Part shown: positions 1-64,000 of the stretch, piece after piece
Layout of the letters: each line of letters starts with the position of its first letter
Numbering within the stretch: position 1 is the first letter of the stretch
Source: a virus
Strand: one strand, 5' to 3'
Length of the DNA: 64,000 nucleotides
IMG/VR virus record: IMGVR_UViG_3300045988_132434
Coordinates: 25,638-89,637 of that record
Notes under the pieces: model-generated
What the model saw: the letters and a program-made list of their open reading frames with translations, nothing else
What the model was told of the DNA's origin: nothing
The model's database searches: none
Made by a program: the position numbers and the translations under genes

Positions 1-16
1 TTATTCTTTGTTTCAT
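1..16 (-). CDS. 5' end of a minus-strand ORF that runs off the left edge (MKQRI...)
   Basis: ATG at 14-16 follows the stop of the upstream ORF closely (TAATAATG). Only 5 codons are visible. Confidence 0.25.
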
Positions 17-18
17 TA

Positions 19-576
19 TTATTCTTCGTTTTTAAGATTATGCTTAATATCATCGTACATGGCCATCTCAAACTTCTCTCCGTCATAGTGGCCGACAGCG
101 AGCAACTGACCGTTTGCCTCTGTAGCCTGATTGACAGACGGCGCATTGGCACGGATGATGAAGATGTCAAACTCCTTGATGCAGTCGAGCTGTTCAGGAG
201 GTATCATCTCCATGTTCTCGCGAGCCTCCTGACGGATGCGATGGATGTCGGCTTTAGTCAGGTTGGCGTAATCTTTCTGAGCCTTGCGCACAGCATCGGT
301 CTCTACCTTGATGCGGCGTGCCTCGTAGGCCTCACTGATGATGCGCTCATTCTGCCAAAGTGCTGCTTGGTTGAGGAAGTTCTGAAAACCTTTTTTCCCC
401 TCTGCCAATTTCATTACCGCAAGGGCTTCCTCGATGATGAGTATCTTGTCTTTCTGTCGCCAGGTAATCAGTCCTCTTCGCTCAAACTTATCAAAGACGG
501 AGATAACGAAAGCTATCTCTTTCAATTCTTTGAACATCTGCTTATTTTTGCCAAATCTCTTAAATGGATTCCACAT
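19..576 (-). CDS. hypothetical protein (185 aa)
   Basis: Long ORF, co-oriented and tightly packed with its neighbours. No motif recognised. Confidence 0.5.
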   Translation of the reverse strand: MWNPFKRFGKNKQMFKELKEIAFVISVFDKFERRGLITWRQKDKILIIEEALAVMKLAEGKKGFQNFLNQAALWQNERIISEAYEARRIKVETDAVRKAQKDYANLTKADIHRIRQEARENMEMIPPEQLDCIKEFDIFIIRANAPSVNQATEANGQLLAVGHYDGEKFEMAMYDDIKHNLKNEE

Positions 577-643
577 AGTTTTGCTGTTTTATGACCAACC
601 AACACAGCCCATTGACAGGAGTCTGTGTCGGTTGGCAGTTGTT

Positions 644-958
644 TTAATGGGTAATAAATCTCGTGCCATCTACTTCCAACACCAAGATGTCGTTGACCAC
701 GCGTATCTCGCCACTCTCCACAAACTGCACCTTACGCTGATGCTTTAGGATGTCAACCGATAGACAGACACAGTTACCTTCATCAACATGACCTGTCTTG
801 GTCAGAAAACGGATGAAGAACGGTTTGCGCTTTACGTTTCTGGCAGTCTGTGGATGCACATAGCCAGTCACCTGTTGACCCGTTCTTGGGTCGGTCCACT
901 GCCACTTCTCACAATAGGCACGTAGGTTCTGATAGGATTGTCGGGGTCTGCTGTTCAT
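644..958 (-). CDS. hypothetical protein (104 aa)
   Basis: ORF whose start overlaps the stop of the upstream gene by 4 nt (coupled). Confidence 0.45.
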   Translation of the reverse strand: MNSRPRQSYQNLRAYCEKWQWTDPRTGQQVTGYVHPQTARNVKRKPFFIRFLTKTGHVDEGNCVCLSVDILKHQRKVQFVESGEIRVVNDILVLEVDGTRFITH

Positions 959-1581
959 TTGTACGGTGGAAATTCAAAATGAAGGAAGTGATCTAACGTA
1001 GGCGACTGCACCTTGTTAAGGCTCGCATGGGCCTGTTGGCGATGTCGCAGGATGTCTGGAAACAACACGTTGCGGATAGGATGCGACCAGTCGCTCTTCG
1101 TGGAAAACAGACTGAAGTTCGGATAGAACGTCATCGTGTATGACACCAGATTTGCCGTGTAGGGTCTGTCGGTCATCAAGCCGGTCAGCACCACGGCACG
1201 CTCGTAGTTATACAACACCATGTGCGAAGCCACGTCGGTAACGTCTTTGCTATGAGTGTATAGCACCTTATCCTTATAGTCGGAAAGATACTTAGCCACC
1301 ATCTTACTACAGTCGTTGGCTGTCGTCAAGACCAGGTGGGTAATCCATCTGCGCTCAAAACATTGTTGCAGGAACACAAAGCTGTCGCTGTTGGCGGTAG
1401 GCATAGACAGTGCCATCACATGAGCATCTATCACAAGGAAACTGATGGCACGATAGAATTTCTCCATCGTCACGTCACCATGTGTGTAAAACACCAACAT
1501 CCTTTGTGGTGCCTGAGTTACTGCCTGTGGCAACTTTTTATCCACACAGCAGGGAGGAATGAAAAGAAGTGTATCGTCCAT
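955..1581 (-). CDS. hypothetical protein (208 aa)
   Basis: ORF packed directly downstream of the clamp gene. No motif recognised. Confidence 0.5.
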   Translation of the reverse strand: MDDTLLFIPPCCVDKKLPQAVTQAPQRMLVFYTHGDVTMEKFYRAISFLVIDAHVMALSMPTANSDSFVFLQQCFERRWITHLVLTTANDCSKMVAKYLSDYKDKVLYTHSKDVTDVASHMVLYNYERAVVLTGLMTDRPYTANLVSYTMTFYPNFSLFSTKSDWSHPIRNVLFPDILRHRQQAHASLNKVQSPTLDHFLHFEFPPYK

Positions 1582-1595
1582 CGTTGTACTATGAA

Positions 1596-2783
1596 TTATT
1601 CGTCGAGCAACATAGGCATTTCAAGCGCCAACACCTTGGGTGCGGGTTCGTCAGCAGTAAATACTACGGCATGTGAGTTGTCAAGCAGACGCATGCGGAT
1701 GGTGTTTGACGGTATGGCAGAGATACACGTTCTGAACGAATCAGATTTCAGTCCGATCTTGAAACCATCTGTGCACGCAGCTTCTGACAGGAATACCTGG
1801 TCCTCGCCCGACTTGGCAAAGTCTGAGTCGCTGGCCGATACGGTAAGAAACATACCATTCTTCTCAACCTCGATAAGATTGCTGACACTGCTTGAGAAGA
1901 GACTGACACGACGCAGGATGCCCAGCATCTCCTTCTTGTCAAACACGACGTAATAAGGACTCGATTTTGGTATGACGCTGTTGTAGTTTGGATATTTACC
2001 CTCGATATGCTTACAGATCAGTTCGGTGTCACCCGACGAAAAACGGATGACGTGACCGTCATTTTCGATGTCAACCGTCTCACATCCGTCGAAAGCCGAC
2101 AGGATTTTGAGGTAGTTGCGATGAACTAACGTCTTGCGAGATTCTCCGCTCCGGAAGAAATCACTGCCGCCTTTCTGTTCGTCGTTGCTGTGGTTGCGCT
2201 TGTATAGTATATTGCCGTCTGATCCGACAAATACGACCTCTGATTTATCTTCTGCTACGTCAACACATAACACCGACATAACGGGACGCAACAAATCTTC
2301 GGCTAAGAAGTTTTGTGCCTGCGACAATACCTCGTCCACCACCACCATAGGCAACTGGATGTGGGTGCAGGCTGCATCAACGGACTTCATGAAGGTGAAT
2401 GCTTTTCCGTCTTCACAGGGCACCGATACCTTACCGGTCTTGACATGATCAACGTCACCGGTGCAATAGGTCATTTCTACCGACTGATTGTTTTTAGCAA
2501 AGTCGAAGGTAATGGTACAGTCGGGCAGCGTTGACAGAAAAGGAATGACGACATTTACCGACAAGGCAATGGGCGAGGTAAACTCTCCTTCTACGATAGT
2601 CAATGGTGCAGGTACGGTCAACTGCGACTCAACTGTTGACGAGGTGAAGAAAAACTTGTCGCGCTCCTTCATCGTCAGCAATACGTTGTTGAATATGGCA
2701 ACAACATTCTTGGTAGTCATACACTTTGCCGACTTCTGCAATGCCTCTCTCAGGAGTTTGGATGATTGTGCTTGTAATTTCAT
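1596..2783 (-). CDS. dnaN: DNA polymerase III beta subunit-like sliding clamp
   Basis: 395 aa, the typical DnaN length. It has the GKYPNYNSVIP block (DnaN G-x-FPDY-x-VIP type) and a C-terminal LEMPMLL end like the DnaN PMRL end. The layout resembles three domains. Confidence 0.85.
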   Translation of the reverse strand: MKLQAQSSKLLREALQKSAKCMTTKNVVAIFNNVLLTMKERDKFFFTSSTVESQLTVPAPLTIVEGEFTSPIALSVNVVIPFLSTLPDCTITFDFAKNNQSVEMTYCTGDVDHVKTGKVSVPCEDGKAFTFMKSVDAACTHIQLPMVVVDEVLSQAQNFLAEDLLRPVMSVLCVDVAEDKSEVVFVGSDGNILYKRNHSNDEQKGGSDFFRSGESRKTLVHRNYLKILSAFDGCETVDIENDGHVIRFSSGDTELICKHIEGKYPNYNSVIPKSSPYYVVFDKKEMLGILRRVSLFSSSVSNLIEVEKNGMFLTVSASDSDFAKSGEDQVFLSEAACTDGFKIGLKSDSFRTCISAIPSNTIRMRLLDNSHAVVFTADEPAPKVLALEMPMLLDE

Positions 2784-2814
2784 TATGTTTTTATTTTTTT
2801 GTTAGGTTATGATT

Positions 2815-3426
2815 TTAGAATGGCAGCGCATCATCATCTGCGCCGTAGGTGTTGCCGGCAAACGGATCATTACTTGCCTCTGCAGGGGCTACATAATTGG
2901 TGGCTGCTCCTGCGGTACCTACATTCGATGTAGCGTATGGTGATGGCTGTTGGGTAGCCTGTGGCTGGTAGAGCATGGCCAGACGTTTGCTCACGCGCTG
3001 ACGGATAGCCTTGAAGAGGTGGGTAGTCTCATCGGTAGCACTTTGATTCACAATATCGGGGTCGGTATCCTTAAACTGCTCCTTGACCTGTTCTACGAGC
3101 TTGGGAAATCTCTGTGCAAAAAGTTTGATGTAATCATTAGAGAATGATAACTGCATTTCGTGTGTCGGTACCGTGACGTTGGTATCACCACGTTCCTGTG
3201 CCGATCGGCGTACCGCATTTTTGTAGTTCTCATTCAGAGGCCAGATGTTCACGCGCATCTTAGCCAGTGTGCGGTCTTGTTTCTGTGGATGTTGTTCCAC
3301 TTTGATTTCGTTCAGATCTGCGGGTATGCAGACGTACACTCTCTCTGGGTTATTTTTGTCAATACCCTTAAACACCTGCGCTCCATTGAGCGAGAGCAGG
3401 TCGATGTTGCCATTGTAACTTGCCAT
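2815..3426 (-). CDS. SSB-like single-stranded-DNA-binding protein with a non-canonical N-domain
   Basis: 203 aa. A globular N-part is followed by a Q/P/A-rich linker and an acidic C-terminal tip, GADDDALPF. This is the architecture and tip of the bacterial SSB C-terminal tail (SSB-Ct, DDDIPF). The gene lies between the clamp and primase genes. Confidence 0.5.
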   Translation of the reverse strand: MASYNGNIDLLSLNGAQVFKGIDKNNPERVYVCIPADLNEIKVEQHPQKQDRTLAKMRVNIWPLNENYKNAVRRSAQERGDTNVTVPTHEMQLSFSNDYIKLFAQRFPKLVEQVKEQFKDTDPDIVNQSATDETTHLFKAIRQRVSKRLAMLYQPQATQQPSPYATSNVGTAGAATNYVAPAEASNDPFAGNTYGADDDALPF

Positions 3427-3462
3427 TTGTTTGTTGTTTTTATTGTTAGTTAAATTTACGTA

Positions 3463-4077
3463 TTATTTCACAAGTCTAAATTCGTACACAAACACAAACG
3501 GGTTCTTCTCCCATGTGCCTTTGCCGCATATCTTGTCTATCATCTTGGCATAAGCCTCGCGTGGAGTAGTCGATAACTCGAAACTTAACGCTCCGCGTCT
3601 GATATAGGAGAATCCCCACATGTGGCTATGCACATCGGGATATTTCTGTATGCCTTCTGCCAAGCAGTCGTTGTCGCTAATGTCCTGCAAACGCTCAAAA
3701 CGAATATCGGTAATGCGGATGCGATGGGGCATTTTGGAAGCAAAGACAAACATCTTATTATTGTAAGCCTTAAAACTACGCAAGCAAGACCGTTTCAATA
3801 AAACCATTTCATCAGATGTTTCCGAAGTAAAATCGAAAACGTCCTTGTATGGCTGTGCCACGGCAATATTATGTCCTATCCTAAACGCAGCTTCTTTGTG
3901 TATAACCTTTTTCAGGTGACAAAAACAACTACCAAAATCGCCTTTATAAAGCGATACATCCTTAGCAGTAATGTCGGGAGAATCGCAATATCCTGCTATA
4001 CGTCTGGTCTGCGTCTTGCGTCCTTCAAGTACGGCTTTTGTCAGTCCGTACATGTCGTTAAACATTATTTTTTGCAT
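3463..4077 (-). CDS. ASCH/PUA-like domain protein
   Basis: The N-terminus MQKIMFNDMYGLTKAVLEGRKTQTRR matches the ASCH signature (G-x-K-T-x-T-R-R). The start was moved to the internal Met because the upstream small ORF ends at 4098. Confidence 0.55.
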   Translation of the reverse strand: MQKIMFNDMYGLTKAVLEGRKTQTRRIAGYCDSPDITAKDVSLYKGDFGSCFCHLKKVIHKEAAFRIGHNIAVAQPYKDVFDFTSETSDEMVLLKRSCLRSFKAYNNKMFVFASKMPHRIRITDIRFERLQDISDNDCLAEGIQKYPDVHSHMWGFSYIRRGALSFELSTTPREAYAKMIDKICGKGTWEKNPFVFVYEFRLVK

Positions 4078-4097
4078 ACACTTGTTGTCTTTACTGT

Positions 4098-4337
4098 TTA
4101 ATATAATCTCGCCCTGCTGTCGCTCATATCGTCCATCGTGCGCACCTTGCGCCATTTCTTGATTCTATTTTTTTGCGCATATACCGTTGACAGGCTGAGA
4201 TACTTACTGCAGGCGAGGTGCATCGGACTGATACTGCCGCCAAACAGCGACGAACTCTGTTCTCTGCAACTACACTTCGCAAGGTCGAAAGAGATGCAGT
4301 TCTCGCACTTGTGGGGGGGGTAGGAAAATATTTGCAT
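4098..4337 (-). CDS. small Cys-rich hypothetical protein (79 aa)
   Basis: Contains CENC...CSC cysteines. The 5' end holds an 8-nt C tract (plus-strand G8 at 4313-4320), and a second frame (4124-4345) is also open across the tract. Confidence 0.3.
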   Translation of the reverse strand: MQIFSYPPHKCENCISFDLAKCSCREQSSSLFGGSISPMHLACSKYLSLSTVYAQKNRIKKWRKVRTMDDMSDSRARLY

Positions 4338-4366
4338 AACATCATAGCTTTATATTAAATGACCAA

Positions 4367-4774
4367 TTATAAAGATAGCGGATTGCCGTAATAATCTATC
4401 TCTTCAATATCATCCACCGAATAACTCTCGATGCAATACTCATCGAAGTATTTATAAGGACAGCAACCGATGCGATAGTCTTTAGAGGTTTTTCCCTCTG
4501 CCTCCATCTTGTCGTAATCAACATAGCGTCCTTTGCAGGGCGTGAACTTGTCGATATTTCTGGGAGTGAAGACCAATAGTATCTGTGTATTGACAATGCC
4601 TCGCAACCGACGCAAGGCTTTTCTTGCCTGTTTCACGTCGCCAATGCCGAAGCAGAATCCTTTTGCCGTGCTTGCTTTACCACGGATTTCCCCGTGGTCA
4701 GTTGTGTTGTGTAATGTCTTGCCTGCAAAAAACTTTATCAATTCGTCCACAGACATGTAGCGGAATAGTTTCAT
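4367..4774 (-). CDS. hypothetical protein (135 aa)
   Basis: Clean ORF downstream of the primase gene. No motif recognised. Confidence 0.5.
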   Translation of the reverse strand: MKLFRYMSVDELIKFFAGKTLHNTTDHGEIRGKASTAKGFCFGIGDVKQARKALRRLRGIVNTQILLVFTPRNIDKFTPCKGRYVDYDKMEAEGKTSKDYRIGCCPYKYFDEYCIESYSVDDIEEIDYYGNPLSL

Positions 4775-4812
4775 ACGCTATAAATATATTAGTTAAACAT
4801 TGATTTTCTTAA

Positions 4813-7800
4813 TCAGAACGGCAAATCTTCCTCGTGGATATTAGGAAGCGTTGGAGCCGTTGCAGCAGGTGGTGCCATGCGCCTACCCTGCTTTCTGATT
4901 TTGTTGTTCTCCCACCGTTCTTTTTCCTCTACTGTAAGCGTAATGATATGACCATCATCATCGCGGTATGGTAACGGATCGGGACGCTCTGCATATTCTT
5001 TGGCTATGCGCTTGAGCTCGCGGTAGTCCTTCGGTATCGCGTCCTTACCTGGGCGGTAAAAGAAAAAAACGTGCTTGGAGGTCTGCATATAGCGGATAAA
5101 CTTCGGCTCAATGGTGTTGTCATTCTCCCATTCACGACCAGTAAAGTATTCCTGCGTAACCCACGCCTGTAGCTTGAAGCACTTGCGCTGTTTGTCGCTC
5201 TCGTTCTCGAAGAGGTGTTTGGGGTTACACGTTATCGACATATTCTCGCAATAGTCGTATATCTTCTTCTTGAAGGTAGCTCGGCTATACTCCTTCGACT
5301 TGCCCTCGGAAGCATCCGCCCAGTCGCGCATAAACTCGTTGAACATGTCGTCAGTGCATATTGGCACTCCGTAAACCTCGTTGCGAGAGAAGAACCACTC
5401 GAAGTAGCGGACAATGCTCTCCGTGAGCTTCTGAACCATCTGACGGCGACGCACATTGCCTTGCGGTGCAATGGCAAAGGTATGGTAGCGCATCAGGAAC
5501 TGCACTGCCAAAGCGCAAAGGTAGATGGTCTGATTGCGGTCGGTGTCGGTGAGCTTTGCAGGGTCTGTATCAAAACGCTTCATAATGTCGGATGGTGATC
5601 GTGCCGGCTGTCGCTTTTGAGGATTCTCGCGAGCAAAGCGGTCGGAGAAACTAACCAGTGGAAAACGACCAATAGTAGAGGGGTCGTCGTCGCTCAACGG
5701 ACTGTTGCTTGTTATGACGTGCATCGGTGAGTCTTCCATCTTCAAACTGACGGGGTCGCCAAATTTCTTTTCAACCTTCGTACCTTTGGTAATCTTGTTG
5801 TAGAAGTATTTGAGCGGAAAGCTCTTCTGCTTGTCCTCCCAGTGTACAACACGATACTTGCCGGGATATATGAGCAAGTCGGAAAGACAGAACTTTGCAT
5901 CGACAATGGTAAGAAAGTCTTTCATATCCACACAGAACACATTGACTGCCGAACCAACTACGAGGTTTACCAATACCGATTTACCACTACCACCAGAGGC
6001 TTGCTTCTCGTCGGCAATATTATCCTCAAGAAGATAAGGGCAGACGTTCTGCATCCCTTCCCATGAACGATAACAAAGTCTGCCAATGCCCGAAAGCATA
6101 TTGGCGAAATGGGCGTTCATTACGGCTCGCTCGTCATCAGTAAGTTTCTCTTTGCTACGCAGCACGTCTCGCTCTCGCTCCCAGAGGGTGTTTGAGAATC
6201 CACGCACAATACGCAGGATAGGCCAAAGATCTTTTTCTTGCTGTCCTTGCCAGTTGACATCCCAACGATAGGTCTGTGCCCATTCCATAAGGTCGCCACG
6301 CATCTGCTTTATCTCGTCGTAGCTGAACACTGGCGACCCGTCCTCGTTCTGCATCTTCTCCTTTTTGTCTATCGCTTCCAGTCGGTCGCGATATTCCTGA
6401 CGCTCGGTAATTGTAAAAGGAGTCTTGAACGCTCTCATCGTGAAGTCATACGGCTTCTTGGCGAGCGAGGGGATGAAGAAGTTGATGTCGTCATACGACA
6501 CCGTGCGGATGCTGTCGGGTGTTATCTTCAATGCCACATTATTGAAGTAGAAATACTCTGTATTGGCATCAAAAGCATCGGCAAAGTTTATCACCATGCT
6601 CTGCAAACCTCCAGCAGACTTTTCTGTGAAGGCCTTATCCACCATATTGGCGCAGTCGGACATCAAGCGTCGCTCGTTGTCGCTATGCCACCATGTCTGT
6701 TCTATATATTCCAAAAGCATTGTCTTTGCTGCCTGAATGATACTCTTTGCGTCGATATACTCTACGAAGCATTTGTTCAGGTGGATATACTGTCCCACGA
6801 GGTCGGTGCTCTCGGGGTCTATCATGCGGTAATATCCGTGTGCGGTCATAAAGAGCCACAATCGCGTAGGCGATACCTTGCAGGTAGGCAGTTTGGGCTT
6901 TCCACTTCGAGGGTCACGCGGATATTCTATCTCGAATGGCTCCGTGTTCCTGGCTCCACGCAATCGGGAGTAAAGCGGCAGACGAACATCATGGTCGAAC
7001 TGGAAGTTCTCTTCTGCGTTCATGGTATATGTCAGCATATAGTCGCGCACACTTCGGGGTGAGCAGCCATATAGCCATTGCCAGCGTCGGCAATAACGTG
7101 AGCGGAAACCTTCGGGCAGCATGGCATAATACAATGAACTGAACTTGCTGCATATCGCTCCGCAGTCGCGCTGTGAGGCAATGTCGTTGGGATAGAGGAT
7201 AATGACACGCTCGGCAAAACGGTTCATCTTCTGATATTGCACAGCACTGAAATCAAGATTTTCCCGTTTCCACTCGCCACGCTCTATGTACCAGAAGTTT
7301 CTCCGTCCGATGGAGAACGCCACATGATACCAACAGAAGTCTTGAAAATGCTGGTCTTCTGCCTTGTCAAGGCGCAAGGAACGCATAGCATAATACACGC
7401 TCAATGCGTCTTCGGGTGTACGACAAAAAACGATATTACGGGCTTTTATCTCGGCGGTGGGGATTGTGTATTTCTCCTCTTTGAAAGTTCCTTTCCCGTT
7501 ACCTTCTTTATCTTCTCTCTCTACCCAAATCTTCTTATCTTCAGTGTATTTCTCTTCGGGATCGTACTTAGCGATGGCAGCATGAACGGCAGTATTATCG
7601 CTCTTGCGATTATCCATTGCATGAACAAACACGTTGTCGCCCATGAGCCACTTGCTCACCTTCCTCACACTGTGCTCCTCGGCGGTAGAGAACACTATCG
7701 GTTCGCTCCCTGCCATGGCCGGACGGAAGAAGCAACCGTAGGAGTTCTGCGGTCCTACCTCTTGCGAGGCGAAGCACACAAACAGCGGATTCCACGGCGT

Positions 7801-8472
7801 ACCGTGGATAATCTCGCTCACATGCTGACCGTCACGTATTACGTCGGGCAGAGTGACACTCAGCAGGGAGTAGATGCGGAAGTCCTTGTTGAGCATGTCG
7901 GGGGTAAACGTACTGCCAAAGCCGAAACGAGGCAATCCTTTGTCGAGCGTCACCTCGCACCCAAGGGCTGCAAGCTCTTGTGGCGAGAAATCGGTCTTCG
8001 GCATAAAAGAGAACGTCTCGATGGTCTGCTGTGCCTGAGTACGGTAGTCCATCTTGGCAAACACCTCTGGGAAGGCACGGCGCACCTCGTCGGAGTCACC
8101 ATACACGTCCTTCACCAATCGCTGACAGATGCGCTGAAGACTATATCCGTGCATCGGGAGGTTCATCTTTGCTGCATATAGCTCGATGGCTCCGTAGCCT
8201 GTCTTACCCGTGCGAGTGCATTTCCATTTTACGGCTCCATGTTCTGCCATGCGATTGCCGTCAACGCCGTTGCCGTCGTACATGCCACCGCGCTCATTCT
8301 TGTAGATGATGAAGTGGGGTGTCTGCTTGGCATCGACATCCACGTCCTGCCCCTTCTTGCAGATCGGACAGAAACACGCGGTCTGGCCCTCGATGTGCTG
8401 CTCCGATGCAGGCTTCACGAGAAGGTGCAAGTCGATGTTTGCAAGACGGTTTAATATCGGGTGATAGAACAT
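4813..8472 (-). CDS. primase / SF3 (D5/P4-type) replicative helicase fusion
   Basis: 1219 aa. It has an N-terminal Cys cluster (CFCPICKKG) and a central Walker A, SGGSGKSVLVN, followed by VVHWED (Walker B-like). Size and layout fit phage/plasmid primase-helicases. It ends in EEDLPF. Confidence 0.8.
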   Translation of the reverse strand: MFYHPILNRLANIDLHLLVKPASEQHIEGQTACFCPICKKGQDVDVDAKQTPHFIIYKNERGGMYDGNGVDGNRMAEHGAVKWKCTRTGKTGYGAIELYAAKMNLPMHGYSLQRICQRLVKDVYGDSDEVRRAFPEVFAKMDYRTQAQQTIETFSFMPKTDFSPQELAALGCEVTLDKGLPRFGFGSTFTPDMLNKDFRIYSLLSVTLPDVIRDGQHVSEIIHGTPWNPLFVCFASQEVGPQNSYGCFFRPAMAGSEPIVFSTAEEHSVRKVSKWLMGDNVFVHAMDNRKSDNTAVHAAIAKYDPEEKYTEDKKIWVEREDKEGNGKGTFKEEKYTIPTAEIKARNIVFCRTPEDALSVYYAMRSLRLDKAEDQHFQDFCWYHVAFSIGRRNFWYIERGEWKRENLDFSAVQYQKMNRFAERVIILYPNDIASQRDCGAICSKFSSLYYAMLPEGFRSRYCRRWQWLYGCSPRSVRDYMLTYTMNAEENFQFDHDVRLPLYSRLRGARNTEPFEIEYPRDPRSGKPKLPTCKVSPTRLWLFMTAHGYYRMIDPESTDLVGQYIHLNKCFVEYIDAKSIIQAAKTMLLEYIEQTWWHSDNERRLMSDCANMVDKAFTEKSAGGLQSMVINFADAFDANTEYFYFNNVALKITPDSIRTVSYDDINFFIPSLAKKPYDFTMRAFKTPFTITERQEYRDRLEAIDKKEKMQNEDGSPVFSYDEIKQMRGDLMEWAQTYRWDVNWQGQQEKDLWPILRIVRGFSNTLWERERDVLRSKEKLTDDERAVMNAHFANMLSGIGRLCYRSWEGMQNVCPYLLEDNIADEKQASGGSGKSVLVNLVVGSAVNVFCVDMKDFLTIVDAKFCLSDLLIYPGKYRVVHWEDKQKSFPLKYFYNKITKGTKVEKKFGDPVSLKMEDSPMHVITSNSPLSDDDPSTIGRFPLVSFSDRFARENPQKRQPARSPSDIMKRFDTDPAKLTDTDRNQTIYLCALAVQFLMRYHTFAIAPQGNVRRRQMVQKLTESIVRYFEWFFSRNEVYGVPICTDDMFNEFMRDWADASEGKSKEYSRATFKKKIYDYCENMSITCNPKHLFENESDKQRKCFKLQAWVTQEYFTGREWENDNTIEPKFIRYMQTSKHVFFFYRPGKDAIPKDYRELKRIAKEYAERPDPLPYRDDDGHIITLTVEEKERWENNKIRKQGRRMAPPAATAPTLPNIHEEDLPF

Positions 8473-8759
8473 GATTGCTGTTATTTTTTTAAGAGAAAGA
8501 TAGACGACGATACGCCAAACTTTTTTCAGCGTGACCAGATTCCGAGGCTCTTACGTTCATTCTTAGTCAGCCTACTTATAGGAGGGCGTTACCGCTACCT
8601 CTATCGTCGTACTATCTTTTTATGTCGTAAAAAGACCGGTGGTGATGTCCCAGATATTCAAGAGATGGTTGTCCTACGCTTTACTCGTCACAACCACACA
8701 CCATATTTTAGAGGGCATTGCTGCGAACCTCCATCGCCACACGGTCTTTTGTTGCTTTA

Positions 8760-9182
8760 TTAAAGATTGACAAAAGTTTCTAATCGGTAGTATCTCACCG
8801 TACAGTTGCAGATCTTTTTCATCATTGCGACAATCAGGACGAAGAACTCTTTGATGCCGATAAACGCTTCATCGAGTCCGTGCACCATAATCATCGTGCG
8901 ACGATAACATTTTCCATTCTTCCACCGGCAGGAGTTCTCGCGGTCTATAACAAGATTCTTAACCTTGCCGGCCATCATCTTAAAGAGTGACGTACAGACA
9001 TCTTTGAGCAATTCAAAAGATGCACCATAGAAAAGCAGGGTGGGTATATCGTCGTTGATGCCACGCCTATCCTCTGCATAAGCAATGCGGTGCACGTAGT
9101 TGTGTGTGACAAGCCACGGCATCTTACGCTTGTTGGCCCTGTTGGGCACGTAGGGCAATGATAAAAGACCAAAGTACGGCAT
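8760..9182 (-). CDS. hypothetical protein (140 aa)
   Basis: ORF co-oriented with its neighbours. No motif recognised. Confidence 0.4.
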   Translation of the reverse strand: MPYFGLLSLPYVPNRANKRKMPWLVTHNYVHRIAYAEDRRGINDDIPTLLFYGASFELLKDVCTSLFKMMAGKVKNLVIDRENSCRWKNGKCYRRTMIMVHGLDEAFIGIKEFFVLIVAMMKKICNCTVRYYRLETFVNL

Positions 9183-9193
9183 GATGACCAGTT

Positions 9194-9841
9194 TTATTTT
9201 TCAATATTCAGACATTTCAGATGTTTCATCATCTGCCATGTTGAGTAAATACTGCGCTTGCAGTCAAATATAGGATCGTGAGCGACACCCTCGCCTTCGT
9301 AAGGCTCTACCAGCGAGTAGGCTCTGTTGGAATCATACGGCTGTTGTGCCGCATCAAGTATGATCTTCGCACCTTCCAGGAAAAAAGTACGGTGGTCACG
9401 GAAATTCTTATAAGAGACTGGCAGGTCTATCTGGAATTTCTGACAGATATTTCTCAGAATGGCAATATCGAAGTCTGACCCCTGTGACCATAGACAAATC
9501 TCATCACCATTGGCCATCTCTTTTATCCACTGGAAAAAATCAACGACCACGTTTTCAATGCTGTCGCAAGGTTGGCAGTCTGGTGCTGTTACAGCCACCT
9601 TTGCCTCTTTACTGCGAGTAGCCCACCAGTATGCCGTGTTCTGGTCAAAGGTGAATCCATTGACAAACTGCGATCGCAAATCAACATGGCGCAGGTACAG
9701 GTAGTCTGCATTGTGCATGTTGCCTTCTTCGTAAAAAGGAGTATCTACTTGATTTCTGTCCCATGCCACGGCACCGATACTCATCACGGCTGCCGTAGGG
9801 CATAAGGCGCACGTCTCTAAATCAAAAGTAATGTCTATCAT
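9194..9841 (-). CDS. DEDDh-type 3'-5' exonuclease
   Basis: Exo I FDLET, Exo II SQGSDFDIAIL and Exo III HDPIFDC motifs occur in the correct order and spacing. Confidence 0.8.
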   Translation of the reverse strand: MIDITFDLETCALCPTAAVMSIGAVAWDRNQVDTPFYEEGNMHNADYLYLRHVDLRSQFVNGFTFDQNTAYWWATRSKEAKVAVTAPDCQPCDSIENVVVDFFQWIKEMANGDEICLWSQGSDFDIAILRNICQKFQIDLPVSYKNFRDHRTFFLEGAKIILDAAQQPYDSNRAYSLVEPYEGEGVAHDPIFDCKRSIYSTWQMMKHLKCLNIEK

Positions 9842-10326
9842 TGTTTATCGTAAAAATTCTGTAATAGGTTTTTAATGCCAATAAACTCCCAAGGCTTCCA
9901 TTGGTCTGAGGTGAAACGCTTGACAACGGTTGCCGGACTCATGCCTCGCTCATTCATAAAGTCGAAGAAGCGCACACATAATCCTGCATTTGCCAGGCGA
10001 AGACTGTTGTAGAAGCTGCCATCCTGATCACTCGTCGCCAAGGTGTAGAGGTAGCCTCTGTCGCCCTCGTCACCACTTTCCGGCACACTTTGCAATAGAA
10101 TCTCTGACACCTCCTTGGTATCTAAAAATTGCTTTTTACATTTGTTTATACCGTCCAATTCCCACTGCTCGAAACCTTTTTGGCAGAAACGAAGATAAAA
10201 AGTAGAAAGAGTGAAGCCATAATGCTGAGTAAAAACAGCCAGTTTCTTCTTCTCCTCGACCGTAATATCATCTGCTCCTAAAAAAGAGTGGGGCTTTGAA
10301 AAAATACCAGTTACTTTCTTCGTCAT
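9838..10326 (-). CDS. hypothetical protein (162 aa)
   Basis: ORF preceded by a TATCTTTG box at 10352-10359 (minus). Its stop overlaps the start of the exonuclease gene. Confidence 0.5.
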   Translation of the reverse strand: MTKKVTGIFSKPHSFLGADDITVEEKKKLAVFTQHYGFTLSTFYLRFCQKGFEQWELDGINKCKKQFLDTKEVSEILLQSVPESGDEGDRGYLYTLATSDQDGSFYNSLRLANAGLCVRFFDFMNERGMSPATVVKRFTSDQWKPWEFIGIKNLLQNFYDKQ

Positions 10327-10451
10327 TTACAGTTTTAATTCTTAAATTTGTTACAAAGATATATCTTAAAATTGAAACAAACAATTTTTACCTTCATTTA
10401 TTCGAGTTTTTAACATTCTTTTTATATTGTGACCTTTTAATTTTTTAATGT

Positions 10452-11108
10452 ATGAAGTATCAGTACAATTACGGTTTTCTCGCTAAGTGGTTGGAAAACA
10501 ACAAGAAAAACTTACCCAAGGGTGCTATTCAGGAGGCTGTTGGTTCAAAGTCTAACAACGCTTTCAAGTCGTGGGTCAGAATGGACGGACCTATGCCAGT
10601 GATAACAATGGTCAGATTCTGCAACGCATTTCAAATCCCTATCTCATCATTTTTCCGTGATGCCGACGCTCAGGACGGTGCGGTACCGTCAAGACCAGAG
10701 CCTGACGATCAGTTAGAACCCAACGGTGGGTATGCTGACTTAGAGAGCAGAACACAGGGAGAGCGTACCGTGCTCGACCCGCTCGACGTGCCCATGATAA
10801 AGACAGTGATTCCCGGTTCGTCATTATCCGTCGCTGAAGTTACAGAGGATGATGCCCATGCCGACACCAATCAGATTGTGGTGGGCAACATTACCGATGC
10901 CAATATGGCGGCATTGATAAAACTGCAAAGAGAGCATGCAGCAAATGAGCGTGAATTGATGGAACAGAAAAGCAGACTGCTCGATATTATTGCCGAACAG
11001 CAAAAGCAGATTTCTGACTTGACAAATCAGTTGCTCAAACTAAGACAGCAACCAAGGGATGTCGGCTATACCTGTAGTCTGGTATCGGAGCAGACACCGG
11101 AGCGATAA
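10452..11108 (+). CDS. HTH (XRE-like) DNA-binding regulator with a C-terminal coiled coil
   Basis: One of only two convincing plus-strand genes. The N-terminal block KGAIQEAVGSKSNNAFKSWVRMDGPMPVITMVRFCNAFQIPISSFF has the XRE helix-turn-helix pattern. The C-terminal heptad-like region is rich in Q, L and E. Confidence 0.55.
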   Translation: MKYQYNYGFLAKWLENNKKNLPKGAIQEAVGSKSNNAFKSWVRMDGPMPVITMVRFCNAFQIPISSFFRDADAQDGAVPSRPEPDDQLEPNGGYADLESRTQGERTVLDPLDVPMIKTVIPGSSLSVAEVTEDDAHADTNQIVVGNITDANMAALIKLQREHAANERELMEQKSRLLDIIAEQQKQISDLTNQLLKLRQQPRDVGYTCSLVSEQTPER

Positions 11109-11144
11109 AAAAACAACCGCCTATTCCTCACGAACTGGCGGTTG
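11107..11144. terminator. hairpin terminator between convergent genes
   Basis: CAACCGCC (11114-11121) pairs with GGCGGTTG (11137-11144). An A7 run on the plus side reads as T7 after the hairpin on the minus strand. The loop contains CCTCACGAA. Confidence 0.7.
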
Positions 11145-11209
11145 GGGTTTAATATATTAGAAACGAATACTAAACCTAAAAAATAAAATAAAACTAAAAA
11201 AACTAAATA

Positions 11210-11740
11210 CTACTTTTGTATATGATCAGAAATCGCCAAACGCTTTTGACGATTGAAATAGTGTTCGTCAATTAAAGCAACGTGACTGTCGTTGCTCTTG
11301 TATGGTGCATCGACGTACCAATAGTCTTTATGCTTGAAGATAATCGGTGTGGTATTGCCAAAGGTCATAGGCAGTGCCATACCTTTCTTGTTGCAGTTGG
11401 GTACCAAAGACAAAATGCCGAAAAGAGCTGCTTCATTGACAACGGGCAACTTCTTCATTTCCTTCTCTAACGCTGATCCGTCTGCCGGCACGAAATATAC
11501 GTCTCCCGTTGGCGTGTCGATTCGTTCCCAGCCTTCTTTGGCTATCGTGTTGTCAAACTCAACGGCAACAATTCCGCCTGCCATGCCTTTGGGAGATTCA
11601 ATGTAGTGGTCTGCACCCTGTTTCTCTGCCCACTGACGGGCCTGTTCTGCTGCATCTGCACACTGGTCCACAAACACCTGCAGTTGGTCAGCTGTGTCAC
11701 TCGTTACGCTGATTTGGTAATAATAATGCGGTTTTTCCAT
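11210..11740 (-). CDS. hypothetical protein (176 aa)
   Basis: Clean ORF. No motif recognised. Confidence 0.5.
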   Translation of the reverse strand: MEKPHYYYQISVTSDTADQLQVFVDQCADAAEQARQWAEKQGADHYIESPKGMAGGIVAVEFDNTIAKEGWERIDTPTGDVYFVPADGSALEKEMKKLPVVNEAALFGILSLVPNCNKKGMALPMTFGNTTPIIFKHKDYWYVDAPYKSNDSHVALIDEHYFNRQKRLAISDHIQK

Positions 11741-11761
11741 ATCTCTATAATTTGTTATCTA

Positions 11762-12055
11762 TTATCTCAGTTTGCAATAAATCACAGGTTCTCCACACTC
11801 ATCATCCTTCATCTTAAAGCCTCTCATAGCCAACTCCTGCAGGTACAATGCCAATGGATCACCCAGCGGACATACTACTGCCTTGAAGTAGGTACGAAGC
11901 TGATAGTCGGTAAACATGTCGCAGTCTTCACGCCAATGGTCGAGCGGTTTGTATTTCTCGCAGAAGGCTTCTATCTTGGCAGGGATTACAAAGTCTTGCA
12001 AGGTGACTTCTGGCTGCGAGGTGACTTCTATTAGGTCTTGTTTCTTTCTGCCCAT
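11762..12055 (-). CDS. hypothetical protein (97 aa)
   Basis: Clean ORF packed between its neighbours. Confidence 0.45.
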   Translation of the reverse strand: MGRKKQDLIEVTSQPEVTLQDFVIPAKIEAFCEKYKPLDHWREDCDMFTDYQLRTYFKAVVCPLGDPLALYLQELAMRGFKMKDDECGEPVIYCKLR

Positions 12056-12060
12056 ACCTT

Positions 12061-12642
12061 CTATCGTCTATAGTAAAGCCATGTACAAATTCCAATAGCA
12101 GCTATCCAGAACAAAAAGATTGCGATTAGATCAGATGTTGATGTTGGCTTTATATCATCCGTATTCTTCTCTTCCTCCGTATTCGTGCTGTCTTTCTTTG
12201 CCCAATGGGTACCAACGTCCAATTTATTGTGCAACATAAGGCTGTCTATGGTGTGCTGCATCCGTGATATGGTCTCTTCCTGGTGATTTAGGCGTGCCTC
12301 GTATGTGGCATTACGCTCATAGTCACCCTTGCGGTGTATGGTGCGGTCGGTGGTGGTGGTCTTGTTGCCCTGAGCATCTGTGCTCTCGGTCACTCGCTCT
12401 GTGATGGTCTCCTCGTTGCTGCCTTTGTCGGTCATGGTACCAGAGGTGTGATTATCGTCCATAACTGTAACGGTGCTGCTGTCCGTCCTTGTCTCCGACT
12501 TCACCATGCTGTCCTTAACGCTGGCTACGACACTATCGCGCTGTTGCTCACTACTCCCCTGCTCCACCTTACGGGAGGCAGCGCAGCTCGCAAACGTGAT
12601 TACAGCCAGAATCCATAATGTAATGATCTTGATTTTTCCCAT
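12061..12642 (-). CDS. lipoprotein with a C-terminal transmembrane anchor
   Basis: The N-terminus MGKIKIITLWILAVITFASC carries a lipobox. The middle is polar and rich in T, S, D and E. The C-terminal hydrophobic helix is LIAIFLFWIAAIGICTWLYYRR. Confidence 0.6.
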   Translation of the reverse strand: MGKIKIITLWILAVITFASCAASRKVEQGSSEQQRDSVVASVKDSMVKSETRTDSSTVTVMDDNHTSGTMTDKGSNEETITERVTESTDAQGNKTTTTDRTIHRKGDYERNATYEARLNHQEETISRMQHTIDSLMLHNKLDVGTHWAKKDSTNTEEEKNTDDIKPTSTSDLIAIFLFWIAAIGICTWLYYRR

Positions 12643-12670
12643 GTTTTTATGTCTTGTTGGTTTCTGCGTA

Positions 12671-12678
12671 CAAAAGTA
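12671..12678 (-). promoter_or_regulatory. Bacteroidota -7 box (TACTTTTG on minus)
   Basis: Plus-strand CAAAAGTA lies about 30 nt upstream of the ATG at 12642. Confidence 0.5.
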
Positions 12679-12712
12679 AAAAAAGTCGCTGACACCAACA
12701 GGACATACTAAA

Positions 12713-12746
12713 ACACCGCCTACCCTTGGGAATGGGTAAGCGGTGT
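12713..12746 (-). terminator. hairpin downstream of the rep gene
   Basis: ACACCGCCTACCC and GGGTAAGCGGTGT form a 13-bp stem with one G-T wobble. The following T run is short. Confidence 0.5.
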
Positions 12747-12752
12747 GAAGGT

Positions 12753-14303
12753 TTATTGTTTTACAATCTTATATTTCATGGTTATTATCTTGCCGAATAC
12801 TTTTGCCAAACATTTTTCAATATGATTTTTGACGGCAATATCATTGAAGCGCTCCTCTATCATTGTATATAGAGCTTTATTCGGTATTCCTAAAAGAAGG
12901 TACGTACCTTCATACGACAAGAATTGAGCTTTTCGCAAGTCGGCTGCAAGGTCTTTGTCTATCAAGCGCAACAACTGCTGCCACTCCTTTTCTCCTGGCT
13001 TCACCTCGTCATCGGCAAAGAGAGATGGCTGTTGTATTACCTGTTTTTCACTATGCTGTTTTATCCACTGCTCCATAATGTAGAAAACGAAGTCTTCCAT
13101 CGTGCCGTTCCATCTGTGCGGCTGTTCTACCGCCTTGGGCACGCCATTATAAGCATACGCTTTGAAGTCGTTCCAAAGGTCTTCTGGAACATCAGCAACA
13201 AACGCCTTGAGCCGTTCTTCATCAAGCGTAGGATATAAAGACATCAATTTAGAGCACAAACGCTTTTCTGACGAACCACGATGAATTTCCAATTCTCGCG
13301 CCACACCCAACGGTGTGCGCTTGATGTGAAACTTTATTTTATCTGGATTACCTCGTTTTGCACCGCTCCTATAAATAGGCTCGTAGCCTTTTTTGTCGGG
13401 GTCGATGCACGCCAGCATGATTTCTATCTTGTTTTCCTCACATAGCCGTTCCATGTCACCACGCGCCACATCCAACACCTGTTTGCGGAACTGCGAGAAT
13501 TTCTGATATTTCTCAGTAGTCGTAACCTTTGCCGGCTGTTCATCACTCTTTTCCACATCGACCTTAAACATGCCCAACGCTTCTTTCAGTTCGCGATAGT
13601 CTATGACTGGGTGCATCTGTCCCTTGCTCGCATACTTCATCAATAGGAGGTAAAGACGCGACGTGTAAGCCGAATTACAGAAATAGGCTATACGTTCAAG
13701 ATGGTTGAAATATCCATCTGCCATATCAAACACGGCTTTTGCCACCTCGATATTGATTGTCACCTCGATATATCCGTCACGACGAAACTTGCGCACTTCC
13801 TGTCCGTCTTCGTCTGTCTTTGTGTCACTGTCTCCCGAATAGTTGAAGTCTTCGCCTTCCCGTGAAGTGAAGTTTTTGGGGATAAATATCTTGCTGAAGA
13901 TAGGCATATAGTCCTCACCTTTTCTAAGTCCTGTCTCTGGATCGAAACGTGGCAGATGAAACTCAATCTTCTTCATTTGATTGATGACCTTTGCCGACTC
14001 ATCATAATGACTGCTTTCTATTCCGAAGTCAGCCAGACGCAAGCGTATAGGTCCCATCTTCAACAGATCTTCTTTTGTAATACCACCATTAGGACGTTCC
14101 TTACTCAAATATCGGTGTTCATTCAGAAACTTAGCGAAATGGTCTTGCAAACGTCCGCTTACCAACAGCATAACATCCTGTTGTATGAGAGAATAGCTTT
14201 TTGCGTATGATGTGTAGTTGACGGGGGTATTTATCCAGCGCAGTTCATTCAAAGCAAGCTGGAGCTTTTCGTCATTATCTTCTTTTTTAGCCTTCTTTGC
14301 CAT
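12753..14303 (-). CDS. replication initiator (Rep, iteron-binding type)
   Basis: 516-aa ORF directly abutting an array of 22-bp-spaced iterons. The N-terminal part, LNELRWINTPVNYTSYAKSYSLIQQDVMLLVSGRL, resembles plasmid Rep_3/RepA-type initiators. The call relies mainly on context. Confidence 0.65.
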   Translation of the reverse strand: MAKKAKKEDNDEKLQLALNELRWINTPVNYTSYAKSYSLIQQDVMLLVSGRLQDHFAKFLNEHRYLSKERPNGGITKEDLLKMGPIRLRLADFGIESSHYDESAKVINQMKKIEFHLPRFDPETGLRKGEDYMPIFSKIFIPKNFTSREGEDFNYSGDSDTKTDEDGQEVRKFRRDGYIEVTINIEVAKAVFDMADGYFNHLERIAYFCNSAYTSRLYLLLMKYASKGQMHPVIDYRELKEALGMFKVDVEKSDEQPAKVTTTEKYQKFSQFRKQVLDVARGDMERLCEENKIEIMLACIDPDKKGYEPIYRSGAKRGNPDKIKFHIKRTPLGVARELEIHRGSSEKRLCSKLMSLYPTLDEERLKAFVADVPEDLWNDFKAYAYNGVPKAVEQPHRWNGTMEDFVFYIMEQWIKQHSEKQVIQQPSLFADDEVKPGEKEWQQLLRLIDKDLAADLRKAQFLSYEGTYLLLGIPNKALYTMIEERFNDIAVKNHIEKCLAKVFGKIITMKYKIVKQ

Positions 14304-14305
14304 AA

Positions 14306-14388
14306 CCTACGTTTTTATGTACTTAAACCTACGTTTTTATGCACCAAAACCTACGTTTTTGTTTACCAACTCCTACGTATTTGTTTAC
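14306..14388 (+). repeat. four direct iterons, CCTACGTTTTTRTKYAC, at 22-bp spacing
   Basis: Copies start at 14306, 14328, 14350 and 14372. Confidence 0.9.
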
Positions 14389-14431
14389 TTCATACACTCT
14401 AACTTACTGATTTCCAATCACTCCTATATTC

Positions 14432-14505
14432 CTTAATATAATATAATATAAATTATTGCTTTATTATTACATAAAACCGATATTTTATAATTATATTATA
14501 TTAAG
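14432..14505. repeat. AT-rich perfect 16-bp inverted repeat (probable DNA unwinding element)
   Basis: CTTAATATAATATAAT (14432-14447) is the reverse complement of ATTATATTATATTAAG (14490-14505). The spacer is almost pure A/T. Confidence 0.8.
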
Positions 14506-14548
14506 AGGCTTCAGACATACTGATTATCAATCTGTTATCTACGGTGTG

Positions 14549-14631
14549 GTAAACAAAAACGTAGGAGTTGGTAAACAAATCCGTAGGTTTAAGTAAACAG
14601 ATCCGTAGGTATTGGTAAACAAATCCGTAGG
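14549..14631 (-). repeat. four iterons in inverted orientation, GTAAACARAWCCGTAGG, at 22-bp spacing
   Basis: Copies start at 14549, 14571, 14593 and 14615. They are the reverse complement of the left array consensus. Confidence 0.9.
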
Positions 14632-14703
14632 TGCTTCAAATCTAAAACAGCACACCTTTGTAGTGACTTGGTAAAAAACTTTAGTAGGATTTTACCTTAT
14701 ATA

Positions 14704-15258
14704 TTACAAGTCTTCGTTGAATATCGCCTCACATTTCAAAAAAATATCCATATCGGTGTACGTCAGAAAGATAGAAACACCGTGGCCTGAGCTGGATGGT
14801 TTCAATTCTTGAAGGATGAAACCAATACTGTCACCTGTTTCATCAGGAATATTAAACGCCAGCCCAATGACGTCGCCGTCTGGACCTAAATTCTCCTCGG
14901 GTGTGGTGTTTGGATATTTCTTCTGCAAACTCTCAATTAAGTTCAAGAAAGGAATATGAGCTGACTCTACAGTTGGATATTGTAATTCAACCTCAGCACT
15001 AAACACCATTTTGTTTTTAGGAATATAGGCTACTACAATTATAGCGTCTTCAGCCATAAACCTACCGTTAAAGACCCTGACACCTGGTCCAGCGGCTTTT
15101 GATTGGGCTGCATCGTATGTCACACCCTTAGCCTTCAGCTTCAGAGCAAAGTTATCCACCGTTCCGTCCAATGGTATTCCCATGAACTTCATGTGCTGCT
15201 GTGCGCTCACTGCCATACACAGGCAGAGCACAAACAATACTGATATAATCTTCTTCAT
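14704..15258 (-). CDS. secreted protein (signal peptide)
   Basis: The N-terminus MKKIISVLFVLCLCMAVSAQQ looks like a signal-peptidase I-type (SPI) signal peptide. The rest is unassigned. Confidence 0.55.
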   Translation of the reverse strand: MKKIISVLFVLCLCMAVSAQQHMKFMGIPLDGTVDNFALKLKAKGVTYDAAQSKAAGPGVRVFNGRFMAEDAIIVVAYIPKNKMVFSAEVELQYPTVESAHIPFLNLIESLQKKYPNTTPEENLGPDGDVIGLAFNIPDETGDSIGFILQELKPSSSGHGVSIFLTYTDMDIFLKCEAIFNEDL

Positions 15259-15277
15259 AATAGATGAGTTTTGGATT

Positions 15278-15691
15278 TTACATTTTGTTTCTATCCAAAA
15301 ACTCTATCACTGCCTGTAATGCCAGGTCCTTGATAGGCACACCAGTACGCATCTTCATCAAGGCGATACGCTCGTAATACTCCATAGGCACGTAGATAGT
15401 GATGCCGTTCTCGGTTTTCTTACCTTTTGGCTTGCGTATATTCATCGCAATGTCGTTGCTGAATGATGGGGTTGCCGGCTGTTCTGTCCCAGGAATGGTG
15501 GAATTCAAAACTTCGGTGGTTGAAGTTTCGGCTGTCGCATCAGCGTTCATTGTATCTCCCCCACTCTCCTTTTTCTCTCTGTTCTCCTGGCGCTGTTGTC
15601 TGCCAGCCTCCAATATACGCTCGTTCTCGTCTATAGCTTTTGATTTTTCCAAACCAAAATGCGCAACTCGTTTTTTCATTTCTCTTGCCAT
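15278..15691 (-). CDS. ribbon-helix-helix partition adaptor (ParG/CopG-like)
   Basis: A disordered N-half is followed by a C-terminal GITIYVPMEYYERIALMKMRTGVPIKDLALQAVIEFL segment with a beta-alpha-alpha RHH pattern. It lies directly downstream of parA. Confidence 0.55.
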   Translation of the reverse strand: MAREMKKRVAHFGLEKSKAIDENERILEAGRQQRQENREKKESGGDTMNADATAETSTTEVLNSTIPGTEQPATPSFSNDIAMNIRKPKGKKTENGITIYVPMEYYERIALMKMRTGVPIKDLALQAVIEFLDRNKM

Positions 15692-15702
15692 AATCTTTAA
15701 TA

Positions 15703-16611
15703 TTAAAAGGTGAAACTGTTGATTATCTCTTTAGTGAAGCGCTCGTAGTCTATTCCTACCCTGCTATATGGTGCATAAGAAAAAATATCTTCCTGCATAG
15801 CCTGGGCTTCCACCATCTTCGTATCGCGACGTGTGTATGCGTCAAACATATAGTCTTGGTACTTCTCTCCCAGGTATGCCTTAAATTCCTTGGTGGCGTT
15901 GGTCTGATCGTTGCTCATCACCATCAGCAAGCCTCGGATGTCAAGCTCTGGATTAAGATCTTCGCGCGTTTCTTCAATGGCGTTGATGATTTCAGCAATA
16001 CCTTTTGTTGCCAACACCTCCAGTTGCACGGGCAATACCACACTTGTGGCTGCCGTGAGCGCATTGTATGTGAGTAGCGACATAGCCGGAGGACAGTCTA
16101 TAAGCACGTAGTCAAAGGCTTCTATGACGGTGTTCACTCCCTCGTCTGCCAGTTCGGTACCAGCCATTTCGTTCAGAGGCTTGGCAAGCAACTTGCAAAG
16201 GGCTTTGCGAGGCATGGCACGCTGATTAAGAAACGGTTCAATGGATATGAGCTGCTGCGCAGCCGGAGCGAGGTAAATGCCTTCGCGTACCTGATAGACG
16301 GGCAAATTGCTCTGTTGCACTAATGCGTCGTAAACGGTAGGCTTACCGACATTCTGAGTTTCGCTCCACCCAAAGAGAAACGAAGCACACGCTTGGGGGT
16401 CGAGGTCGATAATGAGTACACGGGGCAATCGGTGGTGCCCATCGGCATCCTCACCGAAACTGCCTTTGCCAAATCGACGTAAGCCTGCTGCCAGGCTCTG
16501 CACTGTTGTTGTTTTGCCTACACCGCCTTTGTGGTTGACAAAGGCAAGTACTTCTCGTAGTCTTTCCATATTATATAAAGTATTTAGTGTTAATAATGTC
16601 TGCTTGCGCAT
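15703..16611 (-). CDS. parA: ParA/Soj-family partition ATPase
   Basis: Deviant Walker A, NHKGGVGKTTT. A' / Walker B regions IIDLDPQ and VLIDCPP. Typical length. Confidence 0.9.
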   Translation of the reverse strand: MRKQTLLTLNTLYNMERLREVLAFVNHKGGVGKTTTVQSLAAGLRRFGKGSFGEDADGHHRLPRVLIIDLDPQACASFLFGWSETQNVGKPTVYDALVQQSNLPVYQVREGIYLAPAAQQLISIEPFLNQRAMPRKALCKLLAKPLNEMAGTELADEGVNTVIEAFDYVLIDCPPAMSLLTYNALTAATSVVLPVQLEVLATKGIAEIINAIEETREDLNPELDIRGLLMVMSNDQTNATKEFKAYLGEKYQDYMFDAYTRRDTKMVEAQAMQEDIFSYAPYSRVGIDYERFTKEIINSFTF

Positions 16612-16640
16612 AGAGAAAACATTGTTTTCGTATCACGTTG

Positions 16641-16648
16641 CAAATTTA
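16641..16648 (-). promoter_or_regulatory. Bacteroidota -7 box (TAAATTTG on minus) for the par operon
   Basis: Plus-strand CAAATTTA lies about 30 nt upstream of the ATG at 16611. Confidence 0.5.
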
Positions 16649-16894
16649 AGAATTATAATTGATATAACCAAACATTCACACATATTTATTTGTTTATTTA
16701 TTGATTTATTTGTTTATTGTTTCGTTTATGGCTTGGTTACTTTCTTTCTTTCTTTCTTTGTGTATTTATATATGTATTGATTACTTTGTTTATAAGTATA
16801 TTTATGTATATGTTTGTGTGTTTATTTATTGATTGATAAAAACGTTGATTTATTTATATGTTAGTTAATTTGTTTGTGTATTTGTGTATTTATG

Positions 16895-17000
16895 TGTGGA
16901 TGTATTTGTGTTAACGTGGAATTTATTATTCGTGTTAATATGGATTTATGGTTATGTGGATTTGTGGAAATGTGGAATTGTGGATTTATTGAAATGTGGA
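16895..17000 (+). repeat. TGTGGA(W)(W)(W) repeat field (candidate centromere)
   Basis: TGTGGA copies at 16895, 16955, 16963, 16971, 16979 and 16995, with variants at 16915 and about 16941. Four copies form an 8-bp tandem at 16955-16986. The field sits in a 330-bp T/G-only tract upstream of parA. Confidence 0.6.
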
Positions 17001-17022
17001 TTTGTGCGAATTTTATAGTCAA

Positions 17023-17064
17023 CAAAAAAACGAAGAACACGGATATTATCTTCGTGTTCTTCGT
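17023..17064 (-). terminator. rho-independent terminator
   Basis: Perfect 12-bp stem, ACGAAGAACACG / CGTGTTCTTCGT, followed on the minus strand by T7. Confidence 0.85.
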
Positions 17065-17089
17065 GTCACACGTTGGTTTCTTACTATAA

Positions 17090-17992
17090 TCAAATGGTGA
17101 TGTCGGTAGTTTCGCTGTTCCACTCATCGTTGACGGTCATCGCCATGCGCTGTTGGTGATTATAGAGTGACCCTGTAATAGTGGTGATTCTGTTGCGCTC
17201 AAAGGGTACGTCGGGGATGGTGATAGTGGCATAAGGACTGCTTGTGCTATTCATAGTAAACACAAGGTCGGTCTTATATCCTGCTTTTGGTACCAACAGG
17301 ATGTAGGCGAGGGTATTGTCTGTTGTGCCTCGGAGATTCTTTACGTCAGAGGTGCGCTGATTTTTCACCGCTTCAATAACGTCCATCGTTGCCCATGACA
17401 GCGCCTTGTGCTCTTGGAAGTCGAGCGTGATGGTGGTGCAATCATCTGGGAAAACGTCTGTGCTGTTGACTGAGAGTTTCGCCACCAAGCGGTCCAATGT
17501 CATATTTACCGTTGCCGTTCCTGCACCTACGCTCACGTCTTTCTCAGCTCCGAAGGTGTCCGATGTCTTGGTGGCTGTCAGTGCTACAGGCTGTGATGCT
17601 GTAATGGGAGTGAGGATGTTGGGTTCTACAGGCCAAGTGATATTTCCTGCATCCCATAACGTAGGTTCTTGGCTACGTGTTGCTACCACCTTCAATGTGT
17701 GATTACCATAGTCGAGTGTCAGGTCAGGCTCGGCAAAGTCCTTTGCCGTACTCGTTTGGTGGAGCACCTGCAGGAGTTTGCCCGTTGCCTTGTCGTAGTC
17801 CAGAATATAAAAATCCGTCAGTGCCTTGCTGTTGGCAGTGAGTGCAGCGCGTGTCTCTACCTGCATGCCACAAACGAGTTTGACGTGTGCCTTCTCCGTC
17901 GGCTGTTCCTGGATGGCTTCTTCATTGTTACACGCTGTAGTCAGGACGGTTGCCAGCATCGTTGCCAGCATCATAAAATTGGTTTTCTTCAT
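17090..17992 (-). CDS. lipoprotein (possibly fimbrillin-like fold)
   Basis: The internal start MKKTNFMMLATMLATVLTTAC carries a lipobox. The body is a beta-rich, T/V-rich sequence. Confidence 0.55.
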   Translation of the reverse strand: MKKTNFMMLATMLATVLTTACNNEEAIQEQPTEKAHVKLVCGMQVETRAALTANSKALTDFYILDYDKATGKLLQVLHQTSTAKDFAEPDLTLDYGNHTLKVVATRSQEPTLWDAGNITWPVEPNILTPITASQPVALTATKTSDTFGAEKDVSVGAGTATVNMTLDRLVAKLSVNSTDVFPDDCTTITLDFQEHKALSWATMDVIEAVKNQRTSDVKNLRGTTDNTLAYILLVPKAGYKTDLVFTMNSTSSPYATITIPDVPFERNRITTITGSLYNHQQRMAMTVNDEWNSETTDITI

Positions 17993-18024
17993 TGTTTCTG
18001 GGGGTAGTTCGTGATAGTTCTTCT

Positions 18025-18483
18025 TTACTCTCCAGGCACCGTGAAATCTATCCACTTCACGTTAGGAAAAAACTGCTGATAGTTGTCCTTGGTAATGTCC
18101 TGCTCCCAGTCTGTACCATCCATGTACTCGATGGTAACGCTGACAGGAAGGGCACGCACTTTTTCCACACCGATATAGCCGGTCGTTGTCATGCGCTTAT
18201 ATTTCTTTCCTGGGTCAAACGGTCCTGTGCCCGACACGTTGCGCAGTTGTAAGTTGGGTGTCATGCCAGACGACACGTCGCCAACCTCATTCACGGCACA
18301 CCATTCCACTTTTACGTACTTTACCTGCTTTTCACCGTCACACGTAAAACCGACATGTAATGCCTTGGTGGTATAGAGCAGCGTCGGTTTGAGTTTGAAG
18401 GTAGAAAAGACTACCTGTGCTTGTGCTGCATGGGCAACGGTCAACATTGCCAACAGCGATAAACATCTACAAAATTTCTTCAT
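18025..18483 (-). CDS. secreted protein (signal peptide)
   Basis: N-terminus MKKFCRCLSLLAMLTVAHAAQAQ. Confidence 0.55.
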   Translation of the reverse strand: MKKFCRCLSLLAMLTVAHAAQAQVVFSTFKLKPTLLYTTKALHVGFTCDGEKQVKYVKVEWCAVNEVGDVSSGMTPNLQLRNVSGTGPFDPGKKYKRMTTTGYIGVEKVRALPVSVTIEYMDGTDWEQDITKDNYQQFFPNVKWIDFTVPGE

Positions 18484-18516
18484 GTTTTTAATATTTTAAT
18501 GCGTTAATAATTTATT

Positions 18517-20055
18517 TTATTCATTCAGCCCACCGAGCATCGGCATGAAGAGGATGGCAGCACCTATGAGTGCAAAACCTACCACACCCATGGCCATTGC
18601 CATTAGCACAGCCAGTCCGCCAGCCACTATCTTCTTCACGGCAGTTCCATTGCCGTGGTCTTCCTCCGCGTCTTCCTCTCGCAGCGTCGGTTCACCTACC
18701 TGGGGATAGTGGCGCACCTGTTGGGGTTCTATACTGTGATTGTCTTCAGAGGCTATAATAGGCTCGCTATCAACGGCCGGTCTGTTCTCGATGGTCGGCT
18801 TATTATCGATGGTCGGCTTATTATCGATGGTCGGCTTATTATCGATGGTCGGCTTATTCTCAGTAGTCGGTTCGTCCTCTACCTTACCATCCACACACAC
18901 GATAACGTCACCATGCAGACTAACCTCAATCTTGCAGCCCGGCACAAGGTCCTTCTGATTGAAGGTTTTCTCGCTTCCGCAGTTGGCATGGGCAAAAAGG
19001 TGTCCGTTCATCTCCACCTCGTCAAAGTCGGCGACATACGTCACCTTACCCGTCTTCTCGCCTACCGTGGTATGATGACCGCGATACGTGGTAATAGCCT
19101 TAAACACGGGGCGAAACTTAAACGCGCAGTTATACTTTGCGTCATGGTCTGTCTGTCCTATGCGGTCGTAATAGTCGTAGTTGTCAAACTTGAATACAAG
19201 GCCGTCGGTAGGGTAGGGCAGTGTCTCTCTCTCCACCTCGGCAGAGCACACAATGTTCTCGATGTCCTGCTCCAGTTCGGCATCCGGCTTATCCAGTTCT
19301 ATCTGCTCTATGAAACCGCAAGAGAGAAAGCCCCAATATCCCAGGTCGTCCATAGCGTAATAATGCGACGTAACATCGTTAGCAATTACGCGGAACGGAT
19401 GAAACTCCAGACGCTTGCACTCGTCAGCCACAGCCTCCTTTTTCGCCATGATACCGTTGCTTGTAGATCTTGGTGATTTGCCAGCCTTGCTATAACTGGC
19501 AAACTCATCGAGTGAGATAATCACCTCACCACGCACCTCCACGCGATCATCATCTTTCCATTGCTCCACATATTCCTCCACGCCATCCACATACTTCATG
19601 TGTTCCAGGCAGTCGATACCATACAGCTCTTTGCCATGTCCGTAAGTGGCCTCCGAGAGTGTTCCGCGACGATAAACAAGGCTCACGGTCTCTCCATCGA
19701 ATTTCCATTCTACATCCACCTTCGCACCCTTGCTGCTAATATTGGCAGCACGCTGCTGTGCTCTCAGATACTTCACCACCGCCTTGGCATCGTGCAACTT
19801 CTTCATCGAGAGGCAAGCCGCGCGACGTGCCACCGTGCGCTTTCCGTTGCCGTTCTCGCTGTAGCACTGCTGCGTTGGCGAGTCTTTCAGCACCTCGTCT
19901 GGGTGCTCTTCCTCATACGCTTGCAAAGCAAAGTACAGTGCGTCATATTCCTCGTCGCTGATAGTGGGAGCATTCAGGGCGAAATATCTGTAATCATGCA
20001 CCTTCACCTCGTCCACCATAGTGCGGTAGTCGTCGAAATTCTCAATTTGTTTCAT
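18517..20055 (-). CDS. NAD-dependent DNA ligase-like protein, truncated, with a C-terminal repeat and hydrophobic tail
   Basis: The N-terminal LigA Ia-domain pattern is present (HDYRYFALNAPTISDEEYDALYFALQAYEEEHPD...DSPTQ), as is the adenylation KxDG motif (EWKFDGETVSLVY). No Zn-finger, HhH or BRCT region is visible. Instead there are four NKPTID repeats and the hydrophobic end AGGLAVLMAMAMGVVGFALIGAAILFMPMLGG. Confidence 0.75.
   Translation of the reverse strand: MKQIENFDDYRTMVDEVKVHDYRYFALNAPTISDEEYDALYFALQAYEEEHPDEVLKDSPTQQCYSENGNGKRTVARRAACLSMKKLHDAKAVVKYLRAQQRAANISSKGAKVDVEWKFDGETVSLVYRRGTLSEATYGHGKELYGIDCLEHMKYVDGVEEYVEQWKDDDRVEVRGEVIISLDEFASYSKAGKSPRSTSNGIMAKKEAVADECKRLEFHPFRVIANDVTSHYYAMDDLGYWGFLSCGFIEQIELDKPDAELEQDIENIVCSAEVERETLPYPTDGLVFKFDNYDYYDRIGQTDHDAKYNCAFKFRPVFKAITTYRGHHTTVGEKTGKVTYVADFDEVEMNGHLFAHANCGSEKTFNQKDLVPGCKIEVSLHGDVIVCVDGKVEDEPTTENKPTIDNKPTIDNKPTIDNKPTIENRPAVDSEPIIASEDNHSIEPQQVRHYPQVGEPTLREEDAEEDHGNGTAVKKIVAGGLAVLMAMAMGVVGFALIGAAILFMPMLGGLNE
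18791..18862. repeat. 18-bp tandem repeat x4 inside the ligase gene
   Basis: ATGGTCGGCTTATTATCG is repeated head to tail and encodes (D/E)NKPTI units. Confidence 0.9.
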
Positions 20056-20095
20056 TGTCTATAAAGTATTAAAAATGGTCATGTTGTTGTGCTGT

Positions 20096-20371
20096 TTATT
20101 CTTTGTTGTCGTGCCAGAAGTGGGAGTACTGCACCATATCGATGGCTGTTCTCAGGTTGTCGTCAGGATAACATTCGGCATCCAGTTCGAGATACATGGG
20201 AATCTCCTTGCCAGATTTGAATCCGACCGTTACCACGTTCTCATCTTTCTCGTGGTAGTGGTAATAGGCCACTTCACGGGCGTCAAACGTGATGACATGA
20301 TCCTCAAGTGCTTCGTTCTTGCCTTCAAAAATTCTCGCTACGATAAATGGATAAACTTTCTTTGTCTTCAT
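20096..20371 (-). CDS. hypothetical protein (91 aa)
   Basis: Start set at MKTKKVYPF (ATG 20369-20371). The upstream part of the tracked ORF overlaps the neighbouring small gene. Confidence 0.45.
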   Translation of the reverse strand: MKTKKVYPFIVARIFEGKNEALEDHVITFDAREVAYYHYHEKDENVVTVGFKSGKEIPMYLELDAECYPDDNLRTAIDMVQYSHFWHDNKE

Positions 20372-20393
20372 AATGATTCTGTTTTTATAGTTA

Positions 20394-20573
20394 TTACTGT
20401 TGTTTCTGTTCCTGTGCCACTGCCATGATAGTGTGGATGGTGTCTGTGAGGTATTTGCCGCCACCGTGTGCCATAATCCACTCGTGTGCGTCGTCCGTCA
20501 CTACGTATTGTCGTCTATTACCTCCGATGGCAGGTCTGCCTGCCGATCGTGTCGTTTTCCTGCTCTTTTCCAT
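20394..20573 (-). CDS. small basic protein (59 aa), possible DNA-binding
   Basis: MEKSRKTTRSAGRPAIGGNRRQYVVTDDAHEWIMAHGGGKYL... This ORF is below the track cutoff. It is preceded by TATAGACT immediately before the ATG. Confidence 0.4.
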   Translation of the reverse strand: MEKSRKTTRSAGRPAIGGNRRQYVVTDDAHEWIMAHGGGKYLTDTIHTIMAVAQEQKQQ

Positions 20574-20584
20574 AGTCTATAATG

Positions 20585-21355
20585 TTAATATTTGCTATAT
20601 CTATAGTAATCACTAACGTCTTCAATGTATTTTTCTATAACGTCAAACGGCTGTTCCCAGGACATTCGGCGCATGATGTCTTTCAGGTCTTTGCACAAGG
20701 TTTCTTTGTCGCACGCTTCTTCCGCTTCTTCGGCAGACATAAGCATCTCGTGGAGTATTTGGTGAGGATAGTAATCCGCCATCTGGTCAGCCGGTACCAA
20801 CATACTCTCATCGTGGCAATCTGCTGTTGCTGTCACTTCGTACAGGTCCAGGAAGTCCATAGTGCCTCCGATACCGTTTCCGTTGTAGCGGAACTCCACA
20901 ACAATCGCACCTGTTATATCCTTATACGTATAGTCCACGTCTATGCAATCGTCCCAGTCGAAGTCCTTGACGTTGATAATGTCCTTGATGCTGTCGTCAA
21001 CGCTGTTACAGATCAGTGTGCCAGTCGGCAGACATAGTGATACCCGTGCGTTGAAGTCGTCCTCGTCGATTTTGTTCTGAAGGTGCGCAGTCTGTTCTTC
21101 GAGGTCTTTTTTTGCTGTCGTTTCGTCAAGGTAAAAGAACTGTGCATCTTCCAGTCGCTCCGTGACATTATAATCTGCGTCCAAATAGTCGCCTTCTAAC
21201 TCGTTGTCGTCTGTGATGAAGCATGTTGTTGCGTGGATATAGTAAGCATCAAATGTCTTCCCCTGATTGGCTTTCAGAAACTCGCAAAGTTCTTTCGCGC
21301 TGAAACGCTTATGCAGTATATCGCTCGATAATGTGTGATTATATGTAGCTGTCAT
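20585..21355 (-). CDS. acidic hypothetical protein
   Basis: The start, MTATYNH, lies immediately after a conserved 31-nt element. The sequence is rich in D and E. Confidence 0.5.
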   Translation of the reverse strand: MTATYNHTLSSDILHKRFSAKELCEFLKANQGKTFDAYYIHATTCFITDDNELEGDYLDADYNVTERLEDAQFFYLDETTAKKDLEEQTAHLQNKIDEDDFNARVSLCLPTGTLICNSVDDSIKDIINVKDFDWDDCIDVDYTYKDITGAIVVEFRYNGNGIGGTMDFLDLYEVTATADCHDESMLVPADQMADYYPHQILHEMLMSAEEAEEACDKETLCKDLKDIMRRMSWEQPFDVIEKYIEDVSDYYRYSKY

Positions 21356-21360
21356 AACGT

Positions 21361-21391
21361 AGTGACTTGACCGTGGTGTCGAGGGCTGAAT
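21361..21391 (-). repeat. conserved 31-nt leader element, copy 1
   Basis: Plus-strand AGTGACTTGACCGTGGTGTCGAGGGCTGAAT. It ends 5 nt before the start codon at 21355. Confidence 0.9.
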
Positions 21392-21395
21392 GATT

Positions 21396-21713
21396 TTACA
21401 ATTCAAACAAAATTCTTGGGATTCCATTGAATAAAACAGGCGACTCCTTCCAGTCTATTGTGACCCAGTTGTTATAGTCCGCAATCTCTATCTCGTTGGT
21501 GGGAAAACCACCCTGCCAGTCGTTGAGGAAATATGCCGTGCCGTCTTCATAGCAAACAAATGATGTTCTGCAAGACTCAGATGATACCAGGACGAGATAA
21601 GCACCTTCTTCGCTGAGTGACTGTATGTCGTCAATGGTGTACTCTACATGCTCTCCTGAGCAATTATATTCTGCCTGCTCTATGAGCCGCTTTGCCAGTT
21701 CTTTCGTAATCAT
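21396..21713 (-). CDS. hypothetical protein (105 aa)
   Basis: Clean ORF. Confidence 0.45.
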   Translation of the reverse strand: MITKELAKRLIEQAEYNCSGEHVEYTIDDIQSLSEEGAYLVLVSSESCRTSFVCYEDGTAYFLNDWQGGFPTNEIEIADYNNWVTIDWKESPVLFNGIPRILFEL

Positions 21714-21725
21714 AGTTGTTCCAGT

Positions 21726-22142
21726 TTATTTTCCAAAAATATCTTTCATATACTCATCGTTCTGTAAACTCACCTGCTCTGATGTAAGTTCTATATCAGA
21801 TTCCGCACTAAACGGATCAATGCCTTCAACGACCTTATATAAAGGTCCAACAAAAACCCTAAAGGCGTCTTCGTCGCTACTTGCTGTTATGTGGCATATC
21901 ACATAATAGGTTCCGTTCTTGTCGGTACATTCCAACCTTACAGACCTCAGAACCCTTCCGTCTGGATTTTCTCTAACCGATATACCAATATTCTCAAGTG
22001 TCTCTATCACCTTGTATCTTATCTCGATGGGGTATCGCAGGAGATTGGGCGCATGATGCACTATGCTGTCGAAGTCCACATATCCCTTTATCAGTTTCGC
22101 AAGCTGATCATCTGTCAGCGTAAGAACACAGCGTTTTTTCAT
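21726..22142 (-). CDS. hypothetical protein (138 aa)
   Basis: The start codon lies directly downstream of leader element copy 2. Confidence 0.5.
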   Translation of the reverse strand: MKKRCVLTLTDDQLAKLIKGYVDFDSIVHHAPNLLRYPIEIRYKVIETLENIGISVRENPDGRVLRSVRLECTDKNGTYYVICHITASSDEDAFRVFVGPLYKVVEGIDPFSAESDIELTSEQVSLQNDEYMKDIFGK

Positions 22143-22147
22143 AACAT

Positions 22148-22178
22148 AGTGACTTGACCGTGGTGTCGAGGGCTGAAT
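22148..22178 (-). repeat. conserved 31-nt leader element, copy 2
   Basis: Identical to copy 1 over 31 nt. Confidence 0.9.
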
Positions 22179-22183
22179 AGGTT

Positions 22184-22420
22184 TTACTCAGGTAGATAGT
22201 TATAATTGTCGTTCAGATAATTCTTCAACTCGTCAATTTGCTCTGTTGAAGGTTCATCGCCATCAAGTTCTGAATCATCGAACATATCAAACCAACCACA
22301 ATCCGCATTCTCGGATATTGTAATGATGTAGTCTGCGATAGACTTATATCCACCATCCTTTATATACTGAGCGTTGTCATGCGCAATGCTCTGTACGTAT
22401 GTATCAATAGATTTCCTCAT
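22184..22420 (-). CDS. small acidic protein (78 aa)
   Basis: D/E-rich, for example FDMFDDSELDGDEPSTEQIDEL. Confidence 0.45.
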   Translation of the reverse strand: MRKSIDTYVQSIAHDNAQYIKDGGYKSIADYIITISENADCGWFDMFDDSELDGDEPSTEQIDELKNYLNDNYNYLPE

Positions 22421-22483
22421 AATTTTAATTTGTTAATTTTGTTAAATGTTGTTATTGAATTATTGTTCAAGCGGAAAATCCAC

Positions 22484-22491
22484 TATCTTTG
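22484..22491 (+). promoter_or_regulatory. plus-strand Bacteroidota -7 box, TATCTTTG
   Basis: Perfect TAnnTTTG on the otherwise silent plus strand. Confidence 0.5.
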
Positions 22492-22497
22492 CACTTG

Positions 22498-22665
22498 TCT
22501 TCGGAGAACTTTTAATCGTACCATTATGGAATTGAAAGAAAAAACAACTTCCGTTGACCGTCAATTCTTCGGAATTGTGGATTCAAACGCTCACAAGAGC
22601 AAATTTCTACTATCGTAGATTCGAACCAGATGGCTCGCGTAGCCCGGCTTAGGTCGGGCTTTTTA
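22498..22665 (+). ncRNA. candidate ~170-nt plus-strand transcript (small RNA or 30-aa peptide mRNA)
   Basis: Bounded by the -7 box at 22484-22491 and the terminator at 22641-22665. It contains the hairpin CAATTC-TTCG-GAATTG with a UUCG tetraloop, and a 30-codon ORF at 22526-22618. Confidence 0.35.
22641..22665 (+). terminator. plus-strand rho-independent terminator
   Basis: AGCCCG / CGGGCT stem followed by TTTTT. Confidence 0.7.
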
Positions 22666-23241
22666 TTCCTCCTCTTCCATATCTTCCTCCTCGTTATCCA
22701 GGTTCTGATAATCGTCACTGTGATCAATCAAATCATCAAGAGCTGCCTTGAAGCTATATTCTTTCATCGCATAATATGCATCATCAAAATTTAAGTCGTC
22801 ATATTCATCAAAAGAACGCCAAATGTCGGGCGATTTTAAAATACCACCATCAGGGTCAATTTTGAAATTAAACCAATAACTATCTTTCTTGGCACCCATA
22901 AAGCTTATCTCATAGTCGCGATAATCTAATGCTATATAGCTTATCTCGTTTAAGAACTTAATACCTTCAGAATCGCCTGCTACTGCATAAATTTTACCAT
23001 CCTCGCCTAAGCGTAAGTCAAACCATGCTTTTTCTTCATTAGGTTTATACCATGCAGCAAAATCATCAGAAGAGTACCTAAAATAATCGAAATATGCCAA
23101 GACTTTATCATTTATCCAATCTTCATCAAAAAAGTCCTTTCCGAACTTTGAATATTTAGAGTCAGCTAATGGCAATCTTACGCTTAACAAACATTGAAGG
23201 TTATGATTTAGCCCATCCATAATCATATCGAATTTATTCAT
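22663..23241 (-). CDS. acidic hypothetical protein
   Basis: ATG at 23239-23241 directly follows leader element copy 3. The C-terminus is NLDNEEEDMEEEE. Confidence 0.5.
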   Translation of the reverse strand: MNKFDMIMDGLNHNLQCLLSVRLPLADSKYSKFGKDFFDEDWINDKVLAYFDYFRYSSDDFAAWYKPNEEKAWFDLRLGEDGKIYAVAGDSEGIKFLNEISYIALDYRDYEISFMGAKKDSYWFNFKIDPDGGILKSPDIWRSFDEYDDLNFDDAYYAMKEYSFKAALDDLIDHSDDYQNLDNEEEDMEEEE

Positions 23242-23245
23242 ACTC

Positions 23246-23276
23246 AATGACTTGACCGTGATGTCGAGGGCTGAAT
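23246..23276 (-). repeat. conserved 31-nt leader element, copy 3
   Basis: AATGACTTGACCGTGATGTCGAGGGCTGAAT. Differs from copies 1 and 2 at 2 positions. Confidence 0.85.
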
Positions 23277-23321
23277 GATTATTATATAGATTCTGTAGTT
23301 TTTCAGAGGCTCTATAAGTGA

Positions 23322-23963
23322 TTATTTTTCATCTTCCTCTTCCTCTTCATCGCTGAACCACTGATATATCTTCATGTTATCAATGATCTCGTCGATAGAC
23401 TCTGAGATAAAGCCTTTTTCCTCCAGCCGCACACGCACCTCGTCCTCTTCATCCTCAGTGTATTCATCGAAGTTGCCGCGCATTAAGGTGGTGCAGCCTT
23501 CCTGGGTAAACACCTCCATGTTGGAAGGATATACCTTTATATTGGTTGCCATCAACTTGCCGAGTGCGTGGCAAGCGTATGCCAGTACAGGCTTCTCTAC
23601 ATGCCCACCACGCTCCGCGGTGTCAAGTATCAGCTGATACTCATCATCGTCACAATCTTCAAGATAGCGCACGATGTCGGTGTCATATTCTGAATCCCAA
23701 TCAAGTGTTCCGGTCTCCGCTTCTATCTGGTCGCGTCCAGACAGGATAACATTACCACCGCTATCCACCAACTGCCAATCGCTATCCGGCAGTGGATTGC
23801 CGTTCTCGTCCTCACTAAAGACAATGGAGTCGCCGAAGCAATCCGACAAGTCGTTCACTGTGCCGACATAAATTTTGTTACCTGCATTGTGGAATTGTCC
23901 GCCACGTCCAATGTGGAAACGTACCTTCATGCTCTGAGCTTCTTCTAAGATTGTTGTATTCAT
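23322..23963 (-). CDS. acidic hypothetical protein
   Basis: Start set at MNTTILEE because a TACCTTTG box (24033-24040) overlaps the longer ORF start. The C-terminus is SDEEEEEDEK. Confidence 0.5.
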   Translation of the reverse strand: MNTTILEEAQSMKVRFHIGRGGQFHNAGNKIYVGTVNDLSDCFGDSIVFSEDENGNPLPDSDWQLVDSGGNVILSGRDQIEAETGTLDWDSEYDTDIVRYLEDCDDDEYQLILDTAERGGHVEKPVLAYACHALGKLMATNIKVYPSNMEVFTQEGCTTLMRGNFDEYTEDEEDEVRVRLEEKGFISESIDEIIDNMKIYQWFSDEEEEEDEK

Positions 23964-24032
23964 AATTATTTGCCGCTTATAGGTTGCCGCCCTGTTCTGA
24001 ATGGTTCTACTATTCGTTTCTTTTATCTGACG

Positions 24033-24040
24033 CAAAGGTA
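24033..24040 (-). promoter_or_regulatory. Bacteroidota -7 box (TACCTTTG on minus)
   Basis: Plus-strand CAAAGGTA lies about 70 nt upstream of the ATG at 23963. Confidence 0.55.
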
Positions 24041-24129
24041 GTACTTTTATTTGAAACTATCAAATAAATGACGCATTATTTCATGATTATTGCGTATTTT
24101 ATTATTTTCTTTACATTCTTCTGTCATAT

Positions 24130-24545
24130 TCCACAGGTTCACGGATTTCTCTGTCTGTCTTCCGTGTCGTCCGTGGTTTTTCACGTTGTCACTCCTTCGG
24201 GTGTCGATCCCTCGCAAGCCAGCCGTGGGGAGTGGTGGCGGCTGTTCGCTATCCTCACGGACGGCAAATCAGCCTAAAAACAAAATACAAAATACTTTAG
24301 ATTATCAAAAATAGTTCCCGTCGGCGGAGTCGAACCACCGTTTGAGCCGTGCCGAGCGCGGGATGGGGTGGGGGTGTCAGTTGGCAGAGTCACCATCTGA
24401 CTTGTCGTTGTCTGGTGCGCTGCGCAGCTTCTCCAAGGCCATTTGTCGCAAGATGTGTGCGTACATCCTCGCACAGGTTGACACGAGTCCTGGAACTTCT
24501 GAACCAGCTCCTGAATCTTCAGCGTTTTTTCTTTGTTCATAGTCT
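24130..24545 (-). ncRNA. GC-rich non-coding segment with a tRNA-like T-arm/acceptor element (function unknown)
   Basis: About 530 nt lie between flanking genes with no convincing ORF. On the minus strand, 24316-24339 reads GGTGG-TTCGACT-CCGCC-GACGGGA, which is T-arm plus 3' acceptor-like. There are several GC hairpins. Confidence 0.3.
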
Positions 24546-24570
24546 TCTGTTTTTTTATATGGTTCAATAA

Positions 24571-25197
24571 TTAAGCCATTACAACCTCCTTCATGTAGGC
24601 TGTGATGTCTATGCCGTCGCAGATACACCCGTATGCCTCGTGTTCAATATTCACGTTTGCTCCTATCCTGATAAACTCTGCCTTGACTATATAATAGAGC
24701 ATATAGAACAGATAGGCGGGTTGGCGGATTTCTTGATCGTCGAACAATCGGCTGGGCCACTGGTCGATGTCATTTGATAAATACGAGATGAAGCCATCGC
24801 GGCTCGTGTGATTCTCCTTGATCCATTTAGCCAACAGTTCACGGTGTTTTTCTATCTTCGCTATAATAGCATCTTCCGCAGCCTGTGTCAGTTGGATTTT
24901 CACACGGCATCGGTCGGTTTCCCACGCTGTGTAATATTGTGGTCTCACAACTTCCAGGAACTCCAGTTGTATGTCGTCACTGATGAACTCCCGCAGCCAG
25001 AGCTCCCACACCTGCGTATAGTTCTTGCAAATATCGTGCCGATATTCCTGGTAGTCAAAGGTAAAGTCAATATCTTCCTCCTGTCCCGTCCGCTCACATT
25101 CGTAGTATATTTCCGCGTCTGGCTCCCAGATCGAATCGTAAAATCCCGCAAAGCTCTGCAAGCAGCCTATTGTTTCATTTTTGAATATATTTGCCAT
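24571..25197 (-). CDS. hypothetical protein (208 aa)
   Basis: Clean ORF. Confidence 0.5.
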   Translation of the reverse strand: MANIFKNETIGCLQSFAGFYDSIWEPDAEIYYECERTGQEEDIDFTFDYQEYRHDICKNYTQVWELWLREFISDDIQLEFLEVVRPQYYTAWETDRCRVKIQLTQAAEDAIIAKIEKHRELLAKWIKENHTSRDGFISYLSNDIDQWPSRLFDDQEIRQPAYLFYMLYYIVKAEFIRIGANVNIEHEAYGCICDGIDITAYMKEVVMA

Positions 25198-25233
25198 AAT
25201 TCAGTCGTTTTTTTTAGGCAGTATAATATAGTA

Positions 25234-25521
25234 TTATCTAAGCTCGGACAATTCCAGGTGCCCATATATTAGCTTGTCCTGCAGATCACGCAAGAAGGTT
25301 GTGGCACATTCTCTCTTTTCATCCTCCTTGAACGTCAGAATCTGTTCCTCGCGCGACATACTTTCATCTTCATACGCGAATGTGCCGTCTTTAATGCCTT
25401 CTATAATGGTCTTATATAGTCGGCGGCAACTGGCCTTTATTGTCGCCCATGTGCCGTAAAGCTGAAAGGAGGCGTAAGACTTCCATTCGTCGCAGGTGTT
25501 TAGTATTATAATTCTTGCCAT
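25234..25521 (-). CDS. small hypothetical protein, paralogue A
   Basis: Aligns by eye with 25874-26158 (ILNTCDE.KS..SF.LYG.WA..KA..RRL...I..GI......YED......Q......D.......F...LQ.KLIYG..EL.E.R). Confidence 0.5.
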   Translation of the reverse strand: MARIIILNTCDEWKSYASFQLYGTWATIKASCRRLYKTIIEGIKDGTFAYEDESMSREEQILTFKEDEKRECATTFLRDLQDKLIYGHLELSELR

Positions 25522-25557
25522 AATTTTTTGTCGTTTTTTATAGGTTCTATAATATAT

Positions 25558-25827
25558 TTAATATAATATCTCGTTGTCCGCTGTAAGGATGATCTCTCGC
25601 GGATAAGAGTCGGGGCGTACCTCGCAACGTTCTGCAAACTTCCAGAGGTCGCCGCACTGTCGCTCATAGACCAACACACCCGCCGACTTTCTGAATGTGC
25701 GTGCCGCGGTCGTCATACCGCATTTCGCTGCCGTCATTTCCTGCGGAGTGCTCCACCATTTAGCTATAATCTTCAAGATCTTGCCACCGACACAAAGCAG
25801 GTAGGTGTATTCTTTTCTATTGTCCAT
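25558..25827 (-). CDS. hypothetical protein
   Basis: ATG at 25825-27 (MDNRKEY). The tracked start is a non-ATG codon. Confidence 0.45.
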   Translation of the reverse strand: MDNRKEYTYLLCVGGKILKIIAKWWSTPQEMTAAKCGMTTAARTFRKSAGVLVYERQCGDLWKFAERCEVRPDSYPREIILTADNEILY

Positions 25828-25873
25828 AACTCCAAACAATTCTATAAAGTATTAAAATGTCAATTCTTCGTTA

Positions 25874-26158
25874 TTACCGAATCTCCACCAACTCGATTGA
25901 TCCGTAAATCAATTTACTCTGCAAAAGAGAATAAAAGGTGTTGCAATCTGTTTTTGCGTCTTCACGCAAACTTTCTATTTGTTTCGCTATATCCATATAC
26001 TTGTCTTCATACGAAAAATAGTATTTTTCAATGCCTGCAATAATAGCATTAACAAGGCGACGAGTTCCGGCCTTGGAAGATGCCCAGATGCCGTAAAGAT
26101 GAAATGAACTCCACGATTTCCGTTCGTCGCAAGTGTTTAATATATATACTCGTTTCAT
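25874..26158 (-). CDS. small hypothetical protein, paralogue B
   Basis: See 25234-25521. Confidence 0.5.
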   Translation of the reverse strand: MKRVYILNTCDERKSWSSFHLYGIWASSKAGTRRLVNAIIAGIEKYYFSYEDKYMDIAKQIESLREDAKTDCNTFYSLLQSKLIYGSIELVEIR

Positions 26159-26164
26159 AATTCC

Positions 26165-26518
26165 TCAATATTTTATAGGGTCTATAATATTCGTCTTATA
26201 CCACACCGCCGCCTGTGCCATCGTGTCCTTCAATGCCTCGATGAACTGCATGTAGTTGTTCTGGTTGATGGTGATATATCGTTCCGGGTGTTGTCCGTCA
26301 TGGTCGCCGCTTGTCAGGTGGATGACGCAGAATGTACGGTCGGTGTCGTGATAGGCTACAAAACCTCGTTGCTCCAAAACTGCCACTGTGCGGTCGAAGC
26401 CTGCCGGAGTGGTAGGTATTACCTGCAACACGCTCCAGGGGTATTCCTGAGCCGTGAGGAGCGTGTGTCCTTCCTGCTGACTGAGCAGGAAGGAATGAAT
26501 TGTTCTTGATGCTATCAT
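26165..26518 (-). CDS. hypothetical protein (117 aa)
   Basis: Clean ORF. Confidence 0.45.
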   Translation of the reverse strand: MIASRTIHSFLLSQQEGHTLLTAQEYPWSVLQVIPTTPAGFDRTVAVLEQRGFVAYHDTDRTFCVIHLTSGDHDGQHPERYITINQNNYMQFIEALKDTMAQAAVWYKTNIIDPIKY

Positions 26519-26937
26519 ACTGCAAAGTTAAGCAAAAGTTGACGGGTATCTACTTCTTGACGACGATATTTTTTTCTGCTCGCCTTCATGCGATCTTCTC
26601 GCATAATAGCATCCAGACGCTGCTGTTCTGCCTCGATGTGCTGTTCCTCTTCCTTGGTAAGCGGGGGGAAAACAAAAGACTCAAGGGCTTTTTTGAAGCG
26701 GTACTCGCTTACTTGCTCGTCGCCAATAAAGCAGTCCACACTCTGGTATGATCCATGACGAAGACGCACCTTGCCGCCTTTCCATGTCATATTGCCTATA
26801 GTGTAGCTCTTGTAATACCACAACAGACTATGATTAGTCAAGCCCCATGTTTTATCCCAATGTGCAGCGGCACTGGCGCTGTTATCGTAATAATTTTCTC
26901 TTCTTTGCGCTTCGCGCTTAAATTCTTGTAAAGTCAT
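26515..26937 (-). CDS. hypothetical protein (140 aa)
   Basis: Clean ORF with a 4-nt stop/start overlap with the downstream gene. Confidence 0.45.
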   Translation of the reverse strand: MTLQEFKREAQRRENYYDNSASAAAHWDKTWGLTNHSLLWYYKSYTIGNMTWKGGKVRLRHGSYQSVDCFIGDEQVSEYRFKKALESFVFPPLTKEEEQHIEAEQQRLDAIMREDRMKASRKKYRRQEVDTRQLLLNFAV

Positions 26938-26992
26938 AATCCTTAGTATTTTAGATGTTCGATAATAGGGGATGTCTAATTCCCGTGATGCC

Positions 26993-27670
26993 TTATTTCT
27001 CCTCCTTCGCTAATATTTTTCTCACGCTATAATAAGGCGTGTTAAACGGATATTTCACTTCGTTGACGACGTACACCACGGACGGCTCCGTCATGCGCAA
27101 TGTGTCTCGACACTCCACGCGGCCATACATGCCATGTGCCATGAAGTTCAGGGCGCACATCTTGCAGACAATAGAATCGCTGTCTTGTGCCACATACTCG
27201 AAGCGACGGCCGGCTGAATGGTCCAGTCTGCTCTTCTCCATATAGTGAGCCAGGAGCAAACGTCCGCTACCTGCTGCGCAGTCATTCACCTTGCCGTGGT
27301 CGCCGGCTCCCAGACCGCTGATCTGTGCCATAAGGTCCGATACGCTCTGAGGCGTGAAGAACTGGCCCGTCTTCGATGCCTTGCCACGGCTCAGATACAT
27401 TTCTTCATACAGGATGCCGAACACGTCCAGCCACTGGCCATGCTCCATCGCCGTTTTTACGTCGTTGAGCCACAGAAGAGCAAGATCGGCAAAGGTGGGA
27501 TTCTTTTGTGTGCAGTTTAAGAAATGCTGACCGGTTGTACCAGTCTTAAAAGCATCAATATTGAAAAACTCTATAAGATAGTCGCAGAAGTCGCTCAGGG
27601 CCATTTCCTGCGGTCTGCTGTGCTTGTTTGCCTGTTCGGTCAATACGTCGATATATTTCTTTTTATCCAT
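26993..27670 (-). CDS. HsdM/N6-adenine methyltransferase-like protein, C-terminally truncated
   Basis: GQFFTPQSVSDLM (motif X type), NDCAAGSGRLL (motif I) and VAQDSDSIVCKMCALNFMAHGM (the GQE...MN..LHG block) are present. The protein ends about 35 aa later with only a degenerate NTPY where NPPF/Y is expected. Confidence 0.6.
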   Translation of the reverse strand: MDKKKYIDVLTEQANKHSRPQEMALSDFCDYLIEFFNIDAFKTGTTGQHFLNCTQKNPTFADLALLWLNDVKTAMEHGQWLDVFGILYEEMYLSRGKASKTGQFFTPQSVSDLMAQISGLGAGDHGKVNDCAAGSGRLLLAHYMEKSRLDHSAGRRFEYVAQDSDSIVCKMCALNFMAHGMYGRVECRDTLRMTEPSVVYVVNEVKYPFNTPYYSVRKILAKEEK

Positions 27671-27702
27671 GATTTTCTCAATTTTTAATGTGTTCTATAA
27701 TA

Positions 27703-27730
27703 GGGGCTGCCCTGCTGCCAGGTGCAGCCC
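27703..27730. repeat. GC hairpin, copy 1 (GGGGCTGCCCTG-ctgc-CAGGTGCAGCCC)
   Basis: Near-perfect stem with no following T run. It is adjacent to the TATTATAGAAC motif. A homologous copy lies at 28582-28609. Confidence 0.7.
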
Positions 27731-27742
27731 GTGAATGTTGAT

Positions 27743-28558
27743 TTAATAGCCCTTCCAAAAGTAGGAGTGATGGCTATACTGGCTTAACGCCTTTTCTTTT
27801 GCGAACTCGCGGATCTCGTAGTCGTAGCCTTCCATTTCTTTCATTATCGCCTCCGCCTTACGTGCCAGTCGCAAATAGGCTGCGTACTTCTTCTTTGAAG
27901 CCTTCAGGCTCTCGATTTGGGCAAGTCGGCCGTTTTTGTAAAACTCTATAACTGCAACCGCTTTTCCTGCCTCCAGACGGTCGCCCGTGTTCCACTGCCA
28001 GTCGTTAGGATTCACTTCCTTCTTCTTGCCGGTGTAGCGGTTGATGCCGTGGCTCCAGTCGGCGGATATTGAGACGTTAGGACAATATTCTGTAATACGG
28101 TAATAGTCGCTGCAATTCAGCTTGAAACGGTATTCACCGAACGTGCTATAAAAGCCCGTAGCTTCATGTATGGCATCATGGAAGCGTTTATTCAGCACCT
28201 TGCCATCGAACTGTCTGCACACCTGAATAAGTCCGTCCAGGGCTTTAATTTCGAGCTGTCTGCGCTCGATCAATGCGTCAACGTGCTTTCCGTACTCCTT
28301 CACCTCGTTGGCCTTCTTATCGGCTTCATGCTTTTTAGCAGCCGCCATAAAGTCGTCCTTCGTGCCGATACTGTAGGCTTCTTCCTCTCTGCCTTGCTCA
28401 CGGCAAAACTGGTGGTGCAAATCTATATACTTCTGCGCATCGTCCTTGGTGGCAAAGTATCGCAAACCGTCCAGGCTTTCATACTTCCATACACATACGT
28501 TGCCGTCGTTGCAAATCAATTTCGTTGCTTCAAAAAGAATCTGATTCATATTTCTCAT
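27743..28558 (-). CDS. hypothetical protein
   Basis: Start taken at the ATG (MRNMNQILF) downstream of the upstream motif. Confidence 0.45.
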   Translation of the reverse strand: MRNMNQILFEATKLICNDGNVCVWKYESLDGLRYFATKDDAQKYIDLHHQFCREQGREEEAYSIGTKDDFMAAAKKHEADKKANEVKEYGKHVDALIERRQLEIKALDGLIQVCRQFDGKVLNKRFHDAIHEATGFYSTFGEYRFKLNCSDYYRITEYCPNVSISADWSHGINRYTGKKKEVNPNDWQWNTGDRLEAGKAVAVIEFYKNGRLAQIESLKASKKKYAAYLRLARKAEAIMKEMEGYDYEIREFAKEKALSQYSHHSYFWKGY

Positions 28559-28581
28559 TTTTTTACGTGTTCTATAATAGT

Positions 28582-28609
28582 GGGGCACCTGCTGCCAGGT
28601 GCAGCCCCG
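28582..28609. repeat. GC hairpin, copy 2
   Basis: GGGGCACCTG-ctgc-CAGGTGCAGCCCC. Confidence 0.7.
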
Positions 28610-28619
28610 TGATTGATGA

Positions 28620-29015
28620 TTAGTAAGACAATACCGCTATACGGTAGTACTCCGTATCTCCGTCGTTGTCTGGTATGTTGGCAATACACAGATCGCCCGT
28701 GGGTGCCTCGTAGATATACGAGCTACCTATAATATCATGCACCGTAAACTCGCCCCGTTGCTGGCTGTGTTCGCCACTGTTGGCAATACACGTGATACCG
28801 TTGTGATAGCCTCCAGCCGGTGCAGGGAAGTCCCCACCTACCATCCTATCCTGAAGGAAGCGCAACGAATAGCGGCCCGCCTCCTTGCTGTGCTGTTTGA
28901 GTACCTGAGCCAGGAGTCGCTTCGCCTCCTTCCATCGTGCCTCGTTGAACATGTCTCGACGTTGTGGGAGATACTGTGTATCATTCGTCACATTAAACAA
29001 AACTATCTGTGCCAT
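28620..29015 (-). CDS. hypothetical protein (131 aa)
   Basis: Clean ORF. Confidence 0.45.
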   Translation of the reverse strand: MAQIVLFNVTNDTQYLPQRRDMFNEARWKEAKRLLAQVLKQHSKEAGRYSLRFLQDRMVGGDFPAPAGGYHNGITCIANSGEHSQQRGEFTVHDIIGSSYIYEAPTGDLCIANIPDNDGDTEYYRIAVLSY

Positions 29016-29072
29016 ATCTGTAAAAATTAAAAAATTGGTGATGTTTATATCTGCCTATAATAGGCGTTTTTG

Positions 29073-29330
29073 TTAGTATTCGATGCAAAGTAATAGGGCT
29101 ATTACCACTGCAATAATGTTGTAACCGACGAACTGCCAGCCGGTGCACTTGATGGGATCGCCATCCTGGGCGTAAAAGCTATGCCGTGTGTGGAGCCACT
29201 GGCAGACCGTTTTCAGGACCGCCAGGGCGTTCTTGACCATACGAGTGACGAGTAACACGATAACGGTAATTAAAGCCGCCAGAAGGGCACGGGTGCCCGT
29301 TGTGCGTGATATTGTGATGTTCTGTACCAT
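29073..29330 (-). CDS. small membrane protein (two hydrophobic helices)
   Basis: The internal start MVQNITIS avoids overlap with the upstream gene. The hydrophobic helices are ALLAALITVIVLLV and FVGYNIIAVVIALLLC. Confidence 0.4.
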   Translation of the reverse strand: MVQNITISRTTGTRALLAALITVIVLLVTRMVKNALAVLKTVCQWLHTRHSFYAQDGDPIKCTGWQFVGYNIIAVVIALLLCIEY

Positions 29331-29341
29331 GTTGATATGAT

Positions 29342-29617
29342 TTAAGCGGTGTACATAAAATCGTCCAGATAATAACGCGTTCCGTATATGGTAAAATACG
29401 GACGGCATTCAGCTTCAGGATCACGCGGGCAAGTGTATTTTATGCGCTGCCAGCGTTGTGCCGTGTGTTCATTTCTGCTGGTGCAGTCACGCCATAATAC
29501 CCCTTCCCCGCCATCGTCTATAACGATGCAATAACCGCCATAATTGTTTGTCTGAAGGAAAGCGCAACCGAACTTTGAGAGCTCGTCGAACTCCTGTTTT
29601 TTCGTGATTCTTGCCAT
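29342..29617 (-). CDS. hypothetical protein (91 aa)
   Basis: Clean ORF. Confidence 0.45.
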   Translation of the reverse strand: MARITKKQEFDELSKFGCAFLQTNNYGGYCIVIDDGGEGVLWRDCTSRNEHTAQRWQRIKYTCPRDPEAECRPYFTIYGTRYYLDDFMYTA

Positions 29618-29677
29618 AATCTATAAAGTATTTAATATTGTTTGATGTAAGGACCGGCGGTACCGGTCTAACACCTT

Positions 29678-30055
29678 CTATTTTTGCAAGTTCTTTATAA
29701 ATTCACTTTCAACGTCCCAAGTGTTTTTTTTGGGATGATTCAGCAAAAAAGATTCTGCAAAATTTTTGTAATTTTCCAAACAGTCTTTTTTTACAGCTCC
29801 CTGCAAAAAAACGCGTTCACCACACGCGCCGCCGCGGGGGGCTACATTCTTTGCACCACAAGCAATACCCAGACGATCCAACACGTGCACAACATCCCAT
29901 GTGTCAACGTGTTTTGTGTTTTTGTCACTGTAGCCTGTTGTAACTATACCAAAAACAGCCAAACGACATAAAACTTTATATACGCGTGTATTTTTTCGGA
30001 TTCCATAAAGACGCGGATCTTTTATAAAGCTATATAATTTATTTATTTGTTTCAT
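29678..30055 (-). CDS. hypothetical protein (125 aa)
   Basis: Clean ORF. Confidence 0.45.
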   Translation of the reverse strand: MKQINKLYSFIKDPRLYGIRKNTRVYKVLCRLAVFGIVTTGYSDKNTKHVDTWDVVHVLDRLGIACGAKNVAPRGGACGERVFLQGAVKKDCLENYKNFAESFLLNHPKKNTWDVESEFIKNLQK

Positions 30056-30096
30056 AATTTTATTTTATTAAAAGTTGTTAAAAGTTGTTAGATAAA

Positions 30097-30116
30097 GGAC
30101 CGGCGGGCGCCGGTCC
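30097..30116 (-). terminator. GC hairpin (GGACCGGCG/CGCCGGTCC), putative terminator
   Basis: 9-bp palindromic stem downstream of 30128-30481. T-rich sequence follows on the minus strand. Confidence 0.5.
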
Positions 30117-30127
30117 CAGGTTGTTAA

Positions 30128-30481
30128 TTATAGGTTAATAGTTTCACCATTTGCCAAATCGAATATTGCTAATTGTTTGTTTGCACGTCCAAGTTCTATA
30201 GCCGTTTTCAAATCATTTACAATTATGGTGGCATCAAAATAAAACTGTCTATTATCAGGATTTAGCCATCCGCCGAAAGCGTTGATTTCCGGATGTTCAC
30301 TAACGCATTCTATAACTTTTTTCAAGCCGGCAAAACCGAATGAGTCTTGAGTATCAGCGACGGCAACAGCGTAACCAATAGTAATAGGCTGCAAGGTGGC
30401 AGCGGAAACGGTAAAACCTTCCTTGTTGTTTAATGCAATGGTTGCAAGTGCAACCAAGACAGATGTTTGTTTTTTGTTCAT
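30128..30481 (-). CDS. hypothetical protein
   Basis: Start at MNKKQTSV. A TACCTTTG box at 30518-30525 precedes it. Confidence 0.5.
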   Translation of the reverse strand: MNKKQTSVLVALATIALNNKEGFTVSAATLQPITIGYAVAVADTQDSFGFAGLKKVIECVSEHPEINAFGGWLNPDNRQFYFDATIIVNDLKTAIELGRANKQLAIFDLANGETINL

Positions 30482-30517
30482 AATGCTAAAGTATTTAATT
30501 TGTTTTTGTTTACGATG

Positions 30518-30525
30518 CAAAGGTA
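30518..30525 (-). promoter_or_regulatory. Bacteroidota -7 box (TACCTTTG on minus)
   Basis: Plus-strand CAAAGGTA lies about 37 nt upstream of the ATG at 30481. Confidence 0.55.
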
Positions 30526-31072
30526 ATAACTTTATTTGTTTTTACCAAATAAAATTATTAAAAAGTTTATATTTATATTTGTTTTTAACCTTTTCTAAAC
30601 AAATAAACCTATTTATTAAATATAATTTCACAAATAAACTTATTACTATACCTTATTATATATAATACCGTTTTTCGGTGGAGTGGTCCTCGGTGGCTGA
30701 TGGTGTCCTCCGTGGTGTCCTCCCTGGTGTGCGGCCGCATATTCACAGCCGGACACGCTGGCGGGGGCACGCAAGGCGCATCAGTGCGGCGGCGCTCTCG
30801 CCTGTGAATCGAAGTTGCAAGGAAAGTTTGCTGGATGCGATTGCTCTAATTATCAATTATTTAGATTTCTACACCGGATGGCTTTTTACAGGTAGATATG
30901 TAGGCTAAAATGCTGGCTATTAGCCATTTATAGGGGTAAAAGAATAATTCAGATATACCGTTTAACGCCCAAATATTTCCTCAAAACACACAAAAATCAA
31001 CAGAAAACGCTTTTTTTTACTGAAAACAAATATATTTATCACTAAAACTTTGGTATTATTAAATAAAAACAT

Positions 31073-31080
31073 TACCTTTG
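31073..31080 (+). promoter_or_regulatory. Bacteroidota -7 box TACCTTTG for the XRE gene
   Basis: About 39 nt upstream of the ATG at 31119. Confidence 0.55.
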
Positions 31081-31118
31081 CAAATAAATAGCAAATAAAT
31101 ATATATAGTTGTTTGATT

Positions 31119-31487
31119 ATGGAAACAGAAAAAAGACCAAAATCAGAGGTTAATCTTCGCAAACTCATGCAGAAAATGGGGTTAGGCACAAACGCATTTG
31201 CCGAAGCCTGCGGCATGAGTTCGCAGTCGATGGCACAATTCTTACGCAATAAATCGCTAACAACAGCGTCTATATATCGCATAGCAATGGCCCTCGATAT
31301 AGACCCTCGCGACATGTTCTTCCCAACCGACGAGGAAGAAACGACATTATCTTTTTCCGACAAAGAAAAAGAGGAGAAAAAAGAAAATACACAAGAGGAC
31401 ACACAACCGATAGTCAACACCACCGCCTTCTGTCCTCATTGTGGTGCAAAAGTCCGCGTGGGCGTGGTGCTGTTGCCCGAAGCGTAA
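31119..31487 (+). CDS. XRE-family HTH regulator (repressor-like) with a C-terminal Cys pair
   Basis: LRKLMQKMGLGTNAFAEACGMSSQSMAQFLRNKSLTTASIYRIAMALDIDPRDMFF is a classic XRE/Cro-cI HTH. The C-terminus contains CPHCG. Confidence 0.8.
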   Translation: METEKRPKSEVNLRKLMQKMGLGTNAFAEACGMSSQSMAQFLRNKSLTTASIYRIAMALDIDPRDMFFPTDEEETTLSFSDKEKEEKKENTQEDTQPIVNTTAFCPHCGAKVRVGVVLLPEA

Positions 31488-31555
31488 AAATCCCACGGCA
31501 AGCGTGTGCCTACCGTGGGAAAACAGACAAAAAGCCTCCGTACCCCTGTCTGCCG

Positions 31556-31993
31556 TTACATCTCCAAGTCGCTGCCGCCGCCAGGCTTCTGACCACCGCC
31601 GGAGCCTCCGTCAGCCGATACGCCACCTGTGAGGTCGTTGCAGGAGAGCATGACCTTGAAGTCGTCGGTGACGAGGGAGCGCATGAAGCTGTACGGGTTG
31701 CCGATCTTGTGCTGCGCCTTGTACGCCTTCATCACAGCAAGGTAAGCCTCCGTGCCCTTCGCCGACGTAGCGGACGGGCGGTTCTGCTTCCACCAAGAGG
31801 CCGCAAACTGCGCCTTCTTCGTGAAGTCGGCCTTTGCCACTTGCTGTTTCTCACTGTTCGGCTGTGTGCATCCATGATACCCTGCCGAATACATCTTACC
31901 CGTGCGCTTGTTGACACCAATGTAAGTAGTGTCCTTTTTGCACAGTTTGCCACTAATGGAACTAACCAAGTGGCTTGGAACAATCTTTGCCAT
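31556..31993 (-). CDS. hypothetical protein with a Gly-rich C-terminus
   Basis: MAKIVPSH... The minus frame looks protein-like. The overlapping plus-strand ORFs are R/L-rich antisense shadows. Local GC content is visibly higher than in the flanks. Confidence 0.45.
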   Translation of the reverse strand: MAKIVPSHLVSSISGKLCKKDTTYIGVNKRTGKMYSAGYHGCTQPNSEKQQVAKADFTKKAQFAASWWKQNRPSATSAKGTEAYLAVMKAYKAQHKIGNPYSFMRSLVTDDFKVMLSCNDLTGGVSADGGSGGGQKPGGGSDLEM

Positions 31994-32053
31994 ACGCAAT
32001 AAATTTTTCCGTGAAACATTGTCCCTAAAAAGGAACGAGAACTATCACAGAGC

Positions 32054-32086
32054 AAGTACTACGAAAGTACTATGAAAGTACTACGA
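32054..32086. repeat. three 11-bp tandem repeats, each containing the palindrome AGTACT
   Basis: AGTACT occurs at 32055, 32066 and 32077. The unit is AAGTACTAYGA. Confidence 0.85.
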
Positions 32087-32205
32087 CTTTGCTCATGGTA
32101 TAAAGGTACAAAAAACGTGCGTGAAACATCGGACACAGTGAGAGGGTCGGACACGTCGGATAGAAAAATATTCGGAGAAATGACGGGGATATGAAATAAT
32201 TGTTG

Positions 32206-32331
32206 TACCTTTGCACAAGATACTTCATAGCTAAACGGATCTTTGCGACAAAAGATCTTAAAAAAATTCATATTACATAAAGTATTAAATTTGGTTGATG
32301 TCTGTTGCCTGAGAAGGTAGCAGGCATTTTT
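32206..32331 (+). ncRNA. candidate ~115-nt plus-strand small RNA
   Basis: TACCTTTG box at 32206-32213. Internal 7-bp hairpin GATCTTT/AAAGATC. Terminator TGCCTG/CAGGCA followed by TTTTT at 32306-32331. No ORF. Confidence 0.35.
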
Positions 32332-32350
32332 CGTTTCCGTATGCCCACAA

Positions 32351-32379
32351 AAAAGCGGCTATTCTCACGAACCGCCGCC
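32351..32379 (-). terminator. minus-strand terminator with a GTGA-capped hairpin
   Basis: The minus strand reads GGCGGCGGTTC-GTGA-GAATAGCCGC followed by TTTTTT. It lies downstream of 32500-32781. Confidence 0.5.
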
Positions 32380-32499
32380 ACGAAAAATCAATAACTTCAG
32401 AAAAAAAAAGATATGTAGCATTACATAATCGTTATGGTTTATCGTCAGACAGACCTGACGAACCGACGTGCCTGTCTGACTCTTTCCGCTACCATACCT

Positions 32500-32781
32500 C
32501 TATGTCATTAAAACAGTTAGCACTAAAGCCGACACTACCGAGGCAACAGCGTCATAGGGGAAATTAGTATTATCTATTTCCCCCTTGACCTTATCCTCTG
32601 CTATCTGACTGCCAATATACAGGAAGAATGACAGCATCCATCCAAACACCACACATGGCAGACCATCCCATCCTGCAATATGGAATCCTGCCACACACAG
32701 CATGGTAACAACCATGATAATTAACATTCTCATCCACTTCTCTGCTGGCACTTTACCCAGCCACTTCATAATCTTTTTCAT
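32500..32781 (-). CDS. small membrane protein (holin candidate)
   Basis: 93 aa with three hydrophobic segments. It is the last gene of the structural operon. Confidence 0.4.
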   Translation of the reverse strand: MKKIMKWLGKVPAEKWMRMLIIMVVTMLCVAGFHIAGWDGLPCVVFGWMLSFFLYIGSQIAEDKVKGEIDNTNFPYDAVASVVSALVLTVLMT

Positions 32782-33224
32782 ACCTTAATGATTACATCTG
32801 AAATAACCTCAATCTGTTTCATCTCCCAATCAGGGTTGCTGGCGAGCAATCTGCCAAAAGCATCCTCGCTGATACCTTCTACATCGAGAGTAACATCGGC
32901 ATCTCCAAGCTCCTTGACAGCACTGTCAACAAGCTTTCTTACTCGGTCATACTCCGCAACAAAGGCTTTGTACTCCTCAGCCTTCATCTCGCAGTTTTCA
33001 CCTTTCTTGCTTTCATACTCCAGTGCTTTCTGCATTTTGCTCTCATAGTCCTCAATGTCATTGAGCTTTGATGTTGCATCCTTGCAAGCCTCCTGATAGT
33101 CCTCTGCTTTCTTCTTCACAGCATGACATACCTTCCAGACAGCAACCTTCTCACCATCCTCACATTTGCTAATCTTGGCATTTACAAGCACATTGTATGC
33201 CTCTGCAATCTTTCTTACTTTCAT
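32778..33224 (-). CDS. hypothetical protein (148 aa)
   Basis: Clean ORF with a 4-nt overlap with the downstream gene. Confidence 0.45.
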   Translation of the reverse strand: MKVRKIAEAYNVLVNAKISKCEDGEKVAVWKVCHAVKKKAEDYQEACKDATSKLNDIEDYESKMQKALEYESKKGENCEMKAEEYKAFVAEYDRVRKLVDSAVKELGDADVTLDVEGISEDAFGRLLASNPDWEMKQIEVISDVIIKV

Positions 33225-33262
33225 ATTTCTCTTCTCCTTTTTATTTAAGTTAATTAAGTTAA

Positions 33263-33595
33263 TTACTCTGCCACAGCCTTTTCCTCAGAGGTTTCCTCCA
33301 GAGTGGTTTCCTCTGTCTTAAACACAATTTTCTCAATCTCTCTTGCAACAGCAACCACAGCCTCAGTTTCATCTGACTTAGCCACATCAAGATTGTATCT
33401 CAATGCACCGTCAGCCTCTACTCGGATGTTCACGTTGGCAATATAGCCATTGTCCTTTGAGTCAAGGAATGTTTCATGGACAGACTCCACTTTTCCGCCA
33501 TTGGCAGACTGGATAGTGACGTTCACATTGTACTTCTCTGTCAGATACTCTGCCTGTGTCTGCTCTGACTTAGACTTGATAATCAATTCGTTCAT
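33263..33595 (-). CDS. hypothetical protein (110 aa)
   Basis: Clean ORF. Confidence 0.45.
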   Translation of the reverse strand: MNELIIKSKSEQTQAEYLTEKYNVNVTIQSANGGKVESVHETFLDSKDNGYIANVNIRVEADGALRYNLDVAKSDETEAVVAVAREIEKIVFKTEETTLEETSEEKAVAE

Positions 33596-33629
33596 AATCT
33601 TATTATTTATTTAGTTAAACATTATTTTG

Positions 33630-34934
33630 TTAGTTGTGTGGGGTTATGTTTATAGTCTTCAATATTTTCGTATCAGTTTCCTGATTCTTTTTTATCAGGA
33701 CTACTTTAACAGGTGTTACACCTGTTCTGTTAGTCAGATAATAATAATCCACGTTCTTTATCTCACCAGCAGCAAGTGTCACAGAACCAATCTTTAGAGT
33801 CCCTACAAGACTACCACTTATATATATTGCAAGACCTAAACCTGTTAGTGTCTGATCAATATCACCTCCTTTATATTTTACTTTTATGATGATAGAATAA
33901 TCACCAAAACCCAGTACAGGAACATCACCGTCCACAGGTAATCCCCACATCCAGTCAATATCAGTAAAGCTAACACTTGCTACATAATAACTTGATTTTG
34001 CTACCACATTACTACATGGCATTGGGATTCCACATCTTGAATTATCAGAAGGGGAAGCCCATATAGGAGACACTGTTTCTGTAATAGGCTGATCATCACC
34101 CCCAATATTCTGTGTCACCTTATAGGCTATCAACATTCCTATGAATACATAGTCAGTCAAAGGAGAGGCTACCTCACCTGTTATCTTATATGATGAGTCT
34201 TTATCACCTATTGTACCTAAGAAGCCATTACTGTATAGATACTGATTTTGTTTTGTTGCATCTTCATCCTTCATGTAGTACAAACTAAAACTCTCACTAC
34301 CTTTCCTGGCTACAGCAACAGCAAGTCGCCATATAACATTTTTGTAGATATTGTAATCAAATGTCTTAGCACGTACTCCTTCATCATTAACATTGAGACC
34401 AACATTGACATTAAAAGTACGACCACCAAATCTAACATCATCTATATTAAAGGGTATAGGTGCATAATGATTATATCCATCAAAATCCTGCAACCTCGAT
34501 GCATAGTAGTACTTACCATCCCATCCCGTAGGATAGTCATGTCTATACTCAGCTGCACTCTGGTCTTTAAGTCCACTGACAGATAATCCTGCCCTTAACT
34601 TTGCAGCATCGCTCCACATCATCATTGTGGGGAAAATAATACCCGTAGTACCATTAGTGATAGGAGTCAATGTCTGACTACCCAATATGATATTCTCCTT
34701 GTTAGGGTCGCTTGGATCTGCTACAGCTGTATATTCATGTGACTGCATCTTGACCAAACTATCATACCTACATGGCTTTATCTTCGACCATATATTGATA
34801 TTGGGACTTCCGCACAAATCATACTCCACACCATTATTTCTCTTGGGTGCAAGCACACCAATACTCTCGCCCAACGTCAGTTGTACATCTCTGATGCTCA
34901 CAGGAGCTGTTATCTTACCATTATCATGTGCCAT
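33630..34934 (-). CDS. putative tail fibre / receptor-binding protein
   Basis: 434 aa, beta-rich composition, immediately downstream of the large tail fibre gene. Confidence 0.45.
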   Translation of the reverse strand: MAHDNGKITAPVSIRDVQLTLGESIGVLAPKRNNGVEYDLCGSPNINIWSKIKPCRYDSLVKMQSHEYTAVADPSDPNKENIILGSQTLTPITNGTTGIIFPTMMMWSDAAKLRAGLSVSGLKDQSAAEYRHDYPTGWDGKYYYASRLQDFDGYNHYAPIPFNIDDVRFGGRTFNVNVGLNVNDEGVRAKTFDYNIYKNVIWRLAVAVARKGSESFSLYYMKDEDATKQNQYLYSNGFLGTIGDKDSSYKITGEVASPLTDYVFIGMLIAYKVTQNIGGDDQPITETVSPIWASPSDNSRCGIPMPCSNVVAKSSYYVASVSFTDIDWMWGLPVDGDVPVLGFGDYSIIIKVKYKGGDIDQTLTGLGLAIYISGSLVGTLKIGSVTLAAGEIKNVDYYYLTNRTGVTPVKVVLIKKNQETDTKILKTINITPHN

Positions 34935-34943
34935 ATCTTAATC

Positions 34944-37900
34944 TTATTTATTAACCTTGTTTTCCAATGCGCTCACTCTCTGCTCCAAACTGGTACAGCG
35001 ACCTTGTAAAGCACTCACTGATTGATTGAGTGATTGAGTAATTGATTTCTGATTAGAGTTTATCAACCTATACAGATTGCCTATACTGTAGGCAGTAGCC
35101 AGTTCTGAATCACTCTCTTCCGTCAAGTCTATACTGTCAGCCCATTTCTTCACTGACAACGCAGTACTTGCATCTACTCCAAGGCTAGACAGATAGGAGT
35201 CAGTATATAAACCTCCTCCTGCTATCCTCAGACCCTTATTTGCTGCATCATAACTGATAGTGATATTACCTATCTGTAAAGAATCGACAATAGCCCTGCC
35301 TGTAGTAGCCATATCACCATTTACATGGAGTTTATGGGTAGGAGAAGTTGTACCAATTCCGACATTGCCACTGCCTACATTACTACTGCTGGAAGCACAG
35401 ATATATACATTTGCCCTTGACGAATTGCCATATTGAATAAAAAGTGCTGTATCACACCAGAGTTCATCTGTGTTACCTATATGTATTCTATCACAGGTAA
35501 ATCTACCAGTTATATTATCTGTTCCGTCAAAACGCTGCCCCCAGATAGTCCTTGCTGTTTGTAATTTTGTAGCTGTAGCAGCATTACCTGTGATTGATGC
35601 AGAAGATGTAATATAACCTGCGCCATTAGTCAGTTGATTAGTATTATTTGGAATACTAATGGACTGTGCAGTAGATCCATTATAAGAACCGCTACTATAA
35701 CCACTCCATGAAAGAGAGTTAGTTACTTGTGCTGCCGAATCAGCATATCCAGCACTAATTTTCTCCCAATCATCAGATGACCACTTACCACCTCTCTTTC
35801 TTAATATCCTAAGATAGGTGTCAGCATAGCCCATCTTCAGTATAGCACCATATTGCACCTGACTATTATAATTTTCCATGCCTATTAAGTATGAATATTC
35901 TTCACCAGATGTATTATATATAAATGCGCGACGATGTGAGTTAGCAGCAGCTTTTATCCAATCAAGAGTAGTGTGTTGTACTGATACCTGTGAGCAATAC
36001 AACCCATCAGTAATACCATATCCGCTAAGAGTTGTTGGTTTACCACTTACATTACTCCATGTAACCGAATTGGCACTGCCAGCATTACCCGTAATATTGA
36101 TTCCCCAGGTACCTGTAGCATTTGATCCATCATTTGCAGCAAGGGTTTTGCTACTGGTAGGAAATGTATAAGTACATTCAGAAGTTCCATGCAGTTTGAA
36201 ATACCAATGGGGAGAATCTTCGGATTCATTAGCTTGCCCACCGCCAAATGAAATTATGGGGTTATAATAGTGACAATCTAATAGACCTTTAATATCCCCA
36301 GTCCCAAACACAATAGAAGATGAGTATCTTCCACTATTCCAAAGAGCCGGATTATTATTGTAACTAACCTGAATGATGGAACCATTAGTTAAACCACCAG
36401 CAAGTTTCCATCCTGATGATGCTAAACTTCCTAAGTATTTTTTGACATTAGCACCTAAGGAATAACTTATTGCCGTAGGCTTTCCTTCCTTAAAATATAT
36501 TGGCAGGGTTTCTGATCCTGCTGAATTATCTAATTTATTCGCTGTAGTAGCATAACTCACACTCTTGTTTGCATCAGCAGTATTATCTACATTACCAAGA
36601 CCAACATCTGATTTCGTCGGCTTGAAGCCTTCGTGATATACTCTCCACCAATCAGACCAACTATTTCTATCACCAATATGACGGAAGTAAAGATACGGTA
36701 ACTCTAAAGAACCATACGTTGCCAACTGAAAACCAGTATATCCTGTTATGGCAGATATTCCAGACCAATATGTTCCTGGCGCTCCTATAGCTGTCTTATT
36801 AGTACAGTACAGAAACCTTAATCTATTATCCGCGTGATTGAAATTCCAGTTATCTGTCACATTGGTTAATGAAAGATTTTCAGCAAAAAGCGTATTACTG
36901 CCAAGGTTAAGACTGCCAGTAAGTGTTCCACCAGTCAATGGGAGATACCCTAACAGTTCACTTCTATCAGCCTTACCACTAATATCTTGGTGACTCGTCA
37001 AATACCCTTTGCCTTCTACCCAGTCTTCTGTTGCATACCCTGCCAGAGCATCCGCAAGGTGGCTTTTACTAATCTGCTCAGTACCACTATTGCCCAAAAG
37101 AGACCACAGCAGCTCTGCATCAAGTCCACCTCCACCAGAGCCTCCTGATGAAGCAGAGTTCCCTAATGCAGAAATTCCTCCGTCAGACCATAAACTCATC
37201 TTCGCACGGATAGATGCTCCCGAAGATATATTGCCATTCACGGGCAAATCTGATTTCTTATCATCAACAACAGAGAATACCTTATTAAACCAGTCTATAG
37301 TTACAAAACGGTCTTTTAGCTCTTTCTGAGTGAGCACAACATCATTGTTGTCAAGGTCTTCTTGGCGCAAGCGTTCAATGAACAATTCGCCAAATATCTT
37401 CTGAGGTATAAGCAGAACCTCTGAACCTTTTACGGTCGTTGAGAACATACCACTTATACTTGCTAAGACGTTGAGCACATCGGTTTTGTCCGAGTTAATA
37501 AGTGCAGATAAATCTTTGATAGTGACATTACCTGTTGAACCCCAAGAAATGTTACCATTAGCGAGGTAGCCTGAGCCATCGAAGCGTAACAGAGATTTCG
37601 CCCAGTTCGTTACACCTGAGTAGTTGCTTTTATCCTCTATATCGCCCATTTCACCGCCATACCATGCTGCAATACCGCCACCTTTGTACTTGGCATCTTG
37701 TACCGCTCCGTTTATGCCCGACTGGATGTTCTTGCTCTTGTCACGGAGTGCAATCAATGTGGATAGGATAAGACCTCCATCTACTACGGTATCGTTCTTT
37801 AGCGCATCTTTAAGGTAATCGAGCTGCGCTACCTTTGTATTCGTAGCATAGTCAGAAGCAAGTGCCCAGTCGTCAATGGAGAATTTCTCTCCTGCTGACT

Positions 37901-39926
37901 TAGCGGTGATACAGCGTAATATATCCTTGTTATACTTGATTCCGTCAGATGAATATACAGCATAAACCCATAAATCATTTACATCATAAGGTGGTGTAGG
38001 TGTTGTGCCGAATATGCGCTTCTTCTCTCCTGCAAGAGCAAGAGCCTTCGTAATATCCTCATCGGTAATTATTGCCCACGTATATGTATTCGTTGAGTCT
38101 TTCAAGAAACGATATGCCTTGCCACTCGCCTTGTCATAATAGAGGTCTCCGATGTGTTTGTTTTTCGTATCGTCGTCAGTCCAACCTTGCGCAGGGAGAT
38201 TTTCAAGAGTAGGCTCTCCTTCATAATACCATGTCTCGATTGCGCCATCAATCTGGTTTTGCAGAGAGCCGATTATCTCGGAGTTATTGATGAGGTTCTT
38301 TACATCATCGCTCGATAGCGTATTGTCTTTGATATACGTATTTATATCCTTATCTCCAACGGTGCTTTTTGCGTCTATCTTGGCTTTAATCTCCAATGTT
38401 TTGCCTAACGAGTCATATCGTATAAATGAATTACCGTCAATGTCACCAATATAAGCATCTCCATAAACATTCATTTTTGCCCTGCCAGTAGTGGAGTTAT
38501 AGCCCAAATCGATCATACACTTCTTTTCAAGCGTATAATCGTTTATCCCTTGGAATATCTGATAACAAGGGGCTTCTTCACCACTTGACATTTCAATGAT
38601 CACACCTTGTCTTTCTGTTTTTGTTTTGTTTCCGAGTTGTGAAACATCATCGCCAACAGATGGTATGTCAGAGTCTTTTTCGCAATCGTCAACAGACAAA
38701 TCAATCCAATGATTCCCGTTTATATCCACCTCGTTGCTTTTGCGAACAACTGCACGCCAATATCTTTTATGTGTAAGATTCTCATCAACGCTTGTTCTAC
38801 TACAGAAAGCAAGGTCGCCAACGACAAAATCGTTGGTACGAAGATTATCTCCGTCTTTTCCCCTGAAATAACACCGATATGCCGTTGTAACAGCGCCTGT
38901 GTTATCATTATTACCAATCACATTACCATTCGCATCAACATTCTCGACACGGACAATAGTCATTCCTGCAACAGAAACAATCCTGTTGCCGGACGTATGC
39001 TGAAAGTTGCGTATTTCTACATTGTCAAATATGGCTTTTACTCTTGCATATATCTTATCGACCTCGATATAAGTTTTCCCATCGGCATCTTTTCTAAACA
39101 CTCCACCAGTACCAAGGAGTCCAGAGATAAACGAACTCCCAACTTGCAATCCTTGCAGGAAAGAAATCAGTCCGTTGGCTACGTCATCATGCACAGAAGA
39201 CAGCGCATGATCATCCATATACTTCGGCGTAACAATTCGGTCAACGGCTTCCGCTGCCGTAGTCTCATCGGCAACACCCGACAACGACGTATGCTGTCCC
39301 TCAAACGTGATACTGCCACCCGATACGATAGTCACAGCCTTGGCAAAGAGTTCACGAAACTTTGTGCCAGCCTTCATCGTGAGGTCTTTAAGGAAGGTGG
39401 TGAAGTTATCTACCGGACTGAAACTGAACCACTCGCTGTCATTCGGACCTGCCGATACGGCTTCGTCAGACGAGAGGTAGCCCGTTGCAATGCGACAATT
39501 CTCTTTCCAGTCGCGCGGTGTGGTACCGTTGTCGCCCGACGAGGTGATGATACCCTGCAGGAAGATGTAGTAGTACTTCTCGTCGCCTATCTGTTCGGCA
39601 TTTTCGTTCTTTCCGTAGATGTCGATTTCCTCTGACGGAAATACCACAACAGCCTCCTTCTGCGACGAGTCGCTGCGAGGCACAGCCACATAGACGTATT
39701 TCTCGGTATGGGAATTGAAAACGGTAGGTGAAGCCTGCAACGGCCATCGCTGATAGTTATGACCGGCATCATAGGGGATGATGTCTTTGACATATACCAA
39801 TATCTGTGCACCGCTCGTACACGATGCCTGGATATAGTCGGGTGTGCCCATTGCGTTCAACTGAATAAACAGTGCATTGGGCGAAATCCAATAGTTCCGT
39901 GGTGTTGCTTGTGTTAGTTGAGCCAT
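34944..39926 (-). CDS. large tail fibre protein
   Basis: About 1660 aa, rich in S, G, N and T. Contains a Gly run (SSGGSGGGG) and a C-terminal heptad coiled coil (SALQGRCTSLEQRVSALENKVNK). Start at MAQLTQ, downstream of the TATCTTTG box. Confidence 0.75.
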   Translation of the reverse strand: MAQLTQATPRNYWISPNALFIQLNAMGTPDYIQASCTSGAQILVYVKDIIPYDAGHNYQRWPLQASPTVFNSHTEKYVYVAVPRSDSSQKEAVVVFPSEEIDIYGKNENAEQIGDEKYYYIFLQGIITSSGDNGTTPRDWKENCRIATGYLSSDEAVSAGPNDSEWFSFSPVDNFTTFLKDLTMKAGTKFRELFAKAVTIVSGGSITFEGQHTSLSGVADETTAAEAVDRIVTPKYMDDHALSSVHDDVANGLISFLQGLQVGSSFISGLLGTGGVFRKDADGKTYIEVDKIYARVKAIFDNVEIRNFQHTSGNRIVSVAGMTIVRVENVDANGNVIGNNDNTGAVTTAYRCYFRGKDGDNLRTNDFVVGDLAFCSRTSVDENLTHKRYWRAVVRKSNEVDINGNHWIDLSVDDCEKDSDIPSVGDDVSQLGNKTKTERQGVIIEMSSGEEAPCYQIFQGINDYTLEKKCMIDLGYNSTTGRAKMNVYGDAYIGDIDGNSFIRYDSLGKTLEIKAKIDAKSTVGDKDINTYIKDNTLSSDDVKNLINNSEIIGSLQNQIDGAIETWYYEGEPTLENLPAQGWTDDDTKNKHIGDLYYDKASGKAYRFLKDSTNTYTWAIITDEDITKALALAGEKKRIFGTTPTPPYDVNDLWVYAVYSSDGIKYNKDILRCITAKSAGEKFSIDDWALASDYATNTKVAQLDYLKDALKNDTVVDGGLILSTLIALRDKSKNIQSGINGAVQDAKYKGGGIAAWYGGEMGDIEDKSNYSGVTNWAKSLLRFDGSGYLANGNISWGSTGNVTIKDLSALINSDKTDVLNVLASISGMFSTTVKGSEVLLIPQKIFGELFIERLRQEDLDNNDVVLTQKELKDRFVTIDWFNKVFSVVDDKKSDLPVNGNISSGASIRAKMSLWSDGGISALGNSASSGGSGGGGLDAELLWSLLGNSGTEQISKSHLADALAGYATEDWVEGKGYLTSHQDISGKADRSELLGYLPLTGGTLTGSLNLGSNTLFAENLSLTNVTDNWNFNHADNRLRFLYCTNKTAIGAPGTYWSGISAITGYTGFQLATYGSLELPYLYFRHIGDRNSWSDWWRVYHEGFKPTKSDVGLGNVDNTADANKSVSYATTANKLDNSAGSETLPIYFKEGKPTAISYSLGANVKKYLGSLASSGWKLAGGLTNGSIIQVSYNNNPALWNSGRYSSSIVFGTGDIKGLLDCHYYNPIISFGGGQANESEDSPHWYFKLHGTSECTYTFPTSSKTLAANDGSNATGTWGINITGNAGSANSVTWSNVSGKPTTLSGYGITDGLYCSQVSVQHTTLDWIKAAANSHRRAFIYNTSGEEYSYLIGMENYNSQVQYGAILKMGYADTYLRILRKRGGKWSSDDWEKISAGYADSAAQVTNSLSWSGYSSGSYNGSTAQSISIPNNTNQLTNGAGYITSSASITGNAATATKLQTARTIWGQRFDGTDNITGRFTCDRIHIGNTDELWCDTALFIQYGNSSRANVYICASSSSNVGSGNVGIGTTSPTHKLHVNGDMATTGRAIVDSLQIGNITISYDAANKGLRIAGGGLYTDSYLSSLGVDASTALSVKKWADSIDLTEESDSELATAYSIGNLYRLINSNQKSITQSLNQSVSALQGRCTSLEQRVSALENKVNK

Positions 39927-39948
39927 TATAATAGTCTTTTTCTGCAAG

Positions 39949-39956
39949 CAAAGATA
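39949..39956 (-). promoter_or_regulatory. Bacteroidota -7 box (TATCTTTG on minus)
   Basis: Plus-strand CAAAGATA lies about 23 nt upstream of the ATG at 39926. Confidence 0.55.
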
Positions 39957-40044
39957 AAAAAAAGACTTAGCAACTGTCGGACATCATAAAAGGTTCAAAA
40001 CAGAACCTTCGCCCGTTTTGAACCTTTATTATTGGTGAATATTA

Positions 40045-41103
40045 CTATATCTTCAATATCGGACTTCCATAGAAATTGAAGTCTGCCTTGAACAATACGG
40101 TATAAGGGGTATCGTTGGTGTCGTCTTTAAGTGTGATTTCGTCGTCCAGTATAAGGATGACCGGCAACCATGCGCCATCAACAATCATCCATACGTGTTC
40201 TGCCATCAGGAACTCATAAGCGTACCACTCCAAGCCGTACTCATCGAGCGGGTCGGTCTGATAAATCCAATGCTCCTGATCGTTTGATTTCTTGACAACA
40301 GTACGCGATACGCTGTTGAATTTCTCTTGCGTTGACTTGTCATACTGTGTGGAAGTCACGCTCATCTTCCGGCTATACTCTCTGCAAACGCTGATACTCT
40401 CCAATACACCAAACGAATTGATAAAGCGGAACACCTGTCGCTTGGAAGCCTCGGTCTGTGGGAGAGCGAAGAGTTGCTGGTCTTCTATGTTCTGATAGCC
40501 CTCCTTGCTGATTGTCACCACCTTTGATGTAGGTGCTTCGAGTTGTGTGCTGTCAAGTATTGACTGCTCGGTGGTGTAAGGGGGTGTATAGGCAAACGTT
40601 TCGCCTACTGCCACCAACTGCACCATAGACTGCGGTTTGCGCGTCAGCCTTTTTACAGTCTTCATTGCACCAGACAACAGCCTATCAAGGTCGGAGAACC
40701 CGCCAAACAGCGTACAGGGATAAGATGTGCCAGCACTTGTTACCGATGGGAAGTATGTTGCTTCAGTCTGTTTCAACGTACCATTCAGCAAATACTCATC
40801 GTACACCTTGACGTGGAATTTTACCACAGGATAGGTTGTTGGTACCGGCTTATATACGTAAGAATCACGAAAGGTGCGCAGCGCTGATGAAATATCCACT
40901 TCGACGGTCGAACTACTACTTTCTTCGACCACAGGAGCAGACATGCGGATGGTTTCGTAGTTTCCACCACTCATTCCACACGTCACGTCGATGATGACAC
41001 GATGGAAGGTGGGCGAACCACTGATAACTTCCGGTTTTATGAGCAGCGTAATGGGGTTGCCATTGAAGATGCTGCCCGATGTTAATTCTACTGATCTTGC
41101 CAT
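40045..41103 (-). CDS. structural (tail-associated) hypothetical protein
   Basis: 352 aa. Assigned by position in the structural operon. Confidence 0.4.
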   Translation of the reverse strand: MARSVELTSGSIFNGNPITLLIKPEVISGSPTFHRVIIDVTCGMSGGNYETIRMSAPVVEESSSSTVEVDISSALRTFRDSYVYKPVPTTYPVVKFHVKVYDEYLLNGTLKQTEATYFPSVTSAGTSYPCTLFGGFSDLDRLLSGAMKTVKRLTRKPQSMVQLVAVGETFAYTPPYTTEQSILDSTQLEAPTSKVVTISKEGYQNIEDQQLFALPQTEASKRQVFRFINSFGVLESISVCREYSRKMSVTSTQYDKSTQEKFNSVSRTVVKKSNDQEHWIYQTDPLDEYGLEWYAYEFLMAEHVWMIVDGAWLPVILILDDEITLKDDTNDTPYTVLFKADFNFYGSPILKI

Positions 41104-41123
41104 GTTCTATGTTTGTGTTTTTA

Positions 41124-43871
41124 TTAGATACTATACACTTCCAGTTCCACCTCGCCCATACCGTCTTTGTTGGTCACATCGGCATTGACTTTGTTGATGA
41201 GACACTTTTTCCCGTCTATCACCCACCATTCCTTCCAGTGGTTTGGAATATCGGCAATCTGTGCCACCGTTGCCGTACACCTGATGCGGAATTTCTTACG
41301 GTTGAGCAGGAAGTAGATAAACTCCTTGAGGAAGGTATCTACATAGCCTCTCGATTGTATTCTGATAAGTTCGCCATCCTCGTAGCGGTCGGCATCGCAA
41401 AGCGGAGCAGATGCCCATGCCGGCTGTTTGTAGGCACGGGGCTTGAGCGAGAAGTGTTCACCAAAGCCACCCTGCTTCACTCCGTTGTAGTCGTAGAGTT
41501 CGCCAAAGCATCCGATAGAGTCGGAGGTGAGCGCATACTGCCGTGACTTCATGCGCCATTTATTGTTGCCGAACCCGTCGTAGTTAGAGTCAAACTGCTC
41601 GAAGTTGGCACCGCTGTCACCACCTCTCATCATGGCGATGGCACATCCCCAGTCGTAGGATTGTAGTGGTGAGTTTCCATCTTCGGTCTTTGAGGGGTCG
41701 TAAGACTCCTTGCAGGTCAGTACCTCCGTCATATAGGCATTGACCAGCGTACCTGCCACATTCTGCCTGATGCGCTGTTCCACAAATTCATGTTCCATGT
41801 CCTCGTCGATGTAAGCCACAAGGAGCGGTTCTTTGTCAGCGGCATTGACGGTACCGATGGTGAAATTATCGGTTGACGACAGCGTGCCGTTTGCCTCGTA
41901 ATAGGATTTCTCGCGCTGATAGTTGACATCGTTAAACTGCACAGGCACGAAGTCAGACAGATACTCCATCACGTAGTCTTCGTTTCGCTGTGAGCAGTCG
42001 CCTTCTTCCACACCCTTAAACTGACCGACCTCAAAGAGCACAGGGTGCATATCGTTGACCGTGGTATAGTTGCCATCAATTTTGATGCGGTAGGCATTGC
42101 CTGTGCGCTGGTCGATATAGACTCTCATGTCGCCATGATTGGGGTTGCGGAAGATGTCAGTATAAGTTTTGTCGATAACGGTAGTCTTGGCAGGATCTGC
42201 GGTCTTGGGGTCTGGATAGTCGATGTAGTCATACGCGGTATCATAGTCTTTAACCTTATTTCTGATATTGTCACGCTGTTCCTTTGCATCCGACTCTTCC
42301 GAGTAACCGATGCGCACACCGGTAATCTTCTCCGTGACCTTGTTGACCGAGTGAATCTCTCCGTGGAAGGTGCGTGGGGTTGCGGATGTCTTGAGTACGT
42401 CGCGATAGAGGTATGCCGTGACTTTCTTACGCTCGTAGTCGTAGTGAAACTTCACACCAAACATGTTCTCCAGCGACTCCAACAGCGACGATACCGTCAT
42501 ATCGGGGAAGTTGCCTTCATCGGCTATCATATTGCGGATCTGTGCGGTGGCTTTGGCATAGTGGAGGGTAGGATAGATTTTGATTTCGTCAACGTTCTTT
42601 CCCAATACATACTCTTTTGCCCATTCCTTCGGCTCTGTCAGTGTAAAACTGTTGATCTCTACACCCGTCAGTTCTTCCAGTTCGAGCTGACCACCACATC
42701 CTCGGCTATTCAACCACTCGTTGACTCCTTGGAAGAGCAACTTTCGCGACTTGTCAGACACGGCCTTGTCAGACCCTTTGGTACCGACGGAGTTTCCGAA
42801 GAACGGATAGAACTTCTTATTGCCGTCTTTATCGGTATATGAACCTACGTGGAGCGGGTCGCTGGTCTTATAACTGCATTTGGTGGTGAAGAAACAAAGG
42901 TGCTTCATGTCCTCGATATTCTTCAGCACGTCGATGTCGTAAGCCACACCGAGGTGTTTAAACAGGCACTCTAAAAAATAAAGTACGTAGAAGCAGATGC
43001 CCGATTGCGGTCTCTTGGCATCGAGCACCCAGTACGGGCCGTGGTCTTCTATGTTGCCTTTACTGCCATCCACCTGTACCACGCTGTCGGAAGTGGTACC
43101 GTCGTCGGCCTTGTCGTAGTGCTTGTAGCAGATGCGTGCATTGCAGAACTTGGCAGGTCCCATTGACGAACCCCGTGCATTGCTCAGATACTCATCGGTC
43201 ACGTTGATATAGCTTTCCAGTTCTACGGGCTTATTCACCTTGATACCGTCTTTATAGGTCTCGGTGGTAAATTCCGCAATATCGTTGCCAACGCCGGTCT
43301 TGCATTTCCCTGGATAGGAGAATCCGAGAGCCTGCGGTTCAAACGTTGCCGATGAGGTCTGCGAGGGGAACCATTTCTTGATGGTGGTAGAGCTATGCTT
43401 TCCTGTCTTGTCGTACAACTTCACATAGAAGCTGTACTCCACGGTGACGGTGACATCAGAAATCTTCTCTCCGATGATCAGACTGGGCAGGTCGCTTTCT
43501 GGTATGGGTACCTCATTGCATTTCAGGTCGGAAATCAGCGAGTCGAAACTATCTACGGCAGAATCCACACTGACAGAGAGTCCGTCGGTCAGTTCTTCGT
43601 CCTCAGAGATAACCATCGGGCCACTGGCAAACGGCACTCCGTCGATGTATATCTGCATCGGCTCGTGCTCCATAGTGATGGGTCGGATGTCAGAACTGGC
43701 GTTATCTACGTTCTTGAACAGGTTGCGGTTGCCTTCAAAAGGGAGGTCAACGGGATAGGAGAACATCTCCGTATCGTTCCACATCGGATTCTGAAACTCG
43801 ATACTGAGTGAGGCATCTTCGCGTAGTGTGAGGGTCTTACCCTTGGCTTTGATTGCAATGTGTGATTTCAT
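41124..43871 (-). CDS. large tail/baseplate structural protein
   Basis: 915 aa. Assigned by position between the portal-proximal genes and the tail fibre. Confidence 0.45.
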   Translation of the reverse strand: MKSHIAIKAKGKTLTLREDASLSIEFQNPMWNDTEMFSYPVDLPFEGNRNLFKNVDNASSDIRPITMEHEPMQIYIDGVPFASGPMVISEDEELTDGLSVSVDSAVDSFDSLISDLKCNEVPIPESDLPSLIIGEKISDVTVTVEYSFYVKLYDKTGKHSSTTIKKWFPSQTSSATFEPQALGFSYPGKCKTGVGNDIAEFTTETYKDGIKVNKPVELESYINVTDEYLSNARGSSMGPAKFCNARICYKHYDKADDGTTSDSVVQVDGSKGNIEDHGPYWVLDAKRPQSGICFYVLYFLECLFKHLGVAYDIDVLKNIEDMKHLCFFTTKCSYKTSDPLHVGSYTDKDGNKKFYPFFGNSVGTKGSDKAVSDKSRKLLFQGVNEWLNSRGCGGQLELEELTGVEINSFTLTEPKEWAKEYVLGKNVDEIKIYPTLHYAKATAQIRNMIADEGNFPDMTVSSLLESLENMFGVKFHYDYERKKVTAYLYRDVLKTSATPRTFHGEIHSVNKVTEKITGVRIGYSEESDAKEQRDNIRNKVKDYDTAYDYIDYPDPKTADPAKTTVIDKTYTDIFRNPNHGDMRVYIDQRTGNAYRIKIDGNYTTVNDMHPVLFEVGQFKGVEEGDCSQRNEDYVMEYLSDFVPVQFNDVNYQREKSYYEANGTLSSTDNFTIGTVNAADKEPLLVAYIDEDMEHEFVEQRIRQNVAGTLVNAYMTEVLTCKESYDPSKTEDGNSPLQSYDWGCAIAMMRGGDSGANFEQFDSNYDGFGNNKWRMKSRQYALTSDSIGCFGELYDYNGVKQGGFGEHFSLKPRAYKQPAWASAPLCDADRYEDGELIRIQSRGYVDTFLKEFIYFLLNRKKFRIRCTATVAQIADIPNHWKEWWVIDGKKCLINKVNADVTNKDGMGEVELEVYSI

Positions 43872-44535
43872 CGTTTGGTAAATCAGTTAATGGATAGAGT
43901 TGTGCATCATCATAGAGTTTGATGTTGCGCTTGGCGAAGGAATATACCTTTGTATTGACATTGGCGGTAATCGCTTTGTAGCCCAAGGCCTTTACCGTAC
44001 CGCCATAAGCCACACAGACGGCATGGTCGTAGAGTGTCGCCATGCAACGGCTCTTGACTACCGACCCGTCGTGTGCATCAACACGGCCTGCCTTGATCAT
44101 GCCCAACGAGTAGTCGCGCAGACTGACCGACGCATCGAACTGCTCGTTATATACCATGGCGTGGTCGTGTGCCACCACCTCTGCCTCACCTAAGACGTAG
44201 GCATCGGCTTCTCCGTAGATGTGGACGGGTTGCTGGCAGTCGGTCACGATGACGCGCACAAACTCCTTGGCGTGGTCGGGACATTCGTTGAGATAGATGC
44301 CTGCCTCGTTGATTTCCTGACGGAGCGAGGCGTATAGCGCAGGAAACTCCCGACGTATCACCTCCACAAACTTACTCTTGACCACATCGTCCCAATACCT
44401 GCGCCATGTGGCCATCATCTGACTGACGTTATCAGAGTTTAGCATGGCCACGTAGCCTTCCGAACAGGCATGCCGTTCGTGGCACGCCTGCCGGCAGACT
44501 TCTTTGAGTATGGCAAAAGGTGTGTTTTTCTCCAT
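43837..44535 (-). CDS. hypothetical structural-module protein
   Basis: 232-aa ORF. Confidence 0.4.
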   Translation of the reverse strand: MEKNTPFAILKEVCRQACHERHACSEGYVAMLNSDNVSQMMATWRRYWDDVVKSKFVEVIRREFPALYASLRQEINEAGIYLNECPDHAKEFVRVIVTDCQQPVHIYGEADAYVLGEAEVVAHDHAMVYNEQFDASVSLRDYSLGMIKAGRVDAHDGSVVKSRCMATLYDHAVCVAYGGTVKALGYKAITANVNTKVYSFAKRNIKLYDDAQLYPLTDLPNDEITHCNQSQG

Positions 44536-44557
44536 GCTATATGTTGATGATTAACGG

Positions 44558-45640
44558 TTATTCTGTGGTTTCACCAAGTTCCTCGATGGCTTTGGTGAGG
44601 ATGGCTTCATAGCCAGTCATTTCGTCTTCCGACACAATGTCGCTGAAATCGTGACGCAAGCGGTCGATGCGCTCTTTCAGTCCATTGACGCGAGTCTTGG
44701 TGTTGGCCTTGTCCTTACGCATGATGTATTTGATGAGTGCATCGGCTTCGGCTTTGTGTTTGGCCTGGCGGTCACGCTCGGCTTTCACTTCTGGGCGGTC
44801 GGCAGCAATCTTCGCGGCTACGGTCTCGGCAAAGAGTGGGTCGCGAGCAAGAGCCTTTTCGTAGAACGGCTTGAACTGGGTGCGCAGATCCTGTGGTGCG
44901 ATGCTGAATGTCTTGCTGATATAGGCAATATATTCAGGGTCGCCGGTCTTCTGCGAGAGTCGCAGATATGCCTCGCCCATTTCGCGGTCAACAGCCATGT
45001 AGATGTCGGGCAGTATCTTGCTCTCAATCTCGGTGGCACGGGTGGCGAGGTCGGCAATCTCATTTTCGGTATAGATGGCTGTCTGCCCCTGTTCCACAGC
45101 TTTCTCGTTGGCTTCTGCCATTGTCTTGGCCTGTTCAGCCTTTGATGCCATTTCATTGCGGAGGTCGCGCACGCTGTTCACCTGCTCCTGCAGTTCTGCC
45201 GAGAGGAAGTGACGGATCTGTTTCAGATTGGGCATGGTAGCAGCAATGCTTTCTCCGTTAGGGTCTGCCACGATACCATTGTAGGTGAGAGGCTGGAGGG
45301 TTACGTCGGGTTTGATTTCGGGAAACAGCGATTTTTTAGCTTCCTCAAGAGCCTTCTGTTTCTGTTCCTCGTTGTACGCCTCCTGTGCTTCCTTGGTAGG
45401 TCTGCCCACTTTGCGCTTCTGCGGTGAGGCAGTGGCTTTTGTTTCCATCGTCTGCAGGTAGGTGATCATCTGGCGCACACGACGGTGGTAATCGCGGAAG
45501 CGTCGGCTGTCGCTGACGAAGGATTTTGCACGTGGGTTACTTTCCAACAACGACAGTCCTTCCTCGAAAGCCTGTCGCTGTTCGTCGGTCAGCATGCGTG
45601 CCGAGATCGCCGGTGTTAATGTTTGAATAATTTTCTCCAT
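44558..45640 (-). CDS. coiled-coil rich structural-module protein
   Basis: 360 aa with long A/E/K/Q-rich helical stretches. Confidence 0.4.
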   Translation of the reverse strand: MEKIIQTLTPAISARMLTDEQRQAFEEGLSLLESNPRAKSFVSDSRRFRDYHRRVRQMITYLQTMETKATASPQKRKVGRPTKEAQEAYNEEQKQKALEEAKKSLFPEIKPDVTLQPLTYNGIVADPNGESIAATMPNLKQIRHFLSAELQEQVNSVRDLRNEMASKAEQAKTMAEANEKAVEQGQTAIYTENEIADLATRATEIESKILPDIYMAVDREMGEAYLRLSQKTGDPEYIAYISKTFSIAPQDLRTQFKPFYEKALARDPLFAETVAAKIAADRPEVKAERDRQAKHKAEADALIKYIMRKDKANTKTRVNGLKERIDRLRHDFSDIVSEDEMTGYEAILTKAIEELGETTE

Positions 45641-45688
45641 AATTCCTATTTGTTATGTTATTTATAAAATATAAACTAATAGCCTTGT

Positions 45689-46768
45689 TTAATACAACAG
45701 GGGCGATACGAATATCTTGCTGTCTGGCTGGTTGTTTTCGTAGCCTTTGCTTGCTGAGTCGGTGATGTTGGTTGAGGGAGCGGTGGCAGTGGAGGAAGAC
45801 TCGTTGCCAGCAGCGGTCTTCTGTGCCTGCTTCTCAGCCTTGAGGATGCGAAAGATGGAGTCGCGGAGCGAGATGGACTCGTTGTGCGCCATCTGTCGGG
45901 TAGCCTTGTCGAAGGCAATGACGGAGGTTCGCTCCACGAGGCATGCGGTCATCAGTCGGCGCACCTTACGAAGGAGTTTGTCGCGGTCGTCAGCAAGCTG
46001 AAGACGGGCGATGAGCTCGTCACCAAACACATCGGCTATGTATTCGTCCTGTACGTAGCGGAGGTCTGGCAACAGACAGATGAACTTGTCGCGGTTGCCG
46101 TAAACATTGAGGTATTCCTGAAGGATGCTGCACGTAGGGATGAGGAGGTCGTGGTGCAGGTAGTAGTACTTGCTTTCCTGCCACAACAGCACGATTTCCT
46201 CTATGGCTGTGTGGGCTTCGGTATTTTCGTCTTTTGGTTCTTCTGTACTGTCGTCCTTTGGTACTTCTGTACTTATGCTGCTGTCTGCCGAGTCAGCTGC
46301 TTCGGCTGGCGTGTTGATGCTGACGGACCAGTCTTCGAGAAGCATGAGTAGGTTGTTGAGCGATACCATGGCCTCTTTTTTATATCCCGCCACTCCCTTG
46401 TCGAGAAGTTTCTCTGTGGCGGGGTCGTAGTCGTTGGAGGAGGCGATATTGACACCTGCACCGTTGACCGAAAGAATCTGTTGATAGGCGTGTCGCGCCA
46501 TGGCATCGTTGACCACCATGCGCTGGGCGAGGCAGAGGAGGACGCTCCACGGCTTCTTGACATAGGTACCGTCGGTCTTCTGCTGATAGAAGTTGTCGCC
46601 GCCAAGGGTGGCGTAGTATTCGCAGAGCTTGGTATAGAGGGGCTTGCCCAATTTGTCTTGTAGAAAATCTTTCTCGCTGTTGTCGAGTATGCCTTGAAGA
46701 GAACTGATCTCGTCGATGGCGTTGCTGGGAATGTGGAGCCGAAGCTCCTTGGTTGTTGATAGTATCAT
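45689..46768 (-). CDS. hypothetical structural-module protein
   Basis: 359-aa ORF directly downstream of the portal gene. Confidence 0.4.
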   Translation of the reverse strand: MILSTTKELRLHIPSNAIDEISSLQGILDNSEKDFLQDKLGKPLYTKLCEYYATLGGDNFYQQKTDGTYVKKPWSVLLCLAQRMVVNDAMARHAYQQILSVNGAGVNIASSNDYDPATEKLLDKGVAGYKKEAMVSLNNLLMLLEDWSVSINTPAEAADSADSSISTEVPKDDSTEEPKDENTEAHTAIEEIVLLWQESKYYYLHHDLLIPTCSILQEYLNVYGNRDKFICLLPDLRYVQDEYIADVFGDELIARLQLADDRDKLLRKVRRLMTACLVERTSVIAFDKATRQMAHNESISLRDSIFRILKAEKQAQKTAAGNESSSTATAPSTNITDSASKGYENNQPDSKIFVSPLLY

Positions 46769-46795
46769 GTGCGTTGATATTTTAAGTTGAGACGT

Positions 46796-48529
46796 TTATT
46801 CCTGCTTCGCCACCCCCGTTTTCGAGTTATCCAGCGTAGTGAGCACTTCGCGGTCTATCTGCCACACCAGGTGCGAGTCCCACTTATTGAACTTGCTTAT
46901 CACCTCCAATGGTCGGAGCATGAGCTGCTGCAATGGGGCAAACTGTATCTGCTTTACAAGGAAACGCTCGCGGAGGTCGGTGCCGCCCGATGATGTAGCG
47001 TCGCCTGGGGTGTTGCCTATGAGCTTCGAGTCCAAGCCCATGGCGAAGAAGATAATGGAAGATATTTCCTGGAGCTCGGTCTTCTCGGCTTGCGCTTGCG
47101 AGTTGGCCTTGCTCTCAATCTCCACAATCTCCCATGCCTTGTGCTCCTTGCCGTCCAGTCCGGTGAACACGGCAGAGATGAGAGCCTGACCCGCGTTGTC
47201 GGGATTAGACAGCCAGCGGTTGACATCGGTGAACACCTCCTGCTGTATCTGCGCCATCGTCTTGCTCTTGTTCTCGCCCTGCTGCGTGTAGAGCTGCTTG
47301 AGGTATTCCTGGTGGATGTAGATTACGCGACCGATGATGTTCGAGTTGCGTTTGCGGGTAAGGCGGTCGTCAACGATGGTGAAGGCATACTCAAAGATGC
47401 TTCCGGCAAAGATGCTATGCCACATGGCATCGGCATAGTAAGGACCGCCGAAGTCGCGTGGCGACATGATGAAGCGTGTTGGGCGGTTCTTGCGGCTCAC
47501 CCGCTGCTGACGAGCCTCACGCACATGGCGGTTGAGGTCAGCTACGGCTGTGTCGGCTGCAAGATAAGGCACGGCAGCAATGCGACGGTCGGTTTCGGTG
47601 GGCGTCTGCGTAGAGTCGAGCCATTGGTTAGACATATAGGCATAGTTGATGCGATACTGACTGTCCATGCGCTCCAGTCGGGTGGTGAACACCGAGCGAG
47701 GCTTTATGCCCACAATCTTCGGGTTCCATTGTGACGTAGGCACGGGGCGACCTTCAGAGTCCAACTGGCGTTGATTAAGCTGCAACTCGCAGAAGCATTG
47801 CGACATGAGCGCCATATCGCCTGCCATTTCGAGGTAGGTCTTGTGGAGATCATTGTTCTCGATAAACTCTTGCATCTCCTTTTTGGTTCGCTTCCATTCT
47901 TCCAATGCAGCCTTGAGCGACTTCATCTCTTCGGAGTCGGCATCTTCGGATTTCGACTCTGACGTTTGGTTAACCGAACGTGACGTTTGGTTTTCCGATT
48001 CTGACATTTGCTTTTCCTTAGCCTTGAGGTCGGCTATCTGTCCGCGGAGCAGGGTGCCGGCAGAGGGGTAGGAGATAGACTTCTCGGTGATATTGCCACC
48101 GACATACTGCGTATAGTGATACTTGGCGCACGGACCACGGCCAACGAGTATCTTCTTCACAAAGTCAACTCCCGCTGCCGGAAAAGGCGACATCTTGGAG
48201 AGCAGATACACGAGGTTAGGCAGTCGGTTGCCCACGCCCCATTCCATGAAACCAAGCTCAGGTGTGCCTACACCCTGCGGCTTGGCTTTGTTCTCGCCAC
48301 CGCTTGAACCGAACACGGCAGAGATTTCGCGTCTTGCCGAATTGCCGTCTGCTCCGGTCATGGTAGCAGAAGACGTGAGCTTCTGGTGAACGTAATCGCC
48401 CCATGAACACACACTGCTGCCTCCCTGCTTGGGCGCACAGAACGCGCCAGGCAGAACGGCCTCGTAGCCTTGCGACTGAAGCTCCTCACTACGCTGTTGG
48501 AGCTCGCTGATGTTGCTAACTGTTGTCAT
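46796..48529 (-). CDS. portal protein (putative)
   Basis: About 577 aa from MTTVSNISEL. The size, the first position in an operon after a promoter/terminator pair, and the acidic/polar C-terminal region fit portals. No database check was done. Confidence 0.6.
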   Translation of the reverse strand: MTTVSNISELQQRSEELQSQGYEAVLPGAFCAPKQGGSSVCSWGDYVHQKLTSSATMTGADGNSARREISAVFGSSGGENKAKPQGVGTPELGFMEWGVGNRLPNLVYLLSKMSPFPAAGVDFVKKILVGRGPCAKYHYTQYVGGNITEKSISYPSAGTLLRGQIADLKAKEKQMSESENQTSRSVNQTSESKSEDADSEEMKSLKAALEEWKRTKKEMQEFIENNDLHKTYLEMAGDMALMSQCFCELQLNQRQLDSEGRPVPTSQWNPKIVGIKPRSVFTTRLERMDSQYRINYAYMSNQWLDSTQTPTETDRRIAAVPYLAADTAVADLNRHVREARQQRVSRKNRPTRFIMSPRDFGGPYYADAMWHSIFAGSIFEYAFTIVDDRLTRKRNSNIIGRVIYIHQEYLKQLYTQQGENKSKTMAQIQQEVFTDVNRWLSNPDNAGQALISAVFTGLDGKEHKAWEIVEIESKANSQAQAEKTELQEISSIIFFAMGLDSKLIGNTPGDATSSGGTDLRERFLVKQIQFAPLQQLMLRPLEVISKFNKWDSHLVWQIDREVLTTLDNSKTGVAKQE

Positions 48530-48565
48530 TGTGATGAATATGTGTTTTGTTGAATGTTTATAGCG

Positions 48566-48573
48566 CAAAGATA
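48566..48573 (-). promoter_or_regulatory. Bacteroidota -7 box (TATCTTTG on minus)
   Basis: Plus-strand CAAAGATA lies about 37 nt upstream of the ATG at 48529. Confidence 0.55.
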
Positions 48574-48640
48574 GGGAAAGACAGAGAGAAGGTGCGGACA
48601 TGGTTCATCCTCGGAGGTTTTCTTTTTATATCGGATGAAA

Positions 48641-48676
48641 AACAAAAAGCACTGCTATCCTCACGGACGACAGGAC
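48641..48676 (-). terminator. minus-strand terminator with a GTGA-capped hairpin
   Basis: Imperfect stem around TCC-GTGA-GGA, followed by TTTTTGTTTTT on the minus strand. Confidence 0.5.
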
Positions 48677-48746
48677 TTGACAAAAAATTACATTTCAGTG
48701 TTAGTTAACCATTCAGTCGTATATATATGATATGCGTTGTATCTGT

Positions 48747-49127
48747 TTACATAGCGTAGTTGCGCAGCTCGTTGGCAGGGCACAACTCGTAGATCTCTAC
48801 ATTGTCAATCACCATATCCTCGCCTTGAAACAGCGTGACGATAATCTTGCGGTTATTCGGGGCGGGGTGTACGCTGCGGATGTTGTTGTTGGAAATCCAT
48901 ACCGGGTAGTCGCTGTCCTGGGTATATACCACGAGATACCACGGTCCGGTCTTGTACAGCTCGAGGGCGGTAGTCAGATGAGTTGAAACGATAGACGAAA
49001 CCCTGTTGATAGCCTTCTCAATAAACTCCTCCTTGTGTTTCCGTCCGAACTTGTCGAGCCAAGTGGCAAAGAGGGAGAACAGCAGGAAGATGAGAACCAC
49101 GATGAGTGATGAAAAAATGATATTCAT
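48747..49127 (-). CDS. membrane-anchored protein (N-terminal TM)
   Basis: N-terminus MNIIFSSLIVVLIFLLFSLFATWL. Confidence 0.5.
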   Translation of the reverse strand: MNIIFSSLIVVLIFLLFSLFATWLDKFGRKHKEEFIEKAINRVSSIVSTHLTTALELYKTGPWYLVVYTQDSDYPVWISNNNIRSVHPAPNNRKIIVTLFQGEDMVIDNVEIYELCPANELRNYAM

Positions 49128-49146
49128 AATTGTTTTTGTTTAATTG

Positions 49147-49788
49147 TTATTGAAATGTTGCTTGTTGTTTCGTTATTGTTTCTTTCAAGGAATATTTGTA
49201 AGAGCCCAGTCCGTTATCTTCGCCCTTCTCAATCTTCCCGTCGAACCCGGCCTTTTGCAAGCTTTGCACGAAGGCGTTGTAGTCTCTATCTACGATATAC
49301 GGAGAAATGTTCTCTTCTTCAAAGACAACGAGGTGAGGATTACAGTCGAAATCGATGCGCAGGAGCTTGTTGTCAATAAAATCACGTAATTTAACTATAC
49401 CGCGAGGATCACTAACGTGAAGATTATACACACCACGTCCGCTAATCCAGAGGTAAGCATAGCAATATAGCCGTTCTTCTTCGGCATCGTATCGCTTGGC
49501 GCATACAATGGTGGTGTCAGAGTTGCGGATCGACGAGATTGCGTAAAAACGTCCGTCCTCGATATGGTTGAGCATATATTCGCGACGCTCTTTCGGAGTG
49601 AGGAGCACGGGCATGTCGTCAGAGTCGGTCTTCCGCTTCTCCTCGCTCTTTCGCTGACTTTTCTTAGCAAGACGTTCCTTGTGCATTATCCGCACACGCC
49701 AAACGACAAAGGCCATGAAGAACGTCCAGCCGAAGATGGCACCAAGAAAGAATGCCCAGCCTAAAAAAGTAGATATAAATGTGTTCAT
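49147..49788 (-). CDS. membrane-anchored protein (N-terminal TM)
   Basis: N-terminus MNTFISTFLGWAFFLGAIFGWTFFMAFVVW, followed by a basic stretch. Confidence 0.5.
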   Translation of the reverse strand: MNTFISTFLGWAFFLGAIFGWTFFMAFVVWRVRIMHKERLAKKSQRKSEEKRKTDSDDMPVLLTPKERREYMLNHIEDGRFYAISSIRNSDTTIVCAKRYDAEEERLYCYAYLWISGRGVYNLHVSDPRGIVKLRDFIDNKLLRIDFDCNPHLVVFEEENISPYIVDRDYNAFVQSLQKAGFDGKIEKGEDNGLGSYKYSLKETITKQQATFQ

Positions 49789-49875
49789 TGTTCTCTATAA
49801 ATTCGTAAAAAGTGAAGTTTCTCTGCTTTTCTGATTACAAATGTAGGAAGAATTATTCTATCTATGCGGACATGC

Positions 49876-50041
49876 TCACAGCTCCACCAATACCTTTATC
49901 TCTCTATCCCCCCCCTCCTTGCGTATGCAGCGTAGGCGATATTCCTTTTGCGGAATATACGCGGCGGCTCTGCTCAAACATGCGGTCGTAGGGCGGAGTC
50001 TGCATCATGCCGAGGACGAGGGTGTGTGTGGTGTCAGTCAT
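49876..50041 (-). CDS. TRD-like mini-ORF T14 (frame broken at a G8 tract)
   Basis: As given: MTDTTHTLVLGMMQTPPYDRMFEQSRRVYSAKGISPTLHTQGGGG, then a stop at 49904. Compare the M.HhaI TRD block RIYSTRGIAITLSAYGGG. With one G fewer the frame continues as DREIKVLVEL to 49876. Confidence 0.55.
49908..49915. repeat. homopolymer C8 (G8 on the coding strand)
   Basis: Counted in the sequence. Out of frame relative to the conserved C-terminal end of T14. Confidence 0.95.
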
Positions 50042-50093
50042 CGCCAGGCTTGATTTCTTCTGTTTTCATTGTTTCTATTGTTTTATGTTTGTT

Positions 50094-50261
50094 TTAACGA
50101 TTCAATAGTGACATTAGTTCCACTGCTTTTTCCTTGTCGGAAAAACCTTTGATGTTTACCCATTTGCCGAAGATACTGCCTCCGACATATTTCTGAACCA
50201 TCCAAACGGTCACGGGTATGCAACCGTTGTAGACTTCCATTGGAACAATTCTTAGCTTCAT
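50094..50261 (-). CDS. small hypothetical protein S2 (55 aa, not TRD-like)
   Basis: MKLRIVPMEVYNGCIPVTVWMVQKYVGG... Below the track cutoff. Confidence 0.4.
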   Translation of the reverse strand: MKLRIVPMEVYNGCIPVTVWMVQKYVGGSIFGKWVNIKGFSDKEKAVELMSLLNR

Positions 50262-50264
50262 ATC

Positions 50265-50450
50265 TTATTCAAATTTATATACTATATGCGGTGTGGTGTT
50301 GCCCAGTCCGTCGCGAGGGTCGGCAATACCTCTCCCGACCATTGTTGTCACGGCATTGGCTATCTGCTTGCGCGGTCGGCTCTTTACGAGACCCTTGCCG
50401 TCCTTGCCGCTGCGTACCCATCCGATGTAATACTTGTCAATCATATTCAT
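50265..50450 (-). CDS. TRD-like mini-ORF T13
   Basis: MNMIDKYYIGWVRSGKDGKGLVKSRPRKQIANAVTTMVGRGIADPRDGLGNTTPHIVYKFE. Confidence 0.45.
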   Translation of the reverse strand: MNMIDKYYIGWVRSGKDGKGLVKSRPRKQIANAVTTMVGRGIADPRDGLGNTTPHIVYKFE

Positions 50451-50454
50451 ACTC

Positions 50455-50628
50455 TTATAGTGGAATGAGGACGTTTGCCACATTTCCCGATATTATCGTG
50501 TATGCTATCCCCCCCACATTGTTTATTACCAATTCGCTCACTCCTCGCTTGTCGGGAGTGTCGCGATAGAAGCGGATGGTGTCGTCATCGCGCCACTTCA
50601 TCCTTATAAGGTCTTTACGGTTACTCAT
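50455..50628 (-). CDS. TRD-like mini-ORF T12 (G7 tract in frame)
   Basis: MSNRKDLIRMKWRDDDTIRFYRDTPDKRGVSELVINNVGGIAYTIISGNVANVLIPL. Confidence 0.45.
   Translation of the reverse strand: MSNRKDLIRMKWRDDDTIRFYRDTPDKRGVSELVINNVGGIAYTIISGNVANVLIPL
50509..50515. repeat. homopolymer C7
   Basis: Encodes V-G-G in T12. In frame. Confidence 0.95.
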
Positions 50629-50763
50629 ATTCTATCAATATTGCGGGTGCTTTGATTTTTGAACTTGTACCTTGTATGATATTGCCTGCTCCCTCCTTGT
50701 GATAATGCGTAAGAATGGTAGCACATACTTGGGGGGCGAATTTAAGATTTGCTGTCTAATCAT
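50621..50763 (-). CDS. TRD-like mini-ORF T11 (own ATG out of frame at a C6 tract)
   Basis: The conserved frame reads KFAPQVCATILTHYHKEGAGNIIQGTSSKIKAPAILIEYE. The ATG at 50763 joins this frame only if the coding-strand C tract is 7 rather than 6. The conserved frame is also contiguous with T10 through one TAG. Confidence 0.5.
50731..50736. repeat. homopolymer G6 (C6 on the coding strand)
   Basis: Counted. Separates the T11 ATG from the conserved frame. Confidence 0.95.
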
Positions 50764-50899
50764 ATTCTATCAATACAATGGTGTGCTGTCCGTGCTCATC
50801 GTAAAGTCCTGCCCATCCGTCGTAGCGTGCGGACAGGGCGGTGGAGTACCCCCGACGTGGGCAGAGGTGCGAGAGGCGTTGCACGAATGGGATTTTCAT
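50756..50899 (-). CDS. TRD-like mini-ORF T10
   Basis: MKIPFVQRLSHLCPRRGYSTALSARYDGWAGLYDEHGQHTIVLIEYD. Confidence 0.5.
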   Translation of the reverse strand: MKIPFVQRLSHLCPRRGYSTALSARYDGWAGLYDEHGQHTIVLIEYD

Positions 50900-51069
50900 T
50901 ACCAACAATCAGGATTAAGATCTCTACCATTAACACCTTCAATATCAATGGCGTTTTTGTAACTGTAAAAACAAACATCTACAATCTCGTCGTCATTGAC
51001 TGTTACTTCCAATTCGCCATGTTCTTTACGCAAAAGCTCAAGGCGGTTTATAAGTTCGTTTATATTCAT
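50899..51069 (-). CDS. small hypothetical protein S1 (56 aa, not TRD-like)
   Basis: MNINELINRLELLRKEHGELEVTVNDDEIVDVCFYSYKNAIDIEGVNGRDLNPDCW. Confidence 0.45.
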   Translation of the reverse strand: MNINELINRLELLRKEHGELEVTVNDDEIVDVCFYSYKNAIDIEGVNGRDLNPDCW

Positions 51070-51078
51070 GTTTTTTCT

Positions 51079-51231
51079 TTATAAATATTCAACATATACC
51101 ATATTATCCTTGCCTACTGACGTAAGCGTATTTGTAATGCCCAACACGTTTATCTCCATGCGCTGAATGTTGGGGCAATCGTCACCATTCAAAGGGCGGC
51201 CACGGAAGGCTGCAATTCTTATTCGTAACAT
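51079..51231 (-). CDS. TRD-like mini-ORF T9
   Basis: MLRIRIAAFRGRPLNGDDCPNIQRMEINVLGITNTLTSVGKDNMVYVEYL. It has the A-x-RGR ... Q-R-x-E ... (T/S)N(T/S)LT(S/T)V-x-KDN pattern that I recall from many phage C5-MTase TRDs. Confidence 0.6.
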   Translation of the reverse strand: MLRIRIAAFRGRPLNGDDCPNIQRMEINVLGITNTLTSVGKDNMVYVEYL

Positions 51232-51395
51232 ATTGCTATCAGATTGTCTGTAGTGAGAAACGTACCTATACATTGCATCATACGTCCCTGCCGCAGATGC
51301 CATTCCTTATCGCGAAAATCGTTAGTGCCAGTTCTGCGACGCACGGCTTTTGCGTGTTCGGTTCGAGCTTCGTGTATCAGATAAATGTTACGCAT
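51219..51395 (-). CDS. TRD-like mini-ORF T8
   Basis: MRNIYLIHEARTEHAKAVRRRTGTNDFRDKEWHLRQGRMMQCIGTFLTTDNLIAICYE. It overlaps T7 and T9 by a few codons. Confidence 0.5.
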   Translation of the reverse strand: MRNIYLIHEARTEHAKAVRRRTGTNDFRDKEWHLRQGRMMQCIGTFLTTDNLIAICYE

Positions 51396-51556
51396 AGGAG
51401 GTTGTCTTTTGTTACTGTGCTGATGGTGTTACTCCACGGCCATGGGCTGGGACGATGCAGTTTGTCTTGGTATTTGCCCCCCCGGTCGCCATGCTCGCGG
51501 CGGTAGGCTTTCGCCTCTTCGGTGCGGTAGTGGACGAGGATGGATTTGTCAATCAT
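51377..51556 (-). CDS. TRD-like mini-ORF T7 (G7 tract in frame)
   Basis: MIDKSILVHYRTEEAKAYRREHGDRGGKYQDKLHRPSPWPWSNTISTVTKDNLLCVTFI. Confidence 0.55.
   Translation of the reverse strand: MIDKSILVHYRTEEAKAYRREHGDRGGKYQDKLHRPSPWPWSNTISTVTKDNLLCVTFI
51477..51483. repeat. homopolymer C7
   Basis: Encodes R-G-G in T7. In frame. Confidence 0.95.
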
Positions 51557-51701
51557 ACTCTATGAGAATTTTTGGTTTATCCACATCGTGACCCTTACCC
51601 CCCCCGGCTATGCACAAGGCTATGCCGTGTGGCGACACGATGATGCCGTTCTGCGAGGGGCTGTAGGAGCCGAGGATGATGGGGCGATGGTTGTTATTCA
51701 T
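51549..51701 (-). CDS. TRD-like mini-ORF T6 (G8 tract in frame)
   Basis: MNNNHRPIILGSYSPSQNGIIVSPHGIALCIAGGGKGHDVDKPKILIEYD. Confidence 0.55.
   Translation of the reverse strand: MNNNHRPIILGSYSPSQNGIIVSPHGIALCIAGGGKGHDVDKPKILIEYD
51598..51605. repeat. homopolymer C8
   Basis: Encodes G-G-G in T6. In frame. Confidence 0.95.
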
Positions 51702-51840
51702 ATATCACGATTACGCCTGTGGCTTTGAAGTTGGCTCCGTCAAGCGAAAGGTCAAGCACATTCGCTGCTCCCATTTTGAAATATTGGGATTTGATAGTGC
51801 GCGATGTGCCGTCGGATTCGGTGTTGAAAGGGAGTGTCAT
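51694..51840 (-). CDS. TRD-like mini-ORF T5
   Basis: MTLPFNTESDGTSRTIKSQYFKMGAANVLDLSLDGANFKATGVIVIYE. Confidence 0.45.
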   Translation of the reverse strand: MTLPFNTESDGTSRTIKSQYFKMGAANVLDLSLDGANFKATGVIVIYE

Positions 51841-52027
51841 AATTCTACTGCTACAAAGAACACGTCGCTGCAATCAGTGCGCGACATGATGGTTATTGCT
51901 ATGCCGTGAAATGCTCCGTTGAAACGTTCTGCGCTGAACATCGAGGCAGGGCAGGTGAGCAACCTACCCCCCCAATCATATCAGCTATGATGCGGATTAC
52001 ACGGTCGGGCGGATTGTCAGTTTTCAT
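51837..52027 (-). CDS. TRD-like mini-ORF T4 (frame broken at a G7 tract)
   Basis: The ATG overlaps the MTase stop (ATGA). As given it reads MKTDNPPDRVIRIIADMIGGVGCSPALP... with a stop at 51899. With one extra G it reads ...MIGGGRLLTCPASMFSAERFNGAFHGIAITIMSRTDCSDVFFVAVEL and ends at 51837 in an ATGA overlap with T5. Confidence 0.5.
51967..51973. repeat. homopolymer C7
   Basis: Out of frame relative to the conserved downstream part of T4. Confidence 0.95.
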
Positions 52028-53364
52028 TCTTTCTTCCTCTCCATATTCTCCTTGAACAATTCCTCGAAACCTTCGCAAGGGAATGTATGATACTCGCTGA
52101 AACTTGCGAAATCACTGTTCAATACGTCTCGCTCGTTCTCTATACAATTTTTCAGTTCGTCCAATTCTCTTTCCCATCCGTTGAGAGCGTTCATGCGTAA
52201 CGTGAGCCACGTCTTGAGGAACATCGCTGCCTCGTGTGTCGGTGGCAGGTCGAATTGAATGAATAGGGCGCTGTCAGAGTCGTTCGCCTTGAGGAACTTA
52301 CTAACGGCATCGTCTTTGAGGAAATAGCGGTCGGCTACTTCTTCTTCCAGTACATCCTCCAGTCGGGTCTTCAGTTCGAAGGGAGCGGGAAATTTATAGT
52401 CGAAGGCCACGTCACGGCGCATGGATATGCAGAACACGCGGTCGCGGTTCTGCGGCACACCGTAGTTCTTGGCGTTAAGGCGAGCCCAACGTGAGACGTA
52501 GCCGAGCGAGGAGAGCTTGTCGAGCCACTTCTGGAAGTCGGGCATGAACTTCTTGCTTACCAATGCCGCCACGTTCTCCTGCAAGAGATATTTCGGGCGC
52601 AACACCTCCACGGCATCTGCCACACGCCAAAGCAGTGCGCTTCGGGTGTTGCTGCCCTCCTGCAAGCCCATCTGCTTGCCAGCTTGCGATATGTCCTGAC
52701 AGGGCGAGGAGTAGGTGAAGAGGTCAACCTCGCGCCCTTCAAGCGAGCGTTTTACCTTGTGCCAGTCAATCTTGGTGATGTCGCCAAGAGCACAGTCGGC
52801 AAACTGCGGAAATACGAGATTGTGCATCTGGCAGGCGTATTTGTCAATGTCGCTCCATCCCTTGCACGTCCATCGGAAGCCGGGATGCCACTCCTTCAGC
52901 ACGTCGGCTGCCATAAGTTGCGAGTCGTAGCCGGAGAACGTGGTCAGAAAAATCTTTTCTTTACCAGAATCGTCTAAGTTCTTCGGCATATCGGGCAGAT
53001 AGTCGCCGATGTCGGTGAAGAGTGAGAGTTGCTTATACTTGCGTTTATTCGGCTGCGGATAGAACAGTGACTCGTAGATGTGAGCCAACACGTCCACCAC
53101 GATTGAGTTTCCTGCCTGCTTGTATTGCTGTGAGGCAGAAATCAGCATCACGTAATGCTTGTTCGGGATCTTGTTAAACAGTTTTTTGAAAAAACATTTG
53201 CCCAAAACGCTCTTTATGCGTTCTTTGGCCGATGCCACCGTCATTTGCATAATGGCAATTACGTTGTCGCGAACGCCCATCAGTCGGAAACACTCTTTTG
53301 GTGTGAGCTTGCGGATGGCATAACTCTTGATGGTACGGTCGGTGAAATTTAGTTTTGTGATCAT
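52024..53364 (-). CDS. cytosine-5 DNA methyltransferase core, circularly permuted (IX-X-I-IV-VI-VIII)
   Basis: Motif order along the protein: RKLTPKECFRLMG (IX, aa 18-30), QAGNSIVV (X, about aa 83), TTFSGYDS (I, about aa 141), SSPCQDIS (IV), LLQENV (VI), VPQNRDRVF (VIII). A helical ~110-aa tail follows, with no recognisable TRD. Confidence 0.85.
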   Translation of the reverse strand: MITKLNFTDRTIKSYAIRKLTPKECFRLMGVRDNVIAIMQMTVASAKERIKSVLGKCFFKKLFNKIPNKHYVMLISASQQYKQAGNSIVVDVLAHIYESLFYPQPNKRKYKQLSLFTDIGDYLPDMPKNLDDSGKEKIFLTTFSGYDSQLMAADVLKEWHPGFRWTCKGWSDIDKYACQMHNLVFPQFADCALGDITKIDWHKVKRSLEGREVDLFTYSSPCQDISQAGKQMGLQEGSNTRSALLWRVADAVEVLRPKYLLQENVAALVSKKFMPDFQKWLDKLSSLGYVSRWARLNAKNYGVPQNRDRVFCISMRRDVAFDYKFPAPFELKTRLEDVLEEEVADRYFLKDDAVSKFLKANDSDSALFIQFDLPPTHEAAMFLKTWLTLRMNALNGWERELDELKNCIENERDVLNSDFASFSEYHTFPCEGFEELFKENMERKKE

Positions 53365-53376
53365 ATTGTCTTTGCT

Positions 53377-53530
53377 TTATTCGTATTCTATCATTACCCC
53401 TGCATCGTTCACGTTAGCTTTCAGACATCGGCTCAGTCCGATTAGGCTTCCATGGTTGAACTCGGCAGTTACTTGCGTAAATACCCCCCCCGACTTTCGG
53501 GATGTGGTAGTCTATTGTGATGTTATTCAT
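53377..53530 (-). CDS. TRD-like mini-ORF T3 (frame broken at a G8 tract)
   Basis: MNNITIDYHIPKVGG is followed, in the conserved frame, by VFTQVTAEFNHGSLIGLSRCLKANVNDAGVMIEYE. This requires G7 rather than G8. The conserved frame is in frame with the MTase ATG across TAA plus 4 codons. Confidence 0.5.
53484..53491. repeat. homopolymer C8
   Basis: Out of frame relative to the conserved end of T3. Confidence 0.95.
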
Positions 53531-53654
53531 ATTCTTCAATCAGAAATACATTATATTGCCATAAACTTGTTGAAATGGTCGGGCAAACGTCAGTGCCTAA
53601 TCTACCTCCGTCGTTGTTGCCACGAGGGTATTGGTAGAGGTCGTGGTTAGTCAT
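53523..53654 (-). CDS. TRD-like mini-ORF T2
   Basis: MTNHDLYQYPRGNNDGGRLGTDVCPTISTSLWQYNVFLIEEYE. It has the PRG-N-x-GG ... PT(I/L)(S/T)(T/S)S ... N block. Confidence 0.55.
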   Translation of the reverse strand: MTNHDLYQYPRGNNDGGRLGTDVCPTISTSLWQYNVFLIEEYE

Positions 53655-53656
53655 AT

Positions 53657-53950
53657 TCAATCCTTTTCAATCTCCATTTCCCATTTCTTTTCATCGTGAG
53701 AGGAATAGACGGTATAGGGACAATTTTCTTTGTCGAGGATATTCTGTGCTTCGTCCAATATATCTCTTGTATAGAAACACCGACGCATAAGATACGCCAA
53801 AGCCTCAAACTGACCACGAGTAAGAAAGACCTCCTGCTCGCCGCAAGTAATACCTACATTATCAGTAATGGTAGAATAGAACAGCTTTACGTCCTCTTCC
53901 TTTCCTGTGTCCTCGTTCTTTACGATTATCTTTTCTGTATTGTAACTCAT
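53657..53950 (-). CDS. hypothetical protein (97 aa)
   Basis: Clean ORF. Confidence 0.45.
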   Translation of the reverse strand: MSYNTEKIIVKNEDTGKEEDVKLFYSTITDNVGITCGEQEVFLTRGQFEALAYLMRRCFYTRDILDEAQNILDKENCPYTVYSSHDEKKWEMEIEKD

Positions 53951-53991
53951 AATTTATTTCTCTTTTCATAAATCTTATTGTTTTTCACATT

Positions 53992-54363
53992 CTATTCAGA
54001 TACTCTTTTCACTGTCTTTAAATTACAGTTGGGAAAATCCATAACGTGTTTGAACTCATACGACACAGCATCTTCATAATGCGTTACATCACCATCAGTC
54101 TTTATTACGTTGATATAATCTTTATTCAAAGATGAAACAACCTGCTTGACCTCCGAGGCTCTGTGTAAATCGCATCCACCACCTTTGGTAAATACACACA
54201 AGAAATACCCATCACAATTCTGATAGTCTATTTCTCTATCATTTTTCACCTCTTTCTTCATTTTTCGTGCTGTCCACCAAATGTAAGTCATAAACAAAAT
54301 TGTTAAGACAAACGCAAACAACATTGATGCGAGCCAGAGTCGCCAATCATTCGTTATAATCAT
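53992..54363 (-). CDS. membrane-anchored hypothetical protein
   Basis: N-terminal TM segment, WRLWLASMLFAFVLTILFMTYIWW. Confidence 0.45.
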   Translation of the reverse strand: MIITNDWRLWLASMLFAFVLTILFMTYIWWTARKMKKEVKNDREIDYQNCDGYFLCVFTKGGGCDLHRASEVKQVVSSLNKDYINVIKTDGDVTHYEDAVSYEFKHVMDFPNCNLKTVKRVSE

Positions 54364-54378
54364 AATTTATTTCTCCTT

Positions 54379-54706
54379 TTATAATTCAACAAACACGCAC
54401 ACCCCTCCGCTTGCTGCGGTCAGAGCGTTCACCAACTTACCCCCCCCCAACCGTCCTGCTGCGCCTTAGAGCCGAGGAAGGATAGCTAAGGTCGGCGGCT
54501 CCAGGACAAGGGCAGTCGGCATAGCCCTGCTCGGTGGCTTGGCGTATGCGGAGGAACGTCTCGCCCTTGCGGTCCACAATCTGAAGGAAGGGTCGGTCAG
54601 AGGTGGAGTAGATACGGTAGAGCGAACCGTCGGGATAGCGCCCATACAGCTTGCCGTCCTTGGTGATGGTGCCACGCTTGTAGCGGGGCGTGTAAGGGTT
54701 ATTCAT
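54379..54706 (-). CDS. TRD-like mini-ORF T1 (frame broken at a G9 tract)
   Basis: MNNPYTPRYKRGTITKDGKLYGRYPDGSLYRIYSTSDRPFLQIVDRKGETFLRIRQATEQGYADCPCPGAADLSYPSSALRRSRTVGGG, then a stop at 54437. With G8 it continues as KLVNALTAASGGVCVFVEL to 54379. It has the RIR-x-AT-x-x-GY ... S-x-x-RR-x-R-V/T-G pattern. Confidence 0.55.
54440..54448. repeat. homopolymer C9
   Basis: The longest tract. As given it truncates T1. Confidence 0.95.
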
Positions 54707-55256
54707 CAATGGGCTTATCTTCTTGTGCTTCCTCAGCTTTCGGGTTATCATAACAATACGCACACAACACACACTTTTTACCGGACGCGTCCACCTTGAT
54801 AAGATGCCGGCAACTCTGGCATACCCCATAGCCGACCTTTACAGGATTACCATTCGGCAAAGAATCTCGGTGGGTGCAAACGTCTCCTATCTTCAAGAAC
54901 TCCGAATTGTCAAAACGAGCTATATGCTTAAACAATTCTTCTTTGTGAAGATCACACTCATCAGCATGGGTTTTTGCTTCATTACGTTCAAGTTGAAGCT
55001 GAATACATTCTCGTTTTAACTGTTCATTGTCCTTCTCCAACATGTCGCAACGGTCGCGCAACTGTTGCATATCGCCGAGCGTCTGCTTTGACGGGTTTTC
55101 ATCCTTGCGCTTCTCTTTGCCGTTCAACTGATGAACTACTTTGTTATAATCGTCCATGAGCTGAGACACACGCTGCTCCAGCTCAATGTTCTCTGCCTTT
55201 AAGTCGGCTACTATATAGGAAAGAGCCAACATGCGTTTGTTTTCTTCTGTTTTCAT
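54699..55256 (-). CDS. coiled-coil protein with a C-terminal Cys4 cluster
   Basis: Heptad-rich N-half. The C-terminus reads CQSCRHLIKVDASGKKCVLCAYC. Confidence 0.5.
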   Translation of the reverse strand: MKTEENKRMLALSYIVADLKAENIELEQRVSQLMDDYNKVVHQLNGKEKRKDENPSKQTLGDMQQLRDRCDMLEKDNEQLKRECIQLQLERNEAKTHADECDLHKEELFKHIARFDNSEFLKIGDVCTHRDSLPNGNPVKVGYGVCQSCRHLIKVDASGKKCVLCAYCYDNPKAEEAQEDKPIDE

Positions 55257-55282
55257 TGTTTTTTGTTTTTATTGAGTTATTG

Positions 55283-55546
55283 TTATTGTTTCTGTTCAAA
55301 TTCTACCATATACTTCAAATCGTCCTCACTGGGAGACTTGATGGAAATGTGTTTGGCTATGTATTCCAACTTTTCCTTCGATATGAATTTAATCTTTGAT
55401 TTTCGCCGTTTCATCTTCTGATACTTGATGGATGCCATATCAAACCTTGCGTCAAATCGGTTCACGCAACATAGATGATCTTTCCAGCGCGGAGCCAATC
55501 GGTCGAAACGTGTACAGACGAGCTTCTTTGCTAATCGTGCTTTCAT
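55283..55546 (-). CDS. small basic hypothetical protein
   Basis: Start at MKARLAKK, preceded by TTTATAGAGATT. The longer tracked ORF overlaps the upstream gene. Confidence 0.4.
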   Translation of the reverse strand: MKARLAKKLVCTRFDRLAPRWKDHLCCVNRFDARFDMASIKYQKMKRRKSKIKFISKEKLEYIAKHISIKSPSEDDLKYMVEFEQKQ

Positions 55547-55604
55547 AATCTCTATAAATCCTTTTATATTGTTAATGTTTTCGCATTGAGCTGAAATCTT
55601 TGTT

Positions 55605-55826
55605 TCACCAATATGCTCTCTGAGCAAAATACTCTTTTAAGGACAGATAACTACGCTTGTGAAAACGCCTTTTCATCTGACTGGGATTTTCGTGTCTATG
55701 CTGACGTTTTCTTGCCAAACGAATACTTGCACCAAGGACACAATATCCTCCATTCACTTTCACTAAATTTTCCGAATCAAACGAAATTGTGTACTCGTAA
55801 GTACGTTCTTTTATATTTGCTGCCAT
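55605..55826 (-). CDS. hypothetical protein (73 aa)
   Basis: Clean ORF. Confidence 0.4.
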   Translation of the reverse strand: MAANIKERTYEYTISFDSENLVKVNGGYCVLGASIRLARKRQHRHENPSQMKRRFHKRSYLSLKEYFAQRAYW

Positions 55827-55829
55827 AGG

Positions 55830-56297
55830 CTATCCATTTTTGAGGTTCAACTTCTCCTGCCATTCTGGGTCGTGTATATCACCGACAATCTCAAAGTCCT
55901 CAAGTTTCTGTTGCGTGATTTCGTCAGAGATGCCGTCAGAAATGCCACGCACAGCGGATTTCGGGTTTTTGACACAGGTAAGCAGAAACATCGCCTCTTC
56001 ATCACTCCACTCTATAATGCCGAAGTAATTATCACGCGCACCATCCTCCATGCGACTGAATGGGTATTCGTCCGAGCGAAGAATATCGCCCTCATAAATT
56101 TCCTTACCGTTCTTGTCGAGGAAGCCGGTGAACTGGCAGACGGTGCGAGGGTCAACCTTGTAGGGGATGTTTCTATTCAACATGCTTTCCTTTTGTCTAT
56201 CCTCGATAATGTATGTATTACCATTCTCCTTGTAGAAGAATCCACAAGTCCATTCTTGATTATCAAGACATTTAGCCTTAAACTTAATTGTTCTCAT
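55830..56297 (-). CDS. YopX-family protein
   Basis: MRTIKFKAK..., QFTGFLDKNGKEIYEGDIL and IVGDIHDPEW match the YopX pattern (F-R-x-W, TGL-DKNGK-IYEGD, GNIHDNPEL). Confidence 0.75.
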   Translation of the reverse strand: MRTIKFKAKCLDNQEWTCGFFYKENGNTYIIEDRQKESMLNRNIPYKVDPRTVCQFTGFLDKNGKEIYEGDILRSDEYPFSRMEDGARDNYFGIIEWSDEEAMFLLTCVKNPKSAVRGISDGISDEITQQKLEDFEIVGDIHDPEWQEKLNLKNG

Positions 56298-56331
56298 AGT
56301 TCTCTATATTTTAGTTAATACTCATATCGTT

Positions 56332-56595
56332 TTATCTCTTTCTTCGCTTCGCCCTGCGTCGTTCTTGCAGATTGTGCTGCACAAGTGGTGTAATGATAAA
56401 TGATGGCGACCCGTCAGGCATGATAAAACGGAAAACCCTCCTTGTTTTGCCTTCAAGAAAATCGTCTATATCTTTCATTACTTTGCAAAGAACCTCTTTC
56501 TGCGACTTCTTCTCTCCAGTCTGATGCTTATACATTTGACGAACATATTCCCAGTTAACGGTCACGATGTATTGTCTTTCTTTATGTATCTTCAT
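56332..56595 (-). CDS. hypothetical protein (87 aa)
   Basis: Clean ORF with a basic C-terminus. Confidence 0.45.
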   Translation of the reverse strand: MKIHKERQYIVTVNWEYVRQMYKHQTGEKKSQKEVLCKVMKDIDDFLEGKTRRVFRFIMPDGSPSFIITPLVQHNLQERRRAKRRKR

Positions 56596-56624
56596 AGTTC
56601 TCTATATTTTTCGTTAATACATTG

Positions 56625-57683
56625 TTACTTACTCTTTCTAATCTTCTCCATTTCCTCATTCTCTTTCGATAGTCGCTCCAGATGCTCCAATACAAGCGAA
56701 TACGACTGATTGTTCACCTGGTCTTCGGTGAGCGAGGCATACTTCTGCATGGTAGCAGTCGTAGCTGTATAGATTTCAAGCGGAGTAGAGGGCTGCTTCC
56801 GAGGATCAATCTTCTGCACTTTGAACACATGAGGAAACCTACGGCTTAGTGTGTGCATCATTCCCGTCCACCAAAACAACACCACCTGCCACTGGTAATC
56901 GGGAAAGTTGCGGAAATACGGCGCATTGTCCGTACACTGCATGCTCTCATAGTGGAAGTCATGCTTTACCATGCCCGTGTTCGGGTCAACAAACTTTGTC
57001 TTGGCGTTGAACACGGTGGCGAGGAACATAGACCGCGCGAGGTCAACGCTCTCTGCCTGCTGCATGAGCTGTTCGTCGCTGAACGTACCCATCTTCCGCA
57101 TACGGAGCAGATTGTTATGGATCTGCGTATAACTGCCCATGGTGTCGGTGGCAAAACGGTATTGCGCCCAACTGAACCCGTCCATATCGGGCAATGCGCC
57201 CTGAAACTCCTTCTCCATGCGCCACCACGAACGGCGACGCTTCACGGTGGGGTAGGGGAAACGGGTCAGGTACATGCCACGCTCATTGTCGAGCCAGTCG
57301 AAGATGCCCGCTCCCTGCGCCATATACTCAGCCGACTGCCTGTCGTTGGTCTTGGCCTTGGGAGAGAGCCAATAGTTAATCTGCCACAGATAGATGGGAA
57401 ATGTTTCACCACGCTTGCCATCTTTCAGAAAACGGCATGTGTAATACTGCTCCTCTATCGGATTTTGCAGATTAGGACCCTCCACGATCTGAATACCGGA
57501 CAGCGCAAAGAACAAGGCAATCTTCACGTTCTGCATCAAGAACGGATGATACCTGTCCTCTCGCTCTATCTGCTCAAGCATGACGCGGATAATGAGCTCC
57601 AACTGCTCCGTACTGCACTCATTCCACGAACGAGGCAACCGCAAGTCAATGCTGCATGTATCATATACGTCAAACGCTGCCAT
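56625..57683 (-). CDS. hypothetical protein (352 aa)
   Basis: Clean ORF directly downstream of the lysin gene. Confidence 0.5.
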   Translation of the reverse strand: MAAFDVYDTCSIDLRLPRSWNECSTEQLELIIRVMLEQIEREDRYHPFLMQNVKIALFFALSGIQIVEGPNLQNPIEEQYYTCRFLKDGKRGETFPIYLWQINYWLSPKAKTNDRQSAEYMAQGAGIFDWLDNERGMYLTRFPYPTVKRRRSWWRMEKEFQGALPDMDGFSWAQYRFATDTMGSYTQIHNNLLRMRKMGTFSDEQLMQQAESVDLARSMFLATVFNAKTKFVDPNTGMVKHDFHYESMQCTDNAPYFRNFPDYQWQVVLFWWTGMMHTLSRRFPHVFKVQKIDPRKQPSTPLEIYTATTATMQKYASLTEDQVNNQSYSLVLEHLERLSKENEEMEKIRKSK

Positions 57684-57687
57684 ATCA

Positions 57688-58242
57688 CTACCAGGTAATC
57701 TTATTCTTATTATTGTCTATCATCGAACCGTAACGGATAGCATCGAGTCGTCTGCGCCAACCGTTTTCAAAATGTTTCTGTGACGGTTTGCGCTTAATCA
57801 AATCGTCGATATACCGAACACGACGGTCTTTGATTCTCACAAACAAGGCGGCAGGCGACACGCTGTTGATAGCCGCAATAGTCTTCGGACCCACAATACC
57901 GTCAGCCTTCAGTCCCAGCATCTCCTGCACCAAGACGATAGCCCAACGGCCACTCAGCCACAGCCAATCTACCAGAATATTCGCCACTGACTGGTCATTG
58001 ATGCTGTCGGCACGATAGCGATTCCAGTAGTTTCTACGCATGATACGGGTAGCATCCTCCGCAGTGATAAGTCGGAGGTCTTTCACATCAATCACACCAT
58101 CACCATTCTTATCATAACCCTGTGACCGCCATGTGCCGATAGTCACACCACGGTTGGTAGCACCGCCACGATCCTTTGGGTCGTTGACGAAACCACCCTC
58201 AAACGAGAGGATAAACTGTGCGAGAGGTTCAAACTGTGCCAT
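57688..58242 (-). CDS. GH108-family lysozyme with a PG_binding_3-like C-terminal domain (endolysin)
   Basis: The N-terminal FILSFEGGFVNDPKDRGGATNRGVT is the GH108 signature (EGG...D.GG.T..G). The C-terminal part resembles the peptidoglycan-binding domain usually fused to GH108. Confidence 0.85.
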   Translation of the reverse strand: MAQFEPLAQFILSFEGGFVNDPKDRGGATNRGVTIGTWRSQGYDKNGDGVIDVKDLRLITAEDATRIMRRNYWNRYRADSINDQSVANILVDWLWLSGRWAIVLVQEMLGLKADGIVGPKTIAAINSVSPAALFVRIKDRRVRYIDDLIKRKPSQKHFENGWRRRLDAIRYGSMIDNNKNKITW

Positions 58243-58289
58243 ATTAGTTTTCGTTGTTTTATTATTTTAATTCTTAAAATTGTCTGATG

Positions 58290-58297
58290 CAAAGGTA
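58290..58297 (-). promoter_or_regulatory. Bacteroidota -7 box (TACCTTTG on minus)
   Basis: Plus-strand CAAAGGTA lies about 48 nt upstream of the lysin ATG. Confidence 0.55.
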
Positions 58298-58340
58298 AAA
58301 ATCAAAAACGACATCAACAGGACAAACTTTCACCTTCGCC

Positions 58341-58389
58341 AAAAAGAAACTCGGCACCGATACCTTTATCATAAAGGACCGATGCCGAG
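58341..58389 (-). terminator. strong rho-independent terminator after the capsid operon
   Basis: Long hairpin CTCGGCA...CCTTTA-tga-TAAAGG...TGCCGAG, followed by TTTCTTTTT on the minus strand. Confidence 0.8.
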
Positions 58390-58586
58390 GAACTATGAAG
58401 AGAAGAAACCAATGTTTCGAGCTATTCTTCTACGCTATCCGAAAAGCGTACCATCCAAAGTGCTACTATCAGATGTGTTGGTGTCCGAAGTGTTTCTATC
58501 CGAAATATTGCTGTCTGCAAACACCTTCTTTCTTGTGCGTGAAGAAACCTTAGCGACTACAGGCTCGCTCGTGTCAGAGCCGCTAT

Positions 58587-59150
58587 CTACACCGACGCTT
58601 TACTTGCCAGAAGTGAATCCCAGCCACCTTCGGGCTCTGTAATCTCATAGCGTCCGTAAATAGTGGGTTGCAGGGTTCCACTGCAAGTCACGCTACGCTC
58701 GTCGTCAGCTTTCTTACCGGTGTCACCCTTAATGCCACCCGAAGCATACTCTACCTTATGCTGAGAATCATATACGATGATACTCTTCTCGCCATCCTGG
58801 AAGATATAGCCAAGGTCGAGGTTGTTCAGAGCACGACCTACTTCTGCTGACGCTGCGTTTACGCTTTCGAGTACATAGTCAATCTGCTGTTTGTAACCAC
58901 CTCTACGGCCAAGTGATTCAAAAGAGTGTCCCTGTGAACTCTCCTTACACTCGAATTTATAGAGGCCTTTACCGGTGTTGAACGACTCGGTGGTCAATGC
59001 AGGGTAGATGTTCTTTTCTGCCTTCAAGGGAGCCTTGAGGTCAGCCTTGTTGAAAACATAGACGTTGACACCAAGACCACCAAAGTTCTCCAGACATTCA
59101 TTAGCTGCGAGAATATCCTTAATCTCAGGACATGTTGCTGTTACTGCCAT
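58587..59150 (-). CDS. virion structural protein (role unclear; decoration or tube protein)
   Basis: 187-aa ORF immediately downstream of the major capsid gene. Confidence 0.4.
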   Translation of the reverse strand: MAVTATCPEIKDILAANECLENFGGLGVNVYVFNKADLKAPLKAEKNIYPALTTESFNTGKGLYKFECKESSQGHSFESLGRRGGYKQQIDYVLESVNAASAEVGRALNNLDLGYIFQDGEKSIIVYDSQHKVEYASGGIKGDTGKKADDERSVTCSGTLQPTIYGRYEITEPEGGWDSLLASKASV

Positions 59151-59268
59151 ATTCTAATGAGTTTTTGTGTTTGTGTTAATGTTGTAATAGAAATGGCGAC
59201 GGTCACTGTTTCCGTCAGGTCAAGCGACCGTCGCCACAGATTTATAGAGAGCTGCTAAACCGTTGGGG

Positions 59269-60546
59269 TCATTTCTTGAAGAAAGCAGTCAGACCCATGT
59301 TCATGCCAGTGGCAGTGAGCTGAAGGGTCTTCTCGGTAGAACCGTTGCTCCAGTTGACGAACTTGCTGGTAGCACCATCTTCTGCAACGAGAGTCAGTAC
59401 CTGATTGATGGTGGTCTCTACAGGTTTGGTGTACTCTACACCATTCACCTTAACCTTACCATCGGTAGTGTCACCTGCAATGGTAATCACAAGGTTGGTG
59501 TTGTCGTAGTCACCTGCTACGTATTCAGTAGAAGCGAGGCTTCCGTCTGACATACAGAAGGCATACTTGAATGGGTTCTTGATACCAGCACCCTGGATTG
59601 ACTGAATCTGGAACTGGATGTCACGCAAGTCGTTGTCAGTACCGATCTTCACACCGACATAAGTCTGGTTACTCTCGGTGTCAACACCGTAAACAAAGTT
59701 CTTGTCGATGGTAGCGTACATGCGGTCGCCCTCGCCGAAATCGGCAACAGGGCAGAGCGTAACTTTTGAGAGTCCAGGCAGTTTGTAGTTACCACCTGCT
59801 TCATACTCTACCTTGAAGTTGCCATGATACTTGTTGGCATAACCGGCTGCAATGTTTGCTGCTGTAATCTCCGACATGTAAACGCGGACGTTTTGCTTGC
59901 GCAGACGAGCATCCCACTTACGCTGCCATGCAACGAAGTTGTCGTAAGGAGCAGAATCGTTATTATCAGCAGGTTCAGAGATAGCATCACATGGGATAAG
60001 GTTGCCGTTAGCCTCTGAGATAAGACCGTCCTCGATGTCGTGCTTAACGCAAGTGTGGAAACCATCGTAGAGAGCCAAAGCCTGGTCGTGAGCAGGAACG
60101 TCGTCGCCACCCTTATCAAGGTCAATGTCACCATTCCACAAGCAAGCGGTCAGGTTATCGGCATAGTTACGAAGGATTGCTTCGGCTGCCTCTGTAGAGA
60201 GTGGGTACTTGCCCTGAGCGTCTGTACCGAATACTGTTTCTACATAGCGGTCAATCGAATCGGTGTAGTGATCCCACGCGAGTTTCACGGTTAATGTACG
60301 CTCTTTGAGGAATCCAATTTCACTGTTTACCTTGGTGTGAACGTCCTTACGACGGGTTGTGCCACCCTTACGAAGAAGGATGTGGAAGGTGCGCTTGTAC
60401 TGAATACCAGTTACGATGTCAATACCAAGGCGGTCCATCTCTGCTGCGTCGGTATAACCAGGACCCATGAGGATTTCCTTTGATACCTGCTCGGCCACGT
60501 GCTGAAGCGCTTCAAGACCGATAAAATCTTTAGGAGTTGTTGCCAT
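59269..60546 (-). CDS. major capsid protein with an extra C-terminal beta domain
   Basis: 425 aa, directly after the protease-scaffold gene. The C-terminal ~70 aa (KVKVNGVEYTKPVETTINQVLTLVAEDGATSKFVNWSNGSTEKTLQLTATGMNMGLTAFF) resembles Bacteroides/Listeria-type beta repeats. Confidence 0.7.
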   Translation of the reverse strand: MATTPKDFIGLEALQHVAEQVSKEILMGPGYTDAAEMDRLGIDIVTGIQYKRTFHILLRKGGTTRRKDVHTKVNSEIGFLKERTLTVKLAWDHYTDSIDRYVETVFGTDAQGKYPLSTEAAEAILRNYADNLTACLWNGDIDLDKGGDDVPAHDQALALYDGFHTCVKHDIEDGLISEANGNLIPCDAISEPADNNDSAPYDNFVAWQRKWDARLRKQNVRVYMSEITAANIAAGYANKYHGNFKVEYEAGGNYKLPGLSKVTLCPVADFGEGDRMYATIDKNFVYGVDTESNQTYVGVKIGTDNDLRDIQFQIQSIQGAGIKNPFKYAFCMSDGSLASTEYVAGDYDNTNLVITIAGDTTDGKVKVNGVEYTKPVETTINQVLTLVAEDGATSKFVNWSNGSTEKTLQLTATGMNMGLTAFFKK

Positions 60547-60615
60547 AATTGTTGTGTGTTTGTGTTGTTAGTGTTAATGTGTTGTTGTGTTGGTTAAGGA
60601 TGTGGTAGGGAAAGA

Positions 60616-62286
60616 CTATTCCTCACCACGCTTGAAGCGTTCAAAGGCTTCTTTGCGTTCAACATTAGTCTTATACTGACTTGGGTCGAATGTGCGCAAC
60701 TGCTGTGTCTTTACTCCCTCGCCATTGTTCTCAGGAGCTTTGCCAGCGTTCTGCTCTGCACCGGCATCATTTGTCAGTTCGTCAATCTGAGCCTGCTTGT
60801 CGGCAAGCGACTGCTCGGCTGTGGCGAGTGCGTCCTTAGCGCCCTTCAGATTGTTCTCGGTCTCAGTCTTAGCGGCTGTGAGGTCGGCAATCTCCTTGTC
60901 CTTTGCCTCGGCGAGAGTTTTCAACTCGTCATCCTTCTTGGCAATGGCTTCGGCGTGCTGTGCGTTAAGGTCACTTAGTTCTTTACTGTGAGCCTCGTTA
61001 GCCTGGGCGAGTGCGGTCTCCGCGACTTCCTTTGCTTCGTTGGCTGCGTTTACATTGGCGGAGAGTTCATCAAACTTGCCCTGCAATTCTGCGAGAGCGT
61101 TCTCCGCTGTGGTGGCTTTCAGCTCTGCATCAGTCACCTTCTGCTCGGCTTCCTTCATGTGGGCTTCGAGAGAGTCAAGAAGCGAGGCGTTCATATACGC
61201 GCCCTCTTCCGTAACGGCAATCTCGCCAGCCTGCAATCCACAAGCTTTGCAAATAAGAGGATATTTCTCCATATTTATATTAGTGTTTGTGTTGGTTGCT
61301 TCCGGTTTCTCTGGTTCCGGCTCATTCTCCGGCTCGTTCTGTGGCTCAACCGTCTGCTCACGGTTGATAAGCTCGGCTCTGCCATCGTAAAGCTCAAAGG
61401 CGTGTTGCACCACTTCCATAAATGATGACTGACCATCCATCAAAATACCCTTCACGTCCTCGGCATTGAACACCTTGCCATGCAGATGCTCGTCGGTGGC
61501 ATTGGGGCAGGCTTTTTTTACGTCAGCACGAAACTCAACACCAAGTTCGGCAAGTTCCTTGATAAGTTCCTCGTCCTTACCATCGTTGGCAATATCACGG
61601 AAGGCGCGATTCTTGTCGAACGACTCGGGGTCGTAGAGCTCGTGATAAGTCTCGTTGGTGAATTGGTTGGTGCTTCCGTCGGCTTCAGTATAGAATGCCG
61701 CCATGACACCTATGCAACCGATTTCGTTCTTGGGGTGCATGTAATAGCGTTCGTCACAAAGCGAAGCAAGGTACATTCCGGCAGAAGCGCACATACCATC
61801 GACAAAAGCGATGACGGGCTGACCTAAAGAACGTGCATACTGAATAGCCTGCTCATAATCGTTCTTAGCCCATGCCGAACCGCCAGGAGTGTTGATGATG
61901 AAAACGTGTCCACGGCAAAGCGGATGGTTGGCAGCTCGCAACATCATGTCGCGATGGTCGATTGAGCCATAAGAGCAACCGCCACCGTTGCGCGTGATAG
62001 GACCGTCGATAGTGAGAACCGAAACAAACGGAAAGGTCTGCTCCTTCTCGAAGTCCAAAGCCCAATTAGGCTTAACCTGCTTGCCATCCTCCGAAATCTG
62101 ATATTCCTCCGGATAATAGATTGATCCGTCGGCAGACACGGCTGTGACATATCCGCAGTTCTTCTCCGGCTTGCTGAATGCCACATGAGTGTTTAGGTTG
62201 TGCTCAAGCGACTTGCGAATACCATGCACGAAGTCGGGACTAACCATCCACTTCTTTTCAGTAAGTATCTCAAATAAGCCTTTCAT
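60616..62286 (-). CDS. S49 (ClpP-fold) prohead protease fused to a coiled-coil scaffold domain
   Basis: IINTPGGSAWA ... VDGMCASAGMYLA ... IGCIGV is the SppA/S49 pattern. The C-terminal 200 aa are A/E/K/L-rich coiled coil. Confidence 0.8.
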   Translation of the reverse strand: MKGLFEILTEKKWMVSPDFVHGIRKSLEHNLNTHVAFSKPEKNCGYVTAVSADGSIYYPEEYQISEDGKQVKPNWALDFEKEQTFPFVSVLTIDGPITRNGGGCSYGSIDHRDMMLRAANHPLCRGHVFIINTPGGSAWAKNDYEQAIQYARSLGQPVIAFVDGMCASAGMYLASLCDERYYMHPKNEIGCIGVMAAFYTEADGSTNQFTNETYHELYDPESFDKNRAFRDIANDGKDEELIKELAELGVEFRADVKKACPNATDEHLHGKVFNAEDVKGILMDGQSSFMEVVQHAFELYDGRAELINREQTVEPQNEPENEPEPEKPEATNTNTNINMEKYPLICKACGLQAGEIAVTEEGAYMNASLLDSLEAHMKEAEQKVTDAELKATTAENALAELQGKFDELSANVNAANEAKEVAETALAQANEAHSKELSDLNAQHAEAIAKKDDELKTLAEAKDKEIADLTAAKTETENNLKGAKDALATAEQSLADKQAQIDELTNDAGAEQNAGKAPENNGEGVKTQQLRTFDPSQYKTNVERKEAFERFKRGEE

Positions 62287-62366
62287 TAGTAAAAAATCTG
62301 TGTTTTGTGTTGTTATCCTGAAAACAACCTTTTTACGCTGGTTGTCTGTGTTTTTGTTATCTGTTG

Positions 62367-62374
62367 CAAAGATA
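62367..62374 (-). promoter_or_regulatory. Bacteroidota -7 box (TATCTTTG on minus)
   Basis: Plus-strand CAAAGATA lies about 80 nt upstream of the ATG at 62286. Confidence 0.5.
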
Positions 62375-62400
62375 GATTTTTAATTACCTATAGCGAGGAC

Positions 62401-62436
62401 AAAAAAAGCCCTGCTACCCTCACGGGCGGCAGGACT
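62401..62436 (-). terminator. minus-strand terminator with a GTGA-capped hairpin
   Basis: AGTCCTGC...CCC-GTGA-GGG...GCAGGGCT, followed by T7. Confidence 0.7.
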
Positions 62437-62472
62437 GCTAATAGAAGGATTCATCCCAAAAACAGGGATTTG

Positions 62473-62952
62473 TTATATCAATGGAATAAATTCAGACAGG
62501 GATTTCAAACTGATCTGTACGGTGCGTTGCACACCACTGATTGTTTTCGTTGCAGGCGAATTGAAAGTAAACGTACCAGGAAGTGTATAGCATAACACAT
62601 CGGTACCGTCAGCCTTTTTAAGCACCACATAAAACTCATTGCCTTGAATGCTTTTATTGGCCTCGCACACATTATTATATCCATTGGTAATATTTGCACT
62701 AATATCAAAGGAGTAAATATTCCCATTTCCATTCTTCGCCATCGTCAACTTGGCCGTAATGGAGTCTGCCATGATGTAATCCTCACCACTCGTGGCTACA
62801 TGAAGTACTGGATTCCCAAACTTACAATTTGCGAGTTCAAGGATTTGTTTGACACAAAACGGAACGGGTAATACCGAACTTTTCACGGGATGAAGATAAA
62901 TATCTGTCACTCCGTCGAGAAATATCTCTCTGCAATTATCGGGTAAATTCAT
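62473..62952 (-). CDS. hypothetical protein (159 aa)
   Basis: Clean ORF. Confidence 0.45.
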   Translation of the reverse strand: MNLPDNCREIFLDGVTDIYLHPVKSSVLPVPFCVKQILELANCKFGNPVLHVATSGEDYIMADSITAKLTMAKNGNGNIYSFDISANITNGYNNVCEANKSIQGNEFYVVLKKADGTDVLCYTLPGTFTFNSPATKTISGVQRTVQISLKSLSEFIPLI

Positions 62953-63023
62953 ATAGGTACTAATTAAATATTATTATTTAACAAAAGTTGCGTTATCAAT
63001 TAACAATTAAAAACATATTATTT

Positions 63024-63755
63024 TCACTCCCAAATAAACTTGTCTATACGTTTAACCTTCTCATTGTCATCTTCATACTGCATATCGAATACCGAATAGG
63101 CGCGGAAATTGCAATGCTCCTGTTTGAACCATCGCTCGATGATGCGCCTGAGATTGTCTTTCTCGTCTCGGTTTGACTCTATGCCGTAACGCATCAGATA
63201 ACGCTCCAACATGGCGGTCTGTGACCGGCAGATGACCTGTCCGTGAGATGTGCAGAAATCAAAAGTGGATAATGCCCACTCCACAAGACTTCGCTTGAAA
63301 TCATCGTTGAGCATCACCACCAACCGACGCACGGCAGACTGGCTCAGATTCCATGTAGGCGTGACCACCCTTACCGTATCGACCACCTCTACCTCTCTGG
63401 GAAGAGCAATACACAGATAGTCTTCGTTGGCACTCTTATCGTAATCCAGTTTACCGCTCAACTGCTGCACCTCTGCAAAGGTAAGGTATTCTGCCTTATT
63501 ACGCTTTACCACAGCTTTCCCACCAAGCGGAGAAGCACCAACCAGCATATTCTTCCACTGCTGTTCGGAGAAGCACTGCGTATCAGTCTTTTTAGTCATC
63601 GAAGCCACGTTGGTAATACCGTTTTTCAGTACGAAAAACTCAGGCATATACCGATTGAACACCAACGGCTCATTCTTGGCCATGATGTGTTGCGGATCAC
63701 GATGCCGGAAAAACTGGCATCTGCTGGTAGGTAGGCGAAGGTAAATGTTTGGCAT
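63024..63755 (-). CDS. hypothetical protein (243 aa)
   Basis: Clean ORF. Confidence 0.5.
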   Translation of the reverse strand: MPNIYLRLPTSRCQFFRHRDPQHIMAKNEPLVFNRYMPEFFVLKNGITNVASMTKKTDTQCFSEQQWKNMLVGASPLGGKAVVKRNKAEYLTFAEVQQLSGKLDYDKSANEDYLCIALPREVEVVDTVRVVTPTWNLSQSAVRRLVVMLNDDFKRSLVEWALSTFDFCTSHGQVICRSQTAMLERYLMRYGIESNRDEKDNLRRIIERWFKQEHCNFRAYSVFDMQYEDDNEKVKRIDKFIWE

Positions 63756-63763
63756 AGTGATTA

Positions 63764-63997
63764 TTACATTTCAGAGTAGGTTTTCATGATGGCATCTGTC
63801 ACAGTAAAACTGTAGTTGAGCGAGTTCTTGTTTGACACTTTCCCAGTCATCTTATCAATGATTTCAGCCTGTCTGCCATCGAGATTAAACAGGAGTGCCG
63901 TAGCATCAATATATGCGCCACCAGACTCGGTGCGCTTGATAAATGCCTGTGCCAGATGTTCGTCTATGCCGAATATCATATTGACAGCCTTGACCAT
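63764..63997 (-). CDS. hypothetical protein (77 aa)
   Basis: ORF with its ATG at 63995-63997, near the window edge. Confidence 0.4.
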   Translation of the reverse strand: MVKAVNMIFGIDEHLAQAFIKRTESGGAYIDATALLFNLDGRQAEIIDKMTGKVSNKNSLNYSFTVTDAIMKTYSEM

Positions 63998-64000
63998 TTC

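What the first reader, a model, noticed from the sequence alone, without database searches (positions are those of the whole stretch)
49876..54706. About 14 free-standing methyltransferase TRD-like mini-ORFs surround a TRD-less C5-MTase core
**What the sequence shows**
- On the minus strand between 49.9 and 54.7 kb I hand-translated a chain of very short ORFs (42-108 aa). Most are below the ORF-track cutoff.
- Their peptides look like target-recognition-domain (TRD) segments of PF00145 cytosine-5 methyltransferases. They do not look like independent proteins.
- Examples:
  - T14: SRRVYSAKGISPTLHTQGGGG (compare the M.HhaI TRD block ERIYSTRGIAITLSAYGGG).
  - T6: GIALCIAGGGKGHD.
  - T9: IAAFRGRPLNGDDCPNIQRMEINVLGITNTLTSVGKDNMVYVE.
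  - T7: HYRTEEAKAYRREHG...SNTISTVTKDNLL.
  - T2: PRGNNDGGRLGTDVCPTISTSLWQYNVFLIE.
  - T1: LRIRQATEQGYADCP...SSALRRSRTVGGGKLVNALTA.
  - T11: CATILTHYHKEGAGNII.
- Three mini-ORFs lie upstream of the methyltransferase core gene (52024-53364) and eleven lie downstream.
- The core gene has all catalytic motifs but no recognisable TRD of its own.
- Two unrelated small ORFs (S1, S2) interrupt the array.

**Context**
- Multispecific phage MTases (SPR, phi3T, rho11s) carry several TRDs inside one polypeptide.
- M.AquI and M.EcoHK31I show that C5-MTases can be split into two chains.
- I am not aware of a described system with one core plus a dozen separately encoded TRD modules.

**Interpretation**
This could be a split, combinatorial, multi-specific anti-restriction methylation system.
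Basis: partly seen in the sequence, partly recalled or inferred. Interest (0 to 1): 0.92.

Follow-up and report, generated by a model that had tools for sequence, protein, structure and literature searches.

The report
Phage methylase with separate, switchable recognition modules
A human-gut phage encodes a rearranged DNA cytosine methylase that has no DNA-reading domain of its own, flanked by 14 tiny genes that each encode one such domain, eight of them carrying a slippery single-base run (seven G runs, one C run) that can switch the gene on or off; this looks like an undescribed way for a virus to vary its protection against bacterial restriction enzymes.

Summary
Window 49876-54706 (minus strand) holds 14 mini-ORFs of 45-108 aa around a PF00145 cytosine-5 methyltransferase gene (52024-53364).

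- **TRD homology.** Twelve of the 14 mini-ORFs have profile-level homology to target-recognition domain (TRD) modules that lie in tandem inside multispecific phage C5-methyltransferases. D1 and D7 are TRD-like by pattern only.
- **Real genes.** dN/dS is 0.06-0.32. Stop codons sit at the same position in relatives. The D6 family is free-standing in all 115 protein clusters found.
- **The core.** It is circularly permuted (motifs IX-X, then I-VIII). No cassette profile finds a TRD in it.
- **New point: slippery runs.** Eight cassettes carry homopolymer runs (G7-G9, C6). Coding-strand G runs of 7 or more are about 90-fold enriched in the array across 80 relatives. Run length is the only difference among otherwise identical genomes. 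It sets the reading frame, and five cassettes are out of frame here.
- **Wider occurrence.** Other lineages show the same exploded design in canonical order: an I-VIII gene, TRD mini-genes, then an IX-X gene, again with poly-G.

Best reading: a multispecific anti-restriction methylase with trans-acting TRD subunits that are individually phase-variable. Function is inferred, not shown. AlphaFold could not place the TRD, and an engineered analogue was inactive.

The parts
52024..53364 (-). Catalytic core, 446 aa: circularly permuted C5-MTase (motif IX RKLTPKECFRLMG and X QAGNSIVV at the N-terminus, then I FSGYDS, IV SSPCQD, VI ENV, VIII QNRDR, a pre-TRD segment, an invariant 'ALFIQFD-LPPTHEAAMFLKTWL' segment and a helical tail). 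No TRD.
   Evidence: PF00145 E 6e-50. Motif order read from the sequence. The N-terminal part aligns to the C-terminal end of multi-TRD proteins that stop at '..QLTLF'. Cassette HMMs find no TRD in it. AF2 models the catalytic part confidently, and Foldseek top hits are M.MpeI, M.HhaI and M.HaeIII.
54379..54706 (-). U1, TRD mini-gene of 108 aa when in frame ('ATEQGY..SSALRRSRTVGGGKLVNALTAASGGVCVFVEL'). Here it is out of frame at the G9 run.
   Evidence: HMM hits 29 TRD modules (1.8e-12). tblastn hits lie only inside phage C5-MTase genes. The 108-aa form is present in L081 and on 3 contigs. dN/dS 0.13.
54440..54448 (-). Poly-G run of U1 (G9 on the coding strand).
   Evidence: Lengths 9, 8 and 7 occur in otherwise identical contigs. 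Across relatives 5, 8 and 11 are in frame and 6, 7 and 9 are out of frame.
53523..53660 (-). U2, TRD mini-gene of 45 aa (ends ..NVFLIEEYE), in frame.
   Evidence: HMM hits TRD modules (3.9e-8). Present in 58 of 80 relatives. dN/dS 0.22, stop conserved 27/27.
53377..53530 (-). U3, TRD mini-gene of 51 aa when in frame (ends ..GVMIEYE). Out of frame here at G8. Its tail is in the same frame as the core, separated from it by TAA plus 4 codons.
   Evidence: HMM 6e-15 against TRD modules. The G10 allele in L081 gives the full 51-aa ORF.
53484..53491 (-). Poly-G run of U3 (G8).
   Evidence: G8 versus G10 in otherwise identical contigs. Lengths 7 and 10 are in frame; 6 and 8 are out of frame; the two G9 loci in the tally split one each way.
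51837..52027 (-). D1, TRD-like mini-gene of 63 aa when in frame (..GIAITIMSRTDCSDVFFVAVEL). The start overlaps the core stop (ATGA). Out of frame here at G7 (51967-51973).
   Evidence: dN/dS 0.06. No profile link to known TRDs.
51694..51840 (-). D2, TRD mini-gene of 48 aa (..ATGVIVIYE), in frame.
   Evidence: HMM 4.5e-13 against TRD modules. dN/dS 0.18.
51549..51701 (-). D3, TRD mini-gene of 50 aa (..GIALCIAGGGKGHDVDKPKILIEYD), with G8 (51598-51605) in frame.
   Evidence: Present in 74 of 80 relatives. dN/dS 0.10, stop conserved 61/62. hhalign to D11 gives 69% probability.
51377..51556 (-). D4, TRD mini-gene of 59 aa (RTEEAKAYRRE..SNTISTVTKDNLL), with G7 (51477-51483) in frame.
   Evidence: HMM hits 80 TRD modules. 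blastp 36% identity over 59 aligned positions to a P0254 module.
51219..51395 (-). D5, TRD mini-gene of 58 aa (..CIGTFLTTDNLIAICYE).
   Evidence: hhalign to D4 gives 93.8% probability over the full length. dN/dS 0.16, stop conserved 30/30.
51079..51231 (-).
   Evidence: 115 homologous clusters, all free-standing and 38-76 aa. The profile finds 1066 proteins, including multi-TRD C5-MTases. 58% identity to a P0239 module.
50756..50899 (-). D7, TRD-like mini-gene of 47 aa (..GYSTALSARYDGWAGLYDEHGQHTIVLIEYD).
   Evidence: Present in 65 of 80 relatives. dN/dS 0.14, stop conserved 50/51. No profile link to known TRDs.
50621..50763 (-). D8, TRD mini-gene of 47 aa when in frame (..CATILTHYHKEGAGNII..APAILIEYE). 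Out of frame here at the poly-C run C6 (50731-50736). C7 would restore the frame.
   Evidence: C6 versus C8 in otherwise identical contigs. HMM 6.5e-5. hhalign to D2 gives 91.8% probability.
50455..50628 (-). D9, TRD mini-gene of 57 aa (..VGGIAYTIISGNVANVLIPL), with G7 (50509-50515) in frame.
   Evidence: HMM 4.3e-6. dN/dS 0.13.
50265..50450 (-). D10, TRD mini-gene of 61 aa (..IANAVTTMVGRGIADPRDGLGNTTPHIVYKFE).
   Evidence: HMM 8.5e-6. Present in 57 of 80 relatives. Stop conserved 37/37.
49876..50041 (-). Truncated here at G8 (49908-49915).
   Evidence: 63-68% identity to modules in P0275 and P0273, including the post-run part. HMM 2e-14. The frame-corrected 54-aa sequence exists exactly on 19 contigs and the 45-aa truncated form on 7. 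Top PDB hit is the M.HhaI TRD loop 239-257 (E 0.7).
53992..54363 (-). S1, 123-aa predicted membrane protein. Not a TRD; an insertion in the array.
   Evidence: No hit to TRD modules. Present in only 7 of 80 relatives.
53657..53950 (-). S2, 97 aa, not a TRD.
50899..51069 (-). S3, 56 aa, not a TRD.
   Evidence: Matches PHROGs families of unknown function. Present in 3 of 80 relatives.
50094..50261 (-). S4, 55 aa, not a TRD.

Best explanation
This is a multispecific cytosine-5 DNA methyltransferase taken apart into genes.

**The core.** One gene makes a circularly permuted catalytic core. Motifs IX-X are fused in front of motifs I-VIII, so both chain ends lie where the target-recognition domain (TRD) normally sits.

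**The cassettes.** Fourteen neighbouring mini-genes each make one free TRD of about 45-108 aa. Each has a hydrophobic beta-strand-like segment at its N-terminus. Each also has one at its C-terminus; nine cassettes end in h-x-[YF]-[DEL] (such as ..IEYD or ..VEYL), three in ..VEL, and two end otherwise (..LIPL, ..VTFI).

**Inferred mechanism.** Each TRD protein docks on the core in trans and gives it one DNA specificity. The phage genome would then be 5mC-methylated at as many motifs as there are expressed TRDs. That would protect it from many host Type II restriction systems.

**The switches.**
- Shown at sequence level: eight cassettes carry a homopolymer run inside the ORF (G7-G9, one C6). 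Run length differs between otherwise identical genomes and sets the reading frame.
- Inferred: slipped-strand mispairing switches each TRD on or off independently. This is bet-hedging over up to 2^8 methylation patterns, for example against methylation-dependent Type IV restriction.
- Splitting the TRDs from the core is what makes independent switching possible. In a single-chain multispecific enzyme, a frameshift would also destroy motifs IX-X.

**Repertoire turnover.** Cassette content differs between relatives. Conserved junctions ('GATAGAATATGA', stop-start overlaps) are likely recombination points.
For: **The cassettes are TRDs.**
- D6 profile: 1066 hits. Ten of ten long hits tested are PF00145, with the match internal.
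- Module-by-module matches to tandem TRDs of P0239, P0245, P0254, P0273 and P0275.
- HMM hits for 10 cassette families and none for the S1-S4 controls. hhalign links D5 and D3 to verified families.

**They are real, separately encoded genes.**
- dN/dS is 0.06-0.32, and stops sit at the same position in nearly all orthologues.
- All 115 D6-family clusters are 38-76 aa.
- The top 120 core homologues are 421-464 aa with no fused TRD.
- Starts overlap the preceding stops.

**The core is permuted and lacks a TRD**. Its catalytic fold is confirmed.

**The switches.**
- All 7 coding-strand G runs of 6 or more in the 64-kb window lie in the array.
- Across 80 relatives there are 153 G runs of 7 or more in the array against 2 in the flanks. 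C, A and T runs are not enriched.
- Over the 5.2-kb array region, run length is the only difference from five contigs of other samples.
- Locus pairs with 0-1 substitutions differ by 1-4 run lengths.
- Frame follows run length modulo 3.
- The predicted in-frame D11 exists exactly on 19 contigs and the truncated form on 7. In-frame and frameshifted U1 clusters have 379 and 270 members. L081 has U1 and U3 in frame.

**Independent lineages.** L093/L094, L095 and L096 have an I-VIII gene (not on the short L093/L094 contigs), TRD mini-genes and an IX-X gene. L093-L095 also carry G7-G9 runs in the mini-genes; L096 was not scanned for runs.

**Background.** C5-MTases tolerate permutation and splitting in the variable region (PMC5944983).
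Against: - No functional data: no methylome, no proof that the mini-proteins are made or bind the core.
- The closest engineered analogue was inactive. This was a class-J permutant of M.MpeI and M.SssI split into a IX-X-I-VIII core plus a free TRD (PMC5944983).
- AlphaFold2 on a D6-core fusion gave a confident catalytic domain but pLDDT below 50 for the TRD, for core residues 1-16 and for core residues 348-373. The first attempt failed altogether. There is therefore no structural support for docking.
- D1 and D7 have no profile link to known TRDs.
- Run-length variation is read from assembled consensus sequences, not from reads. Homopolymer errors cannot be fully excluded for single cases.
- A few entries in the run-length/frame tally are inconsistent (crude script).
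- The Pfam scan of the mini-ORFs is negative. PDB sequence searches with D11 and U1 found no methyltransferase TRD.
Confidence: 0.66

Rival explanations
1. The mini-ORFs are joined to each other or to the core during translation (programmed frameshifting at the G runs and junctions, stop read-through, or hopping). The active enzyme would then be a conventional single-chain multispecific methylase.
For: The tail of U3 is in the same frame as the core, separated only by TAA plus 4 codons. G runs are potential slippery sites. Cassette junctions are conserved. In fused homologues the modules are joined by '..VVEP..' at the place where the cassettes end '..VEY[DEL]'.
Against: Successive cassettes lie in all three frames with ordinary ATG starts that overlap the preceding stop. 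Fourteen separate recoding events would be needed. Stops are TAA, TGA and TAG mixed, so codon reassignment cannot explain it. Each cassette has gained terminal residues absent from fused modules. DNA-level run length, not only translation, differs between genomes.
Confidence: 0.07
2. The TRD mini-proteins act without the core. They might be small DNA-binding or decoy proteins that block host restriction enzymes or methylases, or regulators. The core would be an unrelated or inactive methylase.
For: An engineered free TRD plus permuted core was inactive. AF2 does not dock the TRD. Some relatives have the core itself frameshifted.
Against: The mini-genes are always adjacent to C5-MTase catalytic genes that lack a TRD, in at least three lineages with different gene order. 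The catalytic motifs and the extreme N-terminus of the core are invariant among relatives. A TRD-less core has no way to select targets. TRDs are not known to bind DNA stably on their own (own knowledge).
Confidence: 0.12
3. The array is the debris of a decayed multispecific methylase gene (a pseudogene) or an assembly artefact.
For: Five cassettes are frameshifted in this genome. Pfam finds nothing in the mini-ORFs.
Against: dN/dS is 0.06-0.32 for every cassette, including the frameshifted ones. Stops are conserved. The same architecture is seen in 80 diverged relatives and in many independent assemblies. No intact long gene exists at the locus in any relative.
Confidence: 0.03
4. The homopolymer runs are a by-product of glycine-rich TRD loops. 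Their length differences would be neutral hot-spot mutations or sequencing errors, not an adaptive on/off switch. The rest of the split-TRD model stands.
For: The runs encode the Gly-Gly-Gly found in fused TRDs too. The variation is inferred from assemblies only.
Against: Enrichment is about 90-fold and strand-specific, which requires repeated use of GGG codons. The same trait is seen in independent lineages. One switch is a poly-C run. Both in-frame and out-of-frame alleles are common, on many contigs and with otherwise identical sequence. Frameshifted cassettes keep a low dN/dS.
Confidence: 0.12

Closest known systems
Multispecific C5-MTases of Bacillus temperate phages (SPR, phi3T, rho11s, SPbeta; Trautner and colleagues, cited in PMC12707154)
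   Same: Several TRD modules of about 40-60 aa serve one catalytic core. Each module is thought to give one specificity. They are phage-encoded and protect against many restriction systems. The window's cassettes are homologous, module for module, to tandem TRDs of such proteins found in metagenomes.
   Different: In the known enzymes all TRDs lie in one polypeptide between motifs VIII and IX. Here each TRD is its own gene with its own start and stop, the core is permuted and has no TRD, and eight modules carry homopolymer switches.
Naturally split C5-MTases M.AquI (alpha + beta) and M.EcoHK31I
   Same: C5-MTase activity is assembled from separately translated chains split in the variable region. 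Ordinary two-part relatives occur in this data set (L092: a 247-aa I-VIII gene plus a 130-aa TRD-IX-X gene).
   Different: Those enzymes have two chains and one specificity, and the TRD stays attached to a conserved part. Here the TRD alone is the separate chain, in 14 alternative versions.
Naturally circularly permuted C5-MTases (M.BssHII, M.Alw26I, M2.Eco31I, M.Esp3I, M2.BsaI; PMC5944983)
   Same: Motifs IX-X precede motifs I-VIII, and the permutation point is in the variable region.
   Different: Those enzymes keep their TRD in the same chain. An engineered class-J permutant split into core plus free TRD was inactive.
Phase-variable methyltransferases (phasevarions: Type III mod, Type I hsdS) and phage contingency loci (poly-G in Fletchervirus receptor-binding genes, Sorensen 2021; T2/T4 preprint PMC12633550)
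   Same: Simple-sequence runs inside ORFs change length by slippage and switch genes on or off, which gives population heterogeneity.
   Different: The known cases are bacterial N6-adenine systems, or phage receptor-binding and other genes. Here the switches sit in individual specificity modules of a phage C5-methylase, several per genome.
Type I restriction-modification specificity (S) subunits
   Same: It works like them: a separate protein supplies the sequence recognition to a catalytic methylase, and swapping it changes specificity.
   Different: No homology. S subunits serve N6-adenine methylases, carry two TRDs with coiled-coil spacers, and vary by recombination rather than poly-G.

Membership tests
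C5 cytosine DNA methyltransferase (PF00145): the core | Conserved catalytic and SAM-binding motifs I, IV (PCQ), VI (ENV), VIII (QxRxR), IX and X | tested here: met
   PF00145 E 6e-50. Motifs read from the sequence. Foldseek top hits are M.MpeI, M.HhaI and M.HaeIII.
C5 cytosine DNA methyltransferase (PF00145): the core | Canonical order I to X with a TRD between motifs VIII and IX in the same chain | tested here: not met
   The order is IX-X-I-VIII. No cassette HMM finds a TRD in the core.
Multispecific phage C5-MTases (SPR/phi3T type) | Several TRD modules homologous to known TRD types | tested here: met
   12 of 14 cassettes are linked by profile to TRD modules of multi-TRD PF00145 proteins.
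Multispecific phage C5-MTases (SPR/phi3T type) | TRDs contiguous in one polypeptide together with the catalytic motifs | tested here: not met
   Separate ORFs in three frames with conserved stops. Free-standing in all relatives.
Multispecific phage C5-MTases (SPR/phi3T type) | Methylation of several distinct DNA motifs | not testable with these tools
   Needs a methylome or an expression experiment.
Two-chain split C5-MTases (M.AquI type) | An alpha chain with motifs I-VIII and a beta chain with TRD plus IX-X | tested here: not met
   Here IX-X is fused to I-VIII and only the TRD is separate. A true two-chain relative is seen in L092.
Circularly permuted C5-MTases (M.BssHII type) | Motifs IX-X precede motif I, with the permutation point in the variable region | tested here: met
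   Family definition from PMC5944983.
Circularly permuted C5-MTases (M.BssHII type) | TRD retained in the same polypeptide | tested here: not met
   The tail after motif VIII is a canonical pre-TRD segment followed by a helical region.
Simple-sequence-repeat contingency (phase-variable) loci | A homopolymer of 7 or more inside the ORF, over-represented relative to the rest of the genome | tested here: met
   153 runs in the array against 2 in the flanks, G strand only.
Simple-sequence-repeat contingency (phase-variable) loci | Run-length polymorphism between near-identical genomes that shifts the reading frame | tested here: met
Simple-sequence-repeat contingency (phase-variable) loci | High-frequency reversible switching within a population | not testable with these tools
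   Needs read-level or experimental data.

The most novel reading that the evidence does not exclude
Tailed phages of the human gut (probable host Prevotella), and at least two other lineages, have evolved a 'specificity-subunit' system for cytosine-5 methylation. It consists of a TRD-less catalytic core and a library of trans-acting TRD mini-proteins. Each mini-protein is switched by its own poly-G contingency run, so one phage genotype produces progeny with many different 5mC patterns. This would hedge between Type II restriction, which methylation blocks, and Type IV restriction, which methylation triggers.
Probability: 0.5. Interest if true: 0.9.

Novelty: new variant of a known kind. Interest (0 to 1): 0.84.

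Why it matters
- **A new subunit logic for C5-methylases.** If the mini-proteins really programme the core in trans, C5-methyltransferases can work with exchangeable specificity subunits. That logic was previously associated with Type I systems, and engineers failed to obtain it by splitting M.SssI and M.MpeI (PMC5944983).
- **Design rules.** The natural docking elements (terminal strands, the ..EY[DE] tails, the core's invariant N-terminus and tail) would give rules for modular, programmable DNA methylases.
- **Phase variation on the phage side.** Biologically it would be a phase-variable anti-restriction repertoire in a virus. It mirrors bacterial phasevarions and extends the very recent idea of phage contingency loci to epigenetic self-marking.
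- **Abundance.** The family is abundant in human gut metagenomes: 7953 core homologues (of the 8000 candidates the search scored) and 7200 homologues of the I-VIII-only gene. It may therefore shape phage-host dynamics and the methylation signals used to link phages to hosts in metagenomics.

Tried and rejected
**Searches that found nothing useful**
- Pfam on the mini-ORFs: no hits.
- blastn of the region against INPHARED phages: no match.
- PDB sequence searches with D11 and U1: only chance hits. The D11 family profile puts the M.HhaI TRD loop on top, but at E 0.7.
- PHROGs: no family for the TRD minis.
- Promoter and terminator scan: at chance level.
- Literature: eight full-text searches found no description of free-standing TRD arrays.

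**Methods that failed**
- MAFFT alignments of fusion constructs together with short TRD sequences (A3, A4) were misaligned and were discarded.
- AF2 on the D6-core fusion with 22 close homologues failed (pLDDT 37.9).
- A richer alignment (82 rows) gave pLDDT 68.6, but the TRD was still unplaced.
- All-against-all clustering of stop-to-stop segments was too noisy for a clean pan-repertoire count, because conserved out-of-frame segments cluster as well. It only showed further TRD-like families that are absent from the window.

**Ideas rejected**
- Stop-codon reassignment. The stops are a mix of TAA, TGA and TAG, the frames differ, and long ORFs elsewhere in the window are intact under table 11.
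- A DNA inversion or shufflon mechanism. All cassettes are co-directional and no long inverted repeats are present.

Full report
**1. What is in the sequence**

On the minus strand between 54706 and 49876 there is a co-directional, tightly packed string of small ORFs around a 446-aa gene (52024-53364). I count 14 cassettes:
- three upstream of the big gene (U1-U3);
- eleven downstream (D1-D11).

Successive cassettes use all three frames. Their ATG starts overlap or abut the preceding stop, either as ATGA or as 8-11-nt overlaps such as TATGATTGA. Stops are a mixture of TAA, TGA and TAG.

Most cassettes share one layout:
- a short hydrophobic strand-like N-terminus (RIRIAAF, SILVHY, PIILGSY);
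- a loop region with a T-[LI]-type motif (SPTLHT, NTLTSV, NTISTV, CPTIST);
- a hydrophobic strand-like C-terminus, ending ..IEYD, ..IEYE, ..VEYL, ..VIYE or ..VEL directly before the stop.

A short DNA junction (GATAGAATATGA) recurs at four cassette boundaries.

**2. The core is a circularly permuted C5-methyltransferase without a TRD**

- The 446-aa protein is PF00145 (E 6e-50).
- It begins with motif IX (YAIRKLTPKECFRLMG) and motif X (QYKQAGNSIVVDVL). It then runs through motif I (FSGYDS), IV (SSPCQD), VI (ENV) and VIII (QNRDR).
- Its first about 117 residues align with the C-terminal ends of multi-TRD methylase proteins that terminate at '..ENENQQLTLF'. In the window protein the equivalent '..KYKQLSLF' continues straight into motif I.
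- After motif VIII come the canonical pre-TRD segment (FxFP..LEDVLE..RYFL), an invariant 'ALFIQFD-LPPTHEAAMFLKTWL' stretch and a helical tail.
- None of the 14 cassette HMMs finds a TRD in the core.
- A second AlphaFold2 run models the catalytic and IX-X parts confidently (mean pLDDT 68.6, pTM 0.66). Foldseek then returns M.MpeI, M.HhaI and M.HaeIII as best matches (E 1e-11 to 1e-9).
- Natural permuted C5-MTases are known (M.BssHII and others), but they keep their TRD (PMC5944983).

**3. The mini-ORFs are TRDs**

- *Weak first tests.* Pfam is blind to them. tblastn of D6 and U1 against phage genomes hit only inside annotated cytosine methylase genes (8 of 8 records for D6; 24 of the 25 listed of 106 records for U1).
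- *D6 family.* It has 115 cluster homologues, all free-standing and 38-76 aa.
- *D6 profile.* Searched against 1.84 billion representatives, it found 1066 proteins at E <= 1e-3 and 136 at E <= 1e-10. Many are 200-550 aa with an internal match. Ten of ten tested are PF00145.
- *Module matches.* The sequences of these hits show tandem TRDs joined by '..VVEP..' linkers. The window's cassettes match the modules one to one:
  - D11 matches 'GRVYSADGLSPTINCCGGGDREPKIL' (68% identity);
  - D6 matches 'RGRNP..QRLEINKNGTTNTLTSVQKDNVV' (58%);
  - D4 matches 'RTEYGKSIRKDYE..DGISNTLTTVQKDNLV';
  - U1 matches 'ATTKGYAE..NSQTRRGRVGNQMANTLDT'.
- *Family HMMs.* I built them from orthologues and ran them against a pool of 110 such proteins, which had been chosen only for carrying a D6-type module. 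U1, U2, U3, D2, D4, D6, D8, D9, D10 and D11 hit (1e-5 to 1e-15). S1-S4 hit nothing.
- *Profile-profile links.* hhalign links D5 to D4 (93.8% probability) and D3 to D11 (69%).
- *Still unlinked.* D1 and D7 are TRD-like by layout and position only.

**4. They are real, separately encoded genes, not debris**

- *Relatives.* The core has 130 relatives in IMG/VR, of which 80 were kept (63-92% identity). They lie on contigs of up to 110 kb, many of them 85-105 kb.
- *Identical copies.* The identical core occurs in several human-gut samples.
- *Presence and absence.* Each cassette recurs in 27-74 of the 80 relatives, at variable positions. Cassette types that are absent from the window also occur.
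- *Selection.* Pooled dN/dS against orthologues is 0.06-0.32 for every cassette, including those that are frameshifted here.
- *Stops.* The stop codon sits at the same position in nearly all orthologues (D3 61/62, D7 50/51, D5 30/30).
- *No fused form.* The 120 best core homologues are 421-464 aa, and none has a fused TRD.

**5.

- *In the window.* All seven coding-strand G runs of 6 or more in the 64-kb window, plus one C run, lie inside the array. Only three other G/C runs exist elsewhere. Eight cassettes carry a run: U1 G9, U3 G8, D1 G7, D3 G8, D4 G7, D8 C6, D9 G7 and D11 G8.
- *State in this genome.* U1, U3, D1, D8 and D11 are out of frame at the run.
- *Frame correction is right.* The residues after the D11 run (DREIKVLVEL) align to the fused modules (DREPKIL).
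- *Only difference between near-identical genomes.* Five contigs from other samples are otherwise identical over up to 5.2 kb of the region. They differ only in run length: G9/8/7 at U1, G8/10 at U3 and C6/8 at D8. In L081 the G8 and G10 alleles give full-length U1 and U3.
- *Faster than substitutions.* Pairs of related loci with 0-1 substitutions in 3.4-8.3 kb differ by 1-4 homopolymer indels.
- *Frame follows length.* Across relatives the frame follows run length modulo 3. For U1, lengths 5, 8 and 11 are in frame and 6, 7 and 9 are out.
- *Enrichment.* Across 80 loci, G runs of 7 or more number 153 in the array (3.6 per 10 kb) and 2 in the flanks (0.04 per 10 kb). Base composition is the same, and C, A and T runs are not enriched.
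- *Both alleles in public data.*
  - The frame-corrected 54-aa D11 exists exactly on 19 contigs. The truncated 45-aa form is on 7.
  - In-frame U1 belongs to a cluster of 379 members.
  - Frameshifted U1 forms (89, 91, 95, 109, 117 aa) belong to a cluster of 270 members.
- *The core too.* In four relatives the core itself is frameshifted at a poly-C run. For three of them (L062, L065, L067) the run lies in motif IX, and the in-frame allele (C8) is seen in L063 and L069. L059 is shifted at a different C8 run further into the gene.

Taken together this is the signature of contingency loci. The caveat is that the lengths come from assemblies, not from reads.

**6. The design is not confined to this phage group**

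- *D6-type minis elsewhere.* Divergent ones with '..VLEVYE..' or '..VVEIYD..' ends occur in other contexts.
- *L093/L094.* These carry five overlapping TRD mini-ORFs (51-68 aa) followed by a separate 114-aa IX-X gene.
- *L095.* This has a 261-aa I-VIII gene, then TRD minis of 84, 38, 63 and 41 aa, then a 119-aa IX-X gene.
- *L096.* This is a 115-kb contig with a 265-aa I-VIII gene, two minis and a 93-aa IX-X gene.
- *Poly-G again.* L093-L095 again have G7-G9 runs inside the mini-genes.
- *I-VIII-only family.* It is large: 7200 hits, and the best 120 are all 246-323 aa.
- *Ordinary split relative.* A two-part split (I-VIII, then TRD-IX-X) is seen in L092.

The series therefore runs in four steps:
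1. single-chain multispecific enzymes (known);
2. two-chain splits (known for monospecific enzymes);
3. a three-tier 'exploded' form;
4. the window's form, in which IX-X and I-VIII have been fused into a permuted core with TRD genes on both sides.

**7. How it most likely works**

*Shown:*
- TRD homology of the cassettes;
- separate, selected genes;
- a permuted core without a TRD;
- run-length polymorphism that sets the reading frame.

*Inferred:*
- each mini-protein docks on the core and supplies one specificity;
- the terminal strands and the acidic/aromatic C-terminus are the docking elements, perhaps pairing with the invariant core segments ITKLNF (residues 2-7) and ALFIQFD (366-372);
- the result is multi-motif 5mC protection of phage DNA;
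- slippage at the runs switches single specificities on and off.

The architecture has a clear logic. Both ends of the permuted core lie at the TRD site. Putting each TRD in its own ORF also lets a frameshift silence one specificity without destroying motifs IX-X, which a frameshift in a single-chain enzyme would do.

A reason to switch methylation off is methylation-dependent (Type IV) restriction. This is my inference from general knowledge.

The probable host is Prevotella. Two relatives sit in Prevotella MAG bins, but others sit in Clostridia bins, so this is only a hint.

**8. What speaks against it**

- There are no functional data.
- The nearest engineered analogue formed no active enzyme. 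It was a class-J permuted M.MpeI or M.SssI split into a IX-X-I-VIII core plus a free TRD (PMC5944983). Dedicated docking features would therefore be needed.
- AlphaFold2 did not place the TRD. pLDDT was below 50 for residues 1-66 of the fusion and for core residues 348-373.
- The first AF2 run failed outright.

**9. Novelty**

- Eight full-text searches found no description of free-standing TRD gene arrays or of poly-G-switched TRDs.
- Poly-G phase variation in phages has precedents in Fletchervirus receptor-binding genes. A 2025 preprint on T2/T4 contingency loci also mentions a poly-G run in a methylase gene of a Bordetella phage (written 'BBP-1' there).
- PHROGs has no family for the TRD minis. 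Public annotations call them hypothetical or, probably wrongly, 'RNAseH-like'.

I class the locus as a new variant of a known kind: a multispecific phage C5-methylase with a new, modular and phase-variable architecture.

**10. Verdict**

- The mechanism is plausible but unproven.
- Interest is high.

Noticed in passing
L059, L062, L065, L067 (core gene, locus coordinates about 6001-7310); compare L063 and L069: In four relatives the core methylase gene itself is split into two frames at a poly-C run. In L062, L065 and L067 the in-frame allele is the C8 run in the motif IX codons 'TPPE', as seen in L063 and L069. L059 is shifted at a different C8 run, at about 6352. The whole system may therefore also be phase-variable in some lineages.
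   Followed up: partly
L093/L094 (1-1200), L095 (1405-3650), L096 (5001-6422): Other, unrelated contigs carry the same idea in canonical order: a separate I-VIII gene, 2-5 TRD mini-genes, and a separate 93-119-aa IX-X gene. L093-L095 also have G7-G9 runs in the mini-genes. L093/L094 are short contigs and the I-VIII gene is not on them.
   Followed up: partly
protein P0272 (80 aa): A natural chimera whose N-terminal part is cassette D3 and whose C-terminal part is cassette D6, in one ORF. This suggests recombination or deletion between cassettes.
   Followed up: no
window 4313-4320 (small minus-strand ORFs 4098-4345): The only long G/C homopolymer outside the array: G8 on the plus strand, which is C8 on the minus strand, inside overlapping 73-79-aa ORFs. 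It may be another contingency run.
   Followed up: no
window 50619-50636, 50754-50771, 53375-53392, 53645-53662: A conserved 18-nt junction (reverse complement GATAGAATATGA..) lies at four cassette boundaries. It encodes ..IEY[DE]-stop and overlaps the next start. It could act as a recombination point for cassette shuffling.
   Followed up: partly
window 53992-54363, 53657-53950, 50899-51069, 50094-50261: Four small non-TRD genes (S1-S4) are inserted in the array. S1 is a predicted membrane protein. S1 and S3 are present in only 7 and 3 of the 80 relatives. Their function is unknown.
   Followed up: partly
core residues about 388-435 (window about 52060-52200): The C-terminal helical tail of the core is the most variable part among close homologues, while its flanks are invariant. 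AF2 predicts it confidently as a helical hairpin. It is unique to this permuted family and might be the TRD docking or dimerisation element.
   Followed up: no
proteins P0121, P0129, P0219 (D6 family): NCBI nr (TPA) names these 38-50-aa TRD mini-proteins 'RNAseH-like protein'. This is probably a mis-annotation.
   Followed up: no
protein P0244 (327 aa): A multi-TRD C5-methylase homologue with a weak Hint (intein-like) match (E 8e-4, below Pfam's cut-off) inserted just after motif IV.
   Followed up: no
L086 and L091 versus L087-L090: Relatives of this phage are binned into Prevotella MAGs, but also into Clostridium and Oscillospiraceae MAGs. Host assignment from bins is inconsistent.
   Followed up: no

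What the first reader, a model, noticed from the sequence alone, without database searches (positions are those of the whole stretch)
49908..54448. Nine G/C homopolymer tracts (6-9 nt) cluster in the TRD array, and five break the conserved frames
**Tracts counted in the sequence (length on the coding strand)**

| Position | Length | Mini-ORF | State |
|---|---|---|---|
| 49908-15 | 8 | T14 | needs -1 nt |
| 50509-15 | 7 | T12 | in frame |
| 50731-36 | 6 | T11 | needs +1 nt |
| 51477-83 | 7 | T7 | in frame |
| 51598-605 | 8 | T6 | in frame |
| 51967-73 | 7 | T4 | needs +1 nt |
| 53484-91 | 8 | T3 | needs -1 nt |
| 54440-48 | 9 | T1 | needs -1 nt |

- A ninth, shorter run (5 nt) lies at 50849-53 in T10.
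- In every broken case, the frame that restores TRD-like sequence also restores the conserved module ending (...IEYE, ...VEL) and is reached by a single-nucleotide change in the tract.
- Most tracts encode the conserved Gly-Gly(-Gly) of the TRD, always with GGG codons, in a genome that is otherwise not GC-rich.
- Outside this 4.6-kb region I found only one comparable tract in 64 kb (G8 at 4313-4320).
- The required corrections go in both directions, +1 and -1. That pattern is not what a one-sided homopolymer sequencing bias would give.

**Hypotheses**
- Slipped-strand phase variation, giving a phage phasevarion that switches individual TRDs ON or OFF.
- Transcriptional or ribosomal slippage that makes both truncated and full-length modules.
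Basis: partly seen in the sequence, partly recalled or inferred. Interest (0 to 1): 0.85.

Follow-up and report, generated by a model that had tools for sequence, protein, structure and literature searches.

The report
Switchable poly-G tracts in phage methylase modules
An uncultured gut phage carries about 14 mini-genes for DNA-recognition modules around one cytosine-methylase core, and most contain a run of G (or C) whose length differs between otherwise identical copies of the phage, so each module can probably be switched on or off by replication slippage.

Summary
Eight G/C runs of 6-9 nt lie in 49908-54448. Seven are at least 7 nt, against 0.125 expected (P about 1e-10). The rest of the window has one, about the chance number. 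Five runs break the frame, and a 1-nt change restores each module's conserved ending.

The breaks are not assembly errors or dead genes:
- Independent assemblies of the same phage (99.9-100% identical) differ only in tract length at T1 (G7/G8/G9), T3 (G8/G10) and T11 (C6/C8).
- In near-identical genome pairs, 12 of 36 G/C runs differ in length, against 0 of 11 A/T runs.
- About 197 homologous tracts in 80 related phages spread evenly over the three frames: 69 ON, 70 needing -1, 58 needing +1.
- The sequence after the tracts still evolves as coding DNA in the ON frame.
- GGG is the rarest Gly codon in 42 long genes of the window (6%), and none of their 60 Gly-Gly pairs is GGG-GGG.

The core gene is a circularly permuted C5-methylase with no recognition domain of its own.

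Best reading: slipped-strand contingency loci that switch individual recognition modules of a split, multi-specific anti-restriction methylase. This is a new variant of a known kind. Switching within one population, and the methylation itself, remain untested.

The parts
54379..54706 (-). T1 module (long TRD type). OFF in the window; the ORF stops at 54437. G8 gives 108 aa ending VFVEL.
   Evidence: The G8 ON allele is present in L081 and L083. The exact 108-aa protein is on 3 public contigs. phrog_8411 matches T1 and then the core N-terminus in order.
54440..54448 (-). Poly-G tract of T1. G9 here; G7, G8 and G9 occur in same-strain assemblies.
53523..53654 (-). T2 module, intact and without a tract. 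Orthologues elsewhere carry G6-G8 (FAM17).
53377..53530 (-). T3 module, immediately upstream of the core. OFF (G8). G7 or G10 restores ...VMIEYE.
   Evidence: The G10 ON allele is in L081 and L083.
53484..53491 (-). Poly-G tract of T3 (G8).
52024..53364 (-). Circularly permuted C5-cytosine methyltransferase core. Motifs IX-X come first, then I-VIII. It has no TRD of its own and no tract in this window.
   Evidence: PF00145, E = 6e-50. Motifs were read in the translation. The reordered chimera aligns with M.HhaI and M.MpeI.
51837..52027 (-). T4 module. OFF (G7). G8 gives 63 aa ending FVAVEL, and the restored stop overlaps the T5 start (ATGA).
   Evidence: The exact ON protein is on 2 contigs.
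51967..51973 (-). Poly-G tract of T4 (G7). It is G7 in all six assemblies of this strain.
51694..51840 (-). T5 module, intact, without a tract.
51549..51701 (-). T6 module, ON. The G8 tract at 51598-51605 encodes GGG.
   Evidence: Family FAM6 has lengths 6, 7, 8 and 10.
51377..51556 (-). T7 module, ON. G7 tract at 51477-51483.
   Evidence: Family FAM13 has lengths 6-8.
51219..51395 (-). T8 module, intact, without a tract.
51079..51231 (-). T9 module, intact. The tract is replaced by VLGI; orthologues carry G6-G8 (FAM5).
50756..50899 (-). T10 module, intact. Its short G5 run (50849-50853) is one Gly shorter than the G8 ON allele of orthologues (FAM2).
50621..50763 (-). T11 module. OFF. The tract at 50731-50736 is C6 on the coding strand and encodes Pro-Pro. 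C7 restores ...AILIEYE.
   Evidence: C8 is found in L081.
50455..50628 (-). T12 module, in frame. G7 tract at 50509-50515. It ends LIPL, then a TAA stop followed in frame by EYEYD.
   Evidence: Family FAM3 has lengths 6-9.
50265..50444 (-). T13 module, intact. Its tract is interrupted (GRG); orthologues carry G6/G7 (FAM25).
49876..50041 (-). T14 module (HhaI-like TRD). OFF: the G8 tract at 49908-49915 is followed directly by a stop. G7 gives 54 aa ending KVLVEL.
   Evidence: The exact ON protein is on 19 contigs, the G8 form on 7 and the G9 form on 3.

Best explanation
The tracts are hypermutable contingency loci. During phage DNA replication the polymerase slips on runs of 6-11 G (or C) inside small genes, adding or removing a base.

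Each small gene encodes a free-standing target recognition domain (TRD) of 40-110 aa. In one tract register the gene is read through to a conserved C-terminal strand (...IEYE/IEYD/VEL). In the other two registers the protein is truncated or gets a wrong tail.

The intact mini-proteins are proposed to dock onto the single, circularly permuted C5-methyltransferase core. That core has motifs IX-X followed by I-VIII and no TRD of its own. Each module that is ON would then add one methylation specificity.

Independent switching of about eight modules would give phage populations with many combinations of cytosine methylation. This would be bet-hedging against the varied restriction systems of their hosts: classical ones blocked by methylation and methyl-dependent ones triggered by it.

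**Shown:**
- the tracts and their enrichment;
- length polymorphism at the DNA level;
- the frame consequences;
- coding constraint on the ON frame;
- the permuted, TRD-less core;
- TRD homology of T14.

**Inferred:** assembly of TRDs with the core in trans, the specificities, the adaptive role, and switching within a single population.
For: 1. **Same-strain assemblies.** Six assemblies (the window plus L081-L085) have an identical core protein and 0-1 mismatches over 3.5-9.3 kb. They differ only at tracts: T1 G7/G8/G9, T3 G8/G10, T11 C6/C8. L081 and L083 carry ON alleles of T1 and T3.
2. **Other near-identical pairs.** L035 and L036 have 0 substitutions in 13.3 kb but 4 tract-length differences. 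L014 and L015 have 1 substitution and 2 tract differences. Across such pairs, 12 of 36 G/C runs of at least 7 nt differ, against 0 of 11 A/T runs.
3. **Public protein records.** ON and both OFF forms of T14 and T1, and the ON form of T4, exist as exact proteins in public assemblies.
4. **Location in relatives.** In 67 related loci, G/C runs of at least 7 nt pile up in the 4-9 kb bins around the core. Nearly all are G on the coding strand.
5. **Frame states.** Of about 197 classifiable tracts, 69 are ON, 70 need -1 and 58 need +1.
6. **Coding constraint.** Variable sites after the tract fall 60/41/172 on codon positions 1/2/3 of the ON frame. In 8 of the 10 families scored, nearly all alleles have an intact ON-frame tail.
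7. **Codon usage.** GGG is 6.1% of Gly codons, and 0 of 60 Gly-Gly pairs elsewhere are GGG-GGG.
8. **Stable control tract.** A G7 inside the core gene is invariant in 9 genomes (FAM8).
9. **TRD identity.** A chimera of core motifs I-VIII, T14 and core motifs IX-X aligns in one piece with M.HhaI and M.MpeI through the TRD. The tract falls on the GGG after the conserved T-L dipeptide.
10. **Precedents.** Simple-repeat contingency loci have been shown experimentally in phage T2, in its DNA-glucosylation gene agt (PMC12633550). Hypermutable polyG tracts are reported in Campylobacter phages (title seen).
Against: - No read-level data. Heterogeneity within a population and reversibility are not shown.
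- The even 1/3 spread over frames fits rapid neutral drift of tract length as well as it fits adaptive switching.
- T4 and T14 are OFF in every assembly of this strain that covers them (all six for T4; the window and three others for T14).
- Only T14 has demonstrable similarity to a solved TRD. T1 did not align.
- Isolated modules have no Pfam match. In PHROGs only T1 has a weak one (phrog_8411, E = 3.8e-4); the other three modules tested have none.
- Docking in trans is untested, and the AlphaFold model of a TRD-core fusion was uninformative (pLDDT 31).
- The sequencing platforms of the public assemblies were not verified.
Confidence: 0.75

Rival explanations
1. Homopolymer sequencing or assembly error. 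The true genome has all frames intact, and the breaks are artefacts of calling G runs.
For: Homopolymers are the classic site of indel errors. One relative has an implausible G22 at a contig end (L057). The sequencing platforms of the public assemblies were not checked.
Against: - A/T runs of 7-8 nt inside long genes are all in frame, and 0 of 11 vary between near-identical genomes, against 12 of 36 G/C runs.
- A G7 in the core gene is constant in 9 genomes.
- Differences of 2 nt occur (G8 vs G10), and two separately deposited assemblies share them (L081 and L083).
- L081 has 121x coverage (contig name).
- Error cannot explain why the tracts exist only in this array, nor why they use the rarest Gly codon.
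Confidence: 0.05
2. Decaying pseudogenes. The modules are relics of duplicated TRDs, inactivated by frameshifts and no longer used.
For: About two thirds of the tract-bearing modules are out of frame in consensus genomes. T4 and T14 are OFF in all assemblies of this strain.
Against: - The post-tract sequence shows a strong third-position bias in the ON frame (60/41/172). In 8 of the 10 families scored, nearly all alleles lack stops there.
- Every break sits exactly at the tract and is repaired by 1 nt.
- ON alleles with the identical protein sequence exist in other samples.
Confidence: 0.05
3. Recoding. RNA polymerase or the ribosome slips on the G run, so full-length modules are made from any DNA register, and the DNA-level frame does not set expression.
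For: Runs of 8-9 identical bases can cause transcriptional slippage (general knowledge, best documented for A/T runs). The frames are spread evenly, as if the register did not matter.
Against: - Known recoding sites keep a fixed length and offset across homologues. Here lengths are 6-11 nt in all three registers, and both +1 and -1 corrections would be needed.
- Some lineages replaced or interrupted the tract while keeping the protein (T2, T9, T10, T13).
- G/C runs are poorer slippage sites than A/T runs (my own knowledge).
Confidence: 0.1
4. Real but non-adaptive hypermutation. The phage polymerase slips on any G/C run, and the modules are redundant enough that on/off noise is simply tolerated.
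For: - Intergenic G/C tracts also vary: L035/L036 at 11171 and L086-L088 at 8634.
- Frame states look like an unbiased random walk.
Against: The tracts are concentrated about 50-fold in the modules. They are built from an avoided codon in more than 30 unrelated module families. That pattern needs selection to keep the tracts, not mere tolerance.
Confidence: 0.1

Closest known systems
Contingency loci in T-even phages (Gomez, Barrick and Waters 2025 preprint, PMC12633550)
   Same: Homopolymer repeats in phage genes slip during replication and give reversible frameshifts. The worked example, agt, is a DNA-modification gene whose on/off state trades one restriction system against another.
   Different: There the repeats are single A-runs in ordinary full-length genes scattered over the genome. 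Here G-runs cluster in an array of mini-genes that each supply one specificity to a shared methylase core, so the output is combinatorial. The T2 work is experimental; this is comparative only.
Hypermutable polyG tracts of Campylobacter phages (Sorensen et al. 2021, Cell Rep 35:109214; title seen, details from my own knowledge)
   Same: Several poly-G tracts in one phage genome vary in length and create phenotypic subpopulations.
   Different: Those tracts sit in receptor-binding and tail genes and change host recognition, not DNA methylation.
Phase-variable bacterial methyltransferases: Type III mod phasevarions and Type I hsdS repeats (established knowledge; reviews listed)
   Same: A simple repeat inside a methylase or specificity gene switches methylation on or off, or changes specificity.
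   Different: Those are cellular genes, usually with one repeat per gene and N6-adenine enzymes, and they control gene expression. Here the genome is viral, the enzyme is a C5-cytosine one, there are many independent switches, and the likely role is anti-restriction.
Multispecific C5-methyltransferases of Bacillus phages SPbeta, phi3T, rho11 and H2 (established knowledge)
   Same: One catalytic framework serves several TRDs, so a phage methylates several motifs and escapes several restriction enzymes.
   Different: In those enzymes the TRDs lie in tandem inside one polypeptide and are always expressed. Here each TRD is a separate mini-gene with its own switch, and the core is permuted.
Natural permuted and split C5-methyltransferases: M.BssHII type H, and M.AquI alpha/beta (PMC5944983)
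   Same: Motifs IX-X precede I-VIII. C5-methylases tolerate being cut near the TRD and reassemble from fragments.
   Different: Type H enzymes keep the TRD at their N-terminus, and M.AquI has two fixed subunits. Here the TRD is detached, multiplied about 14-fold and individually switchable.

Membership tests
Simple-repeat contingency locus (phase variation by slipped-strand mispairing) | Homopolymer inside an ORF, so that a 1-nt change shifts the frame | tested here: met
Simple-repeat contingency locus (phase variation by slipped-strand mispairing) | Repeat over-represented relative to base composition and codon usage | tested here: met
   Seven runs of at least 7 nt against 0.125 expected. 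GGG is 6% of Gly codons and 0 of 60 Gly-Gly pairs are GGG-GGG.
Simple-repeat contingency locus (phase variation by slipped-strand mispairing) | Tract length differs between otherwise identical genomes | tested here: met
Simple-repeat contingency locus (phase variation by slipped-strand mispairing) | OFF alleles keep an intact, constrained downstream frame (reversibility) | tested here: met
Simple-repeat contingency locus (phase variation by slipped-strand mispairing) | High-frequency reversible switching measured within a clonal population | not testable with these tools
   Needs raw reads or cultured phage.
Phasevarion (regulon controlled by a phase-variable methylase) | Methylation state changes expression of a set of genes | not testable with these tools
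   No expression or methylome data. Nothing in the sequence points to it.
Programmed frameshifting or transcriptional slippage | Slippery site of conserved length with a fixed frame offset across homologues | tested here: not met
   Lengths of 6-11 nt in all three registers within single families.
C5-cytosine DNA methyltransferase (PF00145) | Catalytic and SAM-binding motifs present: I (FSG), IV (PCQ), VI (ENV), VIII (QNRDR), IX and X (GNS) | tested here: met
C5-cytosine DNA methyltransferase (PF00145) | Canonical order I to X, with the TRD between VIII and IX in the same chain | tested here: not met
   IX-X precede I-VIII. TRD-like sequence is found only in separate mini-ORFs.
Multispecific phage C5-methyltransferase (SPbeta type) | Several TRDs in tandem within one polypeptide | tested here: not met
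   Each module has its own start and stop codon.
Type H circularly permuted C5-methyltransferase (M.BssHII type) | A single chain ordered TRD-IX-X-I...VIII | tested here: not met
   The gene order T3 then core mimics it, but a stop and 13 nt separate them.

The most novel reading that the evidence does not exclude
The array is a viral 'specificity switchboard'. A TRD-less C5-methylase core is programmed by whichever free-standing TRD mini-proteins are in frame, and poly-G slippage resets each one independently. That gives up to 2^8 methylation phasotypes in this genome.

Progeny DNA is methylated by the parent's set of modules while carrying its own, possibly different, tract states. Protection would therefore be inherited with a one-generation lag. 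The switching would balance escape from methylation-sensitive restriction against attack by methyl-dependent restriction.

This would be the first repeat-driven combinatorial epigenetic counter-defence in a virus, and a natural plug-in system for C5-methylase specificity.
Probability: 0.45. Interest if true: 0.9.

Novelty: new variant of a known kind. Interest (0 to 1): 0.78.

Why it matters
Phase variation by simple repeats is a classic bacterial strategy and has only recently been shown in phages. This case would extend it to the specificity of a DNA-modifying enzyme. A virus could reshuffle which motifs it methylates, one module at a time, without recombination.

It gives a concrete, testable model for how gut phages cope with the very diverse restriction systems of their hosts.

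It also has a practical consequence. Gene callers and virome catalogues will routinely annotate these modules as broken or miss them. The window's own deposited proteins are the truncated forms.

Free-standing 50-aa TRDs that program a common core would also interest methylase engineers.

Tried and rejected
- **Megablast of the region against GenBank phages** found nothing.
- **tblastn with the core protein** hit Bacillus phages and Dulem virus 40. These turned out to be adjacent canonical methylase genes, not permuted cores.
- **The phage is not crAss-like.** Its portal is only distantly similar to Polaribacter phage Leef_1.
- **Isolated T14 and T1 peptides** gave no meaningful PDB sequence hits. 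The T1 chimera did not align through its TRD.
- **AlphaFold2 on a T14-core fusion**, run without an alignment, gave pLDDT 31 and was discarded.
- **Recombination at the tracts.** I tested whether tracts are junctions that shuffle the N- and C-halves of modules. The discordant flank clusters were explained by short modules whose flanks reach into neighbouring genes, and by one 5'-truncated module. There is no support for the idea.
- **First tblastn frame classifier.** It was contaminated by ORFs sharing the same frameshift. A family-based classifier replaced it.
- **Literature searches** for this system found no description of it.

Full report
**What is in the sequence**

Seven read as G on the coding (minus) strand and encode Gly-Gly(-Gly). 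The run at 50731-36 is C6 on the coding strand and encodes Pro-Pro.

A three-frame translation of the minus strand shows the region's layout. One 446-aa gene (52024-53364) is flanked by about 14 mini-ORFs of 40-110 aa. Most end in ...IEYE...IEYD or ...VEL and overlap the next start codon by 4 or 8 nt.

Five tracts break these ORFs. In each case one added or removed base restores the conserved ending. For T4 and T11 it also restores the stop/start overlap with the next module.

**More than chance**

Under a first-order Markov model of the window, 0.125 runs of at least 7 nt are expected in the array. Seven are present (P = 9e-11). The other 59 kb hold one, against 1.6 expected.

The amino-acid sequence does not explain the runs. 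In 42 long genes of the window, GGG is the rarest glycine codon (53 of 874, 6.1%). None of their 60 Gly-Gly pairs is written GGG-GGG.

A/T runs of 7-8 nt inside long genes are all in frame. The assembly is therefore not generally unreliable at homopolymers.

**What the genes are**

The 446-aa protein is a C5-cytosine methyltransferase (PF00145, E = 6e-50). Its motifs are circularly permuted. Motif IX (RKLTPKECFRLMG) and motif X (GNSIVVDV) come first, followed by I (TFSGYDS), IV (SPCQ), VI (ENV) and VIII (QNRDR). It has no target recognition domain (TRD).

I joined core motifs I-VIII, the repaired T14 and core motifs IX-X in the canonical order. The product aligns in a single stretch with M.HhaI and M.MpeI, running through their TRDs. 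T14's ...RVYSAKGISPTLHTQGGG lies on HhaI's ...RIYSTRGIAITLSAYGGG. The T14 tract therefore encodes the Gly loop that follows the conserved T-L dipeptide.

PHROG family 8411 matches T1 and then the core N-terminus in that order.

Natural permuted C5-methylases keep the TRD at their N-terminus, and split ones reassemble from fragments cut near the TRD (PMC5944983). Here the TRD appears to have been detached and multiplied. That the mini-proteins work in trans with the core is an inference. It was not tested.

**Same phage, different tract lengths**

An exact look-up of the core protein returned five independent public contigs: Hadza gut, RAMP, and Logan SRR1930145. They are 99.94-100% identical to the window, with 0-1 mismatches over 3.5-9.3 kb. 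Every indel is a tract.

| Tract | States seen among the six assemblies |
|---|---|
| T1 | G9 in the window and L085; G8 (ON) in L081 and L083; G7 in L082 |
| T3 | G8 in the window, L082, L084 and L085; G10 (ON) in L081 and L083 |
| T11 | C6 in the window, L082 and L084; C8 in L081 |
| T4, T6, T7, T12, T14 | the same in all that cover them |

Among IMG/VR relatives:
- L035 and L036 have no substitution in 13.3 kb but four tract-length differences.
- L014 and L015 have one substitution and two tract differences.

Pooled over near-identical pairs, 12 of 36 G/C runs of at least 7 nt differ in length, against 0 of 11 A/T runs.

Exact-sequence look-ups show that ON and OFF forms coexist in public data:
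- T14: ON form on 19 contigs, G8 form on 7, G9 form on 3.
- T1: ON form on 3 contigs, G9 on 2, G7 on 1.
- T4: ON form on 2 contigs.

The truncated forms carry GenBank accessions DAI84068, DAI84080 and DAI84085 ('MAG TPA: Caudoviricetes sp.'). That record is probably the window's source.

**The whole lineage does this**

The core protein finds 130 loci in IMG/VR, mostly contigs of 50-100 kb. Eighty were kept.

- Nearly all carry G runs of 6-11 nt on the coding strand.
- In 67 full-length loci, the runs of at least 7 nt concentrate in the 4-9 kb bins around the core.
- The mean is 3.2 tracts per genome. The window has 8, the maximum seen.

I grouped tracts by flanking homology, which gave more than 30 module families. 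Within a family, lengths take every register. FAM0, for example, has G6 x7, G7 x8, G8 x16, G10 and G11.

About 197 tracts were classified by which register restores the family's C-terminal sequence. The result was 69 ON, 70 needing -1 and 58 needing +1, essentially one third each.

The sequence after the tract nevertheless evolves as protein-coding DNA in the ON frame. Variable sites fall 60/41/172 on codon positions 1/2/3. In most families every allele, ON or OFF, has an intact ON-frame tail. This rules out decayed pseudogenes. It implies that OFF states are short-lived relative to the divergence between strains.

A G7 inside the core gene is invariant in nine genomes (FAM8). G7 is therefore not intrinsically miscalled, and it stays fixed in an indispensable gene.

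Four window modules without a tract (T2, T9, T10, T13) have tract-bearing orthologues elsewhere. Tracts are evidently gained, interrupted or contracted over time.

**Mechanism and rivals**

The best-supported reading is slipped-strand mispairing at contingency tracts that switch individual TRD mini-genes.

- **Recoding** by the ribosome or RNA polymerase would predict a conserved length and offset. That is not seen. It may still add some leakiness at G8-G9.
- **Artefact** is contradicted by the A/T and core-gene controls. It is also contradicted by 2-nt differences shared between two separately deposited assemblies, and by the existence of the tracts themselves.
- **Non-adaptive hypermutation** is harder to dismiss. 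Intergenic G/C tracts vary too, and the frame spread looks neutral. Against it, the roughly 50-fold concentration of tracts in the modules, written with an avoided codon across unrelated families, argues that mutability itself is maintained.

The functional logic is inferred. Each ON module would add a methylated motif, which protects against methylation-sensitive restriction but exposes the DNA to methyl-dependent restriction. Modules may also compete for the single core.

**Relation to known systems**

- Repeat-driven contingency loci were shown experimentally in phage T2. They include its DNA-glucosylation gene agt, which trades TgvAB against McrBC restriction (PMC12633550).
- PolyG tracts are reported in Campylobacter phages.
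- Phase-variable methylases are well known in bacteria.
- Multispecific Bacillus-phage C5-methylases carry several TRDs in one chain (my own knowledge).

I found no description of an array of separately encoded, individually switchable TRDs around a permuted C5 core. I therefore rate this as a new variant of a known kind.

**Limits**

- No reads were available, so heterogeneity within a sample and switching rates are unknown.
- Only T14 has demonstrable similarity to a solved TRD.
- The structural test failed for lack of an alignment.
- The host is unknown.

Noticed in passing
window 4313-4320 (ORF 4098-4337, minus strand): The only other long G/C run in the window (C8 on the coding strand) sits at codons 6-8 (Y-P-P) of a small Cys-rich ORF. 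Its homologue in L064/L069 is 42% identical (E = 1e-20) and carries C8 or C9 at the same place, about 600 nt upstream of the methylase core there. This is probably another switchable gene.
   Followed up: partly
L059:6352; L062, L063, L065, L067, L069:6062: In some relatives the core methylase gene itself carries a poly-C tract. One clade has it at codons 21-23, inside motif IX (LTPPEC). The consensus is frameshifted in L059, L062, L065 and L067 and in frame in L063 and L069. This looks like a possible master on/off switch, which the window lacks (it has LTPKEC).
   Followed up: partly
L086, L087:8634, L088:6162; L035:11171, L036:11173: Intergenic poly-C tracts also vary between close relatives. 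One is C9, C12 or C11 upstream of the 558-aa portal-like gene. Another is C7 or C8 about 50 nt upstream of a 167-aa gene. They could alter promoter or leader spacing.
   Followed up: no
window 50444-50460: Module T12 ends ...VLIPL at a TAA stop that is followed in frame by EYEYD and a second stop. It looks as if a sense codon before the usual IEYD-type ending became a stop. The same LIPL ending is found in other genomes (FAM3).
   Followed up: no
L057:66-87: A run of 22 G lies at the T3-family tract, 65 nt from the contig start. It is either an assembly artefact at a contig end or an extreme expansion.
   Followed up: no
window 53992-54363, 53657-53950, 50899-51069, 50094-50261 (minus strand): Four small ORFs that do not look like TRDs are interspersed in the array: a 123-aa predicted membrane protein and proteins of 97, 56 and 55 aa. 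Their role is unknown.
   Followed up: no
L026, L027:7777: In the T6-family module of these genomes the run reads GGGGGGAGG. An A interrupts the tract while the frame is kept, which is an apparent 'locked ON' allele.
   Followed up: no
window 49876-54706: The deposited proteins for this genome are the truncated OFF forms of T14, T4 and T1 (DAI84068, DAI84080, DAI84085; MAG TPA Caudoviricetes sp.). Several modules are not called at all by gene finders in sister contigs.
   Followed up: partly
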